Positions 1 through 64,000 of a stretch of DNA of 64,000 nt are shown one piece after another. A program made the position numbers and the translations under genes. The notes beneath the pieces are model-generated. The model was not told the DNA's origin. It did no database searches and was given only the letters and a program-made list of their open reading frames with translations. The DNA is taken from NCBI GenBank assembly GCA_965227515.1, contig CBDDFZ010000001.1, positions 4,006,152 to 4,070,151 of the forward strand. Direction: 5' to 3'. The DNA is from Alphaproteobacteria bacterium (GTDB lineage: Bacteria; Pseudomonadota; Alphaproteobacteria; CALKHQ01). Position 1 is the first letter of the stretch. Each line of letters starts with the position of its first letter.

Positions 1-289
<289 letters not shown>

Positions 290-290
<1 letters not shown>

Positions 291-820
291 TATTCAGACC
301 CCTCCCCGTCGGGCTTCGATTCCCCGGCCTCGACGCCGAGTTGGTCACCAAGCGACTTCAGTTCCTCGCTGTTCTGCAGCACCTGCTCCAGCAGGTTCTC
401 CAGGTCCTCCGAGCGGTCCACCTTCGACATCAGGTCGCGCAGCTTGTTGCGGGTCTCCAACAGCTTGCGCAACGGCTCGACCTGGTTGACCACGCTGGTC
501 GGGTCGAAGTCGTCCATCGACGAGAACTTCAGGTCGACCGCCATCTCGCTGCCGTCGCCGGCCAGCGTGTTCTCGACCTTCATCTGCAGGCCCGGCGTCA
601 TGCGCTTCATGACGTCGTTGAAGTTGTCGCGGTCGATCTGGACGAACTTGCGGTCCTTCAAAGACTTCAAGGGCTCGGTCGGATCGCCGGAGAAGTCGCC
701 GAGCACGCCGACCACGAACGGCAGCTCGCGCTCCACCATGGCGCCCTCGGTCTCGACTTCGTACTTGATGTGGACGCGTGGCTTGCGAACCCGCTCCAAC
801 TTGTTGTGTATGCTCGCCAT
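290..820 (-). CDS. tssB: T6SS contractile sheath small subunit TssB/VipA
   Basis: [16 protein letters not shown]...[14 protein letters not shown]...[15 protein letters not shown]...F.SMDDFDP signature. Confidence 0.96.
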
Positions 821-1146
821 CGGAATTCACGCCTCCAAATGTCTGATGGTTGGCGGCCGGCCTGGCCTGAACGAATGCGCACTCGGCTGACCCAGGTCCG
901 TCCTCGGCCTGGTCCCGGTCGATGGTCCGGCTGGGGTGCCGGACGTCAAACGTAACCAAAGCAAGGACATGGACGCCATCGCTCGTGCGCAGGCCCATAT
1001 CTCACAGCCAGGTTACTGATTTGCAACCATCGCCACTGCATTGGTATCAAGGGAGGTGGATACTAACGCCTCACACCCCTGTTTTGAAACAAATTTGCGT
1101 GCCTCAGAAGCATACCCCCGAAAGGATGTAACGGGTGTGATGCCGA

Positions 1147-2292
1147 TCATTCCTCGTCGGGCTGTTCGATGCTGTTGCGCATGCCGGCGATGGTCACGAA
1201 GGTGCGCCGCGCGTCCTCGTCCGGAATAAGCTCCCGGATCAGGTCGGACAGCGGCATGCGGCCGCGCCGCACCAATTCCTCCAGCGTGAACGAGATCGGC
1301 GAGTGCGGTTCGTTCTTGCGGAAGTACTCCGCCGCCTTCAGCACCAGGCGGAATGCGTCCTCGCGATTGTTGATCACGTCCGGCCTGGCCGCCGCCGGTG
1401 CCGCGCCGCCTGCCGCCGGGGCTCCGCCCTCCGCCGCGGCCGCCGCCTCGCCGTCCTCGCCCTCGGCCGGCTCGTCGCCGCCGTCAAGCGGCAGCCGGTC
1501 GCGCGCCACGTATCTCACCAGGTCGAGCACTTCGTTCAGCGCCGAGCGGATCTGGCCGACCGGCGGCCCATCGGCGCCGCACTTCTCGGTCAGGGTTGCG
1601 TCCAGCGCGGCAAACGCCTCCACCGCCGCCTCGCCGTCCTCGATCAGCGCGACATAGAAGTCCGACGACGTCGATGCCACGGCGGCATTGAACTGGTCGA
1701 TGGTCAGCGCGCCGGCGGCGATCCGCGCCTCGCGCTTCTCTTCATCGGTAATCTGCGACAGCGCGCTGGCCTGCTGATGATGCCACAGCGCCATCGGCCC
1801 CAGGTCGCCTGGCTCGGTGAGCGGGATCTGGCGGATCGGCTGGATCAGGGTGCCGTCCGCGCCCTCGCCGTTCAGGCCGGTCAGCGGCGCGATCTTGGTC
1901 TCCAGGCCATCCTCGTCTTCCAGCGGATAGACGTCGTCCCAGTAGAGCTTGATGATCTCGTCGGTCAGGCGGAACCCGTCGCGAAGCCCGGCGAAGCCAT
2001 GGAACCGCACCAGCGCCTCGGTGATCCAGGCGCACACCTCCAGGTCCTTCGCCTTCTCCTGCAGCGCCTCCGGCCCCATCTCCAGGATGTTGCTCCAGGC
2101 CGCGGGCACATGGTCGCTTTCGCCCTCCATCGCCGCCGACCGTTCCTCGGCCCGTGCGGTCGACCGGGCATCCTTCAGCGCGAAATAGACCGATGTCGGC
2201 GACGCATCGTTGCGCAAATCCTCGCCAACGGGATTGTCGTCGCTGATGGGCTGCGTCAGTGCAGCAATGTCCAGGATTTCCGGTGTCGCCAT
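1147..2292 (-). CDS. tssA: T6SS protein TssA (ImpA_N domain)
   Basis: PISDDNPVGEDLR...KDLEVCAWITEAL...GFAGLRDG; C-terminal REDA...YFRKNEPHSPI; directly upstream of tssB. Confidence 0.93.
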   Translation of the reverse strand: MATPEILDIAALTQPISDDNPVGEDLRNDASPTSVYFALKDARSTARAEERSAAMEGESDHVPAAWSNILEMGPEALQEKAKDLEVCAWITEALVRFHGFAGLRDGFRLTDEIIKLYWDDVYPLEDEDGLETKIAPLTGLNGEGADGTLIQPIRQIPLTEPGDLGPMALWHHQQASALSQITDEEKREARIAAGALTIDQFNAAVASTSSDFYVALIEDGEAAVEAFAALDATLTEKCGADGPPVGQIRSALNEVLDLVRYVARDRLPLDGGDEPAEGEDGEAAAAAEGGAPAAGGAAPAAARPDVINNREDAFRLVLKAAEYFRKNEPHSPISFTLEELVRRGRMPLSDLIRELIPDEDARRTFVTIAGMRNSIEQPDEE

Positions 2293-2578
2293 GGGGGGTC
2301 GTTCCTATGCGAGTATTCGGGCGAATGGTGTGGCGCCGGGTCGCGGTGCGCCCTCCATCTAGCATATGGTCGCGCATTGAGGATAGCGCGCCTGGGGCGC
2401 ACGGTCGTTGCGGGCCGCCACAACGGCGGAGCGCGTGTTGCGCCTGTGCTAGGAATACATTAGTCCAACTGTCGCATAATCTGCCCCAGCCCCGCCAAAA
2501 TCTGGCGGCAGATTCCGAAATATTGGCCGCCCCAACCGATCGTCCGCCAATCGATCATTCGCCAGTGGCAGAGAACCG

Positions 2579-4987
2579 ATGCAACGCCGACGCCCCGTCC
2601 TGAACGCCCTAGCCATTTCCTGCGCGCTGTGGAGCCTGCCGCTGTCCGCGAGCGCGCAGTCGGAGGACGAGACCGAGCGTTATGCGTTGGTGATCGGCAA
2701 TGGCTCGTACACAGCGCTTCCGTCGCTACCGTCCGCCAGCGCCGATGCCGCCACCGCGGCCACCACGCTGCGCGATGCAGGTTTCGAGGTGACGGAGCTG
2801 CTGAACGTGACCCAGGGCGATTTCCTGGCCGCCAACCAGCGTTTCGTCACCTCCATCGACGACGACGACATCGTCTTCTACTACTTCTCCGGCCACGCCC
2901 TTCAGTTCAACGGCAACAACTTCCTGCTGCCCAGCAACGTGCGCATCGATGGCGCCACCAGCCTGCTGACGGCGGGCGTACCGCTGTCGTCGGTGGTGCG
3001 TCAGTTGTCGGGCACAGGCGCGCGCGAGATCTACGTGGTGATCGAGGCCGGCGCCCAGATCGACCTGGTGGCCAGCGGCGACATCTCCCCCGGATTGGCC
3101 GTGCCCCGCCCCTCGGACGCGCCGGTGATGTACATGTTCTCCGCTGCGCCGGGCGCGGTGCGGCAGGCGCCGGCCGACCCGCTGGCCGAGTTCACCACTC
3201 TGTTGTTCGAAACCCTGGCGGTGCCGGGCACCAGCGTCGAAGACGCGATGGCGGAAGTGCTGGCCGCCGCGGAGTCGGGCGGAGCGACCCCGCCCCCCTG
3301 GTTCCGCAACGGGATCGAGATGCCGCTGGTGCTGTTCGAAGGCCAGGACGAACCGCCCCTGCCGCCGCCGACCGAACTGACCGCCGAAGAGCAGATGTGG
3401 CAGCGCATCAACGAGCTGGAAGACCAGTCGATGCTGCCGACCCTGCTGCAGTCGTACCTGCTGCTTTATCCCGATGGCGAATTCGCCGCCGACGCCGTGG
3501 CCCGGCTGGCGGCCCTGGAGCAGGCGGCTGCGGACGGCCCCGACAACACCGGTAACGACACGCCCGACGACACACCCAACCAGGCCCCTGAGATGGTGGA
3601 GCCGAACCCGCTGTCGATCTGGGAAGGCGCCTCAGAGGTCGCCTTCATCATGCCCGAGCCGACCGACCCGGATGGCGACCCGCTGCAGGTGGAGATCATC
3701 GACCTGCCCGAACTGGTCGACGTGGCGACCGACACCGGGCCGCTGAGCGAAGGCGAAGTGCTGGACGTGGATGTGCTGAGCACGCTGATCGTCTCCGCCG
3801 CCGACGGCACCAGCGGCAGCGACGAATTCGTCATCCGCGTGGTCGACCCGGATGGCGCCTCGGTGGCCGCGACCCTGCACATCACGGTGGAGGGTCGGCC
3901 CAACCGGCCGCCCATCGCTTTCGATTCCGATCCGATCGAGCTTCCGGCGGACGGCGATCCGGTCGCGCTCAATTTCGCCACGCCGACCGATCCGGACGAC
4001 GACGCGCTGGCGATCACTGTCACCGAGCTGCCGAGCGCGGGCACGGTGGCGCTGCCGAGCGGCGAACTGGCCCTGTTCGACGTGATCTGGGTCTCCGACC
4101 TCGGCGAGCTGACCTACGCGCCGGATGGCGAGACCGTCGGCCCGGTCGGTCGGCTGGCACTGTCGGTCGCCGATGGCTACGACGGCGTCGCGACGATGGC
4201 GGTGGAGATATCCCTGACCGAGCCGGAGGTGCCGGACGGCCCGCCGGTGGCCGAGATTACCGAGGTCGGGGCCGAGCTGTGGTCGATCGCGGCGACCACC
4301 CGCGACGACCGCATCCAGTTGCAGCGGGCTCTGGGCGCCATCGGCTTCTACGACGGCGCGCTGGACGGCATTCTGGGCCGCCAGTCGCAGGAAGGCATTG
4401 CCGCCTATCAGGCCACCATCGATGCCGAGCCGACCGGTGAACTCACCAACCGCCAGCGCGCAATGCTGTCGGTCGACGCCGCGAAAGCGGTGGCGGCCGA
4501 GGCGGAGGCGACGGCGGCCGCGGCACGCGATGCCCGCGACCGCACCCTGGAGGTGCTGGAGACCGACGACATCGTCGAGATCCCGTTCGTCGGCGGGTCC
4601 TATCGCGGCCAGGCCGACGATCAGGGCTTGAACGGCCTGGGCACCCTGGAGGCCGGCAACGGCCAGAGCTTCACCGGCGAGTTCCGCGACAACGAGCCGG
4701 TCATCGGCGTGCACGCCTTCGATAATGGCGACCGCTACGAAGGCATGGAAGCGGCGCGCAAGCCCGAGGGGCTGGGCGTCTGGTACTACGCGAACGGCAT
4801 CGTCTATTCCGGGGAGTGGGAGGACGGGCGGATCAGCGGGCTTGGCGTCAACACGTCGCCGGGCGGGGTCGTGATCAGCGGCCTTTGGTCGGCCAACCGG
4901 CCGGCCGGCTTCGGCGGCGTCACCGACGCCAATGGGCTGACCCGCTATGGCCTGCTGGAAGGCGACCGCTTCCTGGTCCTGTACTGA
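2579..4987 (+). CDS. Exported multidomain protein: caspase-like (C14) domain with degenerate active site, two cadherin/Ig-like repeats, peptidoglycan-binding domain, MORN repeats
   Basis: Signal peptide; RYALVIGNGSY and FYYFSGHA (caspase p20); PTDPDGD/PTDPDDD repeats; LQRALGAIGFYDGALDGILG (PG_binding_1); YEG..GLGVWYYANG.YSGEW (MORN). Confidence 0.8.
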   Translation: MQRRRPVLNALAISCALWSLPLSASAQSEDETERYALVIGNGSYTALPSLPSASADAATAATTLRDAGFEVTELLNVTQGDFLAANQRFVTSIDDDDIVFYYFSGHALQFNGNNFLLPSNVRIDGATSLLTAGVPLSSVVRQLSGTGAREIYVVIEAGAQIDLVASGDISPGLAVPRPSDAPVMYMFSAAPGAVRQAPADPLAEFTTLLFETLAVPGTSVEDAMAEVLAAAESGGATPPPWFRNGIEMPLVLFEGQDEPPLPPPTELTAEEQMWQRINELEDQSMLPTLLQSYLLLYPDGEFAADAVARLAALEQAAADGPDNTGNDTPDDTPNQAPEMVEPNPLSIWEGASEVAFIMPEPTDPDGDPLQVEIIDLPELVDVATDTGPLSEGEVLDVDVLSTLIVSAADGTSGSDEFVIRVVDPDGASVAATLHITVEGRPNRPPIAFDSDPIELPADGDPVALNFATPTDPDDDALAITVTELPSAGTVALPSGELALFDVIWVSDLGELTYAPDGETVGPVGRLALSVADGYDGVATMAVEISLTEPEVPDGPPVAEITEVGAELWSIAATTRDDRIQLQRALGAIGFYDGALDGILGRQSQEGIAAYQATIDAEPTGELTNRQRAMLSVDAAKAVAAEAEATAAAARDARDRTLEVLETDDIVEIPFVGGSYRGQADDQGLNGLGTLEAGNGQSFTGEFRDNEPVIGVHAFDNGDRYEGMEAARKPEGLGVWYYANGIVYSGEWEDGRISGLGVNTSPGGVVISGLWSANRPAGFGGVTDANGLTRYGLLEGDRFLVLY

Positions 4988-4999
4988 CCGGCGCATGCC

Positions 5000-5545
5000 A
5001 TGCCACCGGCGCCGCTGACCCATCGGCTGGCCACCCGGGATGACCTGCCGGCGTTGAAGGCCCTGATGGACGCGGCCATCGACGTGCTGCAGTCCGACTA
5101 CCTGACGCCGGCGCAGATCGCATCGAGCCGCGCGATCATGGGCCTGGACACCCAGCTGATCGACGATGGCACCTATTTCGTGGTCGAGGCCGGCAGCGCC
5201 ATCGCCGGTTGCGGCGGCTGGAGCCGACGGGCGACGCTCTATGGCTCAAACGCCACGCCCGGCCGCGATGCCGCCTTGCTGGACCCGGCAACCGATGCCG
5301 CGCGGGTGCGCGCGATGTACACCCATCCGGACCACACACGTCGCGGCGTCGGCCGCATGATCCTGAGCCTCTGCGAGGCGGCGGTCCGGGCCGAAGGCTT
5401 CGTACGGGCGGAACTGATGGGCACCATGGCTGGCGCGCCGCTCTATCGCGCCTGCGGCTTCGAGGTCGTCGAGGAAGTGGTCAGCGACGTCGGCGGCACC
5501 CCGGTGCCGTTGGTCCGCATGCAAAAGGCGCTATCCCCGACATAG
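5000..5545 (+). CDS. GNAT family N-acetyltransferase
   Basis: VRAMYTHPDHTRRGVGR acetyl-CoA motif A; PLYRACGF motif B. Confidence 0.9.
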   Translation: MPPAPLTHRLATRDDLPALKALMDAAIDVLQSDYLTPAQIASSRAIMGLDTQLIDDGTYFVVEAGSAIAGCGGWSRRATLYGSNATPGRDAALLDPATDAARVRAMYTHPDHTRRGVGRMILSLCEAAVRAEGFVRAELMGTMAGAPLYRACGFEVVEEVVSDVGGTPVPLVRMQKALSPT

Positions 5546-5616
5546 GCGCCCGCCGTAAGCGCCCGACGTGAGCAATGGATACGAAGTTTTAACCGAGACT
5601 GCGCTTCTCTGCGCCC

Positions 5617-6348
5617 ATGGGAAGCGCCGCGCACGCCATTTCCGACGAGATTTCCGTGCTGATCCTGGCCGGTGGCCGGGGCACACGCTTGCGTCCAGCG
5701 ACCGGCGCGGTACCGAAACCGATCGTCCCCGTTGCCGGCCGCCCCTTCCTCGACCACCTGCTCGACCAGGTCCGCGCCGCCGGCTTCGACCGGGTCACCC
5801 TGGGCGTCGGCTATGGCGCCAGCGCCGTGGAGCAGACCATCGGACAGGCGCGCCGCGGCCTGGACATCCACTACGCCTACGAGACCCAGCCACTGGGGAC
5901 GGCAGGCGCCATCCGCAACGCGCTCGATGTCTGCCAGGCGCCGGAAATCCTGGTGCTGAATGGCGATTCCTACTGCGACATCGATCTCGCAGAATTCGTC
6001 GCCGCGCACCGGGAGCGCGGCACCCCGGCGTCTATGGTCCTCGTCGAGTGCCCCGACCGGTCGCGGTTCGGCGGCACCGATACCGACCCGCAAGGCCAGG
6101 TGATCGCCTTTCATGAAAAGCGCGAGAACGCGGGACCGGGCCTGATCAACGCCGGCATCTACCTGCTGGCCCGGCGCGACATCGCGGCGTGGCCGGACGT
6201 CCCGCTTTCCCTGGAACACGACATCCTGCCCGACCTGATCGAACAAGGACTGTTCGGCTGGCAGGCAGACGCGGACTTCATCGATATCGGCACGCCGGAA
6301 AGCTACGGCCGTGCCCAGACATTCTTTGCAAGCGAGGCAGCGGCGTGA
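5617..6348 (+). CDS. Sugar-phosphate nucleotidyltransferase, HddC-like (heptose-1-P guanylyltransferase)
   Basis: ILAGGRGTRL, PKP, LGTAGA, LNGDS, FIDIGTPE motifs; in an operon with an HddA-like kinase. Confidence 0.8.
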   Translation: MGSAAHAISDEISVLILAGGRGTRLRPATGAVPKPIVPVAGRPFLDHLLDQVRAAGFDRVTLGVGYGASAVEQTIGQARRGLDIHYAYETQPLGTAGAIRNALDVCQAPEILVLNGDSYCDIDLAEFVAAHRERGTPASMVLVECPDRSRFGGTDTDPQGQVIAFHEKRENAGPGLINAGIYLLARRDIAAWPDVPLSLEHDILPDLIEQGLFGWQADADFIDIGTPESYGRAQTFFASEAAA

Positions 6349-7346
6349 ACATTCTCATCACTGGCATCACCGGCATGGTGGGCAGCCATCTGGCCGAATT
6401 CGTGCTCCGCGAGCACCCCGAGGCCCGTGTGCACGGCCTGATCCGCTGGCGCAGCCCGCGCACCAACATCGCCGGTATCGAGAGCCAGGTGACGCTGCAC
6501 CAGGGCGACCTGCGCGACCTGGCGAGCCTGATCCACGTGATGCGGACGGTGCGCCCGGACCGCATCTTCCACCTCGCCGCCCAGTCCTATGTCGACCAGA
6601 GCTTCGTCGCCCCGGCCGACACCCTGCACAGCAACGTCATCGGCACCACCAACCTGCTGGACGCGGTGCGGATCGCCGGCCTCGAGAGCCGCATCCACAT
6701 CTGCTCGTCGTCGGAGGTCTACGGCCAGGTCACCGAGGACGAGGTGCCGATCCGCGAGACCAACGTGCTGCGCCCCGCCAGCCCCTATGCCGTCTCCAAG
6801 GTCGGCGAGGACATGGTCGCGTTCCAGTACGGCATCTCCTACGGCATGCATATCGTGCGCACCCGCATGTTCACCCACACCGGCCCGCGCCGCGGCGACG
6901 TGTTCGCCGAGAGCGCCTTCGCCAAGCAGATCGCGGAGATCGAGGCCGGCGTGCGCCATGGCCCGGTCAAGGTCGGCAACCTGGACAGCGTGCGCACCAT
7001 CGCCGACGTGCGCGACACGGTGCGCGCCTACTGGATGCTGCTGGAGAAGTGCCCGCCGGGCGAGGTCTACAACATCGGCGGCAACGAGGTTGCGACGGTC
7101 GGCGAGATCCTGGAGATGCTGAAGTCGATGGCGCGGGTGCCGATCCAGCACGAGGTCGATCCGGCCCGCCTGCGCCCGTCCGACGTGACGCTGCAAATCC
7201 CCTGCATCGACAAGTTCCAGCAGGCGACCGGTTGGGCGCCGCAGATCTCGATGCGCCAGACCATGTCCGACCTGCTCGACTATCACCGCGCGCGCCTCGG
7301 CACGCTGGACGCGCCCACCGCCGCGCCGTTGCTGAAGGCAAGCTGA
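6345..7346 (+). CDS. GDP-sugar 4,6-dehydratase (GDP-mannose / GDP-manno-heptose, DmhA-like)
   Basis: GTG start overlapping the previous stop; ITGITGMVG, HLAAQSYV, SSSEVYG, YAVSK, RMFTHTGPRRGDVF. Confidence 0.85.
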   Translation: MNILITGITGMVGSHLAEFVLREHPEARVHGLIRWRSPRTNIAGIESQVTLHQGDLRDLASLIHVMRTVRPDRIFHLAAQSYVDQSFVAPADTLHSNVIGTTNLLDAVRIAGLESRIHICSSSEVYGQVTEDEVPIRETNVLRPASPYAVSKVGEDMVAFQYGISYGMHIVRTRMFTHTGPRRGDVFAESAFAKQIAEIEAGVRHGPVKVGNLDSVRTIADVRDTVRAYWMLLEKCPPGEVYNIGGNEVATVGEILEMLKSMARVPIQHEVDPARLRPSDVTLQIPCIDKFQQATGWAPQISMRQTMSDLLDYHRARLGTLDAPTAAPLLKAS

Positions 7347-8392
7347 TGCCGATCGTCATTTCCCGCACGCCCTACCGGGTGTCGTTCTTCGGCGGTGGGT
7401 CGGATTACCCGGCCTGGTACCTGCGCGAAGGCGGGGCGGTGCTGTCCACCAGCATCGACAAGTACTGCTATCTGAGCTGCCGCCAGTTGCCGCCCTTTTT
7501 CAACAACCGGCACCGGGTGATCTGGAAACACATCGAGCAGGTCAATTCGATCCACGAGATCCTGCACCCCGCCGTGCGCGAGTGCCTGTTGCACCTGGGC
7601 TTCACCGACGACGTCGGCCTGGAGATCCAGTACCAGGGCGACCTGCCGGCGCGCAGCGGCATGGGATCGAGCTCCGCGTTCGCGGTCGGCCTGATCAACT
7701 CCCTGCTCACCCTGCGCGGCGAAGCCGTCGACCAGCACACGCTGGGGCTGAAGGCGATCGAGCTGGAGCAGACGGTGATGGGCGACCCGGTCGGCAGCCA
7801 GGACCAGATGGCCGCCGCCGTCGGCGGGCTGAACGTCATCCGCTTCCGCAAGACCGGCACCATCGACATCGAGCCGGTGCGGCTGGCCGGCGGGCGGCGC
7901 CGCGCGTTGGAAAACCGGCTGATGCTGTTCTACACCGGCACCAGCCGGCTGGGCGCGAAGGTCGCCAAGAACGTGATCGACAGCCTGTCGGTGCGCGAGC
8001 GCACCATCCGCAAGATGCACGACATGGTCGACATCGCCCGCGACGTCATCGCCGGCGGGGACCTGGACGATTTCGGCCGGATGCTCGACGAGACCTGGCA
8101 ACTGAAGCGGTCGATCGCGAGTTCCGTGTCGACCCCGCTGGTCGACGACATCTACCAGACCGCGCGCAGCGAGGGCGCACTGGGCGGCAAGCTGCTCGGC
8201 GCCGGCAATTCCGGCTTCATGATGTTCTACGTGCCCTGCGAGCACCGCAAGGCGGTGTCGCACGCACTGCGCCACTTCCTGGAAGTGCCGTTCCGGTTCG
8301 AGCGCACCGGCACCAGCATCATCCACAATTCCGAGGGCGCGCTCGACATGAACGAGGCGCTGGACCGCGGCAGCGCCGTCGCCGCGGCGTGA
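7346..8392 (+). CDS. hddA: GHMP kinase, D-glycero-alpha-D-manno-heptose-7-phosphate kinase HddA-like
   Basis: ISRTPYRVSFFGGGSDY, DLPARSGMGSSS, GSQDQ, GGKLLGAG; ATG overlaps the previous TGA. Confidence 0.85.
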   Translation: MPIVISRTPYRVSFFGGGSDYPAWYLREGGAVLSTSIDKYCYLSCRQLPPFFNNRHRVIWKHIEQVNSIHEILHPAVRECLLHLGFTDDVGLEIQYQGDLPARSGMGSSSAFAVGLINSLLTLRGEAVDQHTLGLKAIELEQTVMGDPVGSQDQMAAAVGGLNVIRFRKTGTIDIEPVRLAGGRRRALENRLMLFYTGTSRLGAKVAKNVIDSLSVRERTIRKMHDMVDIARDVIAGGDLDDFGRMLDETWQLKRSIASSVSTPLVDDIYQTARSEGALGGKLLGAGNSGFMMFYVPCEHRKAVSHALRHFLEVPFRFERTGTSIIHNSEGALDMNEALDRGSAVAAA

Positions 8393-8415
8393 CCGCGAAG
8401 CCATGCTAGCCGGGT

Positions 8416-9009
8416 ATGGCCACCATGCCTGACGATCAGCACGCCAAGAGCCGCAGTATCGCCTTCCAGACCCCCTGGTTCACCATCCAGTCGGTGCCGG
8501 CGACGGCGGACGGGCGCGGCGAGTATTACACCTATGATTCCGGCGACGGCGTGGTCGCGTTGCCGATGACCCCGGACGGCGCCTTCCTGATGGTGGAGCA
8601 GTACCGCCCGCCGCTCGGCGCGCTGACGCTGGAGTTTCCGGCCGGCGAGCTGGACCCCGGAGAGACCGAGGTGACGGCGGCCGCGCGCGAGACCCTGGAA
8701 GAGACCGGCCATGTCTGCGAACACTGGCAGTTGCTTTCGCCGGCGCGCACGCTGCTGAACCGCTCGTCCCACCGCGAGTTCTTCGTCCTCGGCATCAACG
8801 CCCGACCGGTCTCGGATTGGACGCCCGAGGAGGACGTTCGCCCGCGGATATTGTCGCGGCGCTATCTGGCCGAGCGCATCCGCGGCGATATGTTCGAGCA
8901 CACCATGGCGCTGGCCGCGTTCACCATCGCACGCGAGAAGCTCGGCATCGACCTGCTGCACGACGACCCCCAGACCATCGCCGCCGCGATCCGGGCAAAC
9001 GCCGGATAG
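8416..9009 (+). CDS. NUDIX hydrolase (ADP-ribose pyrophosphatase-like)
   Basis: Nudix box GELDPGETEVTAAARETLEETG preceded by QYRPP...LEFPAG. Confidence 0.9.
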   Translation: MATMPDDQHAKSRSIAFQTPWFTIQSVPATADGRGEYYTYDSGDGVVALPMTPDGAFLMVEQYRPPLGALTLEFPAGELDPGETEVTAAARETLEETGHVCEHWQLLSPARTLLNRSSHREFFVLGINARPVSDWTPEEDVRPRILSRRYLAERIRGDMFEHTMALAAFTIAREKLGIDLLHDDPQTIAAAIRANAG

Positions 9010-9069
9010 CGGGGTGCATCGGCCGCCCCCGTGCGTTAGCCTGACGCTCCAAAGCATTCGGGGGAAAGC

Positions 9070-10239
9070 ATGCAAATTGGGGAGTCTCTTTGCGCCGGCG
9101 CGGTCGGCGCTGCGCTTGTCTGCATGCCACTGACGGCCACGGCCTTCGAATTGACGACGGCACTGCCCGGCGACGATCGCTTCACCGGTATCGCGACGAT
9201 GGCCAACGGCGACCTTGTGGCCGTCGGCAGCATCGACATCGAGGGCGATTGGCACGGCCGCATCGTGCGCCTGGACGGCGACGGCAATGTGGTCTGGGAG
9301 CAGTCGATGAACGTCGGCGACGACTGGGACCGCTTCAGCGACGTCACGGCCCTGCCCGATGGCGGCATCGTCGCCGTGGGCACCGCGCGCGTCGGCGGGC
9401 AGGATCATGGCTGGGCCGTGAAGCTGAGGGCCGACGGCTCGTTCAACTGGGAACGCACCCTCGGCGATATCGACCGCGGACTGAGCTCGCTGGCATCGGT
9501 CGTTGTCGATGACGACGGCTCGCTAGTGATCGGCGGTTATGCGGCGGGCGAGGACGGCAGCGGCGATGACGGGTGGGTCGTCCGGCTGGATGCCAACGGC
9601 CTCTATGTCAGCCAAACCAAGGTGCACCACGAGGGCCAGGACGAGATCAAGGCCATCACGCTCTTGCCCGATGGCGCCGTCGCCTTTGCCGGCCAGGCTG
9701 ACGCAACCAACGAGCGGACCGGCCTGGTCGGCGTGATCGATGCGTCCGGCGAACTGGCCTGGAAGCAGGCCATCGGCAAGGGCCGCGGCACGGCGTTCTG
9801 GGGCATCGTCGCATTGGCGGACGGCACGCTGGTGACCGCCGGCGCGGCGCGGGCCGACAATGGCGACCGCAACGGCCTCGTGGTCGGTCTTAGCGCGGAT
9901 GGCGAGCCGGTATGGAACAGTTTCCTGCCCGGCGACGGCACCGCCGCCCTGCTCGACTTGGCGTCCAATCGCACGGATGGCCTGTTCAAACCAGCCGGTC
10001 TGGTCGGGGTCGGTTGGACCTATGCCAACGACAGCGCTCTGCAGGGCTGGATTATCGCGCTCGACAGCGCGGGCGCAATGACCTGGCAGGAAACGTTTGG
10101 CGGCCCCGGCAACGGCCGGTTCTCGGCCATCGCCCCCCTCGGCGACGCATCGCTGGTGGCCGCCGGCGCCACGGACGGCGAAGGCCCTTCAAATGAAGAA
10201 GATGGCTGGATACTGACGCTGCCCGCGACGCGGGAATAG
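9070..10239 (+). CDS. Secreted repeat protein, probable beta-propeller
   Basis: Signal peptide; about seven repeats of DG..V.AG....GW...LD.DG...W. Confidence 0.7.
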   Translation: MQIGESLCAGAVGAALVCMPLTATAFELTTALPGDDRFTGIATMANGDLVAVGSIDIEGDWHGRIVRLDGDGNVVWEQSMNVGDDWDRFSDVTALPDGGIVAVGTARVGGQDHGWAVKLRADGSFNWERTLGDIDRGLSSLASVVVDDDGSLVIGGYAAGEDGSGDDGWVVRLDANGLYVSQTKVHHEGQDEIKAITLLPDGAVAFAGQADATNERTGLVGVIDASGELAWKQAIGKGRGTAFWGIVALADGTLVTAGAARADNGDRNGLVVGLSADGEPVWNSFLPGDGTAALLDLASNRTDGLFKPAGLVGVGWTYANDSALQGWIIALDSAGAMTWQETFGGPGNGRFSAIAPLGDASLVAAGATDGEGPSNEEDGWILTLPATRE

Positions 10240-10287
10240 CGGGCACGCGATCTTCAATAATGCACTTCGTCGCCCTCGCGCTTGTCG

Positions 10288-10554
10288 CCAACACACAATC
10301 GTCATCCTCGCCCTTGTGGAGAGGATCCATTTATGTCCAAACTATCAATGGTTTATGGGATTTGCACCGGCCGAGGGCGATCGACTGATTGTCAATGTGC
10401 CGCGCAGGCGATGCGCACACTAGGCTCGTTTCGAGACCTTGCCCATGAATGGGTCCTCGCCACAAGGGCGAGGACGACAACTTCTTTTTTGTCTTAGCGC
10501 GTAGCCTGTTTGGAACGAAGTGGAACCCGGGTTTCGCTCCGCTCCACCCAGGCT
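10288..10554 (+). repeat. Copy 1 of ~267-bp composite REP unit: 178-bp REPIN-like element (10301-10478) plus GTAG-type REP doublet
   Basis: Near-identical to 12025-12291; GTCATCCTCGCCCTTGTGG-GAGGATCCA ... TGGGTCCTCGCCACAAGGGCGAGGACGAC, then GTAGCC...CCACCCAGGCT. Confidence 0.9.
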
Positions 10555-10589
10555 TCTGTAACGGGCCATTGTTGGTCAATCCCTTTTTC

Positions 10590-10755
10590 GTCGTCCCGGC
10601 GCCTGGGTCATGCTTCTGTACGGGGTCGGCGCACGGCCGCCACCAAGATGGATATGCGAGGATCGGTCGGTCCAATCTACGGAAGCGTGCTCTCGTGCGA
10701 GGCGACATCCTGGATGGCGGCCTGACCTGATCCATCGTCCCGGCGCGGGACGGCG
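10590..10755 (-). ncRNA. Predicted IS1111-type bridge/seek guide RNA in the 3' non-coding region
   Basis: Matches to target flanks (10601-10608, 10677-10682) and IS ends (10613-10620, 10646-10651); possible closing stem CGTCCCG 10592-98 / CGGGACG 10746-52. Boundaries are approximate. Confidence 0.7.
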
Positions 10756-10827
10756 CTTGACGGGCCGGTGTCTGCGCCCGCCGAAGCTCGTGTGCTGGTT
10801 CTCCCTATGCGGCGGTCGTCTTTGCCA

Positions 10828-11871
10828 TTAGGCCGCTGCCATCGCCGGGCGCACCGGTCCGGCATGGTTGAACGCGGTGCCGTCAACCCACATCCGGTGC
10901 ATGATCACGGCCAGCCGGCGCGCCAGCGCGACCTTCGCCTTCCTCATGCCGGCTCGCCTGGCCAGCTTCATCGCCCAGCTCTTCAACCACCCGCCCTTGA
11001 TCGGCCGGGTCAGGATTACGTGCGCCGCCTCGTAAAGCGCTGCACGCACGTCCGCATCGCCCACCTTCGAGATCCGCCCCGTCATCTCGCTCTCGCCCGA
11101 CTGGCGCTTGGTCGGCGTCAGGCCGAAGTGCGCCCCCACCAGGCGCGACGAGGCAAACCGCCCGGGGTCGTCCACTCCCGACAAGTAGGTCAGTCCGACA
11201 ATGCTCCCCACGCCCGGCACCGTCATCAGCAGGCGAGCGCGATCGTCCGCCTGCGATGCCGCTCGGACCTGCCGGTCCAGCGCCGTGAACGATAGCAACA
11301 GGCCATCGCGTGCCGACAGCAGCGCCCCCGCCACCGCCTCCAGTACCGGATGCCCCGCCACAAGCTCCGAAATACGTGTCGAAAAGCTGCGCCTGGTGGT
11401 GTGCCCTACCTTCAGCCCGAAGTTCCGCAGCTGACCACGAAGGTGCATCTCAAGATCGTGCAGCTTCGCGCGGAGCTGGTCGCGACCCTTCAAAAGGGCC
11501 CGCATCTCCTGGGCCGCCAAAGACTTGCAGTGAACCGGCCGAAACCAGCCCACACGCATCAGCTGAGCAATCCCGCGTGCGTCCGAGCGGTCCGACTTCA
11601 CCGGCATCGTCGAAAGGGCTCGCGCAACATGACGCGTCTCCAGCAACTCAACCGAAAGACCGCCCTCGCTACATCCCCGCACAAGCCATTGCGACAACGG
11701 CCCCGCCTCAAGACCAATCCGCTCAACCGAAATCCCCAAAGACCCAAACCACAACAACAAACCCGCCGGCGTGCTCGCAATACGAGCCTCGCAGACAATC
11801 CCGCCCGCGCCGTCAACAACGCACACCGATGACCATTCCAAAGAAACGTCAATCCCGGCATAGTAGTTCAT
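10828..11871 (-). CDS. IS110-family transposase/recombinase
   Basis: GIDVS, GLEAG, KSDRSDA (DEDD RuvC-like); PGVG, GLTP..RQSG (catalytic Ser), ARRLA; GAGGAG RBS before ATG 11871. Confidence 0.95.
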   Translation of the reverse strand: MNYYAGIDVSLEWSSVCVVDGAGGIVCEARIASTPAGLLLWFGSLGISVERIGLEAGPLSQWLVRGCSEGGLSVELLETRHVARALSTMPVKSDRSDARGIAQLMRVGWFRPVHCKSLAAQEMRALLKGRDQLRAKLHDLEMHLRGQLRNFGLKVGHTTRRSFSTRISELVAGHPVLEAVAGALLSARDGLLLSFTALDRQVRAASQADDRARLLMTVPGVGSIVGLTYLSGVDDPGRFASSRLVGAHFGLTPTKRQSGESEMTGRISKVGDADVRAALYEAAHVILTRPIKGGWLKSWAMKLARRAGMRKAKVALARRLAVIMHRMWVDGTAFNHAGPVRPAMAAA

Positions 11872-12024
11872 GGTCGTCTCTCCTCGATGTCTTGGAGCGG
11901 CAAACCCGACTCCGTGTATGACACCGACATCTTGAGGGACGACCACTCATGCACGCCACCAAACAAGGGCCGTTAGCCCATCTACGATGCCCAGCGCTTG
12001 TCGCCGCGAAATTCACACTTCTCA

Positions 12025-12293
12025 CCAACACACAATCGTCATCCTCGCCCTTGTGGCGAGGATCCATTTATGTCCAAAGTATCAATGGTTTAGGGGATTT
12101 GCACCGGCCGAGGGCGATCGACTGATTGTCAATGTGCCGCGCAGGCGATGCGCACACTAGGCTCGTTTCGAGACCTTGCGCATGAATGGGTCCTCGCCAC
12201 AAGGGCGAGGACGACAGCTTCTTTTTTGTCTTAGCGCGTAGCCTGGGCGGAACGAAGTGGAACCCGGGTTTCGCTACGCTCCACCCAGGCTAC
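12025..12293 (+). repeat. Copy 2 of composite REP unit (REPIN-like 12038-12215 plus intact GTAG REP doublet ending GGCTAC)
   Basis: Direct repeat of 10288-10554 at offset 1737 with few substitutions. Confidence 0.9.
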
Positions 12294-12305
12294 GGTGCTG
12301 GTTTA

Positions 12306-12335
12306 CCCTCTCCCAGCGGTACGCTCGGGAGAGGG
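12306..12335. terminator. Hairpin CCCTCTCCC...GGGAGAGGG just downstream of nrdA
   Basis: Perfect 9-bp inverted repeat; no clear U-tract, so it may be a repeat remnant instead. Confidence 0.4.
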
Positions 12336-12360
12336 AGAGGAGTTCGTTTTCGCGGGACGC

Positions 12361-14439
12361 CTACTGGCAGCTCAGGCATTCCTCGTAGTTGCGCGGCTCG
12401 ACGGGATCGGCCTTTTCCGAGGGCGTGAGCGCGATGGTCTCCGCCCGCTCGGCGCGCTGCATCGACTTCGAGCGCAGGTAGTAGAGGCTCTTCACGCCCT
12501 TCTTCCAGGCCTGGAAGTGCAACTGGTGCAGGTCGCGCTTGTGGATGTCGGCCGGCAGGAAGATGTTCAGCGACTGCGACTGGCTGATATGCGGCTGGCG
12601 GTCGGCGGCATGCTCGATCAGCCACATCTGGTCGAGCTCGAAGGCGGTCTTGTAGACGTCCTTCTCGTGCTGGGTCAGGAAGTCCAGGTGCTGGACCGAG
12701 CCTTCGTTGGTGACGATGGACGACCACACCTCGTCGGTGTTCTGGCCCTTCTCCTCCAACAGCGCCTCAAGCGTCTTGTTGCGCACGCTGAACGAGCCCG
12801 ACAGCGTCTTGTGGGTGTAGGCATTGGCCGCGATCGGCTCGATACCCGGCGAGGTGCCGCCGCAGATGATCGAGATCGAGGCGGTCGGCGCGATCGCCAT
12901 CTTGTTGGAGAACCGCTCCTTGATGCCGTAGTCGGCGGCATCCGGGCAGGCGCCGCGCTCGTCCGCCAGCACTTCGGAGGCGGCGTCCACCTTGGTCTGG
13001 ATGTTCTTGAAGATGCGCTTGTTCCACACCTGCGCCATCACCGATTCCATCGGAATGTCGCGAGCCTGCAGGAAGCTGTGGAAGCCCATGACGCCGAGGC
13101 CGACCGAGCGCTCGCGCATGGCGGAGTACTTGGCGCGGCTCATGGAGTCGGCAGGCGCGTTATCGATGAAGTCCTGCAGCACGTTGTCCAGGAAGCGCAT
13201 GACGTCCTCGACCATCGTCGGATGGTCGTGCCACTCGTCGTAGCGCTCCAGGTTCAGCGACGACAGGCAGCACACGGCGGTGCGCTGCTGCCCGTCCGGG
13301 TCCAGCCCGGTCGGCAGCGTGATCTCGCTGCACAGGTTCGACATTTTCACCGGCATGCCGGCCAGCTTGTGATGCTCCGGGATCGCCCGGTTCACCGTGT
13401 CGCCGTAGATGATGTACGGCTCGCCGGTTTCGATCCGCGAGGTCAGGATGCGGATCCAGATCGAGCGCGCCTTGATGGTGCGGATGATCGTGTTGTCCTT
13501 CGGGCTGACCAGCGCCCAGTCCTCGTCGTTCTCCACCGCGCGCATGAACTCGTCGGTGATGACGACGCCATTGTGCAGGTTCAGCGCCTTGCGGTTGGGG
13601 TCGCCGCCGGTGGGCCGGCGGATTTCGACGAACTCCTCGATCTCGGGATGGGAGATCGGCAGGTAGACGGCAGCCGAGCCGCGGCGCAGCGAACCCTGGC
13701 TGATCGCCAGCGTCAGCGAATCCATCACCCGGATGAACGGCACCACGCCGGAGGTCTTGCCGTTGCGGCCGACGGTCTCGCCGATGGAGCGCAGATTGCC
13801 CCAGTACGAGCCGATGCCGCCGCCGCGCGCCGCCAGCCAGACGTTCTCGTTCCACAGGTCGACGATGCCTTCCAGGCTGTCGGACGCCTCGTTCAGGAAG
13901 CACGAGATCGGCAGGCCGCGCTTGGTGCCGCCGTTCGACAGCACCGGCGTCGCCGGCATGAACCAGAGCTTGGAGATGTAGTCGTAGATGCGCTGGGCGT
14001 GCGCGCTGTCGTCGGCGAAGTGGGTGGCCACCCGCGCGAACAGGTCCTGGAAGCTCTCGCCCGGCATCAGGTAGCGGTCCTGCAAGGTCTCCTTGCCGAA
14101 CACGGTCAGCAGGGCGTCGCGGCTTCGGTCCAGGCGCACACGGATGCCGCGCTCGTTCTGGAACACGTCCAGCACGGTCTCGTCGGCATGCGGTTCGCTC
14201 GCGGGGGTCTGAAAGTCCAGCACCTGACCATTCTCTTTCGACTGCGGGCCAGCGTCGACATCTGATTTGGCGACACCCGATTTGGCGGCCCTAGCTTCGC
14301 CATTCTTCAGCGACGCCCGTTCGCCCCCCGAACGGTACGGCACAGCACCATTCTTCGCCACCTCGCCGTTTACACCCGGCGCCGCACCGGCTTCGTCACC
14401 GGATGCACGCGAATGCTGAACCGCAACCGCACCGTCCAT
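12361..14439 (-). CDS. nrdA: Ribonucleoside-diphosphate reductase class Ia alpha subunit
   Basis: ATPVLSN, PISCF, SNLCSEI (thiyl Cys), AIAPTAS, KSLYY, C-terminal CLSCQ; start chosen at ATG 14439 (GGAG RBS). Confidence 0.95.
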   Translation of the reverse strand: MDGAVAVQHSRASGDEAGAAPGVNGEVAKNGAVPYRSGGERASLKNGEARAAKSGVAKSDVDAGPQSKENGQVLDFQTPASEPHADETVLDVFQNERGIRVRLDRSRDALLTVFGKETLQDRYLMPGESFQDLFARVATHFADDSAHAQRIYDYISKLWFMPATPVLSNGGTKRGLPISCFLNEASDSLEGIVDLWNENVWLAARGGGIGSYWGNLRSIGETVGRNGKTSGVVPFIRVMDSLTLAISQGSLRRGSAAVYLPISHPEIEEFVEIRRPTGGDPNRKALNLHNGVVITDEFMRAVENDEDWALVSPKDNTIIRTIKARSIWIRILTSRIETGEPYIIYGDTVNRAIPEHHKLAGMPVKMSNLCSEITLPTGLDPDGQQRTAVCCLSSLNLERYDEWHDHPTMVEDVMRFLDNVLQDFIDNAPADSMSRAKYSAMRERSVGLGVMGFHSFLQARDIPMESVMAQVWNKRIFKNIQTKVDAASEVLADERGACPDAADYGIKERFSNKMAIAPTASISIICGGTSPGIEPIAANAYTHKTLSGSFSVRNKTLEALLEEKGQNTDEVWSSIVTNEGSVQHLDFLTQHEKDVYKTAFELDQMWLIEHAADRQPHISQSQSLNIFLPADIHKRDLHQLHFQAWKKGVKSLYYLRSKSMQRAERAETIALTPSEKADPVEPRNYEECLSCQ

Positions 14440-14466
14440 ATCGATCTCCAGCCCCTGTCCCGAGGA

Positions 14467-14513
14467 CATCAAGATGTAGCGTCAAGAGACCAGAACGATA
14501 CCAAATGTGGCGA
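14467..14513. promoter_or_regulatory. Tandem NrdR boxes
   Basis: CAAGATGTAG (14470-79) and CCAAATGTGG (14501-10) fit the CwAnATnTwG core with at most two mismatches, 31 bp apart, just upstream of nrdA. Confidence 0.7.
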
Positions 14514-14951
14514 ATATGTGAAAAGCGCTGAAAGGTTAACGCGGCGAATTTTTCTCCATCCAGTTCATGAGGCATTTCCGGTAATACACTGAAATAAATG
14601 GAGAATTCGACTTGGACATTTCTCCACGATCAGCCGATTTGTGGCGTCGCGGCAACACCGCAAGCCCTTGAACACCCTCCCAACGCCCTTCCGGATAGTC
14701 TACATATCGGTCCACGAGTGTAAACAAATATCGAACATATCCATATGTCGTGGTCGGGCCGCCAGACGGCGCGATGGCCCATCTTCGGTGCGCGGGTCGC
14801 CGCGAAGCCCGGAATTCCCCCACCGACTCCAGCGCGGCGCGAGTCGTCCCGCACAGACTCGATATTGGGCTCGATATAGGGCGATTCTCGCCCCGGAGTC
14901 GGCGCCGCGAAACCGCCCGATATTGACGGCTTGCCTGGCACCACCTAGATC

Positions 14952-15518
14952 ATGGCGGCCATGGCAAAGCTTCCGATCATCTCCGCCCCCGACCCCCGTC
15001 TCAAAGGCGTTGCGACCCCCGTCGACACGGTGGACGACGACGTGCGCCAACTGATGGACGACATGCTGGAGACCATGTACGCCGCCCCCGGCATCGGGCT
15101 CGCCGCGCCGCAGGTCGGCGTGTCGAAGCGCATCATCGTCGTCGACATCACCGACCCGGCGGACGGCCCGAAGAACCCGGCGCTGCAGATGGTGAACCCG
15201 GAAGTCGTGACCGCGTCCGACGACACCAACGACCATGAGGAAGGCTGCCTGTCGCTGCCGAACCAGTTCGGCACCGTCACCCGGCCGGCCGCGGTCACCG
15301 TGCGCTACATCGACCGCGACGGCGAGGAGCGGACCATCGAGGCCGACGGCATGCTGGCGACGTGCATCCAGCACGAGATCGACCACCTGGATGGCCTGTT
15401 GTTCGTCGACCATATGTCGTCGCTGAAGCGCGGCATGATCCTGCGCAAGCTGACCAAGATGAAGCGGACAGGCGACCTGCCTGATTACGCCGAAGAACAG
15501 CACTCGCGCGTCGCCTGA
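14952..15518 (+). CDS. def: Peptide deformylase
   Basis: GIGLAAPQVG, EGCLS, QHEIDHLDG. Confidence 0.97.
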   Translation: MAAMAKLPIISAPDPRLKGVATPVDTVDDDVRQLMDDMLETMYAAPGIGLAAPQVGVSKRIIVVDITDPADGPKNPALQMVNPEVVTASDDTNDHEEGCLSLPNQFGTVTRPAAVTVRYIDRDGEERTIEADGMLATCIQHEIDHLDGLLFVDHMSSLKRGMILRKLTKMKRTGDLPDYAEEQHSRVA

Positions 15519-15542
15519 CCGGCGCCCGCCAGGCTGATCCCC

Positions 15543-16523
15543 ATGAGCGCCCCCGCACCGGAACGCGTGCCGCCCGAAGCCCGCGACCGCACGCTGCGGA
15601 TCGTCTTCATGGGCACGCCCGACTTCGCCGCGGTGTCGCTGCAGCGGTTGCTTGACGCCGGCCACCAGATCGCCTGCGTCTACACCCAGCCGCCGCGCGC
15701 CGCCGGCCGCGGACAAAAGCCCCGCCCATCGCCGGTGCAGCGGGTGGCGGAGTCGGCCGGGCTGACTGTGCGCACGCCGACCTCCCTGAAGGGCGAGGAG
15801 GAGCGCGCCGCGCTCGCTGCCTTCGAGGCCGATCTTGCCGTGGTCGCGGCCTATGGCCTGCTGCTGCCGCAATCGATCCTGGACGTGCCGGCGCTCGGCT
15901 GCGTCAACGTGCATGCGTCCCTGCTGCCACGCTGGCGGGGTGCCGCGCCGATCCAGCGCGCCATCGAGGCCGGCGACTCCAAGACCGGCGTCACCATCAT
16001 GCAAATGGATGCCGGCCTGGACACCGGGCCGATGCTGCTGGCCGTCGAGATGCCGATGCCCGAGCGGGTGACCGGCGGCGAGCTGCACGACCTGCTGGCC
16101 GACATCGGCGCCGAGGCCCTGCTCGCCGCCATCGACGACCTTGCCGCCGGCACCGCGACACCGGTGCCGCAGCCCGCCGAGGGCGCCACCTACGCGGCCA
16201 AGCTGGACAAGGCGGAGGCGGCCATCGACTGGCAGCGCCCCGCCGCCGAACTCGACCGGCGCATCCGCGCCTTCACGCCCTGGCCCGGCGCGCATTGCAC
16301 CCTGGATGGCGTCCGGCTGAAGGTGCTGGCCGCATCGCCCGCCGCAGACACGGCAGCGGCAGAAAGCGCCGCGCCCGGCACAGTCGTCGCCGTGCCGTGC
16401 GTGGTCGCCACCGGGGCCGGCGCGTTGGCGTTGGAGCGTGTACAGGCCGCCGGCAAGGCGGCGCTGGCCATCGAGGACTTCGTGCGCGGCCGCCCGATCC
16501 CCATCGGAACATGCTTGAAGTAG
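15543..16523 (+). CDS. fmt: Methionyl-tRNA formyltransferase
   Basis: IVFMGTPDFA, NVHASLLPRWRGAAPIQRAI, MDAGLDTG. Confidence 0.97.
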   Translation: MSAPAPERVPPEARDRTLRIVFMGTPDFAAVSLQRLLDAGHQIACVYTQPPRAAGRGQKPRPSPVQRVAESAGLTVRTPTSLKGEEERAALAAFEADLAVVAAYGLLLPQSILDVPALGCVNVHASLLPRWRGAAPIQRAIEAGDSKTGVTIMQMDAGLDTGPMLLAVEMPMPERVTGGELHDLLADIGAEALLAAIDDLAAGTATPVPQPAEGATYAAKLDKAEAAIDWQRPAAELDRRIRAFTPWPGAHCTLDGVRLKVLAASPAADTAAAESAAPGTVVAVPCVVATGAGALALERVQAAGKAALAIEDFVRGRPIPIGTCLK

Positions 16524-16549
16524 GCGGCAGACAGCTTTAGGCCCGGCCC

Positions 16550-17293
16550 ATGCGCCGACTGAAACTCACCATAGAATATGACGGCACCGGCCTGGTCGGC
16601 TGGCAACGCCAGGACAACGGGCCCTCGGTCCAGGCAGCCCTGGAGGCCGCCATCCACGCCTACAGCGGCGAGACCGTGCTGGTGCAGGGTGCGGGCCGCA
16701 CCGATGCCGGCGTCCATGCGCTGGGCCAGGTCGCCCATATCGACCTCGCCCGCCCCGATCCGCCCGACAAGGTGCGCGCCGCCGTCAACGCCCACCTGGC
16801 CGGCAGCGCCATCGCGGTGCTGGAGGTGGCCGAGGCGGCAGACGACTTCAATGCGCGCTTCGATGCCACCGGCCGCCGCTATCTCTATCGCATCCTCAAC
16901 CGCCGCCCGCCGCCGACCCTGGACCGCGACCGGGTCTGGCACGTCAGCCGCCCGCTTGACGCCGCCGCCATGCACGAGGCGGCTCAGCACCTGGTCGGCC
17001 ACCACGACTTCACCAGCTTCCGTGCCGCCGAGTGCCAGGCCAAGTCGCCGGTGAAGACGCTCGACCGACTGTCCGTGACCCGGCGCGGTACGGAAATCGA
17101 GGTGGAGGCGGCGGCACGCTCGTTCCTGCACCATCAGGTCCGCAACATCGTCGGCACCCTGAAGCGGGTCGGCGAAGGCGCGTGGCCGCCGGACAAGCTG
17201 GCCGCGATCCTGGACGCACGCGACCGGGCCGCCGCCGGGCCGACCGCGCCGGCCTGCGGGCTCTATCTGGTCGAGGTGCGCTACGACGGCTGA
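16550..17293 (+). CDS. truA: tRNA pseudouridine(38-40) synthase
   Basis: [26 protein letters not shown]. Confidence 0.96.
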
Positions 17294-17521
17294 AAATACC
17301 GCCCAGGAATCGCCCACAAGTCGCCTGCAAATCGGCGGCACGCCGGCGCGTCATTGCCGCACCTGCTCCCCACCTGACCCATCACACTGGCCCGCGCCTT
17401 GTTGCGGCCCTATCATGGCCACGCATACAGGCATCGCGCAGGGCGACAGACCGATGTCGCCTTGACGGTAGCCCTGTGGCATGTTGGGTTGCCGACTCGC
17501 GCGAATTTGCAGATCAAGCTT

Positions 17522-18760
17522 ATGACTGACGAAAGACTGGCGCAGGACAGCCGGAATAGTGCCGGCATGTCGACCTTGCTCATCACCTCGCTGCTGATCG
17601 CGGCTGTGTCGGTGACGATGCTGGCGACCGAACTGACGATTCCGTCCAACCCGTCGCTGCCTGAATTCTTCGGAGTCTCCGAGGCCGCCATCATGGTCAG
17701 CATGGTGCTGAACCTGCTTGGCTATGCCGTGGCACCCCCGATCCTGGGCTCGCTGTCGGACCGGTTCGGCCGGCGGCCGATCCTGCTCATCTGCCTGTTC
17801 GTGTTCGCCGCCGCCAGTGCGCTGGCCGCGATCGCCTGGACGGTGGAGATCTTCATCGTGGCGCGCATGCTGCAGGGCCTTGCCGGCGCGGCGGCTCCGG
17901 TCATCGGCATGGCCGTGGTGCGCGACCTGTTCGACGAGAAGAACAGTGTGCGCGTGATCGCGGTGGTCTCGATGTCGATCGCGCTGGTGCCCGCACTTGG
18001 CCCGGCCATCGGCGGCTACATCCACAATCTGGCGGGCTGGCAGGCCAACTATGCAGCTCTGGCGGTGGCCGGCCTTGTTGTCGTGATGCTGCTGGCGTGG
18101 CGCCTGCGCGAGACCATCGACCACTACGACCACAAGGCGCTGACCCTGAAGCGGTTCTCCGCCAAGTACGGCCAGTTGCTGCGCCATCGCGACTATATCT
18201 GCTACGCGCTGCTGCCGACCTGCGGGTTCGCCGGCATGTCCGCCTTCGTCGCCGGCGGGCCGTTCTATCTGATCGACGTCATCGGCATGACCGAGGTCGA
18301 GTACGGCCTGATCCAGGCCGCCCTGGTGGTTTGCTACGTGATCGGCGCGCTGACCGCCAAGGTCGGGATCGAGCGGATCGGGTTCGAGCGCACCCACCTG
18401 ATCGGCATCTTCCTGTTCGCGCTGGGCGGTATAGGCGAGTTGCTGCTGATGACCCAGACGGCGCCGTCGGCCCTGATGTTCACCATCCCGATGGCGATCT
18501 TCATCTGCGGCATGGGCGTGATCTTCGCGACCGCGCCGGCACGTGCGCTGACGCTGATTCCCGGCCTCACCGGCACCGCATCGGCGATGCTGACGACCCT
18601 GGAGATGCTGGGCGGTGCCACCGCCGTGGTCGCCGTCAGCTACCTCTACGACGGGACGGCAGGCGCCATTTCGGTGGTCATCGCGATCAGCGCGCTGGCG
18701 GCGGTGGGCGTGCAGGCGCTGCTCAGCTACGGCGCCGCGACCCGCGGCGGCTCGGCGTAG
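17522..18760 (+). CDS. MFS multidrug efflux transporter, Bcr/CflA family
   Basis: About 12 hydrophobic segments; GSLSDRFGRRP motif A; ARMLQG; GPAIGG. Start is uncertain. Confidence 0.88.
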   Translation: MTDERLAQDSRNSAGMSTLLITSLLIAAVSVTMLATELTIPSNPSLPEFFGVSEAAIMVSMVLNLLGYAVAPPILGSLSDRFGRRPILLICLFVFAAASALAAIAWTVEIFIVARMLQGLAGAAAPVIGMAVVRDLFDEKNSVRVIAVVSMSIALVPALGPAIGGYIHNLAGWQANYAALAVAGLVVVMLLAWRLRETIDHYDHKALTLKRFSAKYGQLLRHRDYICYALLPTCGFAGMSAFVAGGPFYLIDVIGMTEVEYGLIQAALVVCYVIGALTAKVGIERIGFERTHLIGIFLFALGGIGELLLMTQTAPSALMFTIPMAIFICGMGVIFATAPARALTLIPGLTGTASAMLTTLEMLGGATAVVAVSYLYDGTAGAISVVIAISALAAVGVQALLSYGAATRGGSA

Positions 18761-18839
18761 ATTACCCGACCCAGGTAGTCCAGCGGCATGCGCACATCCG
18801 GCAACGGTGTCGCTCGATCCCCGCAACAAGAAAAGATAT

Positions 18840-19071
18840 GTCGTCCTCGCCCTTGTGGCGAGGACCCATGGACATGCAGGGATCGAGCCGCCCCTGATGT
18901 GTAACATCCTGCCGGTGCATCGTACGGCGATTGACTGCCACTGACACCGCGCCTTCACCGCAAGTATTTGAAATTCGGGACATAAATGGATCCTCGGGAC
19001 AAGCCCGAGGATGACAATAGTGTGCTATTGAGGAGCGCAACCCGGGTTCTGCTGCGCGCCACCCGGGCTAC
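18840..19071 (-). repeat. Diverged inverted third copy of the REPIN-like element (18840-19015) plus partial GTAG REP
   Basis: GTCGTCCTCGCCCTTGTGGCGAGGACCCA ... GGACATAAATGGATCCTCGGGACAAGCCCGAGGATGAC, followed by ...CCACCCGGGCTAC. Confidence 0.8.
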
Positions 19072-19098
19072 AAGTTTCCGATCCTGATCTAAATCGCC

Positions 19099-19668
19099 CT
19101 ATGCCACCATCAGCGCGACCGCGGTATCGAGCACCACCTTCAGCAGGAAGGCGATGCCGACCGGCGCGAACGCCGCCAGCCGCGACAGCTCCAGCGCGAC
19201 CCGGCTGACGTACCAGACCATCGCGATGGTGGCGATCGTCACCACCAGCGACAGCGTCTCCACCATCACCCCGGGCAGGATGCCAAGACCGTCGATCAGC
19301 CCGATTGCCAGCACCAGGCCGGCAATCGGCACGTCGGTCCAGTTCAGCGCCACGGCGCCGCGAAAGAACAGCCGCGACCGCCCGACGACCTGGCAGTAGT
19401 GGTAGAGGATGAGTTGGAAGGCCAGCCAGTGCACCGCGAAGGCGATCACCTCGACCAGGACGATCCGCTCCGACGAGGCGCTGACCGCGACCTGCTCGTA
19501 GGCCTGGATCGTGAAATAGGCATAGACCGGCGCCACGATCAGTGCTGCCGCCAGCGAATTCCAGAAGCCCTGCAGCGTCGCGTTGAAGTGGTGCACGGCG
19601 CGCGCGTCGCCGGTGACAAGCCGCACCGCCGCGCGAACCGAGATCGAGATTTCCTGGCCGGAGACCAA
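19099..19668 (-). CDS. Conserved hypothetical membrane protein
   Basis: Several TM segments; GFWNSLAAALIVAP motif; directly downstream of dapE. Confidence 0.7.
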   Translation of the reverse strand: MVSGQEISISVRAAVRLVTGDARAVHHFNATLQGFWNSLAAALIVAPVYAYFTIQAYEQVAVSASSERIVLVEVIAFAVHWLAFQLILYHYCQVVGRSRLFFRGAVALNWTDVPIAGLVLAIGLIDGLGILPGVMVETLSLVVTIATIAMVWYVSRVALELSRLAAFAPVGIAFLLKVVLDTAVALMVA

Positions 19669-19671
19669 GGC

Positions 19672-20850
19672 TCAGCCCTCGAAGTAGCGTTCGAGGACGC
19701 GTTGATAGATCGCGGTCAGCGTCTCGATGTCAGCGACCGCGACCCGCTCGTCGACCTTGTGCATGGTCTGGCCGACCAGGCCGAATTCCAGCACCGGGCA
19801 ATAGTCCTTGATGAACCGTGCGTCGGAGGTGCCGCCGGTGGTGCTCAGCTCGGGCTGACGGCCGCTGACGGCGGCCACCGCGTCGCTGACGATCTCGCTC
19901 AGCCGGCCGGGCGGGGTCAGGAAGGATTCGCCGCTGATCCTGATGTCGAGTTCGACGGCAACGTCGGGTGCGGCGGCGTGGGCCGTCTCGCGCAGCCAGT
20001 CCGACAGGCTGGCACCGCTATGCAGGTCGTTGAAGCGGATGTTCAGCCGCGCGGTCGCCGTCGCCGGTATCACGTTGGTGGCCGGGTTGCCGACATCGAC
20101 GGTGGTGAATTGCAGCGTCGACGGCTGGAAATGCTCCGACCCCTCGTCCAGCGGCTCGGCGGTCATCGCCGCCATGATGGCCACCAAATGGTGGATCGGG
20201 TTGTCGGCCAGATGCGGATAGGCGGAGTGGCCCTGCACGCCTCGCACGGTGATGGTGCAGTTCATGCTGCCGCGCCGGCCGATCTTGATCATGTCGCCCA
20301 GCGCTTCTGGGTTGGTCGGCTCGCCGACAACGCAGGCGTCGATTGTCTCGCCCTGCTCGGCCAGCCAGTCGAGCACGCGGGTGGTGCCGTTGACCGCCGG
20401 CCCCTCCTCGTCGCCGGTGATCAGCAGGCTGATGCTGCCCGGCACGGTGCCGCCATGGCGCTCCAGGTAGCGCGCCACCGCCGAGACGAAACAGGCAATG
20501 GAGCCCTTCATGTCGGCCGCACCGCGCCCGTGCAGCCAGCCCTCGTCCACCGCCGCGTCGAACGGCGCATGCCCCCAGGCATCCTCGGCCCCGGTCGGCA
20601 CCACGTCGGTGTGGCCGGCAAAGCAGAAATTGGGCGCGGCCGTGCCACGCCGGGCATAGAGGTTGTCGACCCGCTCCGTCCCCTCGGCCTGGAACGGCAG
20701 CCGGTGGCAGACGAAGCCAAGCCCCTCAAGCGCGGCCTGCAGCACGTCCAGCGCACCGGCATCGGCCGGCGTCACGCTGGGACAGCGGATCAGGTTCCGG
20801 GCCAATTCGACCGGATCGACCACCGGCATCGCGCGGCCGTCCGGTGCCAT
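19672..20850 (-). CDS. dapE: Succinyl-diaminopimelate desuccinylase
   Basis: [38 protein letters not shown]; follows dapD. Confidence 0.96.
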
Positions 20851-20855
20851 GGCGG

Positions 20856-21695
20856 TCAGTCCCGCAACAGTTCGTTGATGGAGGTCTTGGCGCGGGTGCC
20901 GGCATCGACCCGCTTGACGATGACCGCGCAATAGAGGCCCGGACCCGGCGAGCCGTCCGGCAGCGCCTTGCCGGGCATCGAGCCTGGCACGACAACGGCA
21001 TAGGGCGGCACCTTGCCGCGAAACACCTCGCCGGTCGCGCGGTCGACGATCTTGGTCGACGCGCCGATATAGACGCCCATCGAGAGCACCGCACCGCGGC
21101 CGACGATAACGCCCTCGGCCACCTCGGAGCGCGCGCCGACAAAGCAGTCGTCCTCGATGATCACCGGACTGGCCTGCAGCGGCTCCAGCACTCCGCCGAT
21201 GCCGGCCCCGCCCGATATGTGGCAGTTCTTGCCAACCTGGGCGCAGCTTCCCACCGTCGCCCAGGTGTCGATCATCGTGCCCTCGTCGACATAGGCGCCC
21301 AGATTGACGAAGCTCGGCATCAGGATGACGCCGCGGCCGATGAAGGCGGAATGGCGCACCACGCAGTGCGGCACGGCGCGGAACCCGGCCTCGCGGAACC
21401 GGTTCTCGCCCCAGCCCGCGAATTTGGAGGGTACCTTGTCCCACCAGTTCGTGCTCTCGCCGGGTCCGCCCGGTATGGGCGTCATGTCGTTCAGGCGGAA
21501 CGACAACAGCACCGCCTTCTTCAGCCACTCGTTGACTGTCCAGCCGTCGCCGTCCGGCTCCGCCACGCGGGCCTTGCCGGTGTCCAGCAGGTCGAGGGCG
21601 GTTTCGACGGCGTCGCGAATCTCGCCGGAGGTGGTGGTTGAGACGGTGTCGCGTGTGTCCCACGCCGCCTCGATCGTCGATTGTAGGTTGTCCAT
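20856..21695 (-). CDS. dapD: Tetrahydrodipicolinate N-succinyltransferase
   Basis: [42 protein letters not shown]. Confidence 0.97.
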
Positions 21696-21841
21696 TCTCA
21701 CGTCGCTGCTGGAAGGTGTGGCGGCCATCGACGGCCGCATCGGTCAAGCCCGCGGAACATGGCCGCGCGCCTACCGGAAGTCAAACCCGCCCAACGCCAT
21801 GTGACAATGGGGGCGCGGCACACGTGCCGGACGAACCGGGT

Positions 21842-24800
21842 TCAGTAGTCCCACTCCACCGCGATACCCACCGATGACTGGCCTTCCTCGTCGACACTGG
21901 TGGTCAGATCCAGCCAGTCGAGCACCTGGTAGTCGACCTCCGCGCTGTCGGGCGACAGGGTCACATAGACATCCTCGGTCGCATAGCCGCTGACCTCGAT
22001 CTGGCTGGTATCGGTGATGCCGCCCTCAACATCGACCCTGAGACCCTGAATGCCGGTCAGCTCGCGCGCCATCGACACGATGCCGAGCCCGCCGCCGCCA
22101 CCGCCCAGCAGGTCCATCGCCTCGCCCGAGCGTAACGCCTCCGCCGCCGACAGGGCACCGAAGCCGCTGCTGAACAGCAGGCGGCTGACGATCTCCTCCT
22201 CGGGCAATGCCGGATCGGACGACAGGTCGATACTTGGGTCCGACGCCACACCGCTCACGGCGATGGTCACGACCGCATCCTCGGCATTGATGGTGGCCGC
22301 GATGTCGATCTGCGGATCGGGCGGATTGGCGCCGGTAAAGGTGATTACCCCGCGTTCCAGGTTCAGCGGGTTGCCGGCCACCTCCAGAGACCCGCGCAAC
22401 ACCGAAACCGTGCCGGCGATCCGCGGATCGAGGGTCGACCCACCGATCTCGAGCTGGCCTTGCCATTCGGAGTCCAGCCCAAGGCCGCGCACGAACACCT
22501 GCCGTGGCATGGAGACCGACACATCCAGCAGAATTTCCGGCGCGACCGACGATGGCGCCTGCCCCAGATCGACCTCGCGCTCCGCCGGGCCGCCATTGAC
22601 CTCTATGACATCGAGTTCCACGACACTGGCCGGCAACTGCTCCGGCAGATTGATCTCCACGGGCGAGGCGACCAGATCGCCGGTCAGCGCCAGCGCCGAC
22701 ATCGGGCCAACGGCATCGATGCTGCCGCTGACCACCGCGGTCGCCAGGTCGCTGCCGACGACCGTGAACTCATCGAGGGTGACGTCCGCGTCGACCGTCG
22801 CTTCCGGCGATGTGAACTGGAAGCTGCCGGCGCCGGTCAATCGGCCGCCGCGGCCGTCGGTGGCCGACAAGCGCTCGATGACGATTTGCGAGGCGTTGCC
22901 CCGCATCACCACGTCGATGTCGCGGACGTAGATGCCGTTCTGCACGTCCTCGATACCGCCGTTCTCAAGTTCCAGACCGCCCTGGATCGCGGGGTTGCCC
23001 ACGGTGCCGCCAAGCTGCATGTCGGCAACCGCCGTACCGCTGAGCAACAGATAGCCGGTCGGCGAGATCAGGCTGGAGAACTCCGCCAACGCCAGCGGCC
23101 CGTCGATGCGCCCGTTCAGCGGCTGGCCTTCGCGCGGCTCGAACACGAACGGGTCCAGCGACAAGGTGAACACAGGGCCAATCTCGATCTCCATCGGCGG
23201 ATCGCCGATGCCGGAGAGGGTGGCATCCAGGCTCATTAGGCCGTCGGTCACGTTGGCGACGGCATCGACGGTCAGGCGGGGGCCCAGCCGCAAGGTGTCG
23301 CGGAATGCCAGTTCCTCCGCATCCAGCCGGATAACCCCGGACGGCGCGGACGACGGCCCGTTCAGGTCGACCGACAGTTCAACCACGCTTCCGGTCAGCA
23401 CCGGCCCGCCGATCGCTTCGGTGAGCGGTGTCACCTCACCCGGACCGACCCGCACGCTGGCCTCGACCGCGCCCGGCGCGACGGTGAGGTCGGCGGCCAG
23501 CGGCATGCCGGCCACCTCGCCGGCGAAATCGTTGAGCGCGATCCCATTGGCGAAGCTCACCTGGAACGTTTGGCCCGTGACCAACTCGAAGTCGGCGTAT
23601 TGCGCGCTCAGCGAGGCGACCGAGAGCGACGGCCCGCCGCCGATGTCGATGGTGCCGGTGGACGCGACCGCAACGTCGGCGTCCCCCACCTCGCCCGCCG
23701 TTGCGACCGTGTACTGCCAGCCGCCGCCACCACCGGAGCCGGTCAGCGTCAGCGTGTCGATGGCGACCCCGTCGGTGGCGATGCCGCTTGCACCCACCCG
23801 AAGGGTGCCGCTGGGTGCGGCGATCACCTGCTCGGCCTGCACGGCCACGTCGGCGGCGGCAACCGATATGACGGAGCCGCCGCTGTCCAGACTCAGACTG
23901 CGCAGGTCTGCGTCGAGGTCGACCGAGGCATCGCCGCCGGCATAGACGCCATTCAGCGCTGCGGTGATGCCACCGCGCGCCTGCAGGCCCGCCAGTTGCG
24001 CCACCGGCGCGATGTCGTTGGCGGCGATGGTCAGGTCGGCGCCGTAGCGCTCCTCGTCGAGCGCCAGGTCGGCGGCACCGTTGGCCCGCACGCCAAGCGC
24101 ATCGACAGCCAGGTTGGCAATCCGGATATCCATAGAGACCAGGTCCGCCACCACGTCAGCGGAGACCGTGCCGTCGCCAAAGGGGCTCTCGATGGCCACC
24201 GCCAAATTGCCCGTCACCGCGCCGCCTGCCTGCGGCGCGCCGGTCAGATCGACCGCCGCCGAGGAAAAGCCGATGCCGGAGATTTCCATGTCCCGCGCGG
24301 TGGCGGAGACCCGCACCACGGGCGCGGTAAGTGCGCCGCTCGCCGCGATGTCGGCCACAAGCTGGCCGAGCTGCGTGTCGGGGCCGATCAGCGATTCCGC
24401 CACCCCTTCGGCGCCGGTGGTGCGCACCTGCACCGCCAGGTCGACGAAGTCCTGTTCCGGGTTCACGCCGCCGCTTGCCTCCAGCGACAGCACCGGCGTC
24501 TCGAGACTCACCGAGAGGCCCTCGGCGGTGCCGCCGAATCCGATCAGGCCAGTGGCAGCCAGATTGGCGCTGTCTCCCAGCAACGGCCCGACGGTCGGGT
24601 CGGCAAGTGCCACCTGCGACAGCGAAATGTCCGCATCGACCCAGACGAATTCCTGCTCGATCTCGGTGGCGAAGCCGATGCTGGACGCCAGCGCGGCGGC
24701 GCCCTCGAAACCCGCCATTTGGAGCAACGGCGCGGCATCCTCCGCGTCCAGCGTGACATCGCCGCCGACCGACAGGTTCTCAAGGTCGACCGACACGTCG

Positions 24801-26284
24801 CCGGCCAGCCGCACCGGGGCAACCAGCAGTGTCATCTCGCTGAGATCGAGGCTGCTGTACTCGGAGTCGTAGCTGGTGCGCGCGGAGAACTGGACCGCGC
24901 CGGTGGCGAGCCCTTCGGGCATCTCAAACGGCAGCACCAGGCCGTCGGTCGCCAGTTCCACATCGACGGCGAGTTTGGGCGCCGCGAAGTCCATGTTTTC
25001 GGCGGAGACATTCAGGGTCAGGCCATCGGCGGCGAATCCCTCCACCTCCACGTCCCGCCCGGTGAGTTGCAACTGGATGGTGGGCGATGCACTGCCGCCG
25101 GTGAGGCGCACGTCGGCCTGCAACGCCCCGTGGATCGGCACCTCGGTCAGTGCCTGCAAGCCGAGCGCTTGCGGCACCTGGATCGTCGCGTCCACCGACG
25201 CGGTCTCGTCGTCCGGCCGCAAGGTGCCGGCGGCCGAGACCTGAACCGCCGCGCTCTCCACCGACAGTTCCTCTATCGAGACGAGTGTGTCGCTGAACGC
25301 AACGCGGCCGGAGGTCGTCAGCCGCCCGATGATGTCGGCCTGCGGCACGAACTCCAGCGCGACCGGATCGGCGGCGAACGACCATTCCGCGGCAACGCTT
25401 TCGTCTGTCTGGGTGATGGCGTAGCTGCCGCCAAAGACGGACTCCCCGCCGATGCGCGCGTCGACCGTGCCCTGCCACGCCTGCTGACTGCCCTGGCCGT
25501 CGACATCGATGGTCAGGCCCGGCAGGTCGGGCTCGCCCAACATCTCGCTCAGCAAGCCGCCGCTGGGATCGAAGACCTCGACGTCCAGCGAGACATCGTT
25601 GAAGGCATCGCCAATCACAGCGTCCACCCGCACATGGCCGCCGGGCTGGTCCAACCGGTCGACCGCCAGCTTGGCGTCGGCCTCGGCACTGGTGGCGTTG
25701 AACGCGCCGGAGACCGCCAGGATCAGGGGCTCGCCCATGATATCGGGCCCGAGATGCAGTTCCTTGATCTCAAGCGAAGGTGCGGCGACGTCTATCGGGA
25801 TCAGCGGCCACGGGATCGCCTCGGAAACCGCCTCCTCGACCGGGGTCTCGGCCCCGCCGGTCTCCAGCGGACGAAAGATGTCGGCCCGCCCGACAAACAG
25901 CTCCGACACATCGACCGCACCGGCGAACAGCGGCCCGATCTCCACCGCCAGCGACACGTCCTCGGCGACGATGGCAACACCCTGGCTGTCGGATATCTGT
26001 ACCCGGTCGGCGGTCAACTGGAACGGCAGGAAGCCCCCAAGGCCGGAGACCTCAAGCTCGATGCCGCTCGCCGACAGCGCGTCGCGGGCGATGTCCAGCG
26101 CCATGTCGCGGCCGAACTGGGTCTGCAACAGGCCAATGGCCAGCAACGGCAGCAGCAGGATCAGTACCACCAGGGCGATGGCCGCACGCCACACCCAGCG
26201 CCGCCGGCGGCGCCGTTTGGGGGGTGCCTGCGCCTGCGGGCCGGACCCCGCGGGGCGCTCAGAAGGCTTGGCCGAAGCTGACAT
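21842..26284 (-). CDS. tamB: Translocation and assembly module TamB
   Basis: ~1480 aa with N-terminal TM anchor and beta-rich body; VRGLGLDSEW...SSDPALPEEEIVSRLLF and terminal WDY. Start is 26284 or 26311. Confidence 0.88.
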   Translation of the reverse strand: MSASAKPSERPAGSGPQAQAPPKRRRRRRWVWRAAIALVVLILLLPLLAIGLLQTQFGRDMALDIARDALSASGIELEVSGLGGFLPFQLTADRVQISDSQGVAIVAEDVSLAVEIGPLFAGAVDVSELFVGRADIFRPLETGGAETPVEEAVSEAIPWPLIPIDVAAPSLEIKELHLGPDIMGEPLILAVSGAFNATSAEADAKLAVDRLDQPGGHVRVDAVIGDAFNDVSLDVEVFDPSGGLLSEMLGEPDLPGLTIDVDGQGSQQAWQGTVDARIGGESVFGGSYAITQTDESVAAEWSFAADPVALEFVPQADIIGRLTTSGRVAFSDTLVSIEELSVESAAVQVSAAGTLRPDDETASVDATIQVPQALGLQALTEVPIHGALQADVRLTGGSASPTIQLQLTGRDVEVEGFAADGLTLNVSAENMDFAAPKLAVDVELATDGLVLPFEMPEGLATGAVQFSARTSYDSEYSSLDLSEMTLLVAPVRLAGDVSVDLENLSVGGDVTLDAEDAAPLLQMAGFEGAAALASSIGFATEIEQEFVWVDADISLSQVALADPTVGPLLGDSANLAATGLIGFGGTAEGLSVSLETPVLSLEASGGVNPEQDFVDLAVQVRTTGAEGVAESLIGPDTQLGQLVADIAASGALTAPVVRVSATARDMEISGIGFSSAAVDLTGAPQAGGAVTGNLAVAIESPFGDGTVSADVVADLVSMDIRIANLAVDALGVRANGAADLALDEERYGADLTIAANDIAPVAQLAGLQARGGITAALNGVYAGGDASVDLDADLRSLSLDSGGSVISVAAADVAVQAEQVIAAPSGTLRVGASGIATDGVAIDTLTLTGSGGGGGWQYTVATAGEVGDADVAVASTGTIDIGGGPSLSVASLSAQYADFELVTGQTFQVSFANGIALNDFAGEVAGMPLAADLTVAPGAVEASVRVGPGEVTPLTEAIGGPVLTGSVVELSVDLNGPSSAPSGVIRLDAEELAFRDTLRLGPRLTVDAVANVTDGLMSLDATLSGIGDPPMEIEIGPVFTLSLDPFVFEPREGQPLNGRIDGPLALAEFSSLISPTGYLLLSGTAVADMQLGGTVGNPAIQGGLELENGGIEDVQNGIYVRDIDVVMRGNASQIVIERLSATDGRGGRLTGAGSFQFTSPEATVDADVTLDEFTVVGSDLATAVVSGSIDAVGPMSALALTGDLVASPVEINLPEQLPASVVELDVIEVNGGPAEREVDLGQAPSSVAPEILLDVSVSMPRQVFVRGLGLDSEWQGQLEIGGSTLDPRIAGTVSVLRGSLEVAGNPLNLERGVITFTGANPPDPQIDIAATINAEDAVVTIAVSGVASDPSIDLSSDPALPEEEIVSRLLFSSGFGALSAAEALRSGEAMDLLGGGGGGLGIVSMARELTGIQGLRVDVEGGITDTSQIEVSGYATEDVYVTLSPDSAEVDYQVLDWLDLTTSVDEEGQSSVGIAVEWDY

Positions 26285-28190
26285 AGAACTGGAAGGAGTC
26301 GTCGACACCATTGCGGCGATTGAATGGCACCGCCACGTCCACCCTCAGCGGACCCAAGCCGGTGTAATAGCGCGCGCCGATGCCGCCGCCCCAGAACAGC
26401 GGCTCGTCGAATGTGGGAAACTGGCTGTCGAATGTCCGCGCACCTTCCATGAACAGGACCGCGCCATAGTCCTCCAGGAACCGGAACCGCGCCTCCGCGC
26501 CAATGCCGGCCAGCGACGTCCCGCCGACCGGGTCGCCCTCGTCGTCGAAATCGCCGGCGTGCTGATAGGCGAACGCGCGCACCGAGTTGGCGCCGCCGGC
26601 ATAGAGCCGTTGGTCGGCCGGAATGTCGTCCAGCGTGGCCCCCAGCAGCGAGCCGAGTCGAAACCAGCCCGCTAGCACGATGGCGTCGTCATCCAGCGGC
26701 GCGTAGTAGCCGGTCTGGCGCGCCTGCACCTTCAGGTAGTTGAAGCTGGTCTCGCCGAAGCCGATCACCGGCTCCAGTTCCAACTTGGTGTAGGTACCTT
26801 CGGTCGGATTGAGCGGGTTGTCCCGCAGGTCGTAGCTGATCGAGAACGGCACGCCGACGTCGGAGAACGTGATCGCCTCCTCGCCGTCCTCCTCCAGGGA
26901 CTGCTCGGCAAACCGCAGGCCGAACGTCGCCGCCCAGTTGTTGTCGATGGCCCATTGCAGGTCGGTCCGCGCACCCAGTTCGAGCTGGGAATAGTTCTCC
27001 TGCGTTTCGGCGAGCAGTGCGGCCTCGGCGGTCAGCGCCAGCACGCCATCCTCGACCAGATAGTCGTCGCGATATTCCGCGCCCAGGGACTGTACGCGCT
27101 GGCTGATCGTCAGCCTGGTTTCCAGGTCTTCCGCCTGGCCGAAGATGTTGCGGTGCTGCCAGTAGATGTCGACGCCCGGCCCGTCCTGCGACGCATATTC
27201 CAGCGCGCCGCCGATGGTGCGGTGCGGACGCTCCGCCACATCGATCACAAGTGGCACCTGGCCGTCCTCGCTGACCCAGTCGCTATCGGGCTCGATCACG
27301 ACCGAGGCGAACACCCCGGCCTGCGCCAGCGCGGAGCGGGTCTCCGCCAGCACGTCCTCGTCGTATTGCTCGCCCTGCTCCCACTGCACCATACGCTCGA
27401 CGAAGCGCTGTTCGACATCGGTGAGGCCGGTAATGCGGTAGGTGCCGAAATCGGCGATCGGGCCGGGATCGATGGTGAAGGTGACGTTCACCGTGCGGGT
27501 TGCATGGTCGACGATGACGGCGCGGTCGACCATCTGCGGGAACGGGTGGCCGTTCTCGCCCAGGTCCTCCAGGATCTCGTCCTCGGCGTCCACGATGTTC
27601 GCCGCCCTGGCCGGCATGCCGTCCGCAACCTCCAGCTCCTGCTTGTCGACGCCGACGGGAAATGGCGCGCCATAAGGGTGGGCGTTGTCAACGGCAAAGC
27701 CGGCCATCGTGTACAGCGGACCCAATTCAACCCTTATGGTGACCTGGACCGGCAACGGATCGCCATCCTCGTCCACCGTGTCCTCGTCGATGGCGATTTC
27801 TATGTCGGAGTCGTAGTAGCCGCGCGACCGCAGCGCGACCTGCATGTCCTCCACATCCTCGTCGGCGCGCGCCCGCAGCGCCAGGACCGTCGGCGGTGCA
27901 TCGTCCTCCAACTCGATGACCGTGGATATCTGGCTCAAGAGGTCGGTTATATCGTCGACCTCGTCCTCGTCGACACCGCCCGAACTGGCCTGGACCTGCA
28001 GGTCGACCTCGTATTCGACCTCGCGCGGCTCGGCCTCCTCGTCGTCCGCCGGGTCCGCATCCTGGGCCCAGGCAGCCGCCGCGGCCATGGCGCTGAAGCC
28101 AAGCGCGATGAACAGCCGCCGCCACGGCACGGCGCGAAAGCCGCCAATTCGCGTTCGGGCGCCGTGCCCGGATTGACGTGTGGCCGGCAT
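26259..28190 (-). CDS. tamA: Autotransporter assembly outer-membrane protein TamA
   Basis: Omp85 family: POTRA region, YAGGANSVRAF, GPLRVDVAVP, terminal GQAF. Confidence 0.9.
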   Translation of the reverse strand: MPATRQSGHGARTRIGGFRAVPWRRLFIALGFSAMAAAAAWAQDADPADDEEAEPREVEYEVDLQVQASSGGVDEDEVDDITDLLSQISTVIELEDDAPPTVLALRARADEDVEDMQVALRSRGYYDSDIEIAIDEDTVDEDGDPLPVQVTIRVELGPLYTMAGFAVDNAHPYGAPFPVGVDKQELEVADGMPARAANIVDAEDEILEDLGENGHPFPQMVDRAVIVDHATRTVNVTFTIDPGPIADFGTYRITGLTDVEQRFVERMVQWEQGEQYDEDVLAETRSALAQAGVFASVVIEPDSDWVSEDGQVPLVIDVAERPHRTIGGALEYASQDGPGVDIYWQHRNIFGQAEDLETRLTISQRVQSLGAEYRDDYLVEDGVLALTAEAALLAETQENYSQLELGARTDLQWAIDNNWAATFGLRFAEQSLEEDGEEAITFSDVGVPFSISYDLRDNPLNPTEGTYTKLELEPVIGFGETSFNYLKVQARQTGYYAPLDDDAIVLAGWFRLGSLLGATLDDIPADQRLYAGGANSVRAFAYQHAGDFDDEGDPVGGTSLAGIGAEARFRFLEDYGAVLFMEGARTFDSQFPTFDEPLFWGGGIGARYYTGLGPLRVDVAVPFNRRNGVDDSFQFYVSFGQAF

Positions 28191-28315
28191 CGCGCACGTG
28201 TAACGCGGGGGCCGGGCGGAAGTTCCGCTACTGCATGCCTGACCGTTCAAGATCGCTTCTTCGCTCTGCTGGCCGCCCCTGCCCTTGCATGCAAGGACGG
28301 CATGCCATGGGCGAG

Positions 28316-28858
28316 TCAGCCAGCCGGTGCATGTTCCTGCAACCTCGGCATCAATTCCACGAAGTTGCATGGCCGAAAGCGGAAGTCCAATTGAAACACC
28401 AGGATGTCGTCCCAGGCATCGCGGCATGCGCCTGGAGAGCCCGGCAGCGCGAACAGGTAGGTGCCGCCGGCCACCCCGGCCGTCGCCCGGCTCTGGATCG
28501 TCGAGGTGCCGATCTTCTGGTAGCTGAGCATGCGGAACAGCTCGCCGAAGCCGGGCACCTCTTTCTCATATACGGACTGAAACGCCTCGGGGGTCACATC
28601 CCGTCCGGTTACGCCCGTGCCACCGGTAGCCAGGACCACGTCGACCTCCGGATCGTCGATCCAGGCCCGGAGCTGCGCCTCGATCAGCGCCTGCTCGTCG
28701 GCGACGATGGTACGCGCGGCCAGCAGATGGCCGGCGGCGGCTATCCGTTCCACCAGCACGTCGCCCGACTTGTCGGTCTCCAGCGTGCGGCTGTCGGAAA
28801 CCGTCATCACCGCGATATGCACCGGCAGGAACGGGCGCGTCTCGTCGATCTTCGCCAT
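28316..28858 (-). CDS. moaB: Molybdenum cofactor biosynthesis protein B
   Basis: TVSDSR, TGGTGVTGRDVTPEA, LPGSPGAC, RPCNFVE. Confidence 0.95.
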   Translation of the reverse strand: MAKIDETRPFLPVHIAVMTVSDSRTLETDKSGDVLVERIAAAGHLLAARTIVADEQALIEAQLRAWIDDPEVDVVLATGGTGVTGRDVTPEAFQSVYEKEVPGFGELFRMLSYQKIGTSTIQSRATAGVAGGTYLFALPGSPGACRDAWDDILVFQLDFRFRPCNFVELMPRLQEHAPAG

Positions 28859-28924
28859 GGCGGCCCCCTGTCTCCCCTTGTTGTGTGCCGCGCGGCGTGG
28901 GTACGCGCGTTCATCGAGTCGGCG

Positions 28925-30688
28925 TCAGTCGCCGGCTCCGTCCTGCGCCACATAGCGCGGCCAGCGCCCCTCGGCCAGCGCTTCCAGCGACAGCGGCGGC
29001 TGGCCCAGGCGCTCGCGATAGCACCACAGGGCGAACAGCACGCTCTTCACGTACTGCCGCGTCTCGGGCACCGGGATGCGCTCGATATACAGGAGGGGGT
29101 CCTCGATGCCGCCGCGCAACTCATCCCACGAACGCAGATTGCCAGGCCCGGCATTGTAGGCGGCGATCAAGCGGATCAGGTCGTCGTCGATGCTATCGAT
29201 CTCCATCAGCGCGTGCACGAATGCCTGGCCCAACGCCATGTTGGCGTGGGGATCGTCGACATAGGCGTCCATCGGGTCCTGCGCCGCGCCGCCCATGCGC
29301 GCCGCCATCGCGCGGGCCGTCGGTGGCATCAACTGCATCGCCCCCTGGGCGCCGGCATGGCTGGTGGCGCCGGGGTCGAACGCCGACTCGCTGTGGATGA
29401 TCGCGAACAGCAGCGCCCGGTCCAGCGAGGCACCGCCGACCGGGTGCCACGATGGCAGGGGATACGCCGCCACCCAGTGGCGCAGTCCGCTAATACGCTC
29501 GAACACGCCGGCCAGCCGCAAGGTCAGGCCGGGCATGGTCATCGGGTCGGCAAGGTCGATCAGGGCCAGCATGTGGGCGGTGTCGATGTCGCCATACAGC
29601 GTCCGCAACTCGCCCTCGGCAAGGTCGGGCCGGCCGATCTGCAGCAGTGCCGCCGCGCGCCGGCCGGCCGGCAGCGACAATGCCACCCTTCGGCTGAAGT
29701 CCGCCGAAGCCGGCACAAAGTCCTGCATCGGCCCGCCACGGCCCAGCGCCCGGTTGGCCAACGCGCCATAGAACAGATGGCCGTGCTCGGCCGCCGCGCG
29801 CAGCCAGATATCGGCGCCGGACTGGTCGCCGAGCTCGCGCGACGCCCGTGCCGCCCAGAACGCCGCGGCCGCGCGCACCTGGTCGGGCACGGCATCGCGC
29901 AGGGCGAGCCGTGAGAACGCGCTCAAGGCGGACTCGAAATAGCCGGCGCGCCAGTTGTTCAGCCCGCGCCACCACATGGCGTTCCAGCCCGTTCCCGCGT
30001 CCGACGACACGACCGCCAGGCCACGGCTGCCATGCCAGTTCGGCCGCCACGACACCCGGTCCGGGATCAGCTCCCATAGCGACCAATAGCGCGGCAACCC
30101 GCCGAAGCCGTCCAGCCCGCCATCGCCCGGACGGGGCGGATAAGGCGCGCCATCCTGCCACCGTACGCTGGCAAGCCGATGGATGCGGTCGGCGCCGGGC
30201 TGGTCGCCGAAGCGCACCAGCCAGTCGTAGAGCTCGTCGTAGGTCGAGCGATAAGCCGACGGGTGCATGTAGCGCTGGAACAGGACATGGCCGTCCAGCA
30301 GGTGATCGTCGAGCTTGGCAATCTGCGCGTCGGCGGCATCGAAGTCGCCGGCCTCCTGCAGCGCGAAAATGCGCCGGTAGATCATGGCATCAGTGGCCGA
30401 CAGCGGCGTGCGCAGATCGGCCTCGTCGCTCCACAGGTCGACGGCCAGCCCAGGCCCTTCTGCGGGCAGCAAACGCACCTCGGCGTCGGCGGCGATGTCG
30501 CTGTCGTAGGAGATGGGACCGCTGGGCGGCAGCAAGCGCAGCGCGGCCAGGAGCGTTTGCGCTCCAGCGTCCTGCATGATCTGCGCGGTCGAGTTTGGGG
30601 CTGGGTCGGCCGAGAGCCTCGGCAGGGCCAAGCCTACGACCCCTGCGATCGGCACCAAGATGATGGCCACCGACCAGATACGGCGCAT
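28925..30688 (-). CDS. Soluble lytic transglycosylase (SLT domain)
   Basis: ESAFDP (catalytic Glu), GAQGAMQLMP, AAYNAGPG, ETRQYV. Confidence 0.9.
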   Translation of the reverse strand: MRRIWSVAIILVPIAGVVGLALPRLSADPAPNSTAQIMQDAGAQTLLAALRLLPPSGPISYDSDIAADAEVRLLPAEGPGLAVDLWSDEADLRTPLSATDAMIYRRIFALQEAGDFDAADAQIAKLDDHLLDGHVLFQRYMHPSAYRSTYDELYDWLVRFGDQPGADRIHRLASVRWQDGAPYPPRPGDGGLDGFGGLPRYWSLWELIPDRVSWRPNWHGSRGLAVVSSDAGTGWNAMWWRGLNNWRAGYFESALSAFSRLALRDAVPDQVRAAAAFWAARASRELGDQSGADIWLRAAAEHGHLFYGALANRALGRGGPMQDFVPASADFSRRVALSLPAGRRAAALLQIGRPDLAEGELRTLYGDIDTAHMLALIDLADPMTMPGLTLRLAGVFERISGLRHWVAAYPLPSWHPVGGASLDRALLFAIIHSESAFDPGATSHAGAQGAMQLMPPTARAMAARMGGAAQDPMDAYVDDPHANMALGQAFVHALMEIDSIDDDLIRLIAAYNAGPGNLRSWDELRGGIEDPLLYIERIPVPETRQYVKSVLFALWCYRERLGQPPLSLEALAEGRWPRYVAQDGAGD

Positions 30689-30778
30689 GAACCGTTTCCC
30701 AATTCAGTGACTTGCAGGACGTGTCTACAGCACAAAGTGAAGGATTGGCAACAATCGGGCGGGATTCGGCTGAATGCC

Positions 30779-31666
30779 TTAGGTTTTTGCCGATTCGTCC
30801 AGGCGCTGGCGGATGGAAAGCAGGTCGCGCCAGGCGAATCGCTTCTGGATCGCGGAGCGCAGCAGGAAGGCCGGGTGGAACATCGCGATGGTGTCGATGG
30901 CGCGGTCCAGCCCCGGCGGTGTGTAGAGCCGCCACTGGCCGCGCAGGCGCATGATGCCGTCGCTGACGTCCAGCAGCGACTTGGCGGCGGTGCCGCCGGC
31001 CAGCACCAGAACGTCGGGCGATGCCAGCGCGATATGGCGGGCGCAAAACGGCAGGCAGGCCGCAATCTCCGCCGCGGTCGGCTGCCGGTTGCCCGGCGGC
31101 CGCCAAGGCAGGATGTTGGTGATGTAGAGGCTGGACGCCCGGTCAAGCCCGATGCAGGCGAACATCCGGTCCATCAACTGGCCGCTGACGCCGACGAAAG
31201 GCAGGCCCTGGCGGTCCTCATCGGCGCCCGGCGCCTCGCCAACCACCATCACCCGCGCCCCGCGCGTGCCGTCGGCGAACACCGTGTTGGTGGCGGTGTG
31301 CTTCAGGCCGCAGCCTTCGAACGCTTCCACCGCCGCGCGCAGCTCATCCAACGTGTTGGCGGCCGCCGCCATGCGGCGGGCATCGTCGCTGGCCTCCACG
31401 GCGCCGGGCGGCGGTTGCCGCTTCGGCCTGGGCGGGGCCTGCTGCGCCGCTGGCTGCGCGCGTTGCGGCGATTGGCGGGTTCCGGCCGCCGGCGCTGGCG
31501 CCCGCTGCACCACCGGCGGTGCATCCGGCATCACGCTGTTGCCGATGGCCTCGTCGACGCCCATGGCGCGATACCAGTCCAGCACGTCGGCGAACGCGGC
31601 CATCGGATCGAGGCCCGCGCCGGAAACCCCCTCGCCGCCGCCCATGGATTTCGTGCCCGCACTCAT
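30779..31666 (-). CDS. Uracil-DNA glycosylase family 4
   Basis: [27 protein letters not shown]. Start is approximate. Confidence 0.92.
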
Positions 31667-31715
31667 ACTAGGTTGGTCGCCGTTCGCCAGTTCAAGACCA
31701 TCGAGAGCATACGCC

Positions 31716-33386
31716 ATGAGTGACGCCGAAACCATCGAACGGGAAGCGATGCCCTTCGACGTCGTGATCGTCGGCGCCGGCCCGGCGGGCTTGAGCGCGG
31801 CGATCCGCTTGCGCCAGCTCGCCTCCGAGGCGGGACGCGAATTGAGCGTGTGCGTGGTCGAGAAGGGTGCCGAGGTCGGCGCGCACATCCTGTCCGGCGC
31901 GGTGCTGGAGCCGCGGGCGCTCAACGAGCTGATCCCGGACTGGAAGGAGCGCGGTGCGCCGCTGGACACGCCGGTCACCGGCGACCGCTTCATGTGGCTG
32001 ACCGAGAAGGGCGGCTGGAAGCTGCCGACCCCGCCGCAGGGCCGCAACCACGGCAACTACATCATCAGCCTGGGCAATCTGTGCCGCTGGCTGGCCGAAC
32101 AGGCCGAGGCGCTGGGGGTGGAGATCTTCCCCGGCTTCGCGGCGGCCGAAGTGCTGTTCGACGAGAACGGTGCGGTGGTCGGCGTCGCCACCGGCGACAT
32201 GGGCATCGGCAAGGACGGCGAGAAGACCGCCGGCTACCAGCCGGGCGTGGAATTGCGCGCCCGCCAGACCCTGTTCGCGGAGGGCTGCCGCGGCTCGCTG
32301 AGCCTGCAACTGATGGACCGTTTCGACCTGCGCCGCGACGCCGATCCGCAGACCTATGGCATCGGCATCAAGGAGTTGTGGGAGGTCGATCCCGCCAAGC
32401 ACATCCCCGGCCAGGTCACCCACACCATCGGCTGGCCGCTGAAGAACGACACCTATGGCGGCTCGTTCATGTACCACCTGGAGGGCGGCCAGGTTGCGGT
32501 CGGCTTTGTGGTCGGGCTGGACTACACCAATCCGTATCTCAGCCCGTTCGAGGAGTTCCAGCGCTTCAAGACCCACCCGAAGGTGCGCCCGGTGCTGGAG
32601 GGCGGCCGCCGGGTTGCCTATGGCGCGCGGGCGCTGAACGAGGGCGGGTTCCAGTCGATCCCCGGCCTGGTGTTCCCCGGCGGCGCGCTGATCGGCTGTG
32701 CCGCCGGCTTCATGAACGTGCCCAAGATCAAGGGCACCCACACCGCGATGAAGTCGGCGATGCTGGCGGCCGAGGCCGTGCATGCCGCCCTCGACCCGGC
32801 CAAGGACGGCGCGGAGGACGACACGCCGGTGGCGGCCACCGCCTATCCGGAGGCGCTGAAGGCGAGCTGGGTGTGGGACGAGCTGAAGCGCGTCCGCAAC
32901 ATCCGGCCCGGCTTCCGCAAGGGGCTGATCCGCGGCCTGATCAACGCCGCCATCGACACGTATTTCTGGCGCGGCAAGGCGCCCTGGACCTCCAGCAACC
33001 ATGCCGACCACACGCAACTGAAGCCGGCCGCGAACGCCCAGCCGATCGACTACCCGAAGCCGGACGGCAAGATCAGCTTCGACCGGCTGTCGTCGGTGTT
33101 CCTGTCCAACACCAACCACGAGGAAAACCAGCCGGCGCACTTGCAGCTACGCAATCCGGCGGTCGCCATCGACGTCAACCTGGCCGCCTATGACGCGCCG
33201 GAGCAGCGTTATTGCCCGGCCGGCGTCTACGAGATCGTGCGCGACGGTCCGGACGACCAACCCCGGCTGCAGATCAACGCGCAGAACTGCGTGCACTGCA
33301 AGACGTGCGATATCAAGGACCCGACCCAGAACATTCGCTGGGTGGTGCCTGAGGGCGGCGGCGGCCCGGTCTATCCGAACATGTGA
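31716..33386 (+). CDS. Electron transfer flavoprotein-ubiquinone oxidoreductase
   Basis: [45 protein letters not shown] (4Fe-4S). Confidence 0.96.
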
Positions 33387-33389
33387 CGC

Positions 33390-33770
33390 CTACTCCGGCG
33401 TCGCCGCGCGGCTCCCCTCGAAGTCCAGCCGGTCGACGATCAGTCCGTGAAAAGGCCCGCCCTCGCCCCGATAGCGCCAACCGAGATGCGATCGGCAATC
33501 GTGGCAGACGGCGACCGCCCATTCGGTGCCGGCGAACCAGGTTGCTTCGCCGACATAGGGTCCGACGGCGCCGGCGCCTGGCGCGTGGCGGAAGCAGCCG
33601 ATCTCGAAGGCGATGCCGGCCGGGTTCACGAAGCTGTGCCGGTGTGCGCCGGCAATCGTGATCGCCCACCCTCGACGGGTCACCGGAACGCCGCAATTGG
33701 CGCAGAAGATGGTGTCGTCATCGGGTGGCGCCGCCACCTCCAGCTCGACGTCCGGGCTCAATTTCAGCAT
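33390..33770 (-). CDS. Cereblon-like (CULT domain) protein
   Basis: CANC...HSFVNPAG...TWFAGTEW...CHDC..HLGWRY: two CxxC motifs plus the three Trp of the binding cage. Confidence 0.88.
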   Translation of the reverse strand: MLKLSPDVELEVAAPPDDDTIFCANCGVPVTRRGWAITIAGAHRHSFVNPAGIAFEIGCFRHAPGAGAVGPYVGEATWFAGTEWAVAVCHDCRSHLGWRYRGEGGPFHGLIVDRLDFEGSRAATPE

Positions 33771-34022
33771 GGCAATCCTGCCTTTGACCCTATCTTATCC
33801 CATTGACCGTATGTCATGGCGGGTCGGAAATCGGTGTCGCGACGATGCGTGCGGCATCCAATGGCTAGGTTTGTGGTGTACCGGCAAGGCATTGGCGTGA
33901 GGTGCCTATGGGCTGGCATGGCGCAGATGTGCCGCGTAGACTGCGCCGCCTTGCCCCAGACAGCTGGGCCCCAGACGGCTGGCGGCGCGCAGTGCGACGA
34001 CAACAAGTACGATAGAGGTCTG

Positions 34023-35798
34023 ATGTCCATGTTCGGACGGAAACGACAATCAAAGCCGGAGCAACCTAGCCACCGCGCGACGGTGCTGGCGACCACGCTG
34101 GCCTGCGTGCTGGCCGCGCCATTTGCGGGCACGTCCAATGCGGCGGACGCCGAAGCGGCCGACTACATCGATTCGCGCAGCCTGTCCGGCAGCTATCTGG
34201 CCGGCCGCCATGCCGAGCGGGTCAGCGACTACCTGGCTGCGGTGCACTTCCTGGAAGAGACCTACGCGCGCGATCCGGCCAACATGGATATCGCCCGCCA
34301 ACTGTTCCTGCTGCTGGTCGCCGAAGGGCGCATCGACGAAGCGCTCGAGCTGGCGCCGACGGTGCGCGACGCGGTCGCGGGCGAGCCCCTGCCGGTGCTG
34401 GTGGAAGTGCTGAAAGCGCTTGGCGCGGGCGACTACCAGACCGTCGTCACCACCGTCACCAATGACGAAACCATCGGCCTGAACGAGATTACCCTGCCCA
34501 TCATCGAGGCCTGGGCGCTGGCCGCCATGGGCCAGGGCGAGGAGGCGCTGGTCGCCATCGACGAGGCCAATGCCGCGTTCGATATCGGCACCGTCCACAT
34601 CCTGCAGCGCGCCATGATCATGGAATATCTGGGCGATGTGGAAGGTGCGGCAACCGCATATCAGGAGGCGCTGACCACGTCGGCCACGCCGCCGTTCGCC
34701 CTGCTCCATGCCGTTGCCAGCTATTACCGGCGTGCCGGCCGGCCCGAGGATGCGCGCGCGGTCTACGAGGACTATGCCCAGTCGCCGTCGGGCGTGCGCA
34801 TGTCAGCGCCGGAGCTGCGGGCCATCGACGATCCGGAGGCCCCGCTGCCGCCGGCACCGCAGCCTGAATCCGCCGTCTCCGACCTGCTGTTCAGCATCGC
34901 CAGCTCGCTGGACCAGGAAGGCAACGAGGTGTTCGGCTACGTCTATGCCCGCCTGGCGCAATACCTCAACGCGGAGAACGACCTGGCGTTGTCGCTGATC
35001 GCCCAGGTGCTGGAGTCCCAGGGCCGCCACGAAGCGTCGATCGCGGTCTGGGAAGACATCCCTCTGGACTCCACCATGGGCGTCACCGCCCTGCTGGCAA
35101 AGGCGGACACGCTGCACCTGATGGGCCGTACAGACGAGGCGATTGCCAGCCTGGAGGAGATGGCCGCCGCCTACCCGCAAGACTTCGCGCCCTATGCCGC
35201 CATCGGCAACTACCTGCGCAGCCAGGAGGATTTCCAGGGCGCCGTTGTGGCCTATGACCAGGCATTCGAGCGCATCCCGGAAGTCGGCGAGGAACATTGG
35301 ACGATGCTGTACTACCGCGGCATCGCGCTGGAACGCTCCGACATGTGGGACCGTGCGGAGCAGGACTTCCTGCGCGCGCTGGACTTCGCGCCGGACCAGC
35401 CGTTCGTCCTGAACTACCTCGGCTATTCGTGGGTCGAGCAGGGCGTCAACCTGGACGAGGCCCGCACCATGATCGAGTCCGCGGTCGAACAGCGGCCGCG
35501 CGACGGCTTCATCGTCGACAGCCTGGGGTGGGTGCTCTACCGCCTCGGCTTCTATGAGGAGGCGGTGCCGCAGTTGGAGCGCGCCGTGGAGTTGCAGCCG
35601 GGCGACCCGGTGATCAACGACCATCTGGGCGATGCGCTATGGCGTGTCGGCCGGCGGATGGAAGCGCGGTTCCAGTGGCAGCGCGCCGCCGAGTTGGAGC
35701 CCGACGAAGAGCTGGCCGCCACCATCGCCGACAAGCTGCAGAACGGCCTCGACACCGATACCGACACCGACACTGACACCGACTCTGCGGCCGACTGA
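34023..35798 (+). CDS. Exported TPR protein
   Basis: SGSYLAGRHA, VLNYLGYSW, IVDSLGWV, NDHLGDALW..GR..EARFQW; usual position upstream of ispE. Confidence 0.9.
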   Translation: MSMFGRKRQSKPEQPSHRATVLATTLACVLAAPFAGTSNAADAEAADYIDSRSLSGSYLAGRHAERVSDYLAAVHFLEETYARDPANMDIARQLFLLLVAEGRIDEALELAPTVRDAVAGEPLPVLVEVLKALGAGDYQTVVTTVTNDETIGLNEITLPIIEAWALAAMGQGEEALVAIDEANAAFDIGTVHILQRAMIMEYLGDVEGAATAYQEALTTSATPPFALLHAVASYYRRAGRPEDARAVYEDYAQSPSGVRMSAPELRAIDDPEAPLPPAPQPESAVSDLLFSIASSLDQEGNEVFGYVYARLAQYLNAENDLALSLIAQVLESQGRHEASIAVWEDIPLDSTMGVTALLAKADTLHLMGRTDEAIASLEEMAAAYPQDFAPYAAIGNYLRSQEDFQGAVVAYDQAFERIPEVGEEHWTMLYYRGIALERSDMWDRAEQDFLRALDFAPDQPFVLNYLGYSWVEQGVNLDEARTMIESAVEQRPRDGFIVDSLGWVLYRLGFYEEAVPQLERAVELQPGDPVINDHLGDALWRVGRRMEARFQWQRAAELEPDEELAATIADKLQNGLDTDTDTDTDTDSAAD

Positions 35799-35820
35799 TC
35801 CCGGTCGCGGACCCGGCGCG

Positions 35821-36714
35821 ATGGCCGCCAGTCTGGCGCCGGCCAAGGTCAATCTGTGCCTGCATATGACAGGCATTCGTGCTGACGGCTATCACCTGCT
35901 TGACGGGCTTGTGGCCTTCACCGACTTCGGCGACCGAGTGAGCGTGCACGCCTCGGATGACTGTGCATTGACACTCGCGGGACCGATGGCGCCCGCCATC
36001 GCCGCCGAGCCCGCCGAGACCAACCTCGCCATGGTTGCCGCGCGCCGGTTCGCGGCGGCCTTCGACGCCCTGCCGGTCCACATCACACTCGACAAGCATA
36101 TCCCTGTCGCCGCCGGGCTGGGCGGTGGCGCGGCCGATGCCGCCGCCGTGTTGCGGCTGTTGGCCGAAGCGCACGGCGTCTCGCTGGACGATCCGGCGCT
36201 GACCGCGCTGGCGCTGGAGATCGGCGCCGACGTGCCGGTGTGCCTGGGCGGCACTGCCGCGCGCATGCAGGGCATAGGCGAAATCCTGTCGCCGCTGCCG
36301 CCGCTGCCCGACCTCGCGGTCGTGCTGGTGAACCCAAGGGTCGCGGTGTCGAGCGGCGCGGTGTTCAAGGCCTACGACAAGGCGCCTGTCGATGCGGACG
36401 CCGGCCAACTCGCCCAGGCCGTGAGCCGGGCCGCCGGTGGGTGCAACGATGCGAAGGCCTTCATCGCCGCCCTGGCCGATACGTCCAACCACCTGACAGC
36501 CGCCGCCGAGGCCATCGCACCCGAGATCCGAGACGTGCTGGCTGCCCTGTCCGGCGCGGCCGGCTGCGGACTTGCCCGCATGTCCGGCAGTGGCGCCACC
36601 TGCTTCGGGCTGTTCGCGAACCGGTCCGACGCGCAGCAAGCCGAAACGGACATCGCCGCCCGTTGCCCGACTTGGTGGACCATGGCGACACGACTGCGCC
36701 GGAGCGGGCCATGA
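35821..36714 (+). CDS. ispE: 4-diphosphocytidyl-2-C-methyl-D-erythritol kinase
   Basis: APAKVNL, IPVAAGLGGG, GADVP, RMSGSGATCF. Confidence 0.94.
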   Translation: MAASLAPAKVNLCLHMTGIRADGYHLLDGLVAFTDFGDRVSVHASDDCALTLAGPMAPAIAAEPAETNLAMVAARRFAAAFDALPVHITLDKHIPVAAGLGGGAADAAAVLRLLAEAHGVSLDDPALTALALEIGADVPVCLGGTAARMQGIGEILSPLPPLPDLAVVLVNPRVAVSSGAVFKAYDKAPVDADAGQLAQAVSRAAGGCNDAKAFIAALADTSNHLTAAAEAIAPEIRDVLAALSGAAGCGLARMSGSGATCFGLFANRSDAQQAETDIAARCPTWWTMATRLRRSGP

Positions 36715-37928
36715 ATTTCGCCCTGTCCGCGGACCAGGCGCGCAACATCGTCCTCAGGCTGCAAGGCCTGGCGGAGTCGCCGCGACGCACGCTCGACAGC
36801 GACGGGCTGCATGCGCTGATCGACACGATGGGTTTCGTGCAGCTCGACAGCATCAACACGGTCGCCCGCGCCCATCACATGATCCTGCGCAGCCGCGTCG
36901 ACGGCTATCGCCCGGCCCACCTGACCCGCCTGCTGGAGCGCGAGCGGCGGCTGTTCGAGAACTGGACCCACGACGCCTCGGTCATACCGACCGCATTCTT
37001 CCGGCACTGGCGCCGGCGCTTCCTGCGCGACCTGCCGCGCATGACCGACAGGTACAACAACTGGCACGGCGACGAATTTCACCGACGTCTGGATGCCGTG
37101 CTGGGGCGCATCGCCGATGAAGGCCCGCTGATGGCGAAGGACTTCGGCGAGGGCCGGCAGAAGCCGTCCGGCGGCTGGTGGAACTGGCACGAGGACAAGA
37201 TCGCGCTGGAGTTCCTGTGGCGCACGGGTCGGCTATCCGTTGCCGGCCGGCAAGGCTTCCAGAAGGTCTACGACCTGACCGAGCGGGTGGTGCCCGACCT
37301 GCACGCGCACGAGCCATCGGAGCCGGAGGACTATGTCGACTGGGCCTGCCGCAGCGCGCTGGAGCGTCTGGGCTTCGGCGCGCCGGGCGATATCGCGCGG
37401 TTCTGGGACTTGGTGAGTGTCGATGAGGCCAAGGCCTGGTGCGAAGGCGCCTTGGCCAGAGGCGACGCACTGCCGGTGACTGTGGCCGCCGCGGACGGCA
37501 GCCCGCCGCGCAAGATGGTGGCGCGGCCGGATATCGAGGCGCTGGCATCCGATATGGCCGAATTGCCGGATCGCATGCGCACCTTGAGCCCGTTCGACCC
37601 GTTGATCCGCGACCGCAAGCGCCTGGAACGGCTGTTCGGCTTCGACTACAGGATCGAGGTATTCGTGCCCGCAGAAAAGCGGCGCTACGGTTATTACGTG
37701 TTCCCGCTGATGGAGCGCGACCGCATGATCGGGCGGGTCGACATGACCGCCAATCGCGACCGCGACGCATTGATGGTGACGGCGCTGTGGCCGGAGCCGG
37801 GCGTGAAGCTCGGCAAGGGGCGGCTGGCGCGCCTGCACGCCGAGTTTGAGCGCCTGCGCCGCTTCGCCAAGGTAGGCACCATCGAGATCGCCGACGACTG
37901 GCTGCGCGCGCCCCTGCCGCCCGGCTAA
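36711..37928 (+). CDS. YcaQ/AlkZ-like winged-helix DNA glycosylase (HTH_42)
   Basis: VQLDSIN (QxD), E.WTHDAS, LSPFDPL, RRYGYYV. Confidence 0.85.
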   Translation: MNFALSADQARNIVLRLQGLAESPRRTLDSDGLHALIDTMGFVQLDSINTVARAHHMILRSRVDGYRPAHLTRLLERERRLFENWTHDASVIPTAFFRHWRRRFLRDLPRMTDRYNNWHGDEFHRRLDAVLGRIADEGPLMAKDFGEGRQKPSGGWWNWHEDKIALEFLWRTGRLSVAGRQGFQKVYDLTERVVPDLHAHEPSEPEDYVDWACRSALERLGFGAPGDIARFWDLVSVDEAKAWCEGALARGDALPVTVAAADGSPPRKMVARPDIEALASDMAELPDRMRTLSPFDPLIRDRKRLERLFGFDYRIEVFVPAEKRRYGYYVFPLMERDRMIGRVDMTANRDRDALMVTALWPEPGVKLGKGRLARLHAEFERLRRFAKVGTIEIADDWLRAPLPPG

Positions 37929-37933
37929 CGCAC

Positions 37934-39652
37934 TCAGTCGGGCAGACCGGCGAGCCGGTAGCCCTCAAGCACGTGATCCAGGTCCGCGCGATGGCGGAAT
38001 GGCTGTGTACGCGCCCAGGCCGCCGCGGAGAAATCCGGGAACGCGGTCAGGAACCGGGCCATCGTCGCCCGCGCCTCGTCCAGGCGACCGAGCTGCGCAT
38101 ATGCCGCCGCCAGCACCCGCAAGGGCTCCGCGATGTCCTCCAGCGTGCCCAGCTCATGCACGACGCTGTCGTAGTCGCGCACGCAATAGAGCGCGAAGCC
38201 CAGGTGCCAGCGGTACCATTCGGGATAGTGCGGATTCAGCCGCATGGCCGTGCGCACGCTCTCCACGCCCTTCTCGGCCTGCCCGTCGAACGTGTAGGCG
38301 TCCTGTATCAGGCAGTGCGCGTCAGCCTCGTTCGGGTTCAGCTCCAGCGAACGGTGCAGCGACTGCAGCGCGATGGCGCGGCGGCCCGCGTAAAGGCTGA
38401 CCATACCGAGCGCCATGTGAGCGAGCGCGTTGTCCGGCCCGGTGGAGAGTGCCGTGTCGGCGGCGGCAAACCCTGCCGCCAGGCTCTCGCGCTCGGGCTC
38501 GCGGTGATAGAGGAACCAGTCGGTGTAGTAGTAGACCGCAAGCCAGGCATGGGCGTCGGAGAGGCCTGGGTCCAGCGCAATCGCCTGTTCCAGGTCGCGC
38601 CTGACCTCGCCCCTGCCCTGAACGCGCAAGATGTTCTGGCGCCCACGCATGACCAGCTCATAGGCAGCAAGGTTGCGCGGATGCTGGGTCTGCGGCGGCG
38701 TCAGTTCGGGCCGACCCAGCGCGTCGGCCAGCGCCTCGGCGATGTGGCGCACCACATCGTCCTGCAGCGCGAATATGTCGTCGACGTCCCGGTCGTAGCG
38801 CTGCGCCCACAGATGCGCGCCGTCGCGGGTATCGATGAGCTGAGCGGTCACCCGAACCCGATCGCCGGCGCGGCGCACACTTCCCTCGACCAGATGACCG
38901 ACGCCCAGTTCCGCACCGATCCGCCGGACGTCCAGCGCGCGGCCCTTGTAGGCGAAGCTGGAATGGCGCGCGATCACGGTCAGTCCGGGCACGTGGGCCA
39001 GCTCAGTGATCAGGTCCTCGGTGATGCCGTCGCAGAAGAACGCCTGGCCGGGATCGCCGCTCATATCGTCGAACGGCAGGACGGCGATGGACGGGCCTTC
39101 GTTCGCAGCGGCTCGGTCGCCCTGCCCCGATTGGTCTCCGCGCACCTGCAGCTTGCCGGTCCACTGCCATACCCGCACAGGCCGGTCGATGTTCTTCAGT
39201 GCCGGTTCGCCCATGTCGGCGAACACGGCCTCGACCCGCCCGCTGACGTTCTGGTGCACGGCATCGGCGATACAGACGCCGCCTGGCTCGGCCAACGCCT
39301 CCAGCCGCGCGGCGATGTTGACGCCCTCGCCGTGGATGTCGCTGTCCTCGATGACGACGTCGCCCAGATTAATGCCGATGCGAAACGCCAACGGTGTCCC
39401 GTCATCATGCCCGTCCAGTCCGCTCTGCCAAGCGATGGCGGCGCGCACGGCATCGACGGCGCTGGCGAACTCGACCAGGATTCCGTCGCCCATCAGCTTG
39501 ACGATGCGTCCACGGTGCGCGGCAAGCAGTGGCTCGATGAAACCGGTGCGCACGGACTTCACCGCCGCCAGCGTCCCCGCCTCGTCCTGCCCGACGAGGC
39601 GCGCATAGCCGACGATGTCCGCCGCCAATATGGCTGCCAGCCTGCGTTCCAC
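37934..39652 (-). CDS. Adenylate/guanylate cyclase with TolB-like and TPR domains
   Basis: RRLAAILAADIVGY, KLMGDG, GVNIAARLE, SIAVLPF, C-terminal TPR. Confidence 0.9.
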   Translation of the reverse strand: MERRLAAILAADIVGYARLVGQDEAGTLAAVKSVRTGFIEPLLAAHRGRIVKLMGDGILVEFASAVDAVRAAIAWQSGLDGHDDGTPLAFRIGINLGDVVIEDSDIHGEGVNIAARLEALAEPGGVCIADAVHQNVSGRVEAVFADMGEPALKNIDRPVRVWQWTGKLQVRGDQSGQGDRAAANEGPSIAVLPFDDMSGDPGQAFFCDGITEDLITELAHVPGLTVIARHSSFAYKGRALDVRRIGAELGVGHLVEGSVRRAGDRVRVTAQLIDTRDGAHLWAQRYDRDVDDIFALQDDVVRHIAEALADALGRPELTPPQTQHPRNLAAYELVMRGRQNILRVQGRGEVRRDLEQAIALDPGLSDAHAWLAVYYYTDWFLYHREPERESLAAGFAAADTALSTGPDNALAHMALGMVSLYAGRRAIALQSLHRSLELNPNEADAHCLIQDAYTFDGQAEKGVESVRTAMRLNPHYPEWYRWHLGFALYCVRDYDSVVHELGTLEDIAEPLRVLAAAYAQLGRLDEARATMARFLTAFPDFSAAAWARTQPFRHRADLDHVLEGYRLAGLPD

Positions 39653-39824
39653 TCAAAGCCCCCACGTCGCGCCACGCGCTGCCCGCGCCGACTATAGCGC
39701 ATCCGGTCCGCCATCATGACCGGGCTGTTTCTCAACCCTTCGCCGATTGCGCGCCCGCGGTGCCGGCCGCTATCATCGCCGCAACGCGGCACGGACGTCG
39801 TGCCTTTGGGGAGGGGAACGACAC

Positions 39825-40967
39825 ATGGCATTGCTCACGGCAAGTCTCGGCTATCCTGGCATCGGCATGGCCGACGCGGTGCGGCGATACCGCGATGGCG
39901 CGCTCAGCGCCTGGGGCCTTTACGAGGCCGGCAAGCAGGTGCGCGGCGCGGCATGGGCAACCCAGCGTGCCGCGGGCATCGACATCATCCCCTCCGGCGA
40001 TATCGTCTACACCGACCAGGCGCTGGCCACGGCGATCATCGTCGGTGCCGTCCCGGCGCGCTTCGGAGATGACATCGGGCGGGTGACCCTGGACGAAGAG
40101 TTCGCGATGGCCGACGGGCCGGCGGCGCTGGGTCGTGGCCTATGGTTCGGCACCGGCGTCGAATATGCGGTGCCGGAGTTCGGCGACGATTGCCGCTGGC
40201 GGCTGGGCAGCGCTTGTCCGGTAGCCGATCAGTTGGAGGCGATCTCGGCCGGCGTCGACCCCCGCCCGGTCATGGTCGGCCCGATCAGCCTGATGGCGGC
40301 GGCTGGCGCGAACGCTGCCGCCTATGTCGACAAGCTGCAGCCGGCCTACACCGAGGTGGTGGCCCAGCTTGGCCGCCATGGCGCGTCGTGGGTGCAATTG
40401 GAGGAGCCGGCGTTGGCCCAAGGTGCGGATGGGGCGCTGCTCGACGCCGCTGCCGACATCTACACGGCGATCAAGGCCGCCGCACCTGACGTCAAACTGA
40501 TGCTGGTCACGTGGGGTGGCGCCGTGACGGACAAGGTGGAGATGCTGGCCGGTCTGCCGATCGACGGGCTGCACGTCGATCTGGTGGCCTCGCCGGACCA
40601 GGCCGACCGCGTGGCCGACGGATGGCCCGCCAGCCGCGTCTTGTCGGCCGGCGTTCTGGACGCCCTGTCGCCCGGGCGTGTCGACCTCGCAGCGGCCGCC
40701 GATCGCATCTCGGCCCTCGTGCGGGCGCGCGGCGAGGATGGCGTGCAGGTCGCGCCGTCGCTGCCGCTGAGGTTCGCGCCAGTGACGCCGGAACGCGCCA
40801 TCCTGTCGGAGGCGCCCAATGTGGCCACCGCCGCGGTCAAGCTGCGTGGGCTGCGCAAGATCGCGAACCTCGTCGGCGGCGTGGAAGCCGCCACGGCGCT
40901 TGGTCCGCTGCCGGACCGGCGCGATCTCGCCATCGGCAATCTGCGCGACGCGGTCGGCTTCGGCTGA
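39825..40967 (+). CDS. Stand-alone MetE N-terminal-barrel-like protein (no catalytic C-terminal half)
   Basis: LGYPGIG, AGIDIIPSGD, WVQLEEPAL, GLHVDLV, LSAGVLD align by eye to MetE residues ~1-370; the ORF stops after 380 aa. Confidence 0.75.
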   Translation: MALLTASLGYPGIGMADAVRRYRDGALSAWGLYEAGKQVRGAAWATQRAAGIDIIPSGDIVYTDQALATAIIVGAVPARFGDDIGRVTLDEEFAMADGPAALGRGLWFGTGVEYAVPEFGDDCRWRLGSACPVADQLEAISAGVDPRPVMVGPISLMAAAGANAAAYVDKLQPAYTEVVAQLGRHGASWVQLEEPALAQGADGALLDAAADIYTAIKAAAPDVKLMLVTWGGAVTDKVEMLAGLPIDGLHVDLVASPDQADRVADGWPASRVLSAGVLDALSPGRVDLAAAADRISALVRARGEDGVQVAPSLPLRFAPVTPERAILSEAPNVATAAVKLRGLRKIANLVGGVEAATALGPLPDRRDLAIGNLRDAVGFG

Positions 40968-41000
40968 GCCGCCGCGTCACGAAATCGGTCGTGGTTTTGG

Positions 41001-41138
41001 TCAGCTTACGCTGAAGTCTGCGCCAGCCCTCTTCCATTTCCATGCGGTCGCGCATCCGCGCTCCCTTTTGGCACCCGACCGCCCACGACAGTTTGCCTGC
41101 TGGGGGGCCGGGTGGCGGAGAGGGCCGGTGCCGGCCTA
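41001..41138 (-). repeat. ~130-bp palindromic dispersed repeat (inverted copy with internal insertion)
   Basis: TCAGCTTACGCTGAAGTCTGCGCCAGCCC is the reverse complement of the ends of the copies at 47.3 and 51.3 kb. Confidence 0.7.
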
Positions 41139-41154
41139 ATGGCTATTTGCTGGC

Positions 41155-41352
41155 TCAGTAGGCTTCGCCGGCGAAGTCCAGTTCGCTGCCACCGAAATGG
41201 CTGTCGGCGGAAAAGTCGCTGACGAAAGACTCGTAGTCGGTCTCGAACGGCGCCTGGTCGACATCGTCGAACGGACCCTCGGCATTCCACTCGTCGAAGT
41301 CCTGGTCCAGAACGATATCGTCGAAGTTGTCGGCGGCCATCTGCGGTTCCAT
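41155..41352 (-). CDS. Small very acidic hypothetical protein (65 aa)
   Basis: GGAGG RBS; GC3-rich codons; 20 D/E and no K/R. Confidence 0.65.
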   Translation of the reverse strand: MEPQMAADNFDDIVLDQDFDEWNAEGPFDDVDQAPFETDYESFVSDFSADSHFGGSELDFAGEAY

Positions 41353-41553
41353 GGTGTCCCTCCGGAACATGCGTTACGTTGAGCGGGATTTGGCCGGCGT
41401 TCGTGACTCATGCTGGGTTTCTTGGAGACGATTTGGCGGCGAGATGGGGCGAATTCCGGCAGAATGTGACGAAGTGAGACGCCAGCCGGGGCAACAATGC
41501 GGCTGCCCGCCCCTGGCCCGTGCACTCTTGCACCGCTCCGGCAGGATCCTGCG

Positions 41554-43857
41554 ATGCGGATCGCGATAATCGGTGGCGGGCCTGGCGGCCTCTACCTGGC
41601 CATCCTGCTGCGCCGCGCGGCCACCGACCACGAGGTGGAGGTGTTCGAGCGCAACCGCGCCGACGACACGTTCGGCTTCGGCGTGGTCTTCTCCGACGAA
41701 ACCCTGGACCACATCGGGGCCGCCGACAGCACCACCTATGCCGAGATCGCCGATGCCTTCGCGCAATGGACCGATATCGACGTCCATTTCGGCGGCGAGA
41801 CCCTGACCTCGACCGGACACGGCTTTTCCGGCATGTCGCGCCAGCGCCTGCTGACCATTCTGCAGGCGCGCGCCCAGGCCCTGGGGGCCACGCTGCATTT
41901 CGAGGCCGAGGTGCCGACCATCGAGTCCCTGGCCGGCTTCGACCTGATCGTCGCTGCCGATGGCGTGAACAGCGCGATCCGGCAGGGCATGGCCGACGCC
42001 TTCCGCCCCAGCATCGACTGGCGGCCCAACCGCTTCGTGTGGCTTGGCACCACCTTCCCGTTCACCGCCTTCACCTTCTACTTCAAGGAGGACGCGCACG
42101 GCTTGTGGCGGGTGCATGCCTATCGCTACACCGACGACGCCAGCACCTTCATCGTCGAGGCGACCGAGGACACCTGGGCGCGCGCCGGCCTGGCCAATGC
42201 CGCCGAGGCGGACACCATCGCGTTCTGCGAGGCGCTGTTCGCCGAAGAACTGCAGGGCCACAGGCTGCTCGCCAACCGGTCGATCTGGCGCAATTTCCCC
42301 AACGTGCGCTGCGAGACCTGGTGGCACGACAATGTGGTGCTGCTCGGCGACGCCGCCCACACCGCGCACTTTTCCATCGGGTCGGGCACCAAGCTGGCGA
42401 TGGAGGACTCGATCTGGCTTGCCGCTGCCATTGAGCGGCATCCGGGCGACGTGCCGGCCGCACTCGCCGCCTATCAGGCGGAACGCAAGCCGCAGGTCGA
42501 CAGCACCCAGCGCGCCGCCCAGGTGAGCCTGGAATGGTTCGAGCAGACCGAGCGCTACCGCGACCTCGACCCGTTGCAGTTCACCTTCGGCCTGCTGACC
42601 CGGTCGATGCGCATCACCCACACCAATCTCAAGGAGCGCGACCCGGCCCTGGTCGCCAAGGTCGACGCCTGGGTCGCCGCCCGCGCCGCCAACCAGTCCG
42701 GCCGAAATGTTCCGATCAATGGCGAAACCGGCGCGCCGCCGCCGATGTTCACGCCGTTCCGGCTGCGCGACATGGTGCTGGAGAACCGGGTCGTGGTCTC
42801 GCCGATGTGCCAGTACGCGGCCGAGGATGGCACGCCCAACGACTGGCACCTGGTCCATATCGGCAGCCGCGCGGTCGGCGGTGCCGGCCTGGTGATCACC
42901 GAGATGACCGATGTCAGCGCCGAGGGCCGCATCACGCCGGGATGTGCGGGCATGTACGCGCCCGAGCACGTGCCGGCGTGGCGCCGCATCGTCGATTTCG
43001 TGCACGCCAATTCCGGCGCGAAGATATGCATGCAGTTGGCGCACGCCGGGCGCAAGGGCTCGACCAAGCGGTTGTGGGAGGGCATGGACGCGCCATTGGA
43101 CGAGGGCAACTGGCCGCTGATCTCGGCCTCGCCCATCCCCTACAGCGCGGCCAACCAGGTGCCGCGCGAGATGACGGCGGCGGACATGGCGCAGGTGCGC
43201 GACGATTTCGTCCGCGCCGCCGGGATGGCCGACCAGGCCGGCTTCGACATGATCGAGCTCCACTTCGCCCACGGGTACCTCTTGGCCTGCTTCCTGTCGC
43301 CGCTGACCAACCGGCGCGGCGACGACTACGGCGGCAGCCTGGAGAACCGCATGCGCTATCCGCTGGAGGTGTTCCGTGCCGTGCGCGCCGCCTGGCCGGC
43401 GCACAAGCCGATGTCGGTCCGGCTGTCGGCCACCGATTGGAAGGAGGGTGGCTTCTCCCCCGACGACGCGGTCGCCGTGGCACGTGCGCTGAAGGCCCTG
43501 GACTGCGATATCGTCGACGTGTCGGCCGGCCAGATGGTGGAGGACGACCAGCCGGTCTACGGGCGCTGCTTCCAGACCCCGTTCTCCGACAAGGTGCGGC
43601 AGGAGGCGGACATGCCGACGATGACGGTGGGCAACATCTCGTCTTATGGCGACGTCAATTCCATCGTAGCGGCGGGGCGCGCCGACCTCGTCGTGCTGGC
43701 CCGCGCCCACCTCTACGATCCGTACTGGACCCGCCACGCCGCGTTCGAGCAGGGCCACGACATGGACTGGCAGCCGCAATATGCCTCGCTGGACCGCTAC
43801 ACGCCGCGCATGGAATGGTCGCCCCGCGGCACCCAGAGCGGGCTGAAGGCCACGTGA
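41554..43857 (+). CDS. Bifunctional salicylyl-CoA 5-hydroxylase / 2-aminobenzoyl-CoA monooxygenase-reductase
   Basis: GGGPGG...[10 protein letters not shown]...[21 protein letters not shown] monooxygenase fused to an OYE domain ([21 protein letters not shown]). Confidence 0.9.
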
Positions 43858-43995
43858 AGCACCAGAAGCACCAATGGCATCGAACGCCCCAAGCTCCCGC
43901 AAAATGGCCGCAATCGGCCCGGATCAATCGCCCGAACGATCAAATGCGGGAACGCACACCCGACCAACACGTCATCAGGTTATCGGAGTTGCCCC

Positions 43996-44811
43996 ATGAA
44001 TAGGCCCCTTGTCGCCATCTCAGCCGCCGCAGGCATGGCGGTCGCGGTGCTGATGGCCGCCGGCCCCGCCTCGGCCCAGCCCAGCTTCAATTGCGAACGC
44101 GCCGCCACCGACGCGGAGATGATGATCTGCAACGATCCGACGCTGGCCGAGTTGGACCAGGCCATCGCCGATGCCTATTTCGCGTTGGTGGAGGAGTCGT
44201 CCCAGCTCGCGCTCGCCCGGCTGCGCCACGACCAGCGCGCCCACCTGCGCGACCGCAACGCGTGCGCCGCGGCGGGCAGCGACCTGGCCCGCGTGCGCTG
44301 CCTGGAGCGGGAGATGGTGACCCGGCTGGTCGAACTGCGCGAATCCCTGTCGGATCAGGGTATTGGCGGCGCCGACCTGGCTACCGCGCCCGGCATCGTT
44401 TGGCGGCAGGCGAGCACCGAGAGCGTGCCCGGCGAAGCCTATGCCCCCGCCGACAGTGCGCCGTTGTGTGCGGTCGACCTGCCCAACCGTCCGCTGATCG
44501 GCCTCGTCACCGCCGACAATCGCTGCCAGTTCAGCGGCCCCGTCGGCATCACCCAGGCCGACAGCTTCCACGTGCTGATCGCCGGCACCGGCGGTTTCAA
44601 CTGGTCGCGCGTGGTCACGGTCAGCCAGCCGCCGATCGACGCGGTGGAGATCTGGGAGACCGGTGACGATCGCGTGTACGTGTGCCGTGCCATGATGGAA
44701 GGCGATATTGCGTATGGCACGATGATCCCCGGCGATTCCTGTGCGGTGGTATCCGCCGGGCACACATACTTGTTGCTTTCGGGCTTTGAGGTGATGGCGG
44801 CAGTCGGATGA
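43996..44811 (+). CDS. Secreted LprI/DUF1311-type protein with DM9-like C-terminal region
   Basis: Signal peptide; PSFNCERA...ICNDPTLAELD...RNAC...CL; YVCRA motif. Confidence 0.7.
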   Translation: MNRPLVAISAAAGMAVAVLMAAGPASAQPSFNCERAATDAEMMICNDPTLAELDQAIADAYFALVEESSQLALARLRHDQRAHLRDRNACAAAGSDLARVRCLEREMVTRLVELRESLSDQGIGGADLATAPGIVWRQASTESVPGEAYAPADSAPLCAVDLPNRPLIGLVTADNRCQFSGPVGITQADSFHVLIAGTGGFNWSRVVTVSQPPIDAVEIWETGDDRVYVCRAMMEGDIAYGTMIPGDSCAVVSAGHTYLLLSGFEVMAAVG

Positions 44812-44822
44812 GGATAGGCAAC

Positions 44823-46394
44823 ATGACACCGCCAGCACGTGCGGCGCATTCGGTGGCCGCGCTGGCTGCGGCATTTCTCGTATCGGCAGTCGGCGCCGCG
44901 CCGGCCGTGGCGGCCGACCAGACCAAGGGCACGGTCGTCTGGTCCTCGGACGGGCATGACTACTGCAACGCTCATGCGGAGCGGTGTGCCCTGATCGCCC
45001 ATGCGGCCGATCAGGCGTCGACCATCGAGGACGACCACTACCGCGCCCGCGCCTGGGGTGCGATTGCCGTGGCGCTGGCCGACTCCGGTCTGATCGAAGA
45101 CGCGCAGATCGTGCTGTCGGACGCGGCGGCCGTGGCCGCAGCCACCGAAGATGCCGAGCGCAGGGTGCATGTGCTGCTCGACCTGGCCAACGCCCAGCGC
45201 AGCGCCGGCATGCCAGAATTGGCGCGCACCACCCTGGCGACGGCGGTCGAAGCCGCGCTGTCCATTGACGATCCCGCACGGGTCAACGAGAGCCTGTTCG
45301 ACATCGCCACCGCGCAGCTGGCCCACGGATACCTCGACGACGTGGCGGCAACGGCGTTCGCTATGCCGCCGGAGACGCCCCGTCGCGACGCGCTGATCCG
45401 CGATGTGGTGCAGGCGCTGGCGGTGGCGGCGCACTGGCAGGCGGCAACCACGGTCGCCGACGTGTTGGCGGGCCCCGCGCACGCGACAGCGGTCGCCGAT
45501 ATCGCCGCCGCTCAGGCCGAGGAGGGGCAGGAGGACCAGGCGCGCGCCCTGATCGACGAGGCGCAAGGGCAGCTTAGCGACCCCGCGAACGATGACGAGG
45601 CCTATGCCCGTTTGGCGCTGGTCGACGCCCTGCTCGCGCTCGGCGATTGGGATGCCGCACAGGCGATCGCGGAGGACATCGGCCACACGACGGCGCGGGT
45701 TGCCGCGCTCTCGCACCTTGCCGTCGCGCTGGCGCATGCCGGCGAAACCGAGGACGCGGCCGTCGCGTTCGACGCCGCGGTCACCCACGCCGACAACCAG
45801 GACAGCGTGTTCAGCCGTGGCCTGGACTTCGCCGATATCGCGCTCGACATGGCGGCCGCCGGCATGCTGGACGAGGCGATGGCTCTGGCGGAGCGGGTGG
45901 AGGACGACCACCTGCGGACTTATGCCTTTTTCGACCTTGCCGAAGCCCAGTCGGCGGAGGGGGCCTGGGACGATGCATTGGCAATTGCGGCCGAGATCGA
46001 TAATGCCGAGGTCCGGGTCCGAGCTTACGCGAACATAGCCGTCGCCCTGGCCGCCGATGGCATGCGAAACGAGGCCGCCGACGCACTTGCCGCTGCGGAG
46101 GCGGTTCTACCGGACATCGGCGACCCCATGCCGTTTGCCAATGCGAATGCCGACATCGCGGTCGCGCTGGCCGCCCTCCACAACTGGGCGGAAGCGACAT
46201 CCCGGGCCGCGCAGGTCGAGAACGAGCCATCGCAGAACTATGCCTACCTGATGATTGTCCGCGCCCAGATCGAGGCCGGCCTGACGCACGAGGCCTGGGC
46301 CACGGCGACCGGCATCTACGACCCGCAGGTCGCCGATCTGGTGATGGCCGACGTTATTGCGGCATTTGCAGGAAATGCGATGGAGATGCCCTAG
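44823..46394 (+). CDS. Secreted alpha-helical (TPR-like) repeat protein
   Basis: Signal peptide; repeated A..IA.I.D...R..A...IA.ALA..G units. Confidence 0.75.
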   Translation: MTPPARAAHSVAALAAAFLVSAVGAAPAVAADQTKGTVVWSSDGHDYCNAHAERCALIAHAADQASTIEDDHYRARAWGAIAVALADSGLIEDAQIVLSDAAAVAAATEDAERRVHVLLDLANAQRSAGMPELARTTLATAVEAALSIDDPARVNESLFDIATAQLAHGYLDDVAATAFAMPPETPRRDALIRDVVQALAVAAHWQAATTVADVLAGPAHATAVADIAAAQAEEGQEDQARALIDEAQGQLSDPANDDEAYARLALVDALLALGDWDAAQAIAEDIGHTTARVAALSHLAVALAHAGETEDAAVAFDAAVTHADNQDSVFSRGLDFADIALDMAAAGMLDEAMALAERVEDDHLRTYAFFDLAEAQSAEGAWDDALAIAAEIDNAEVRVRAYANIAVALAADGMRNEAADALAAAEAVLPDIGDPMPFANANADIAVALAALHNWAEATSRAAQVENEPSQNYAYLMIVRAQIEAGLTHEAWATATGIYDPQVADLVMADVIAAFAGNAMEMP

Positions 46395-47214
46395 GGCCTG
46401 TTGAGATTCATCGCGAGTTTATGACAGCTGCTGCGAGATGGATGATGGCGTTGAAGCTTGTGTCGGTTTTGTCTGCACGCATGGCGATTCGCTTGAACTC
46501 TTTGAGTTTGCAGAAGAAGTTTTCGATCAGATGACGCCATTTGTACATCTCGGCGTCGATTTGCAGCGGGCTGGCGCGGCGCGGATGCTGGGATATGACG
46601 ATCTTGGCACCGCGCTCGTTGAGGTCAGCAACGATGGCGCTGGTGTCGAACGCTTTGTCCGCGATCATCGCCTTGAAGGAGAGTCCGTCGATGAGCGGCG
46701 GCACGCCAACCGTATCGTAGCGATGGCCGGGCAGGAGCACGAAACGCACCAGATTGCCAAGCGCATCACACAGCGCGAGGATCTTCGTCGTCATCCCGCC
46801 CTTGGAGCGGCCGATGGCCTGGCTTTGAGTCCCCCTTTTGCGCCCTGGCCGTGGCGGTGCACCTTGACAATGGTGGCATCAACCATGGCGTATTCCATGT
46901 CCGGCTCGTCCAAGCAGGCCTCGAACAGCCGCACGAAGACGTCTGCTTTGACCCAGTCGCGGTATCGCTTAAAGACCGTGTTCCAAGGGCCAAAAGATGT
47001 CGGGAGATCACGCCACGGGCTGCCCGTACGCACCACCCACAGCACGGCTTCGACAAAGCGCCGGTTGTCAGCGCCACTGCGGCCCGGATCGCTCGGCTTG
47101 CCCAAGCAATGGGGTTCCATCTTCGCCCATTGGGCGTCACTCAGTACGAATCGTTCCATCCGAAGCTTGAATCACAACCAAGCACGGAGAGGAATCCTGA
47201 ATCTCAACAGGCCT
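46394..47214 (-). mobile_element. IS5-family (IS427-like) insertion sequence, 821 bp
   Basis: 17-bp TIRs GGGCCTGTTGAGATTCA / TGAATCTCAACAGGCCT (16/17); TA duplication at 46392-93 and 47215-16. Confidence 0.92.
46408..47159 (-). CDS. IS5-family transposase, two ORFs joined by a predicted -1 frameshift
   Basis: OrfA: WRDLP..FGPW.TV, MVDAT. OrfB: ADKAFD, RHLIENFFCKLKEFKRIA. Slippery AAAAGGGGG at ~46831-46839. Confidence 0.88.
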
Positions 47215-47340
47215 TAGATCATGATCATCTAAGTCTGCACCGGCCCTCGCCCCCACCCGGCCACCCACGACAGTATCCTGGTTGGGCGGCCGGATCGGGG
47301 GGAGGGCTGGCGCAGACTTCAGCGTTAGCTGATCCTGATC
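47215..47340 (+). repeat. ~130-bp palindromic dispersed repeat
   Basis: GCACCGGCCC..CCCACCCGGCCACCCA..AGTATCCTG..TGGGCGGCCGG..GGGCTGGCGCAGACTTCAGCGTTAGCTGATCC. Confidence 0.8.
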
Positions 47341-47391
47341 GAGCAGGTGCTAGCGCATTTTGCGCCGGAACGAAGCCGAGAGGAGGTCCCC

Positions 47392-48558
47392 GTGCACCGC
47401 AGAAATGTTGTCCGCGCCTTTGCCGCCGCCCCGTTGATCCTGCTTGCCGGCTGCCCGGCGCCGTTGCAGGCGGTCGATCAGATCAGCGCAACGAACCAGG
47501 GCGACATTCACGTGGCAACGGTGGTGAGCGGACTGAGCCACCCCTGGTCGCTGGAATTCCTGCCCGACGGCAGCATGCTGGTGACCGAGCGCGCGGGCCG
47601 TCTGCTGCACATCGGCACGGACAATGTGATCTCCGCCCCAATCGCTGGCGTTCCGCAAGTCGACAACCGCGGCCAGGGCGGCCTGCTGGACATCGCGCTC
47701 GACCCGGATTTCGCCACCAACCGCACGATCTATCTCAGCTTCTCGGAGCCTGGGCCCAATGGCACCAACGGCACGGCGGTGCTGCGGGCGGTGCTGTCAC
47801 CGGACAACGCCAGCCTGTCCGACCAGCAGGTCATCTTCCAGCAGAACCCGAAGGTCGACAGCATCCGCCACTATGGTTCGCGGCTGGTGTTCGACAATGA
47901 CGGCCATCTCTTCGTCACCCTGGGCGAGCGGTCGGACACGGCGTATCGCGACCAGGCGCAGGACCTGAGCAGCCACCTGGGCAAGATCGTGCGCATCAAC
48001 CCGACCGGGTCCATCCCGCAGGACAACCCATTTCTCAGCACCCCCGGCGCGTTGCCGGAGATATGGTCGTACGGCAACCGCAACGTCCAGGCCGCCGCCA
48101 TCCATCCGCCGTCCGGCATGTTGTGGGAGATCGAGCACGGGCCGCGCGGCGGCGACGAGCTGAACGTCATCCAACCCGGCGGCAACTACGGCTGGCCGCT
48201 GATCTCGTACGGCGTGAACTATGACGGCACGCCGGTCGGCACCGGCGAAAGCGCCATGCCCGGCATGATCGAGCCGCTTTACACCTGGACCCCGGTCATC
48301 GCGCCTTCGGGCATGATGTTCTATTCGGGCACGGCCTTCCCCGAATGGCAGGGTGACCTGTTCGTCGGCGGGCTGCGCTCGACCGCGCTGGTGCGCCTGG
48401 AGCTGTCGTCCAATGGCGGCATCCTGCGCGAGGAGCGGTTGCTGGAGGATGTCGGCGCCCGCATCCGCGATGTCCGGGAGGGGCCGGACGGTGCCATCTA
48501 CGTCATCACCGACGAAGACAACGGCGAGGTGATCCGCATATCGCCGGCGGGGCCGTAA
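47392..48558 (+). CDS. PQQ-dependent aldose sugar dehydrogenase (YliI/Asd family), Tat lipoprotein
   Basis: RR and LAGC lipobox; GLSHPW, GQGGLLD, HYGSRL, YGNRNVQ, EHGPRGGDELN, NYGWP. Confidence 0.9.
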   Translation: MHRRNVVRAFAAAPLILLAGCPAPLQAVDQISATNQGDIHVATVVSGLSHPWSLEFLPDGSMLVTERAGRLLHIGTDNVISAPIAGVPQVDNRGQGGLLDIALDPDFATNRTIYLSFSEPGPNGTNGTAVLRAVLSPDNASLSDQQVIFQQNPKVDSIRHYGSRLVFDNDGHLFVTLGERSDTAYRDQAQDLSSHLGKIVRINPTGSIPQDNPFLSTPGALPEIWSYGNRNVQAAAIHPPSGMLWEIEHGPRGGDELNVIQPGGNYGWPLISYGVNYDGTPVGTGESAMPGMIEPLYTWTPVIAPSGMMFYSGTAFPEWQGDLFVGGLRSTALVRLELSSNGGILREERLLEDVGARIRDVREGPDGAIYVITDEDNGEVIRISPAGP

Positions 48559-48585
48559 GCAGACGTTGCCTCCCGCAACTCACTT

Positions 48586-48681
48586 GTCATGCCCGGGCCG
48601 ACCGGAGGTCGTGTCCCGGGTATCCACGTCTTGTACCTGCCGATGAAAGACGTGGATGCCCGCAACAAGTGCGGGCATGAC
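48586..48681. repeat. REP doublet (GTCATGCCC...ATCCACGTC / GACGTGGAT...GGGCATGAC)
   Basis: Inverted pair between convergent genes. Confidence 0.75.
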
Positions 48682-48730
48682 GACGGCGGCGTCTGGGGCA
48701 TTACCGCATCGGGTCCGGACAACACGCCAT

Positions 48731-49708
48731 TTACCCGTAGCATCCCGCCTCGCGGGCGCGTTGCTGCACCAGCGCCAACACCATGTCGATGGTCGGCGTG
48801 GCGACATCGGCGATCCGGCCCATCTCCTGCACCGCGGTGACCAGGGCGTCGATCTCCATCGGCTTGCCGGCCTCGAGGTCCTGCAGCATCGACGTCTTAT
48901 GCGCGCCGACGTCGGCCGCCCAGCCGATGCGGGTCTCGACATCGACGCTGAACTTGACGCCAAGCGCCTCGCCCACCGCCTGCGCCTCCACCATCATCGC
49001 CCGCACCACCGCGCGCACCGGCGGATCGCCGGCGATATCCTCCAGCGTCGCGTGGGTCAGCGCGCTGATCGGGTTGAACGACAGATTGCCCCACAGCTTC
49101 ACCCAGATATCGTCGCGGATGCGCGGGCGCACCGGCGCCTTCAGCCCGCCGGCGTTCAGCAGCTTGGAAAGCGCATTCACCCGCTCCGAGCGGCTGCCGT
49201 CGGGCTCGCCGAGCATGAAGCGGTTGCCGTAGGTAATCCGCACCACGCCCGGCGCCTCGATGTGGCCAGCGGGATAGACGACGCAGCCGATGGCGCGTTC
49301 CGGCGGCAGCAAGTCCCATTGCGCGCAATCCGGGTCGACCGCGTTGATGCGACGGTCCTGGTACGGCCCCTCCAGCTTGTAGAAGTACCAATAGGGCACG
49401 CCGTTCATGGCGGTGACCACCGCCGTCTCGGGGCCGAGCAGCGGCGCCATCGCCGGTGCAATGCCGGACACCGCAGGCGCCTTGACGGTGATGAACACCG
49501 CATCCTGCGGGCCCAGGTCGGCGGGATCGGCGGACGCCGCAACCTGGGCGGTCTCGTCCTGCTCGTCGACGATCAGGCGGAGGCCGTTGGCGCGGATCGC
49601 CTCCAGGTGCGGGCCGCGCGCGACCACGCTGACTTCCGCGCCCGCGCGCGCCATGCATACGGCCAGATATCCACCCATGGCGCCGGCGCCATAGACGCAG
49701 ACCCGCAT
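48731..49708 (-). CDS. Ketopantoate reductase family protein (probable oxalyl-CoA reductase, PanE2-like)
   Basis: GAGAMGG, ARGPHL, NGVPYWYFY, WVKLWGN, KTSMLQD; translationally coupled to the acyl-CoA synthetase. Confidence 0.8.
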   Translation of the reverse strand: MRVCVYGAGAMGGYLAVCMARAGAEVSVVARGPHLEAIRANGLRLIVDEQDETAQVAASADPADLGPQDAVFITVKAPAVSGIAPAMAPLLGPETAVVTAMNGVPYWYFYKLEGPYQDRRINAVDPDCAQWDLLPPERAIGCVVYPAGHIEAPGVVRITYGNRFMLGEPDGSRSERVNALSKLLNAGGLKAPVRPRIRDDIWVKLWGNLSFNPISALTHATLEDIAGDPPVRAVVRAMMVEAQAVGEALGVKFSVDVETRIGWAADVGAHKTSMLQDLEAGKPMEIDALVTAVQEMGRIADVATPTIDMVLALVQQRAREAGCYG

Positions 49709-51231
49709 CAGCCGAGACCCAGTTGCTTGGCGAGTCCGATGCGCTGCAGCTTGCCGGTCGGCCCCTTCGGGATCTCATCCAGGAACACGATCTTGCGCGG
49801 CACCTTGAAGTCCGCCAGCCGCGCGGCGGCGAAGTCCCGCAGGGCGCGCTCGTCGGCATCGGCCGCGCCGTCGGCCAGCACCACGGCCGCCGCCACCTCT
49901 TCGCCGAGCTTGTCGTGCGGCATCGCAAACACCACCGCCTGGGCGACGGCGGGGTGGTCCATCAGCACCTCGTCCACCTCGCGCGGGGAGATCTTCTCGC
50001 CGCCGCGATTGATGATCTCCTTCAGACGGCCGGTGACCCGCAAATAGCCCTCGTCGTCGAGCACGCCCTGGTCACCGGTGCGGAACCAGCCGTCCGAGAA
50101 CGCCTCCGCGTTGGCCGTGGGATTGTTCTCATAGCCGGCGGTGACGTTAGGGCCCTTGATGACGATCTCGCCCACGGTATCCGCCGGCAGAAACCCGCCA
50201 TCGGGGCTCATGATCGCGACCTCGGGACCGGCCGCGATGCCGACGGACCCGGGCTTGCGCGCCGCCGGCGGCAGCGGGTTGCTGGTCATCTGGTGCGCCG
50301 CCTCGGTCATGCCGTAGGATTCGATCACCGGGCAGCCGAACGTCTCCTCCAGCTTTGCCATCACCTGCGGCGGCAGCGACGCCGACGACGAGCGCAGGAA
50401 CCGCAGGCGATGCCGGCTGAGCGACTCCGCGTTGCGGCCGGCACGGCCCAGAATCGCCTGGTACATGGTGGGCACCGCCGTGATCCAGGTGGCGTCGGAG
50501 TCGTCCAGCCAAGTGAAGGCCTTCAGCGCATTGAAGCCCGGCGTGCAATAGACCGACGCACCGGCCGCCAGCGAACTCAGCACCGCCGCCACCAGACCGT
50601 GAATATGGAACAGCGGCATGATGTTCATCACCCGGTCGGCGGGCGAGAGCTGCAGCGTGCGGCCGATATGGCGGGCAGATGCCGCCAGATTGGCCTGGCT
50701 GAGCGGCACGATCTTGGGCCGCGACGTGGTGCCCGATGTGTGCAGAACCATCGCCGTATGTTCCGGCCCCGGGTCGGTATCCTCCGGCGAGGCCGCCGCG
50801 GCGGCGCCGGCGAGCGTGAAGGTGCCGGCCGGTGACGCCGGGTCGAACGACAGCCGCAGCACGGCCACGCCATGCTGTTCGGCCACCGCCAGCGCTGGGC
50901 CGTCATAGTCGTCGGCTACGATCAGCGCGCGCGCCGCCAGGTCGGACAGATAGAAGTCGTACTCCTCGGCACGATAGGCCGGGTTCAATGGCGCGGCACA
51001 GCACGCCGTCGCCGTGGCGACGAAGGCACTCGCCATCTCCGGCCCGTTGGGCAGCACGATCGCCACCCGGTCGGCCGGGCCGATGCCGCAGCCGCGCAGC
51101 ACCACGCGGGTGTCGGCCAATTGCGCGCGCAAGAGACGGTAGGACAGCGGCGTGCGCTCAGGGGCTGCCAGCGCAACGGCATCGTCCGCCCCCTCGCCCA
51201 ACAATGTTTGCAAGGTGATGTCGGTGGTCAT
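49708..51231 (-). CDS. Acyl-CoA synthetase (probable oxalate-CoA ligase)
   Basis: LHTSGTTSRPK, PLFHIHGL, YGMTEAAHQM, FRTGD, PKGPTGKLQR. Confidence 0.85.
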   Translation of the reverse strand: MTTDITLQTLLGEGADDAVALAAPERTPLSYRLLRAQLADTRVVLRGCGIGPADRVAIVLPNGPEMASAFVATATACCAAPLNPAYRAEEYDFYLSDLAARALIVADDYDGPALAVAEQHGVAVLRLSFDPASPAGTFTLAGAAAAASPEDTDPGPEHTAMVLHTSGTTSRPKIVPLSQANLAASARHIGRTLQLSPADRVMNIMPLFHIHGLVAAVLSSLAAGASVYCTPGFNALKAFTWLDDSDATWITAVPTMYQAILGRAGRNAESLSRHRLRFLRSSSASLPPQVMAKLEETFGCPVIESYGMTEAAHQMTSNPLPPAARKPGSVGIAAGPEVAIMSPDGGFLPADTVGEIVIKGPNVTAGYENNPTANAEAFSDGWFRTGDQGVLDDEGYLRVTGRLKEIINRGGEKISPREVDEVLMDHPAVAQAVVFAMPHDKLGEEVAAAVVLADGAADADERALRDFAAARLADFKVPRKIVFLDEIPKGPTGKLQRIGLAKQLGLG

Positions 51232-51254
51232 GTGTCCGCAAGGTGGTGAGGCTT

Positions 51255-51381
51255 TAGAGCATGATCACTTAAGTCGGCACCGGCCCGCTCCCCCACCCGG
51301 CCACCCACGTGAGTATCCTGCTGGGTGGCCGGGTGGGGGAGAGGGCTGGCGCAGACTCAGCGTAAGCTGATCCCAGTCTAG
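51255..51381 (+). repeat. ~130-bp palindromic dispersed repeat
   Basis: Homologous to 47215-47340; TAG...CTAG ends. Confidence 0.8.
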
Positions 51382-51470
51382 GCGAATGCTGTTTCTCACA
51401 TCCGGGCTGGAAGCGTCCACCCCATCCTCACGCTCCCGGTCGACGGGACCTTGGGCGTGCGGCGCTCGAC

Positions 51471-51902
51471 CTAGGCGGAAACGTTGAGTGTGGCGCCGTT
51501 TTGCGGGGGTGTGGCCACACGCTGCTGCGCCTGTGCATAAGCACTGATCTCGCGCAGCGGCTCCAGGGTCAAGGCCACGGCGCGGCCATGCTGGCCCAAT
51601 TGCTGGGCGACAAATGGCGCCGAGACCGTCGGCACCACCCGCGACGCGAACGGTGCGTCGCGCTGTTGCCGTGGCAGGCCTTCGCCAGCGGGCTGGCCGC
51701 TGTTATCTGCCCGTTCGCTGCCCTGCGAACCCACCTTGCTGCCACGCAGTACGGTGTATTCCGTCTGCTCGCCCACCGGCCGCACGGCGGTCACCGCCTC
51801 GACCCATTGCGCCGTACCTGCCGCAAGCTGGGCGCGCGGACGCGCGCTGACCGTCAGGGCCTGCGGCGAAACACTCGGCGGTGGAAGGGCAATGACGTCC
51901 AT
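51471..51902 (-). CDS. Hypothetical protein
   Basis: 143-aa ORF with SAPFVAQQLGQ motif; divergent from the EAL gene. Confidence 0.5.
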   Translation of the reverse strand: MDVIALPPPSVSPQALTVSARPRAQLAAGTAQWVEAVTAVRPVGEQTEYTVLRGSKVGSQGSERADNSGQPAGEGLPRQQRDAPFASRVVPTVSAPFVAQQLGQHGRAVALTLEPLREISAYAQAQQRVATPPQNGATLNVSA

Positions 51903-52148
51903 GTCTTAACCAACTGTTCAGTGTACTCAATATGCTACACGCCCATCTGTTTGCCAACAATTTACCTCAAAATTTTCTTTTACAAAGACGTGAGGCGCCG
52001 CAACGGGCGAATATGGTTAATGAATATTAACTATACGGGCGAATTAGTGACGCCACGACCGCCACTAACACATTTTGTTAATCGTCGCGGCGATACTATC
52101 CCGGCGTTGGGTTGATCGAGGCAAACCGAACAGGCCGCGCTAGAATCC

Positions 52149-53891
52149 ATGCATACGTCACTACATGACATCGCTCAGGCAGGGCTGGACACCGGCTTGA
52201 TCGCATGTCGATGGGACCTGTCTGACGGTCGCGTCATCTGGGGCGAGGCGACGTGCGACGATACTTGGACACAGACCATTGTCGCGCACGAGACTGTCAG
52301 CAGTCTGGCAGAAGGCTTTGGCGTCGCGAAGCACGCGCGCCATAAGCTGATCGAATCGGCAAATCCCGACAACCCGATCTTCAGCATCGACCTGCCGTTC
52401 ACGGATCGAGCCGGCCGCACCTGGCTGGTGCGCGAAGCCGGCCGCCTGGAGTTCGGGCCCGACGGCACGCCGACAGGGGCGCTGGTCTGCTATCTGTGCC
52501 TGGCCGCCGATCACCATGCCGACGCCACCGGCGCGCATGCTCCGGCGATGGACGGCCTGACCGGCCTGCCGAACGCCAACTCCATTCATATCGCGCTGGA
52601 ACGCGCGATCTCCAACGCGACCGAGTCCGGCAACGCCGCAGCGTTCATCACCATCGGCCTGGACCAACTGGACATCGTCAACCGCACCTACGGCATGCGA
52701 TCGGCCGACCAGGTGCTCGCCAACATCGGCGTCCGGTTGAAATCGCTGAACCGCGACGATCTGTTGATCGGCCGTCTGCACAGCGACCAGTTCGCGGTGA
52801 TTGCCGAAGACACCACGCTGGATGACGCCGAGGCGTTGGCCGAGGAACTGCGCCAACTGATTGCCGGCAGCCCGATCGAGACCGATCATGGCCCGGTGCG
52901 AATCTTCGGCTCGGTTGGCGTGGTCAACCTGCCGCATTCCGCTGTGTCGGCGCGCGACGCGCTTTCCGCTGGCTCCGAGGCGCTGCGCGAAGCCAAGCGC
53001 CGGGGCCGCAACACCATCGTGGTCTGGACGCAAAAGACCAACGATGCATTCGATCAGGCCGACTGGACGAAGATGGCCAAGGAGGTCATCGGCGCGCTGG
53101 AAGAGGACCGGTTCGCCCTCGCCTTCCAGCCGATCGTGGCCAGCAGCCGTGATCTGCCCACCCATTACGAATGCCTGCTGCGGATGAAGGACAGTCAGGG
53201 CGAACTGGTGCCGGCGGCCATGTTCGTGCCGGTGCTGGAAAAGCTGGGCCTGATCCGCGACGTCGACGGGCTGGTGCTGCAAAAGGCCGTGGCCGAGCTG
53301 TGCGCGTTCGAGGATCTGCGCCTGGCGGTCAATCTGTCCGGCCTGACCGCGAGCGACCCGGAATGGCTGGCAACGGCGGAGCGCACCCTGGGCGGCCGCC
53401 CCGACATCGCCCAGCGCCTGCTGATCGAGATCACCGAAACCACCGCGCTCTACGACGTCGACCGCCTCGGCATGCTGGTCGACCGCCTGCGCACCCTGGG
53501 CTGCCATGTCGCGCTGGACGATTTCGGCGGCGGCTACACGTCGTTCCGCCACATCCGCGGCCTCAACATAGATTTCGTGAAGATCGACGGCTCGTTCGTC
53601 CAGAACATCACCGAAGACCGCGACAATCAGCAATTCGTCCGCGCGATCCAGGACCTGGCGTCCGGCTTCGGCTTCATCACCATCGCCGAGCGGGTGGAGA
53701 CCCACGCCGAATCCCGGATGCTGAGCGAGATCGGGGTCGACTACCAGCAGGGCTACCTGTTCGGACGCCCGTCGCTGGAGCGTGCCTGGCTGACCGCAAG
53801 CGGCGCGAACGACGCGGACGCGGCGGTCCGGACACCGGCGAACATCGGCTCGGGCACGCAGCCGGCCTATCAGCTCGCCAACATCGCCTGA
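52149..53891 (+). CDS. GGDEF(degenerate)-EAL protein, probable c-di-GMP phosphodiesterase
   Basis: DGLTGLPN, with GGDEF replaced by HSDQF; EAL domain has ECLLR, VNLS, EITET, DDFGGG, KIDG, QQGYL. Confidence 0.9.
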   Translation: MHTSLHDIAQAGLDTGLIACRWDLSDGRVIWGEATCDDTWTQTIVAHETVSSLAEGFGVAKHARHKLIESANPDNPIFSIDLPFTDRAGRTWLVREAGRLEFGPDGTPTGALVCYLCLAADHHADATGAHAPAMDGLTGLPNANSIHIALERAISNATESGNAAAFITIGLDQLDIVNRTYGMRSADQVLANIGVRLKSLNRDDLLIGRLHSDQFAVIAEDTTLDDAEALAEELRQLIAGSPIETDHGPVRIFGSVGVVNLPHSAVSARDALSAGSEALREAKRRGRNTIVVWTQKTNDAFDQADWTKMAKEVIGALEEDRFALAFQPIVASSRDLPTHYECLLRMKDSQGELVPAAMFVPVLEKLGLIRDVDGLVLQKAVAELCAFEDLRLAVNLSGLTASDPEWLATAERTLGGRPDIAQRLLIEITETTALYDVDRLGMLVDRLRTLGCHVALDDFGGGYTSFRHIRGLNIDFVKIDGSFVQNITEDRDNQQFVRAIQDLASGFGFITIAERVETHAESRMLSEIGVDYQQGYLFGRPSLERAWLTASGANDADAAVRTPANIGSGTQPAYQLANIA

Positions 53892-53954
53892 GCGTCGTTT
53901 CCCTGGGTAGTGGCGCAGGGGGCTGTAGCGCAGGCCTGACCGCGCCGACGGGGC

Positions 53955-54617
53955 CTACTTCTTGTCCTTGCGATCCTTGGTCAGCTCGTTGAGCTGCACT
54001 TGCACCGCGTCGAGCTGCGCGCGCAGCGCATCGAGGTCCGCGGTATGGTCGCTCGGCTTGTCGCCGGCCTTCTCGCCCGTTTCCGCCTTGTCGCCCGTAG
54101 TGCCGGCGTCCCCCTGCCCGGTATCGTCGTCCTGACCGCCGGCCTGGCCGAACGGGCGGAACATCTGCATCGCCCTGTCGAACAGCGCCATGTTCTGGCG
54201 GCCGACCTCTTCCAGGTTCGACATCGGGAACAGTCCGTCCAGGGTGCCGTGCACATAGTCCCGGAACCGGTCCTGGTTGGACTGGAACATGCGCATCGAA
54301 TAGTCCAGGTAGCGCGGCACCAGCCCCTGCAGGCTGTGCCCGTAGAAGGTGATCAACTGGCGCAGGAAGCTGATCGGCAGAAGATTCTCGCCCTTCGACT
54401 CCGCATCGACGATGATCTGCGTCAGCACCGAGCGGGTGATATCGTCGCCGGTCTTGGCGTCGTAGACCACGAAGTCGGCCCCCTCCTGCACCATCTGCGC
54501 CAGATGGTCGAGGGTGACGTAGCAACTCTTCTTAGTGTTGTAGAGACGGCGATTGGCGTATTTCTTGATGACGACGGTTTCTTGTTCTTTGTCGGTTTGG
54601 TCGTGTTCGTTTGCCAT
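53955..54617 (-). CDS. phaR: Polyhydroxyalkanoate synthesis repressor PhaR
   Basis: IKKYANRRLYNT, DAKTGDDITRSVLTQII, LRQLI.FYG. Confidence 0.95.
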   Translation of the reverse strand: MANEHDQTDKEQETVVIKKYANRRLYNTKKSCYVTLDHLAQMVQEGADFVVYDAKTGDDITRSVLTQIIVDAESKGENLLPISFLRQLITFYGHSLQGLVPRYLDYSMRMFQSNQDRFRDYVHGTLDGLFPMSNLEEVGRQNMALFDRAMQMFRPFGQAGGQDDDTGQGDAGTTGDKAETGEKAGDKPSDHTADLDALRAQLDAVQVQLNELTKDRKDKK

Positions 54618-54837
54618 GGACATTTTCTCGTACCTGGATGCGTCAGCGCCGATGCGCGCAGCAATTCGGCTGACCGCACGCAACCCTGCCATGACTGATC
54701 CGCAGCCGGACAGGCCCCGCCGCGCATAGATTAGCCATCTTGTGCTGCAATGCAAAGCAGGCTTTTGCGGCGCAGCATAGACCTGCTACGCAACCGCCTG
54801 AACGCATCCCCAACCACTGGCCATCCGCACCCGCACC

Positions 54838-55272
54838 ATGCCCGCCGACACACCGCCACCATCCCCACAGGCACTTGACCCGCACGCCCTTGCGCGCCGA
54901 TACCTGGACCTGTGGCAGGACGCATGGACCGAGATGGCGGCGAACCCGGCACTGGCCGCCAGCATGACCGTTCTACTGCGCACGATGACGGCACCGGCCA
55001 ATGCGCCGGGCGCAACAGGTGAAGCACCCGATGACCGCAGCCCCGAAGGCGGGAACAGCGACACCCCGGCGCGGGCCGCGCCCGCTGGCGCTGCACCTGA
55101 TGATCGCGAACGCGGTCTTGCTGGGATCGAGCGCCGCCTGGCGGAGCTGGAGCGCGCCGTTCGGGATCTCGCCAAGTCTCATGCCAAGTCTCATGCCAAG
55201 CCTCATGGGCCTGCCGGGAACCCAGCCCCCCGCCCCGCCGGACGGCGGCCAGACCGGCGCCGCACGCCTTGA
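54838..55272 (+). CDS. Small hypothetical protein (possible PhaE-like partner), overlaps the next gene
   Basis: LARRYLDLWQDAW helix and IERRLAELER coiled coil. Confidence 0.6.
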   Translation: MPADTPPPSPQALDPHALARRYLDLWQDAWTEMAANPALAASMTVLLRTMTAPANAPGATGEAPDDRSPEGGNSDTPARAAPAGAAPDDRERGLAGIERRLAELERAVRDLAKSHAKSHAKPHGPAGNPAPRPAGRRPDRRRTP

Positions 55273-56320
55273 GGTCGCCGACGCCATAGATGCGGAGGCC
55301 CTGGCGCGGATGGATGCGTTCCTCAGCGGCATCCAGGCCTACCGCGCCCACCCCTACCGCCGCGATCTGGACGAGCCGCCGGCCGCCTGGCGGCGCGGCA
55401 ACGCCCGGCTGCTCGACTATGGCGGCACGGCACAGGCTGGCGGCCAACGCACCGTCCTGTTCGTGCCATCGCTGGTCAACCGCGCGTACATCCTGGACCT
55501 CGACCCGGCGCGCAGCCTGCTGCGCTGGTTGGCGGACGCGGAGGCTTGCGGTGCACCGCTGGCCCCCTGGCTGTTGGACTGGGGCGCCCCCACCACGGAG
55601 GAGCGCGGCTTCGACGTCGACCGTTACGTCGTCGAACGCCTGGAGCCGGCCCTGGAGTACGTGGTGCAACAATCCGGCCGCCCGTGCACGCTGGCCGGCT
55701 ATTGCATGGGCGGGCTGCTGGCGATCGCCGCCGCGGTGCGCCGCCCCGATCTCGTCGACGGACTGGTGCTGCTGGCGACCCCCTGGGACTTCCATGCCGA
55801 CAGCCAGGCCCACGCCCATCTGCTGGCGGCGACGTGGCCCCACTTGCAGCCGATCCTGGAAGTCTGCGGCGACCTGCCGGTCGACGCCCTGCAGAGCTTC
55901 TTCGTCGCGCTGGACCCGGTGCTGGCGGTGCGCAAGTTCGCCAGGTTCGCCCAGCGGCCGATGGACGGTCCGCAGGCCGCGAACTTCGTAGCACTTGAGG
56001 ACTGGCTGAACGACGGCGTACCGCTGGCCTACCCCGTGGCCGAGCAGTGCTTCCGCCGCTGGTATGGCAGCAACGAGCCGGGGCGCGGCAACTGGGTCGT
56101 CGACGGCGCGGAAATCCGGCCGGAGGCCGTGGCCTGCCGCAGCCTGGTGATCGTGCCCGGCCAGGACCGGATCGTGCCGCCGGCCTCGGCCCAGGCATTG
56201 GCCGACGGCCTGCCGGATGCCACGGTCATGACGCCGCCCATCGGCCATATCGGCATGATCGCCGGCAGCAACGCACGGACCAATGTGTGGCAGCCATTGG
56301 CCGATTGGCTTGCCGGTTGA
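55031..56320 (+). CDS. PhaC-like alpha/beta-hydrolase PHA synthase (class III-like size)
   Basis: VPSLVNRAYILDL, LDWG, GYCMGG (catalytic Cys), QDRIVP (Asp), GHIG (His). Start is uncertain. Confidence 0.85.
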   Translation: MTAAPKAGTATPRRGPRPLALHLMIANAVLLGSSAAWRSWSAPFGISPSLMPSLMPSLMGLPGTQPPAPPDGGQTGAARLEVADAIDAEALARMDAFLSGIQAYRAHPYRRDLDEPPAAWRRGNARLLDYGGTAQAGGQRTVLFVPSLVNRAYILDLDPARSLLRWLADAEACGAPLAPWLLDWGAPTTEERGFDVDRYVVERLEPALEYVVQQSGRPCTLAGYCMGGLLAIAAAVRRPDLVDGLVLLATPWDFHADSQAHAHLLAATWPHLQPILEVCGDLPVDALQSFFVALDPVLAVRKFARFAQRPMDGPQAANFVALEDWLNDGVPLAYPVAEQCFRRWYGSNEPGRGNWVVDGAEIRPEAVACRSLVIVPGQDRIVPPASAQALADGLPDATVMTPPIGHIGMIAGSNARTNVWQPLADWLAG

Positions 56321-56449
56321 ATGTGATTGTTCAAGTCGGGCCCGTTGCAATTGACCCGCCGGCTGTGCTGACTATCTGGTCAATCAACATGCGCCAACAA
56401 ACCGGGCCGCGCCATAAGCGGCCGTCACGAGCCGAGGAGACCGTTCCCC

Positions 56450-57625
<1,176 letters not shown>

Positions 57626-57639
57626 GCGGCGACGAATGC

Positions 57640-57695
57640 GTCGCCCGGGTGAAGCGCAGCGAAACCCGGGTTCCACTTCGTTTCACCCGGGCTAC
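57640..57695. repeat. GTAG-type REP doublet
   Basis: GTCGCCCGGGTGAAGCGCAGCGAAACCCGGGTTCCACTTCGTTTCACCCGGGCTAC; same family as 10501-10554 and 12238-12293. Confidence 0.8.
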
Positions 57696-57715
57696 ATAAC
57701 CGACACGACCCCGCC

Positions 57716-58339
57716 ATGACCCAATCCGCGCGGTTCTGGGACAAGATCGCCACGCGCTATGCCGCGTCGCCGATCAAGAACGTCGATAACTACAATCGCA
57801 CGATGGAGCGCACCCGGGCGCACCTGTCGGCGGACGACCGGGTGCTGGAGGTCGGCTGCGGCACCGGCTCGACTGCCCTGCTCCTGAGCGAGCACGTTGC
57901 GCATGTGACCGCCAGCGACGTCTCTGGCGCGATGATCGAAATCGCCAACGCCAAGGCCCGAGAGGCCGAGGCCGGCAACGTCACCTTCATGCGGGCCGAG
58001 CTGTTCGACCATGCGCCCGGCGCCGGCACGTTCGACGCCGTTCTGGCCTTCAACTTCCTGCATCTGGTGCCGGATACCGAGGCCGCCGTCCGCCACATCG
58101 CCACCCTGGTCAAGCCGGGTGGCGTCTTCATCTCCAAGACGGTGTGCCTGGGCCGCAAGCGCTGGGTGCTGGGCCCGATCGTCGGCGCCATGCGGCTGAT
58201 CGGCAAGGCGCCCTACGTCAATTTCGTCAATGCCGCGAAGCTGGAGGCAGAAATCGCGGAGGCTGGGTTCGAGATCGTGGAGTCAACCACATTCGACGGC
58301 GCGCCGGACAGCCGCTTTATCGTCGCGCGGAAGACCTAG
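57716..58339 (+). CDS. Class I SAM-dependent methyltransferase
   Basis: VLEVGCGTG, FDAVLAFNFLHL, KPGG. Confidence 0.9.
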   Translation: MTQSARFWDKIATRYAASPIKNVDNYNRTMERTRAHLSADDRVLEVGCGTGSTALLLSEHVAHVTASDVSGAMIEIANAKAREAEAGNVTFMRAELFDHAPGAGTFDAVLAFNFLHLVPDTEAAVRHIATLVKPGGVFISKTVCLGRKRWVLGPIVGAMRLIGKAPYVNFVNAAKLEAEIAEAGFEIVESTTFDGAPDSRFIVARKT

Positions 58340-58465
58340 CCCGCTCTTCAGTTGATCTGCGCCGGCCCGCACCCCCACCCGGCCACCCAACGGTAGAATC
58401 CTGTCTGGGCGGCCGGGTGGGGGTGCGGGCTGGTACCGACTCAGCGTAAGCGAAAAACGATCTAG
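58336..58465 (+). repeat. ~130-bp palindromic dispersed repeat
   Basis: CTAG...CCCACCCGGCCACCCA..AGAATCCTG..TGGGCGGCCGGGTGGGGG..GACTCAGCGTAAGC..CTAG. Confidence 0.8.
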
Positions 58466-58525
58466 CTCGCTTCCACCGACTATCATCCAATCCTCAGCCT
58501 CCAGGTCGATGAAGGCTCTCAGCGC

Positions 58526-58804
58526 TTACGGATATTGCTGGCGACCATGCTTGATCGTGAGAACCTCGAGCTCGGTTTCGCTCTTGATATGGTAGACCAC
58601 GATATAAGGCATTCCCGGCAATATTAGCTCGCGGGTTTCGTCCACACGACCTGGTCGTCCCATCAAGGGAAACTGGCCAAGCGTACGGATCGATTGAAGT
58701 ATGCGGCCAACATACGCCTCAGATTTTGCGGGATTAAGTTCCGCCACATATCGCTGAATTGCGGACAGGTCCGCCTCGGCGATTTCGGTGAAACTAATAT
58801 TCAA
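58526..58804 (-). CDS. RelE/ParE family toxin
   Basis: AEADLSAI..Y, FPLMGRPGRVDETREL, YIVVY, HGRQ; lower GC. Confidence 0.88.
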   Translation of the reverse strand: MNISFTEIAEADLSAIQRYVAELNPAKSEAYVGRILQSIRTLGQFPLMGRPGRVDETRELILPGMPYIVVYHIKSETELEVLTIKHGRQQYP

Positions 58805-58982
58805 TGCCGAATTTTTTCCAAATTTCGCGCTCGGAAATCATTTTCTCGGGATGCGCCTTTGCATCGGCCAATGCCGCCCGCACCTGCGCATCCCGCCATG
58901 CCAAATAGGCAGGGTCAGTTGATTCCGGCTGAGGCTGCGTAAGGTCTTCGGCGCGCAACGTTTTTTGGTCAGCATCGGTCAT
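58794..58982 (-). CDS. Putative cognate antitoxin
   Basis: 62-aa ORF upstream of and overlapping the toxin; YLAWRDAQVRAALADA...ISEREIW. Confidence 0.7.
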   Translation of the reverse strand: MTDADQKTLRAEDLTQPQPESTDPAYLAWRDAQVRAALADAKAHPEKMISEREIWKKFGIEY

Positions 58983-59016
58983 AGGCCAAGTATAGCAATT
59001 CACATGCTGGTTTCAA

Positions 59017-60159
59017 TCAGCCCACCTCAACCCACTGGCTGCCGTTCTTGGCTGAGTCGACCGCCGCGAAGATGACCGCTAGCGTGTGATGGCCGTCGGC
59101 CGCGGTCGGGCAATCGAGCGCCAATGGGTCGGGATCGTCACCCGCCGCCATCGCCTCGATCCGGTCGGCGAGGTCGCGGTAGAGGTTGCCGAACGCCATC
59201 ACCATGCCCTCGGCATGGCCCACCGTGATCCGCGAGGCGCGGTCGGCCGCCGGCGACAGGCCCTCCGCCCCCCGCTCCAGGGTACGGGTCGGCTCATTCA
59301 GCGGCGTCCAGTAGAGCTGGTTCGGCTGCTCCTGCGCCCAGCGCAGGCCGCCGCGTTCGCCATAGACGTGCATCGCCAGCCCGTGGGTACGTCCGATGGC
59401 GAGCCCGCTCGCCCACAGCCGCCCGATGGCGCCGCCGTCCATGCGGAACGACAACATCGCGTCGTCCTCCAGCGCACGCCCCTCGATGCCATGGGCGAAG
59501 TCGGCGGAGACCCGCGCCACCCGCTGGCCGGTGACGAAGGTCGCCATGTGGAGGGCGTGAATGCCGGCATCCATGGTGACCGCGGAAACGCCGGCCTGTG
59601 CCGGGTCGAACCGCCAGCGCACCCGCGGGTTGTCGGCGTCGCGGGCATCGGCATAGAAGCCGCCGGCGAACTCCGCCTTCACCACCCGCACGTCGCCCAG
59701 GTCGCCGCCCAGCACCATGGCCCGCATCTGGCGCACCATGGGGTAGCCGGAATAACCGAAGTTCACGCCGCACAGATTGCCAGTGGAGGCCGACAGGTCG
59801 ACGATGTCGCGCGCCTCGTCGGGCGTCACCGTCAGCGGTTTCTCGCACAGCACGTGAAAGCCCGCTTCCAGGAACGCCTTGGTGATCTCGTAATGGGTGG
59901 CGTTCGGGGTCGCGATGGTGACGAGGTCCAGGCGATCGTCGCGCGCGCGCTCCGCCGCCAGCAACTCGCGCCAGTCGCCATAGGCCCGGTCCGGCGCCAC
60001 GCCAAGCCGCGCGGCATAGCCGCGCCCGCGCTCGGGATCGACGTCCAGCGCACCCGCGGTGAGCGCGAACCGCCCGTCGATGGTGGCCGCCATGCGGTGG
60101 GCGGCGCCGATCTGGCTGCCCTCGCCACCGCCGATCATGCCCCAATTCAGCCTGCTCAT
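59017..60159 (-). CDS. Gfo/Idh/MocA family oxidoreductase
   Basis: GMIGGG, ATPNATH, CEKP, GHAEG. Confidence 0.9.
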   Translation of the reverse strand: MSRLNWGMIGGGEGSQIGAAHRMAATIDGRFALTAGALDVDPERGRGYAARLGVAPDRAYGDWRELLAAERARDDRLDLVTIATPNATHYEITKAFLEAGFHVLCEKPLTVTPDEARDIVDLSASTGNLCGVNFGYSGYPMVRQMRAMVLGGDLGDVRVVKAEFAGGFYADARDADNPRVRWRFDPAQAGVSAVTMDAGIHALHMATFVTGQRVARVSADFAHGIEGRALEDDAMLSFRMDGGAIGRLWASGLAIGRTHGLAMHVYGERGGLRWAQEQPNQLYWTPLNEPTRTLERGAEGLSPAADRASRITVGHAEGMVMAFGNLYRDLADRIEAMAAGDDPDPLALDCPTAADGHHTLAVIFAAVDSAKNGSQWVEVG

Positions 60160-60364
60160 GGCCGTTTCCCCTATCCTCGCCCGTTATGCATTTGCGCGCA
60201 CATATGCCGCCGCGTGCCCTATTGGCAAGAGCGACCGCAGCCACGACCGCCGCCTACCGCCGATGAATTTGTCACCGAAGCTTCTTCATCGCGTCATCGC
60301 ACGGCAAATCGACACCGCTAACACCGCGGCTCACTTCGCACTCACCACGGGAGGGTTTGAGTCC

Positions 60365-61930
60365 ATGAAATTGTCGCGCCGCACCCTGTTGCAAACCGCC
60401 AGCGCCGCAGGCGCGCTGGTTGCCGCCCCGGTCGTCAGCCCTGGGATCAGCTACGCCAACGGTCGTCCGGTCATCACCCACGGCGTCCAGTCCGGCGACG
60501 TCGACGCCTCTTCCGGCGTGATCTGGGCCCGTGCCGACCGCCCGGCCCTGGCGCAAGTGGAGGTCGCCACCACCGAGAGCTTCGCCAACGCCCAGCGCCT
60601 GGCCCCGACGACCGTGCTGCCGGAAAGCGACTTCGCGATGAAGCGCCTGCTGACCGACCTGCCGTCGGACCAGGACATCTTCTACCGCATCGTGATGGAA
60701 GACCTGCAGAGCGACCGCGCGGCGTCCGAGCCCATCGTCGGCCGCTTCCGCACCGCCCCGGCTTCCACCCGCGACGTCCGCTTCGCCTGGTCCGGCGACA
60801 CCGCCGGCCAGGGCTGGGGCATCGACGTCGACCGTGGCGGCATGGGCACCTATGCCACCATGGCGGCCTACGCGCCCGACTTCTTCATCCATTCGGGCGA
60901 CACCATCTACGCCGATGGTCCGATCGCCGCGGCCAAGGAGATGCCGAACGGCGAGACCTGGAACAGCCTGGTCGCCGAGGGCGTGGACAAGGTGGCGGAG
61001 ACGCTGGACGAGTTCCGCGGCCGCTGGAAGTACAACATGCTGGACGAGCACGTGCGCGCCATGAACGCGCTGGTGCCGACCTTCTTTCAGTGGGACGACC
61101 ACGAGGTGGTCAACAACTGGTCGGCGTCCAAGGACCTCAGCGGCGATGACCGCTACACGGTGAAGGACGTGGCGCTGCTGGCCGCGCGCGCCGGTCGCTC
61201 GTTCCACGAGATGACGCCGATCCGCTACACCCCGGCCGAGCCCGGCCGCGTCTATCGCAAGATCTCGTACGGCCCGCTGCTCGACGTGTTCTTCATCGAC
61301 CTGCGCTCCTACCGCGGCCCGAACGGCCCGGCGATAGAGGCGGAAATGACGCCGGAGAGCCGCATTCTGGGCGCGACCCAGCTTGCCTGGCTGAAGCGCG
61401 AACTGGCGTCGTCGCGCGCGACCTGGAAGATCATCGCGTCCGACATGCCCATCGGCGTCATCGTCTGGAACGATTGGCAGAACCAGGCCGGTGCCGAGGC
61501 CATCGCCAATGGCGACCATGGTGCTGCCGCCGGCCGCGAGCTGGAATTCGCCGACCTGTTGCGGTTCATCAAGTCGGCCGGCGTCGACAACGTGGTCTGG
61601 CTGACCGCGGACGTGCACTACACCGCCGCCCACCGTTACAACCCGAATGCGGCCAGCTTCCAGGACTTCAACCCGTTCTGGGAGTTCGTGTCCGGGCCGC
61701 TGCACGCCGGCACCTTCGGCCCCAACGACCTGGACATGACGTTCGGGCCGGAAGTGATGTTCTCCAAGGCGCCGACCGCCGAGCAGGGCGCGAACCTGCC
61801 GCCGTCGGACGGGTTGCAGTTCTTCGGGCTTGTCGACATCGCCGGCGACTCCGAAGTGATGACGGTGCGCCTGATGGACCGGGACGACACCGAGCTCTAC
61901 AGCGTCGACCTGGAGCCGGTGCGCGGCTGA
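60365..61930 (+). CDS. phoD: Alkaline phosphatase D family, Tat-exported
   Basis: SRRTLL; HGVQSGD, GDTIYAD, WDDHEV.NN, DLRSYR, TADVH. Confidence 0.92.
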   Translation: MKLSRRTLLQTASAAGALVAAPVVSPGISYANGRPVITHGVQSGDVDASSGVIWARADRPALAQVEVATTESFANAQRLAPTTVLPESDFAMKRLLTDLPSDQDIFYRIVMEDLQSDRAASEPIVGRFRTAPASTRDVRFAWSGDTAGQGWGIDVDRGGMGTYATMAAYAPDFFIHSGDTIYADGPIAAAKEMPNGETWNSLVAEGVDKVAETLDEFRGRWKYNMLDEHVRAMNALVPTFFQWDDHEVVNNWSASKDLSGDDRYTVKDVALLAARAGRSFHEMTPIRYTPAEPGRVYRKISYGPLLDVFFIDLRSYRGPNGPAIEAEMTPESRILGATQLAWLKRELASSRATWKIIASDMPIGVIVWNDWQNQAGAEAIANGDHGAAAGRELEFADLLRFIKSAGVDNVVWLTADVHYTAAHRYNPNAASFQDFNPFWEFVSGPLHAGTFGPNDLDMTFGPEVMFSKAPTAEQGANLPPSDGLQFFGLVDIAGDSEVMTVRLMDRDDTELYSVDLEPVRG

Positions 61931-62067
61931 CGCGCTTCCGCGCGAGGAACGTCCCCGGTCAAGCGGCCGGGGACGCCTCCGCCCAACCGGCGCAATCCTT
62001 GCCGCCGGTGGGCTCACCGGCATAAGAAGAACGGGACGCGGCAGGCACGCCGCCCCAATCTTCGAGG

Positions 62068-62877
62068 ATGCCGATGAGCGACCTGCTGCTGACCAACCAC
62101 GACCCCGACCCGTCCGGACTGATCCACCGGGTAACGCCCGAGAGCGCCGGCTGGAAGCATGTGGGCTTCGCGACCTATCGCCTGGCGCCGGGCCAGACGC
62201 TGGCCGAGGAGACCGGCGACCAGGAAGTCTGCCTCGTCATCATCGGCGGCAAGGCGACCGTCGAGGCCGGCGGCGAACGCTTCGAGGAAATCGGCGAGCG
62301 CGCCGGGCCGTTCGAGGACAAAGCGCCCTATTCGGTCTACGTGCCGTGGAAGTCCTCGTTCAAGGTGGAAGCGGTCTCAGACATGGAGGTGGCCGTGTGC
62401 CGAGCGCCCGGCGGCGGCGACCACAAGGTGCGCCTGATCGGCCCGGACCAGGTGAAGAAGTCTACCCGCGGCCACACCACCAACACCCGGCATGTGTTCG
62501 ACATCCTGCCGGAGACCGAGCCGGCGAACGCGCTGTTGGTCGTTGAGGTGATCACGCCCTCCGGCTGCTGGTCGTCCTACCCCAGCCACAAGCACGACAG
62601 CGACGATTTCCCCGAGGAAACGGCGCTGGAGGAGATCTACTACCACCGCCTGAACCCGCCGCAGGGCTTCGCCTTCCAGCGCGTCTATACCGACGACCGC
62701 TCGCTGGACGAGACCATGTGCCTGCACGACGGCGACCTGGTGATGGTGCCCCGCGGCTATCACCCTTGCGGCACCGCCCACGGCTATGACCTCTACTACT
62801 TGAACGTCATGGCCGGGCCGAAGCGGGTGTGGAAGACCAACACCGAGCCGTGCCACCGCTGGCTGCTGGAAACCTGA
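62068..62877 (+). CDS. iolB: 5-deoxy-glucuronate isomerase
   Basis: TPESAGW, WSSYPSHKHD, LEEIYYH, QRVYTDDRSLD, YYLNVMAG. Confidence 0.94.
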   Translation: MPMSDLLLTNHDPDPSGLIHRVTPESAGWKHVGFATYRLAPGQTLAEETGDQEVCLVIIGGKATVEAGGERFEEIGERAGPFEDKAPYSVYVPWKSSFKVEAVSDMEVAVCRAPGGGDHKVRLIGPDQVKKSTRGHTTNTRHVFDILPETEPANALLVVEVITPSGCWSSYPSHKHDSDDFPEETALEEIYYHRLNPPQGFAFQRVYTDDRSLDETMCLHDGDLVMVPRGYHPCGTAHGYDLYYLNVMAGPKRVWKTNTEPCHRWLLET

Positions 62878-63054
62878 CACATCACGGCGGGTCCGGCGCC
62901 ATACCGCCAGTGCCGATTTGTGGGCTTCTGCCCAACTTCTGAGTGGGCAACGTTCAAATTGACTCAACGCGCCCGCAAGACCACGCTCGCACTCCGGTAG
63001 ATGGTTCGAAAAGGTCGGCGCGCCTGCGTTGACCCACCGGTTGCGGAGCACGCG

Positions 63055-64000
63055 ATGGACGAGCACCACGCGTTGTTGGAAGAGATTGGCGCCTATTGCC
63101 GCGACCACGGCATGGCGGAGTCCACGTTCGGGCGCCTGGCGGTCAATGACGGCAAGCTGGTCGGCCGTCTGCGCGACGGCAAGAGCGTCACGCTCACCAC
63201 GGTCGGCCGGGTCCAGGAATTCATACGCAATGGCCGCAATGGCGAGGCGGCACGCGCCCCGGCGCCGGGCCCGGCCCCGATCCGCCGGGTCGATCCGTCG
63301 GAAATGGCGCCGAGACCGGGCGACACGGACGACGATACGTCAGCAGGCTCCGGCAATTTCCGCTTCTTCGACAACCGCCAGAAATACCTGATGTTCGTGA
63401 ACACCTGCTCCGAGAAGTGGGTGGTGGCCAACCGGGTCGCGATGGAACTGGCCCATATCCATCCGCGTCCGCCGGCGGTGCGCATATTCGACGCCGGCAT
63501 CGGCGACGGCACGGTGCTGACGCGGTTGATGCGCGCTATGCACGCGCGCTTCCCCAACATGCCGCACTATATCTCCGGCAAGGAGATCAGCCTGGAAGAC
63601 ATCCGGCTTGCCCTCGAAAAGATGGCCGACCGCTTCCACGAGCACCCAGCGACCGTGCTGGTGCTGACCAATATGTACTATGCCGAGGCGCCGTGGTTGC
63701 GGGTGCGCACCTCGTCGGCCGCCAACAGCCTGGTCTGGCACGACGTGCCGCTGCAGGGCTCGTCGTCGTTCGATTTCGAGGAGCAGATCACCGCGCTGGA
63801 GCCGTTCCTGGCCGAGAACTGGCAGGCCAAGGTCAGCCAGAAGACCGGCAACCCGATCTACGACCGCCCGGTGGTGCTGGTGCTGTACCGCGAGGACCAC
63901 AAGTTCCTGCTGGACAGCGTTCTGCCGCGCCCCGGCCGCACCGAGGCAGAATTCGACATGGTCATCGCCTCGCAGCCCTATCGCGCCCGCACGTCGGCCG
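63055..64000 (+). CDS. Hypothetical protein: small HTH-like N-terminal domain fused to a SAM-methyltransferase-like domain (runs off window)
   Basis: Manual translation: MDEHHALLEEIGAYCRDHGMAESTFGRLAVNDGKLV...FRFFDNRQKYLMFVNTCSEK...RIFDAGIGDGT; open to the window end. Confidence 0.8.
   Translation, partial: MDEHHALLEEIGAYCRDHGMAESTFGRLAVNDGKLVGRLRDGKSVTLTTVGRVQEFIRNGRNGEAARAPAPGPAPIRRVDPSEMAPRPGDTDDDTSAGSGNFRFFDNRQKYLMFVNTCSEKWVVANRVAMELAHIHPRPPAVRIFDAGIGDGTVLTRLMRAMHARFPNMPHYISGKEISLEDIRLALEKMADRFHEHPATVLVLTNMYYAEAPWLRVRTSSAANSLVWHDVPLQGSSSFDFEEQITALEPFLAENWQAKVSQKTGNPIYDRPVVLVLYREDHKFLLDSVLPRPGRTEAEFDMVIASQPYRARTSA

Follow-up and report, generated by a model that had tools for sequence, protein, structure and literature searches.

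The closest described systems are the IS1111-family insertion sequences ISEc11, ISPa11 and ISKpn4, for which Siddiquee et al. (2024, PMC11187229) describe transposases of 330-350 aa with a GL-P----S(T)G motif, subterminal inverted repeats (about 11-13 bp or longer) with short asymmetric extensions (about 7 nt on the left and 3 nt on the right), a long non-coding region downstream of the gene, and target duplication limited to the shared core. In their seekRNAs the complement of the top strand lies 5' of the complement of the bottom strand; these RNAs come in a short size class (82-96 nt) and a long one (148-172 nt), and the role of the long form of ISEc11 was left open by its authors. Donor nucleotides of IS1111 RNAs have been located in a multi-loop (Durrant et al. 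2024, PMC11208160). The IS621 bridge RNA (Durrant et al. 2024, PMC11208160; Hiraizumi et al. 2024, PMC11208158) is encoded upstream of its gene and carries four guides, each with the core dinucleotide, which read both strands of each DNA; its donor guides stand in a simple internal loop, its recombinase is of the DEDD and serine kind, and its target is a REP. ISPpu9 and ISPpu10 of Pseudomonas putida are also among the closest systems (PMC12288879). ISPpu9 belongs to the IS110 group, has no subterminal repeats, and has its bridge RNA on the upstream side, with a promoter of its own; its downstream Ssr9 RNA is dispensable for transposition (PMC12288879).

The window (the whole 64,000-nt stretch of DNA that was analysed) contains an intact, multi-copy, typical IS1111-type insertion sequence (Table 1). 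From sequence comparison, we consider it highly probable that 10553-11983 on the minus strand is an active-looking IS1111-family element that inserts at the AG within the REP-hairpin sequence ..CGT-AG-CCYGGRTGG.., and that a bridge/seek RNA, about 160 nt long and with a target arm and donor guides, is encoded in its 3' region. Like ISEc11, ISPa11 and ISKpn4, it has subterminal inverted repeats with short asymmetric extensions, which measure 7 nt on the left (core included) and 3 nt on the right, in agreement with the IS1111 rule, if the mismatched first repeat position is counted. The non-coding region downstream of the transposase gene is likewise long, at 275 nt against 110 nt upstream. The target differs from those of the three described elements (PMC11187229) in being a REP of an alphaproteobacterial genome.

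Read on the minus strand, which is the orientation of the transposase, the element has ..CGT / AG / ATGGGC.. as its left junction and, as its right junction, ..TTACAGA / AG / CCTGGGT... Re-reading upheld the junctions, the CT core (AG on the element strand) and the empty target that had been proposed for this locus, and a paralogous empty site is present at 12284-12296, within a direct repeat, D1 (10276-10559 and 12013-12296, 95% identity). The source genome holds 20 full-length copies of 93-100% identity with identical ends throughout. All 20 have AG at both junctions, an open transposase reading frame and a single orientation at ..GT-AG-CCYGGRTG.., and empty sites, of which 112 fit GTAGCCYGGRTGR, have a single AG; comparison of junctions with empty sites shows that only the shared core is duplicated.

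The transposase matches PF01548 (E 9.6e-13) and PF02371 (E 1.1e-19), and its C-terminal domain aligns to those of ISCro4 (9t56) and IS621 (8wt6), the GLTP....SG stretch included. GLTPTKRQSG (S258-G259) is aligned to GLTPRRYESG of ISCro4 and fits the GL-P----S(T)G motif. The DEDD and serine recombinase and the REP target are shared with IS621 (PMC11208160, PMC11208158). In the N-terminal domain, GIDVS, LEAG and SDRSDAR match up with ISCro4 in a weak alignment (i-Evalue 140), and no alignment of this domain to the IS621 transposase was obtained; the roles of D8, E55, D94 and D97 are presumed ones, suggested by the sequence. With these domains, the ends and the 20 open-frame copies, the original prediction of an intact IS1111-type element at a fixed REP dinucleotide is well founded.

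Table 1. Features of the element and of its predicted RNA. Positions are those of the window.
Feature	Position	Strand	Remarks
IS1111-type insertion sequence	10553..11983	-	1429 bp plus one core; AG core copy at both ends included
Left-junction core dinucleotide AG	11982..11983	-	CT on + strand
Right-junction core dinucleotide AG	10553..10554	-	CT on + strand
Left subterminal inverted repeat	11958..11975	.	18 nt; pair I5, 78% complementary with 10559-10576
Right subterminal inverted repeat	10559..10576	.	partner of 11958-11975
Transposase gene	10828..11871	-	347 aa; DEDD/RuvC-like N-terminal and Tnp C-terminal domains
TTGACC, likely -35 box of putative junction promoter	10574..10579	-	near right end
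Predicted closing stem P1, 5' strand	10739..10752	-	outer 10752-10746, inner 10745-10739; RNAalifold consensus
Predicted closing stem P1, 3' strand	10592..10607	-	inner 10607-10600, overlaps the segment first proposed as right-target guide; outer 10598-10592
Predicted stem P2, 5' strand, base of target-binding arm	10718..10733	-	13 pairs, 7 changed on both sides, 91.6% of cells paired
Predicted stem P2, 3' strand	10660..10674	-	listed pairs all canonical in this copy
Predicted apical hairpin P3, between RTG and LTG	10686..10706	-	basal pairs: 3/4 changed on both sides, 75% of cells paired; forms in constrained fold
Predicted hairpin P5, between RDG and LDG	10624..10641	-	5 pairs, 4 changed on both sides, 100% of cells paired
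Right-target guide (RTG) CCAUCCAGG	10709..10717	-	covariation with right flank; A-to-G variant in second subfamily
Left-target guide (LTG) CGU + core AG	10677..10681	-	same sense as top strand
Candidate right-donor guide (RDG) UCCAUCUU	10645..10652	-	complementary to core and first bases of IS left end
Candidate left-donor guide (LDG) ACAGA + core AG	10613..10619	-	same sense as IS right end
Uninterrupted paralogous target site	12284..12296	+	neighbouring flanking-repeat copy; reads ..CCACCCAGG CT ACGG..

A scan of 10450-12100 for sigma-70-like promoters in the integrated element returned 0 promoter-like sites, and the 4 terminator-like sites in the same interval are repeat arms and uninformative. 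The TTGACC near the right end is likely, by analogy with the published Pjunc promoters on which its assigned function rests, the -35 box of a putative promoter that the circular intermediate alone would contain; TTGAC is kept there in most aligned relatives, and two of them (L085 and L110) have TTGCG instead. An Rfam scan of 10000-12500 at E up to 1 gave no relevant match, and a search among sequencing runs listed no RNA run that contains the sequence.

The original prediction had read four guide segments from short sequence matches in the 3' non-coding region, in the nested order LTG-RDG-LDG-RTG. All four were recovered at their coordinates by an exact-match script: CCATCTT at 10651-10645, TACAGAAG at 10620-10613, ACCCAGGC at 10608-10601, and, of the proposed CCGUAG (10682-10677), the part CGTAG at 10681-10677, the additional C10682 fitting the REP consensus and not this copy's own flank. 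When the 230-nt body of the non-coding region was put through 5000 dinucleotide shuffles, the motifs turned up again in 4.8% (CCGTAG), 4.2% (CCATCT), 0.12% (TACAGAAG) and 1.5% (ACCCAGGC), and jointly in 0/5000; this joint rate indicates that the four matches are real and jointly unlikely. Matching within a single sequence could not tell guides from other matches, and one strong 8-mer is structural, as the following comparison shows.

The comparison set comprised 89 related elements from genome and metagenome loci. There were 75 genome loci, of which 22 were partial matches and stayed unparsed, and 54 loci were parsed (53 genome loci plus L022), 18 of them without ends of the AG...GA-AG type. 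Three loci with odd flanks or large insertions (L064, L086, L093) were excluded, as were three whose anchors were not found (L087, L089, L090), L087 being cited from a hand-read alignment. From the metagenomes, 80 of 422 relatives were kept, and 28 of the 80 misfit the anchor pattern. For the test of the right-target guide, the 84 elements whose right flank was at least 10 nt long yielded 62 unique guide/target combinations, grouped in 25 guide families; a longest-run score was adopted because a fixed 9+2 register failed for elements with 8-nt guides. Since the relatives are mutually related, all permutation counts overstate independence.

Covariation places the right-target guide at 10717-10709, and this, not 10608-10601, is the real RTG. 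The complementary run is at least 8 in 47 of the 62 guide/target combinations and at most 7 in the other 15 (poor matches include L054, L057, L136, L138, L152, L155 and L171), and the summed run over the 25 guide families is 206 against 112.4±7.4 when permuted (0/5000 as high). The LTG, which repeats the top-strand sequence and so pairs with the bottom strand, followed the left target in relatives as had been proposed: its bases 5' of the core covaried with the left flank (92 observed vs 34.7±5.4 expected, 0/5000 permutations). These data bear out the proposed presence of guide-like segments in the 3' non-coding region. The idea of a 'handshake' base following the LTG-core was considered and rejected, since one element speaks for it (L088, which has C where the left end starts with C) and another, L159, against it; the conserved UUGG that follows the LTG-core is part of stem P2.

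Within the source genome, two subfamilies differ by a single RTG base, A or G at 10711, and the REP occurs in three variants (CCTGGGTGG, CCCGGATGG and CCCGGGTGG). The 7 copies with CCAUCCAGG all lie in CCTGG[G/A]TGG, and the 13 copies with CCAUCCGGG occupy CCCGGATG (9 copies), CCCGGGTG (2) and CCTGGGTG (2); each RTG/site case is pairable by Watson-Crick or G-U pairs. Subfamily and REP variant are associated (Fisher p = 0.001, 6 vs 13 copies, L020 excluded).

The nested order, with ACCCAGGC at 10608-10601 as right-target guide, could draw on a perfect complementarity to G+CCTGGGT in this copy, a match found in only 1.5% of shuffles. Against this, relatives that have unrelated targets still show a CCYGGCG-like sequence in this segment, and the segment is unchanged in the second genome subfamily, which prefers CCCGGATG. 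Its summed cognate run is 100 vs 108.4±4.2, a value that 4939/5000 permutations reach, and a run of 8 occurs in this element only. Instead of covarying with the target, 10608-10601 pairs with CGCCGGG at 10745-10739 as the inner helix of P1, in which 4 of 8 pairs are changed on both sides. Because the segment is a strand of P1 and the real RTG lies at 10717-10709, the nested order falls, and we regard it as very improbable.

The proposed closing stem itself (10752-10746 with 10598-10592) is a 7-bp complement present in the minimum-free-energy fold (z = -3.28), and its equivalent is kept in relatives, in which the cognate duplex energy is -8.87 vs -6.57 kcal/mol for non-cognate pairs (0/2000 permutations as good); the outer and inner duplexes of P1 each gave 0/2000 permutations as good as the cognate. 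Across 30 pairs in four helices, 88.1% are paired vs 76.3% in shuffles, and the covariation score is 0.382 vs 0.192, with 0/500 shuffles as high and slid controls at or below 0.119. The RNA of this copy alone has a minimum-free-energy fold of -75.6 kcal/mol in which the RTG pairs with the RDG region; against that optimum, the conserved architecture, which leaves the guides free, comes to only -63.6 kcal/mol. Helix S2 (AGGCCGCC with GGCGGCC), the dominant one when the single sequence is folded, was rejected as an alternative: it scored 0.167 vs 0.144, 22/500 shuffles were as high, and its slid control was higher. P1 also has a conserved local competitor, the hairpin GUCCC/GGGAC (10751-10747 with 10741-10737), which may be a switch or an artefact.

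These covariation results also bear on whether the non-coding region gives rise to a functional RNA at all. If it did not, the matches would be remnants of end duplication or chance and targeting would fall to the protein, a reading to which the promoter scan and the search for RNA runs, both empty, and the individual weakness of the two 6-mers in shuffles would be congenial; yet it has to contend with the guide/target covariation over 25 guide families, the compensatory changes in the helices, and the experimental demonstration of RNA guidance for the family (PMC11187229), and we find it barely credible.

For the donor side, 88/89 parsed elements have, as proposed, an LDG 7-mer that exactly repeats the one at their own right end, in three variants, although these three sequence states may represent few independent events and the last four bases are fixed by the search pattern. 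The proposal that the RDG is a left-end guide holds in part: the segment follows four left-end variants, in L054, in L068/L100 (a two-base change), in L088 and, read by hand, in L087, but it does not track the left end in the L055 group, L129 or L085.

These observations can be set against the view that the target arm (RTG, LTG, P2 and P3) is the sole working guide, the protein reading the IS ends through the subterminal inverted repeats and RDG and LDG being kept for, e.g., RNA processing or excision from the integrated state. The 82-nt short seekRNA of ISEc11, which is target-only, moved a mini-IS at 42% vs about 15% for the long form, and its sufficiency for transposition implies that donor guides may be dispensable. 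The failure of the RDG to track the left end in three lineages points the same way, and IS ends vary little in this group, hence the weak power of covariation tests. On the other side stand the agreement of the LDG with the right end throughout its three variants, the tracking of four left-end variants by the RDG, the two-base change included, and the donor-complementary nucleotides reported in IS1111 bridge RNAs by Durrant et al. (PMC11208160). On balance, we think it unlikely that the target arm works alone.

The two bases 3' of the LDG-core equal the first two right-target bases at 19/40 positions vs 12.4±1.9 (11/20000 permutations as high). We offer, tentatively and as a minority reading, that the long RNA in this IS1111 clade may be a true two-DNA bridge RNA that mirrors IS621, with top-strand guides first, a long target guide on the right half-site, and a bottom-strand 'handshake' after the LDG-core that reads the integrated right junction. 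If true, the long form, with its donor guides and handshake, would serve excision or a second strand exchange, which would explain why a short target-only seekRNA suffices in some assays and yet the long form persists.

Returning to the favoured reading of a bridge/seek RNA with target arm and donor guides, the RTG (10717-10709) lies 5' of the LTG (10681-10677) on the RNA strand, and covariation gives the guide order as RTG-LTG-RDG-LDG, with the target loop first and the donor guides after it, in a three-way junction. The RNA would span about 160 nt (10752-10592) and be closed by the long stem P1 with two parts inside: a target-binding arm, formed by stem P2 with an internal loop and hairpin P3 on top, and the RDG and LDG, placed in the three-way junction of P1, P2 and P5. 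If it acts as IS621 and ISEc11 do, the DEDD/Ser recombinase, with this RNA bound to it, would bring the circularised element into pairing with its REP target, and strands would be exchanged at the AG core. The sequences themselves show the anatomy of the element, its copy number, and covariation both of guides with DNA and inside the helices; from them we infer the production of the RNA, its binding by the transposase, circle formation, a promoter at the circle junction, and how strands are exchanged chemically.

This predicted arrangement agrees with IS621 in having four guides, each with the core dinucleotide, and in reading both strands of each DNA. It differs in that the RNA lies downstream of the gene, that in each pair it is the guide nearer the 5' end, RTG or RDG, that reads the top strand, that a three-way junction houses the donor guides, which fits the multi-loop location described for IS1111 (PMC11208160), and that the element has long subterminal inverted repeats (PMC11208160, PMC11208158); these repeats and the downstream RNA also set it apart from ISPpu9 (PMC12288879). 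The order had been predicted to be unlike that of IS621, and so it is, each pair being reversed, but it is not new, having been published already for IS1111 seekRNAs (PMC11187229), with which this element shares the top-strand complement 5' of the bottom-strand complement. The predicted target arm of about 74 nt between the P2 ends fits their short forms, and the predicted whole RNA of about 146-160 nt fits their long forms. Siddiquee et al. (PMC11187229) give target matches only, and the supplements of the published studies may already show donor matches for IS1111 elements; here the donor segments, known from sequence alone, are placed and tested by covariation.

The element thus appears to be another natural RNA-guided recombinase with a readable code, of a known kind. 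One lesson is that a perfect 8-nt target match in a single sequence turned out to be a structural strand, which covariation alone revealed. The set of 89 elements provides a worked map of an IS1111-type bridge RNA with four helices and four guides, and evolutionary evidence suggesting that those segments of the long RNA which match the donor change together with the IS ends. In the source genome, the subfamilies one RTG base apart that occupy different variants of the same REP amount to a natural experiment.

The element lies on the minus (transposase) strand, from position 11983 down to 10553, with junctions reading ..CGT, AG, ATGGGC.. on the left and ..TTACAGA, AG, CCTGGGT.. on the right. 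Its host site is one copy of a 284-nt direct repeat (10276-10559), and a second, uninterrupted copy with 95% identity is found at 12013-12296. Because this second copy reads ..CCACCCAGG CT ACGG.. at 12284-12296, in agreement with the junctions, the empty target and CT/AG core are those of the original prediction. The repeat unit is composite: a ~205-nt element with hairpin-forming ends is followed by the ~57-nt REP that the IS targets. This ~205-nt element has 8 genome matches of at least 200 nt (the two window copies counted) and more than 100 matches to each terminus.

The assignment to REP-targeting, IS1111-type elements was also right, as seen in the transposase domains, the subterminal repeats, the long non-coding region (275 nt) downstream of the transposase gene and the REP sites. 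Over its C-terminal domain, GLTP....SG stretch included, the transposase can be aligned with those solved for ISCro4 and IS621, and the short extensions beyond the repeats correspond to the 7/3 rule described for IS1111 subterminal repeats (PMC11187229), provided that the repeats are taken to include a mismatched first position. The genome (G000) carries 20 full copies at 93-100% identity, each with an open transposase frame, and one truncated copy; all 20 are in one orientation at ..GT-AG-CCYGGRTG.., and 112 further empty sites match GTAGCCYGGRTGR, with a REP hairpin as consensus. The truncated copy (G000:C1:998355-999181), in which query 1-719 (88%) is joined directly to 1310-1431 (98%), looks like an internal deletion by which the bridge RNA region was largely lost. 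Four loci (G000:C1:3321404, C2:1183678, C1:85703 and C1:2520681), each with one in-frame TGA, weakly match the C-terminal domain of the transposase and may belong to a different IS110-family element of this genome, either degraded or recoded.

Features of the element and of its predicted guide RNA
Feature	Position	Strand	Remarks
Transposase ORF, 347 aa	10828-11871	minus	PF01548 and PF02371
Subterminal inverted repeats	10559-10576 and 11958-11975		
Right-target guide (RTG)	10717-10709	minus	CCAUCCAGG; right-flank complementarity tracked across relatives
Closing stem P1, inner part	10745-10739 with 10607-10600	minus	overlaps the RTG of the original prediction
Closing stem P1, outer part	10752-10746 with 10598-10592	minus	closing stem of the original prediction

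Four short matches to target and IS ends had been proposed as guides, and an exact-match script recovered all of them. When the non-coding region was dinucleotide-shuffled 5000 times over its 230-nt body, the two 6-mers recurred at 4-5% each, TACAGAAG at 0.12% and ACCCAGGC at 1.5%; all four motifs occurred together in 0/5000 shuffles. For comparison with relatives, 53 near-full-length loci plus L022 were parsed from 75 found on genome contigs (36 of the parsed loci had AG-5 nt-repeat ... repeat-NGA-AG ends). Five plasmid copies were included too, and a metagenome scan that reported 422 relatives supplied 80 loci, 52 of which fitted the anchors. With six dropped for odd flanks or missing anchors, the set held 89 parsed elements, 84 with a right flank of at least 10 nt. 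Among them IS ends are nearly constant and targets widely different.

The left-target guide (LTG) is confirmed, since the sequence preceding an invariant AGAU varies with the left flank (92 versus 34.7±5.4 permuted; 0/5000), although this and the other permutation results overstate significance because the relatives are not independent of one another. In this copy the LTG is short, 3 nt plus the core. In 88/89 elements an internal 7-mer is identical to that element's right end together with the core (variants ACAGAAG, AGAGAAG and AGCGAAG). It corresponds to the proposed left-donor guide (LDG) apart from U10620, the eighth base, which relatives do not keep. The right-donor guide (RDG) site tracks left-end changes in the relatives L054, L068/L100, L088 and the hand-read L087 and is out of step in the L055 group, L129 and L085. 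With these exceptions, LTG, RDG and LDG were correctly placed, the donor-guide evidence coming from few sequence states. The two bases after the LDG-core equal the first two target bases at 19/40 positions (versus 12.4±1.9), a weak signal suggesting, as a lead only, that they follow the target.

The RTG had been misplaced. In relatives, the 8-10 nt directly after the invariant CG that closes P2, the base of the target-binding arm, are complementary to the right flank, read outward from the core. The complementary run is 8 or longer in 47 of 62 unique guide/target combinations (7 or shorter in 15), and summed over 25 guide families it reaches 206 versus 112.4±7.4 permuted (0/5000 as high). The 16 nt after the LDG, where the original prediction had put the RTG (10608-10601, ACCCAGGC), give 100 versus 108.4±4.2, a value matched or exceeded in 4939/5000 permutations; a run of 8 occurs there only in this element. 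That region shows no target covariation across relatives and pairs inside P1 instead. 

The copies within the genome vary at the RTG as well. Thirteen copies, forming a shorter subfamily, have an A-to-G change at the site equivalent to 10711, with ACCCAGGC unaltered. The seven A-type copies have CCTGG[G/A]TGG targets, L020 among them in the perfectly complementary CCTGGATGG; 9/13 G-type copies lie in CCCGGATG, although only one site in five or so has this variant (binomial p = 0.0002; subfamily versus REP variant, Fisher p = 0.001 for 6 A-type copies, L020 omitted, versus 13). The two subfamilies (L001-L019, L001 being the window copy) also have different transposase C-termini, since near the stop codon they are set apart by a 9-bp indel as well as several substitutions. 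Elsewhere, the RTG is mismatched to the DNA beside the right end in L054, L057, L136, L138, L152, L155 and L171, possibly because a sister copy guided the insertion in trans, because the guide mutated afterwards or because metagenome contigs were assembled as chimeras. L065/L066 have a palindromic target (GCGCCA..TGGCGC); there, 9 nt of left flank agree with the LTG side, and the RTG match lies 2 nt further from the core.

RNAalifold on 21 sequences predicted P1, P2 and P5, a hairpin between RDG and LDG. Together with basal pairs of the apical hairpin P3, the 30 pairs were 88.1% paired versus 76.3% in shuffles, and their covariation score was 0.382 versus 0.192 (0/500 shuffles; slid controls at most 0.119). 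Cognate duplexes were stronger than non-cognate ones in both parts of P1 (0/2000 permutations each), which upholds the closing stem first proposed. The predicted RNA is accordingly built from closing stem P1, a target arm with P2, P3 and a loop holding RTG and LTG, and a three-way junction in which RDG and LDG flank P5. This architecture with free guides lies 12 kcal/mol above the fold optimum of this copy; a helix between the RTG and RDG regions, dominant in the single-sequence fold, was rejected as not conserved. A conserved local hairpin (GUCCC-loop-GGGAC, 10751-10737) overlaps the 5' strand of P1, with which it is mutually exclusive, and may be an alternative conformer or processing signal. 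A scan of 10450-12100 found no promoter in the integrated copy; a TTGAC near the right end, at the same place in most relatives, points to a putative junction promoter.

In IS1111 seekRNAs the top-strand complement is described as lying 5' of the bottom-strand complement, the reverse of IS110 types (Siddiquee et al., PMC11187229). Short forms of 82-96 nt and long forms of 148-172 nt are reported there; the short ISEc11 seekRNA was enough for movement, and the authors left the role of the long form open. For IS1111 bridge RNAs, donor nucleotides have been placed in a multi-loop (Durrant et al., PMC11208160). The predicted RNA agrees with these descriptions. The observation as a whole is confirmed, but the nested order LTG-RDG-LDG-RTG, with donor guides inside target guides, and the new architecture claimed from it fail with the misplaced RTG, and the published IS1111 arrangement fits. 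The element belongs to the already known IS1111 kind and is not a new architecture.
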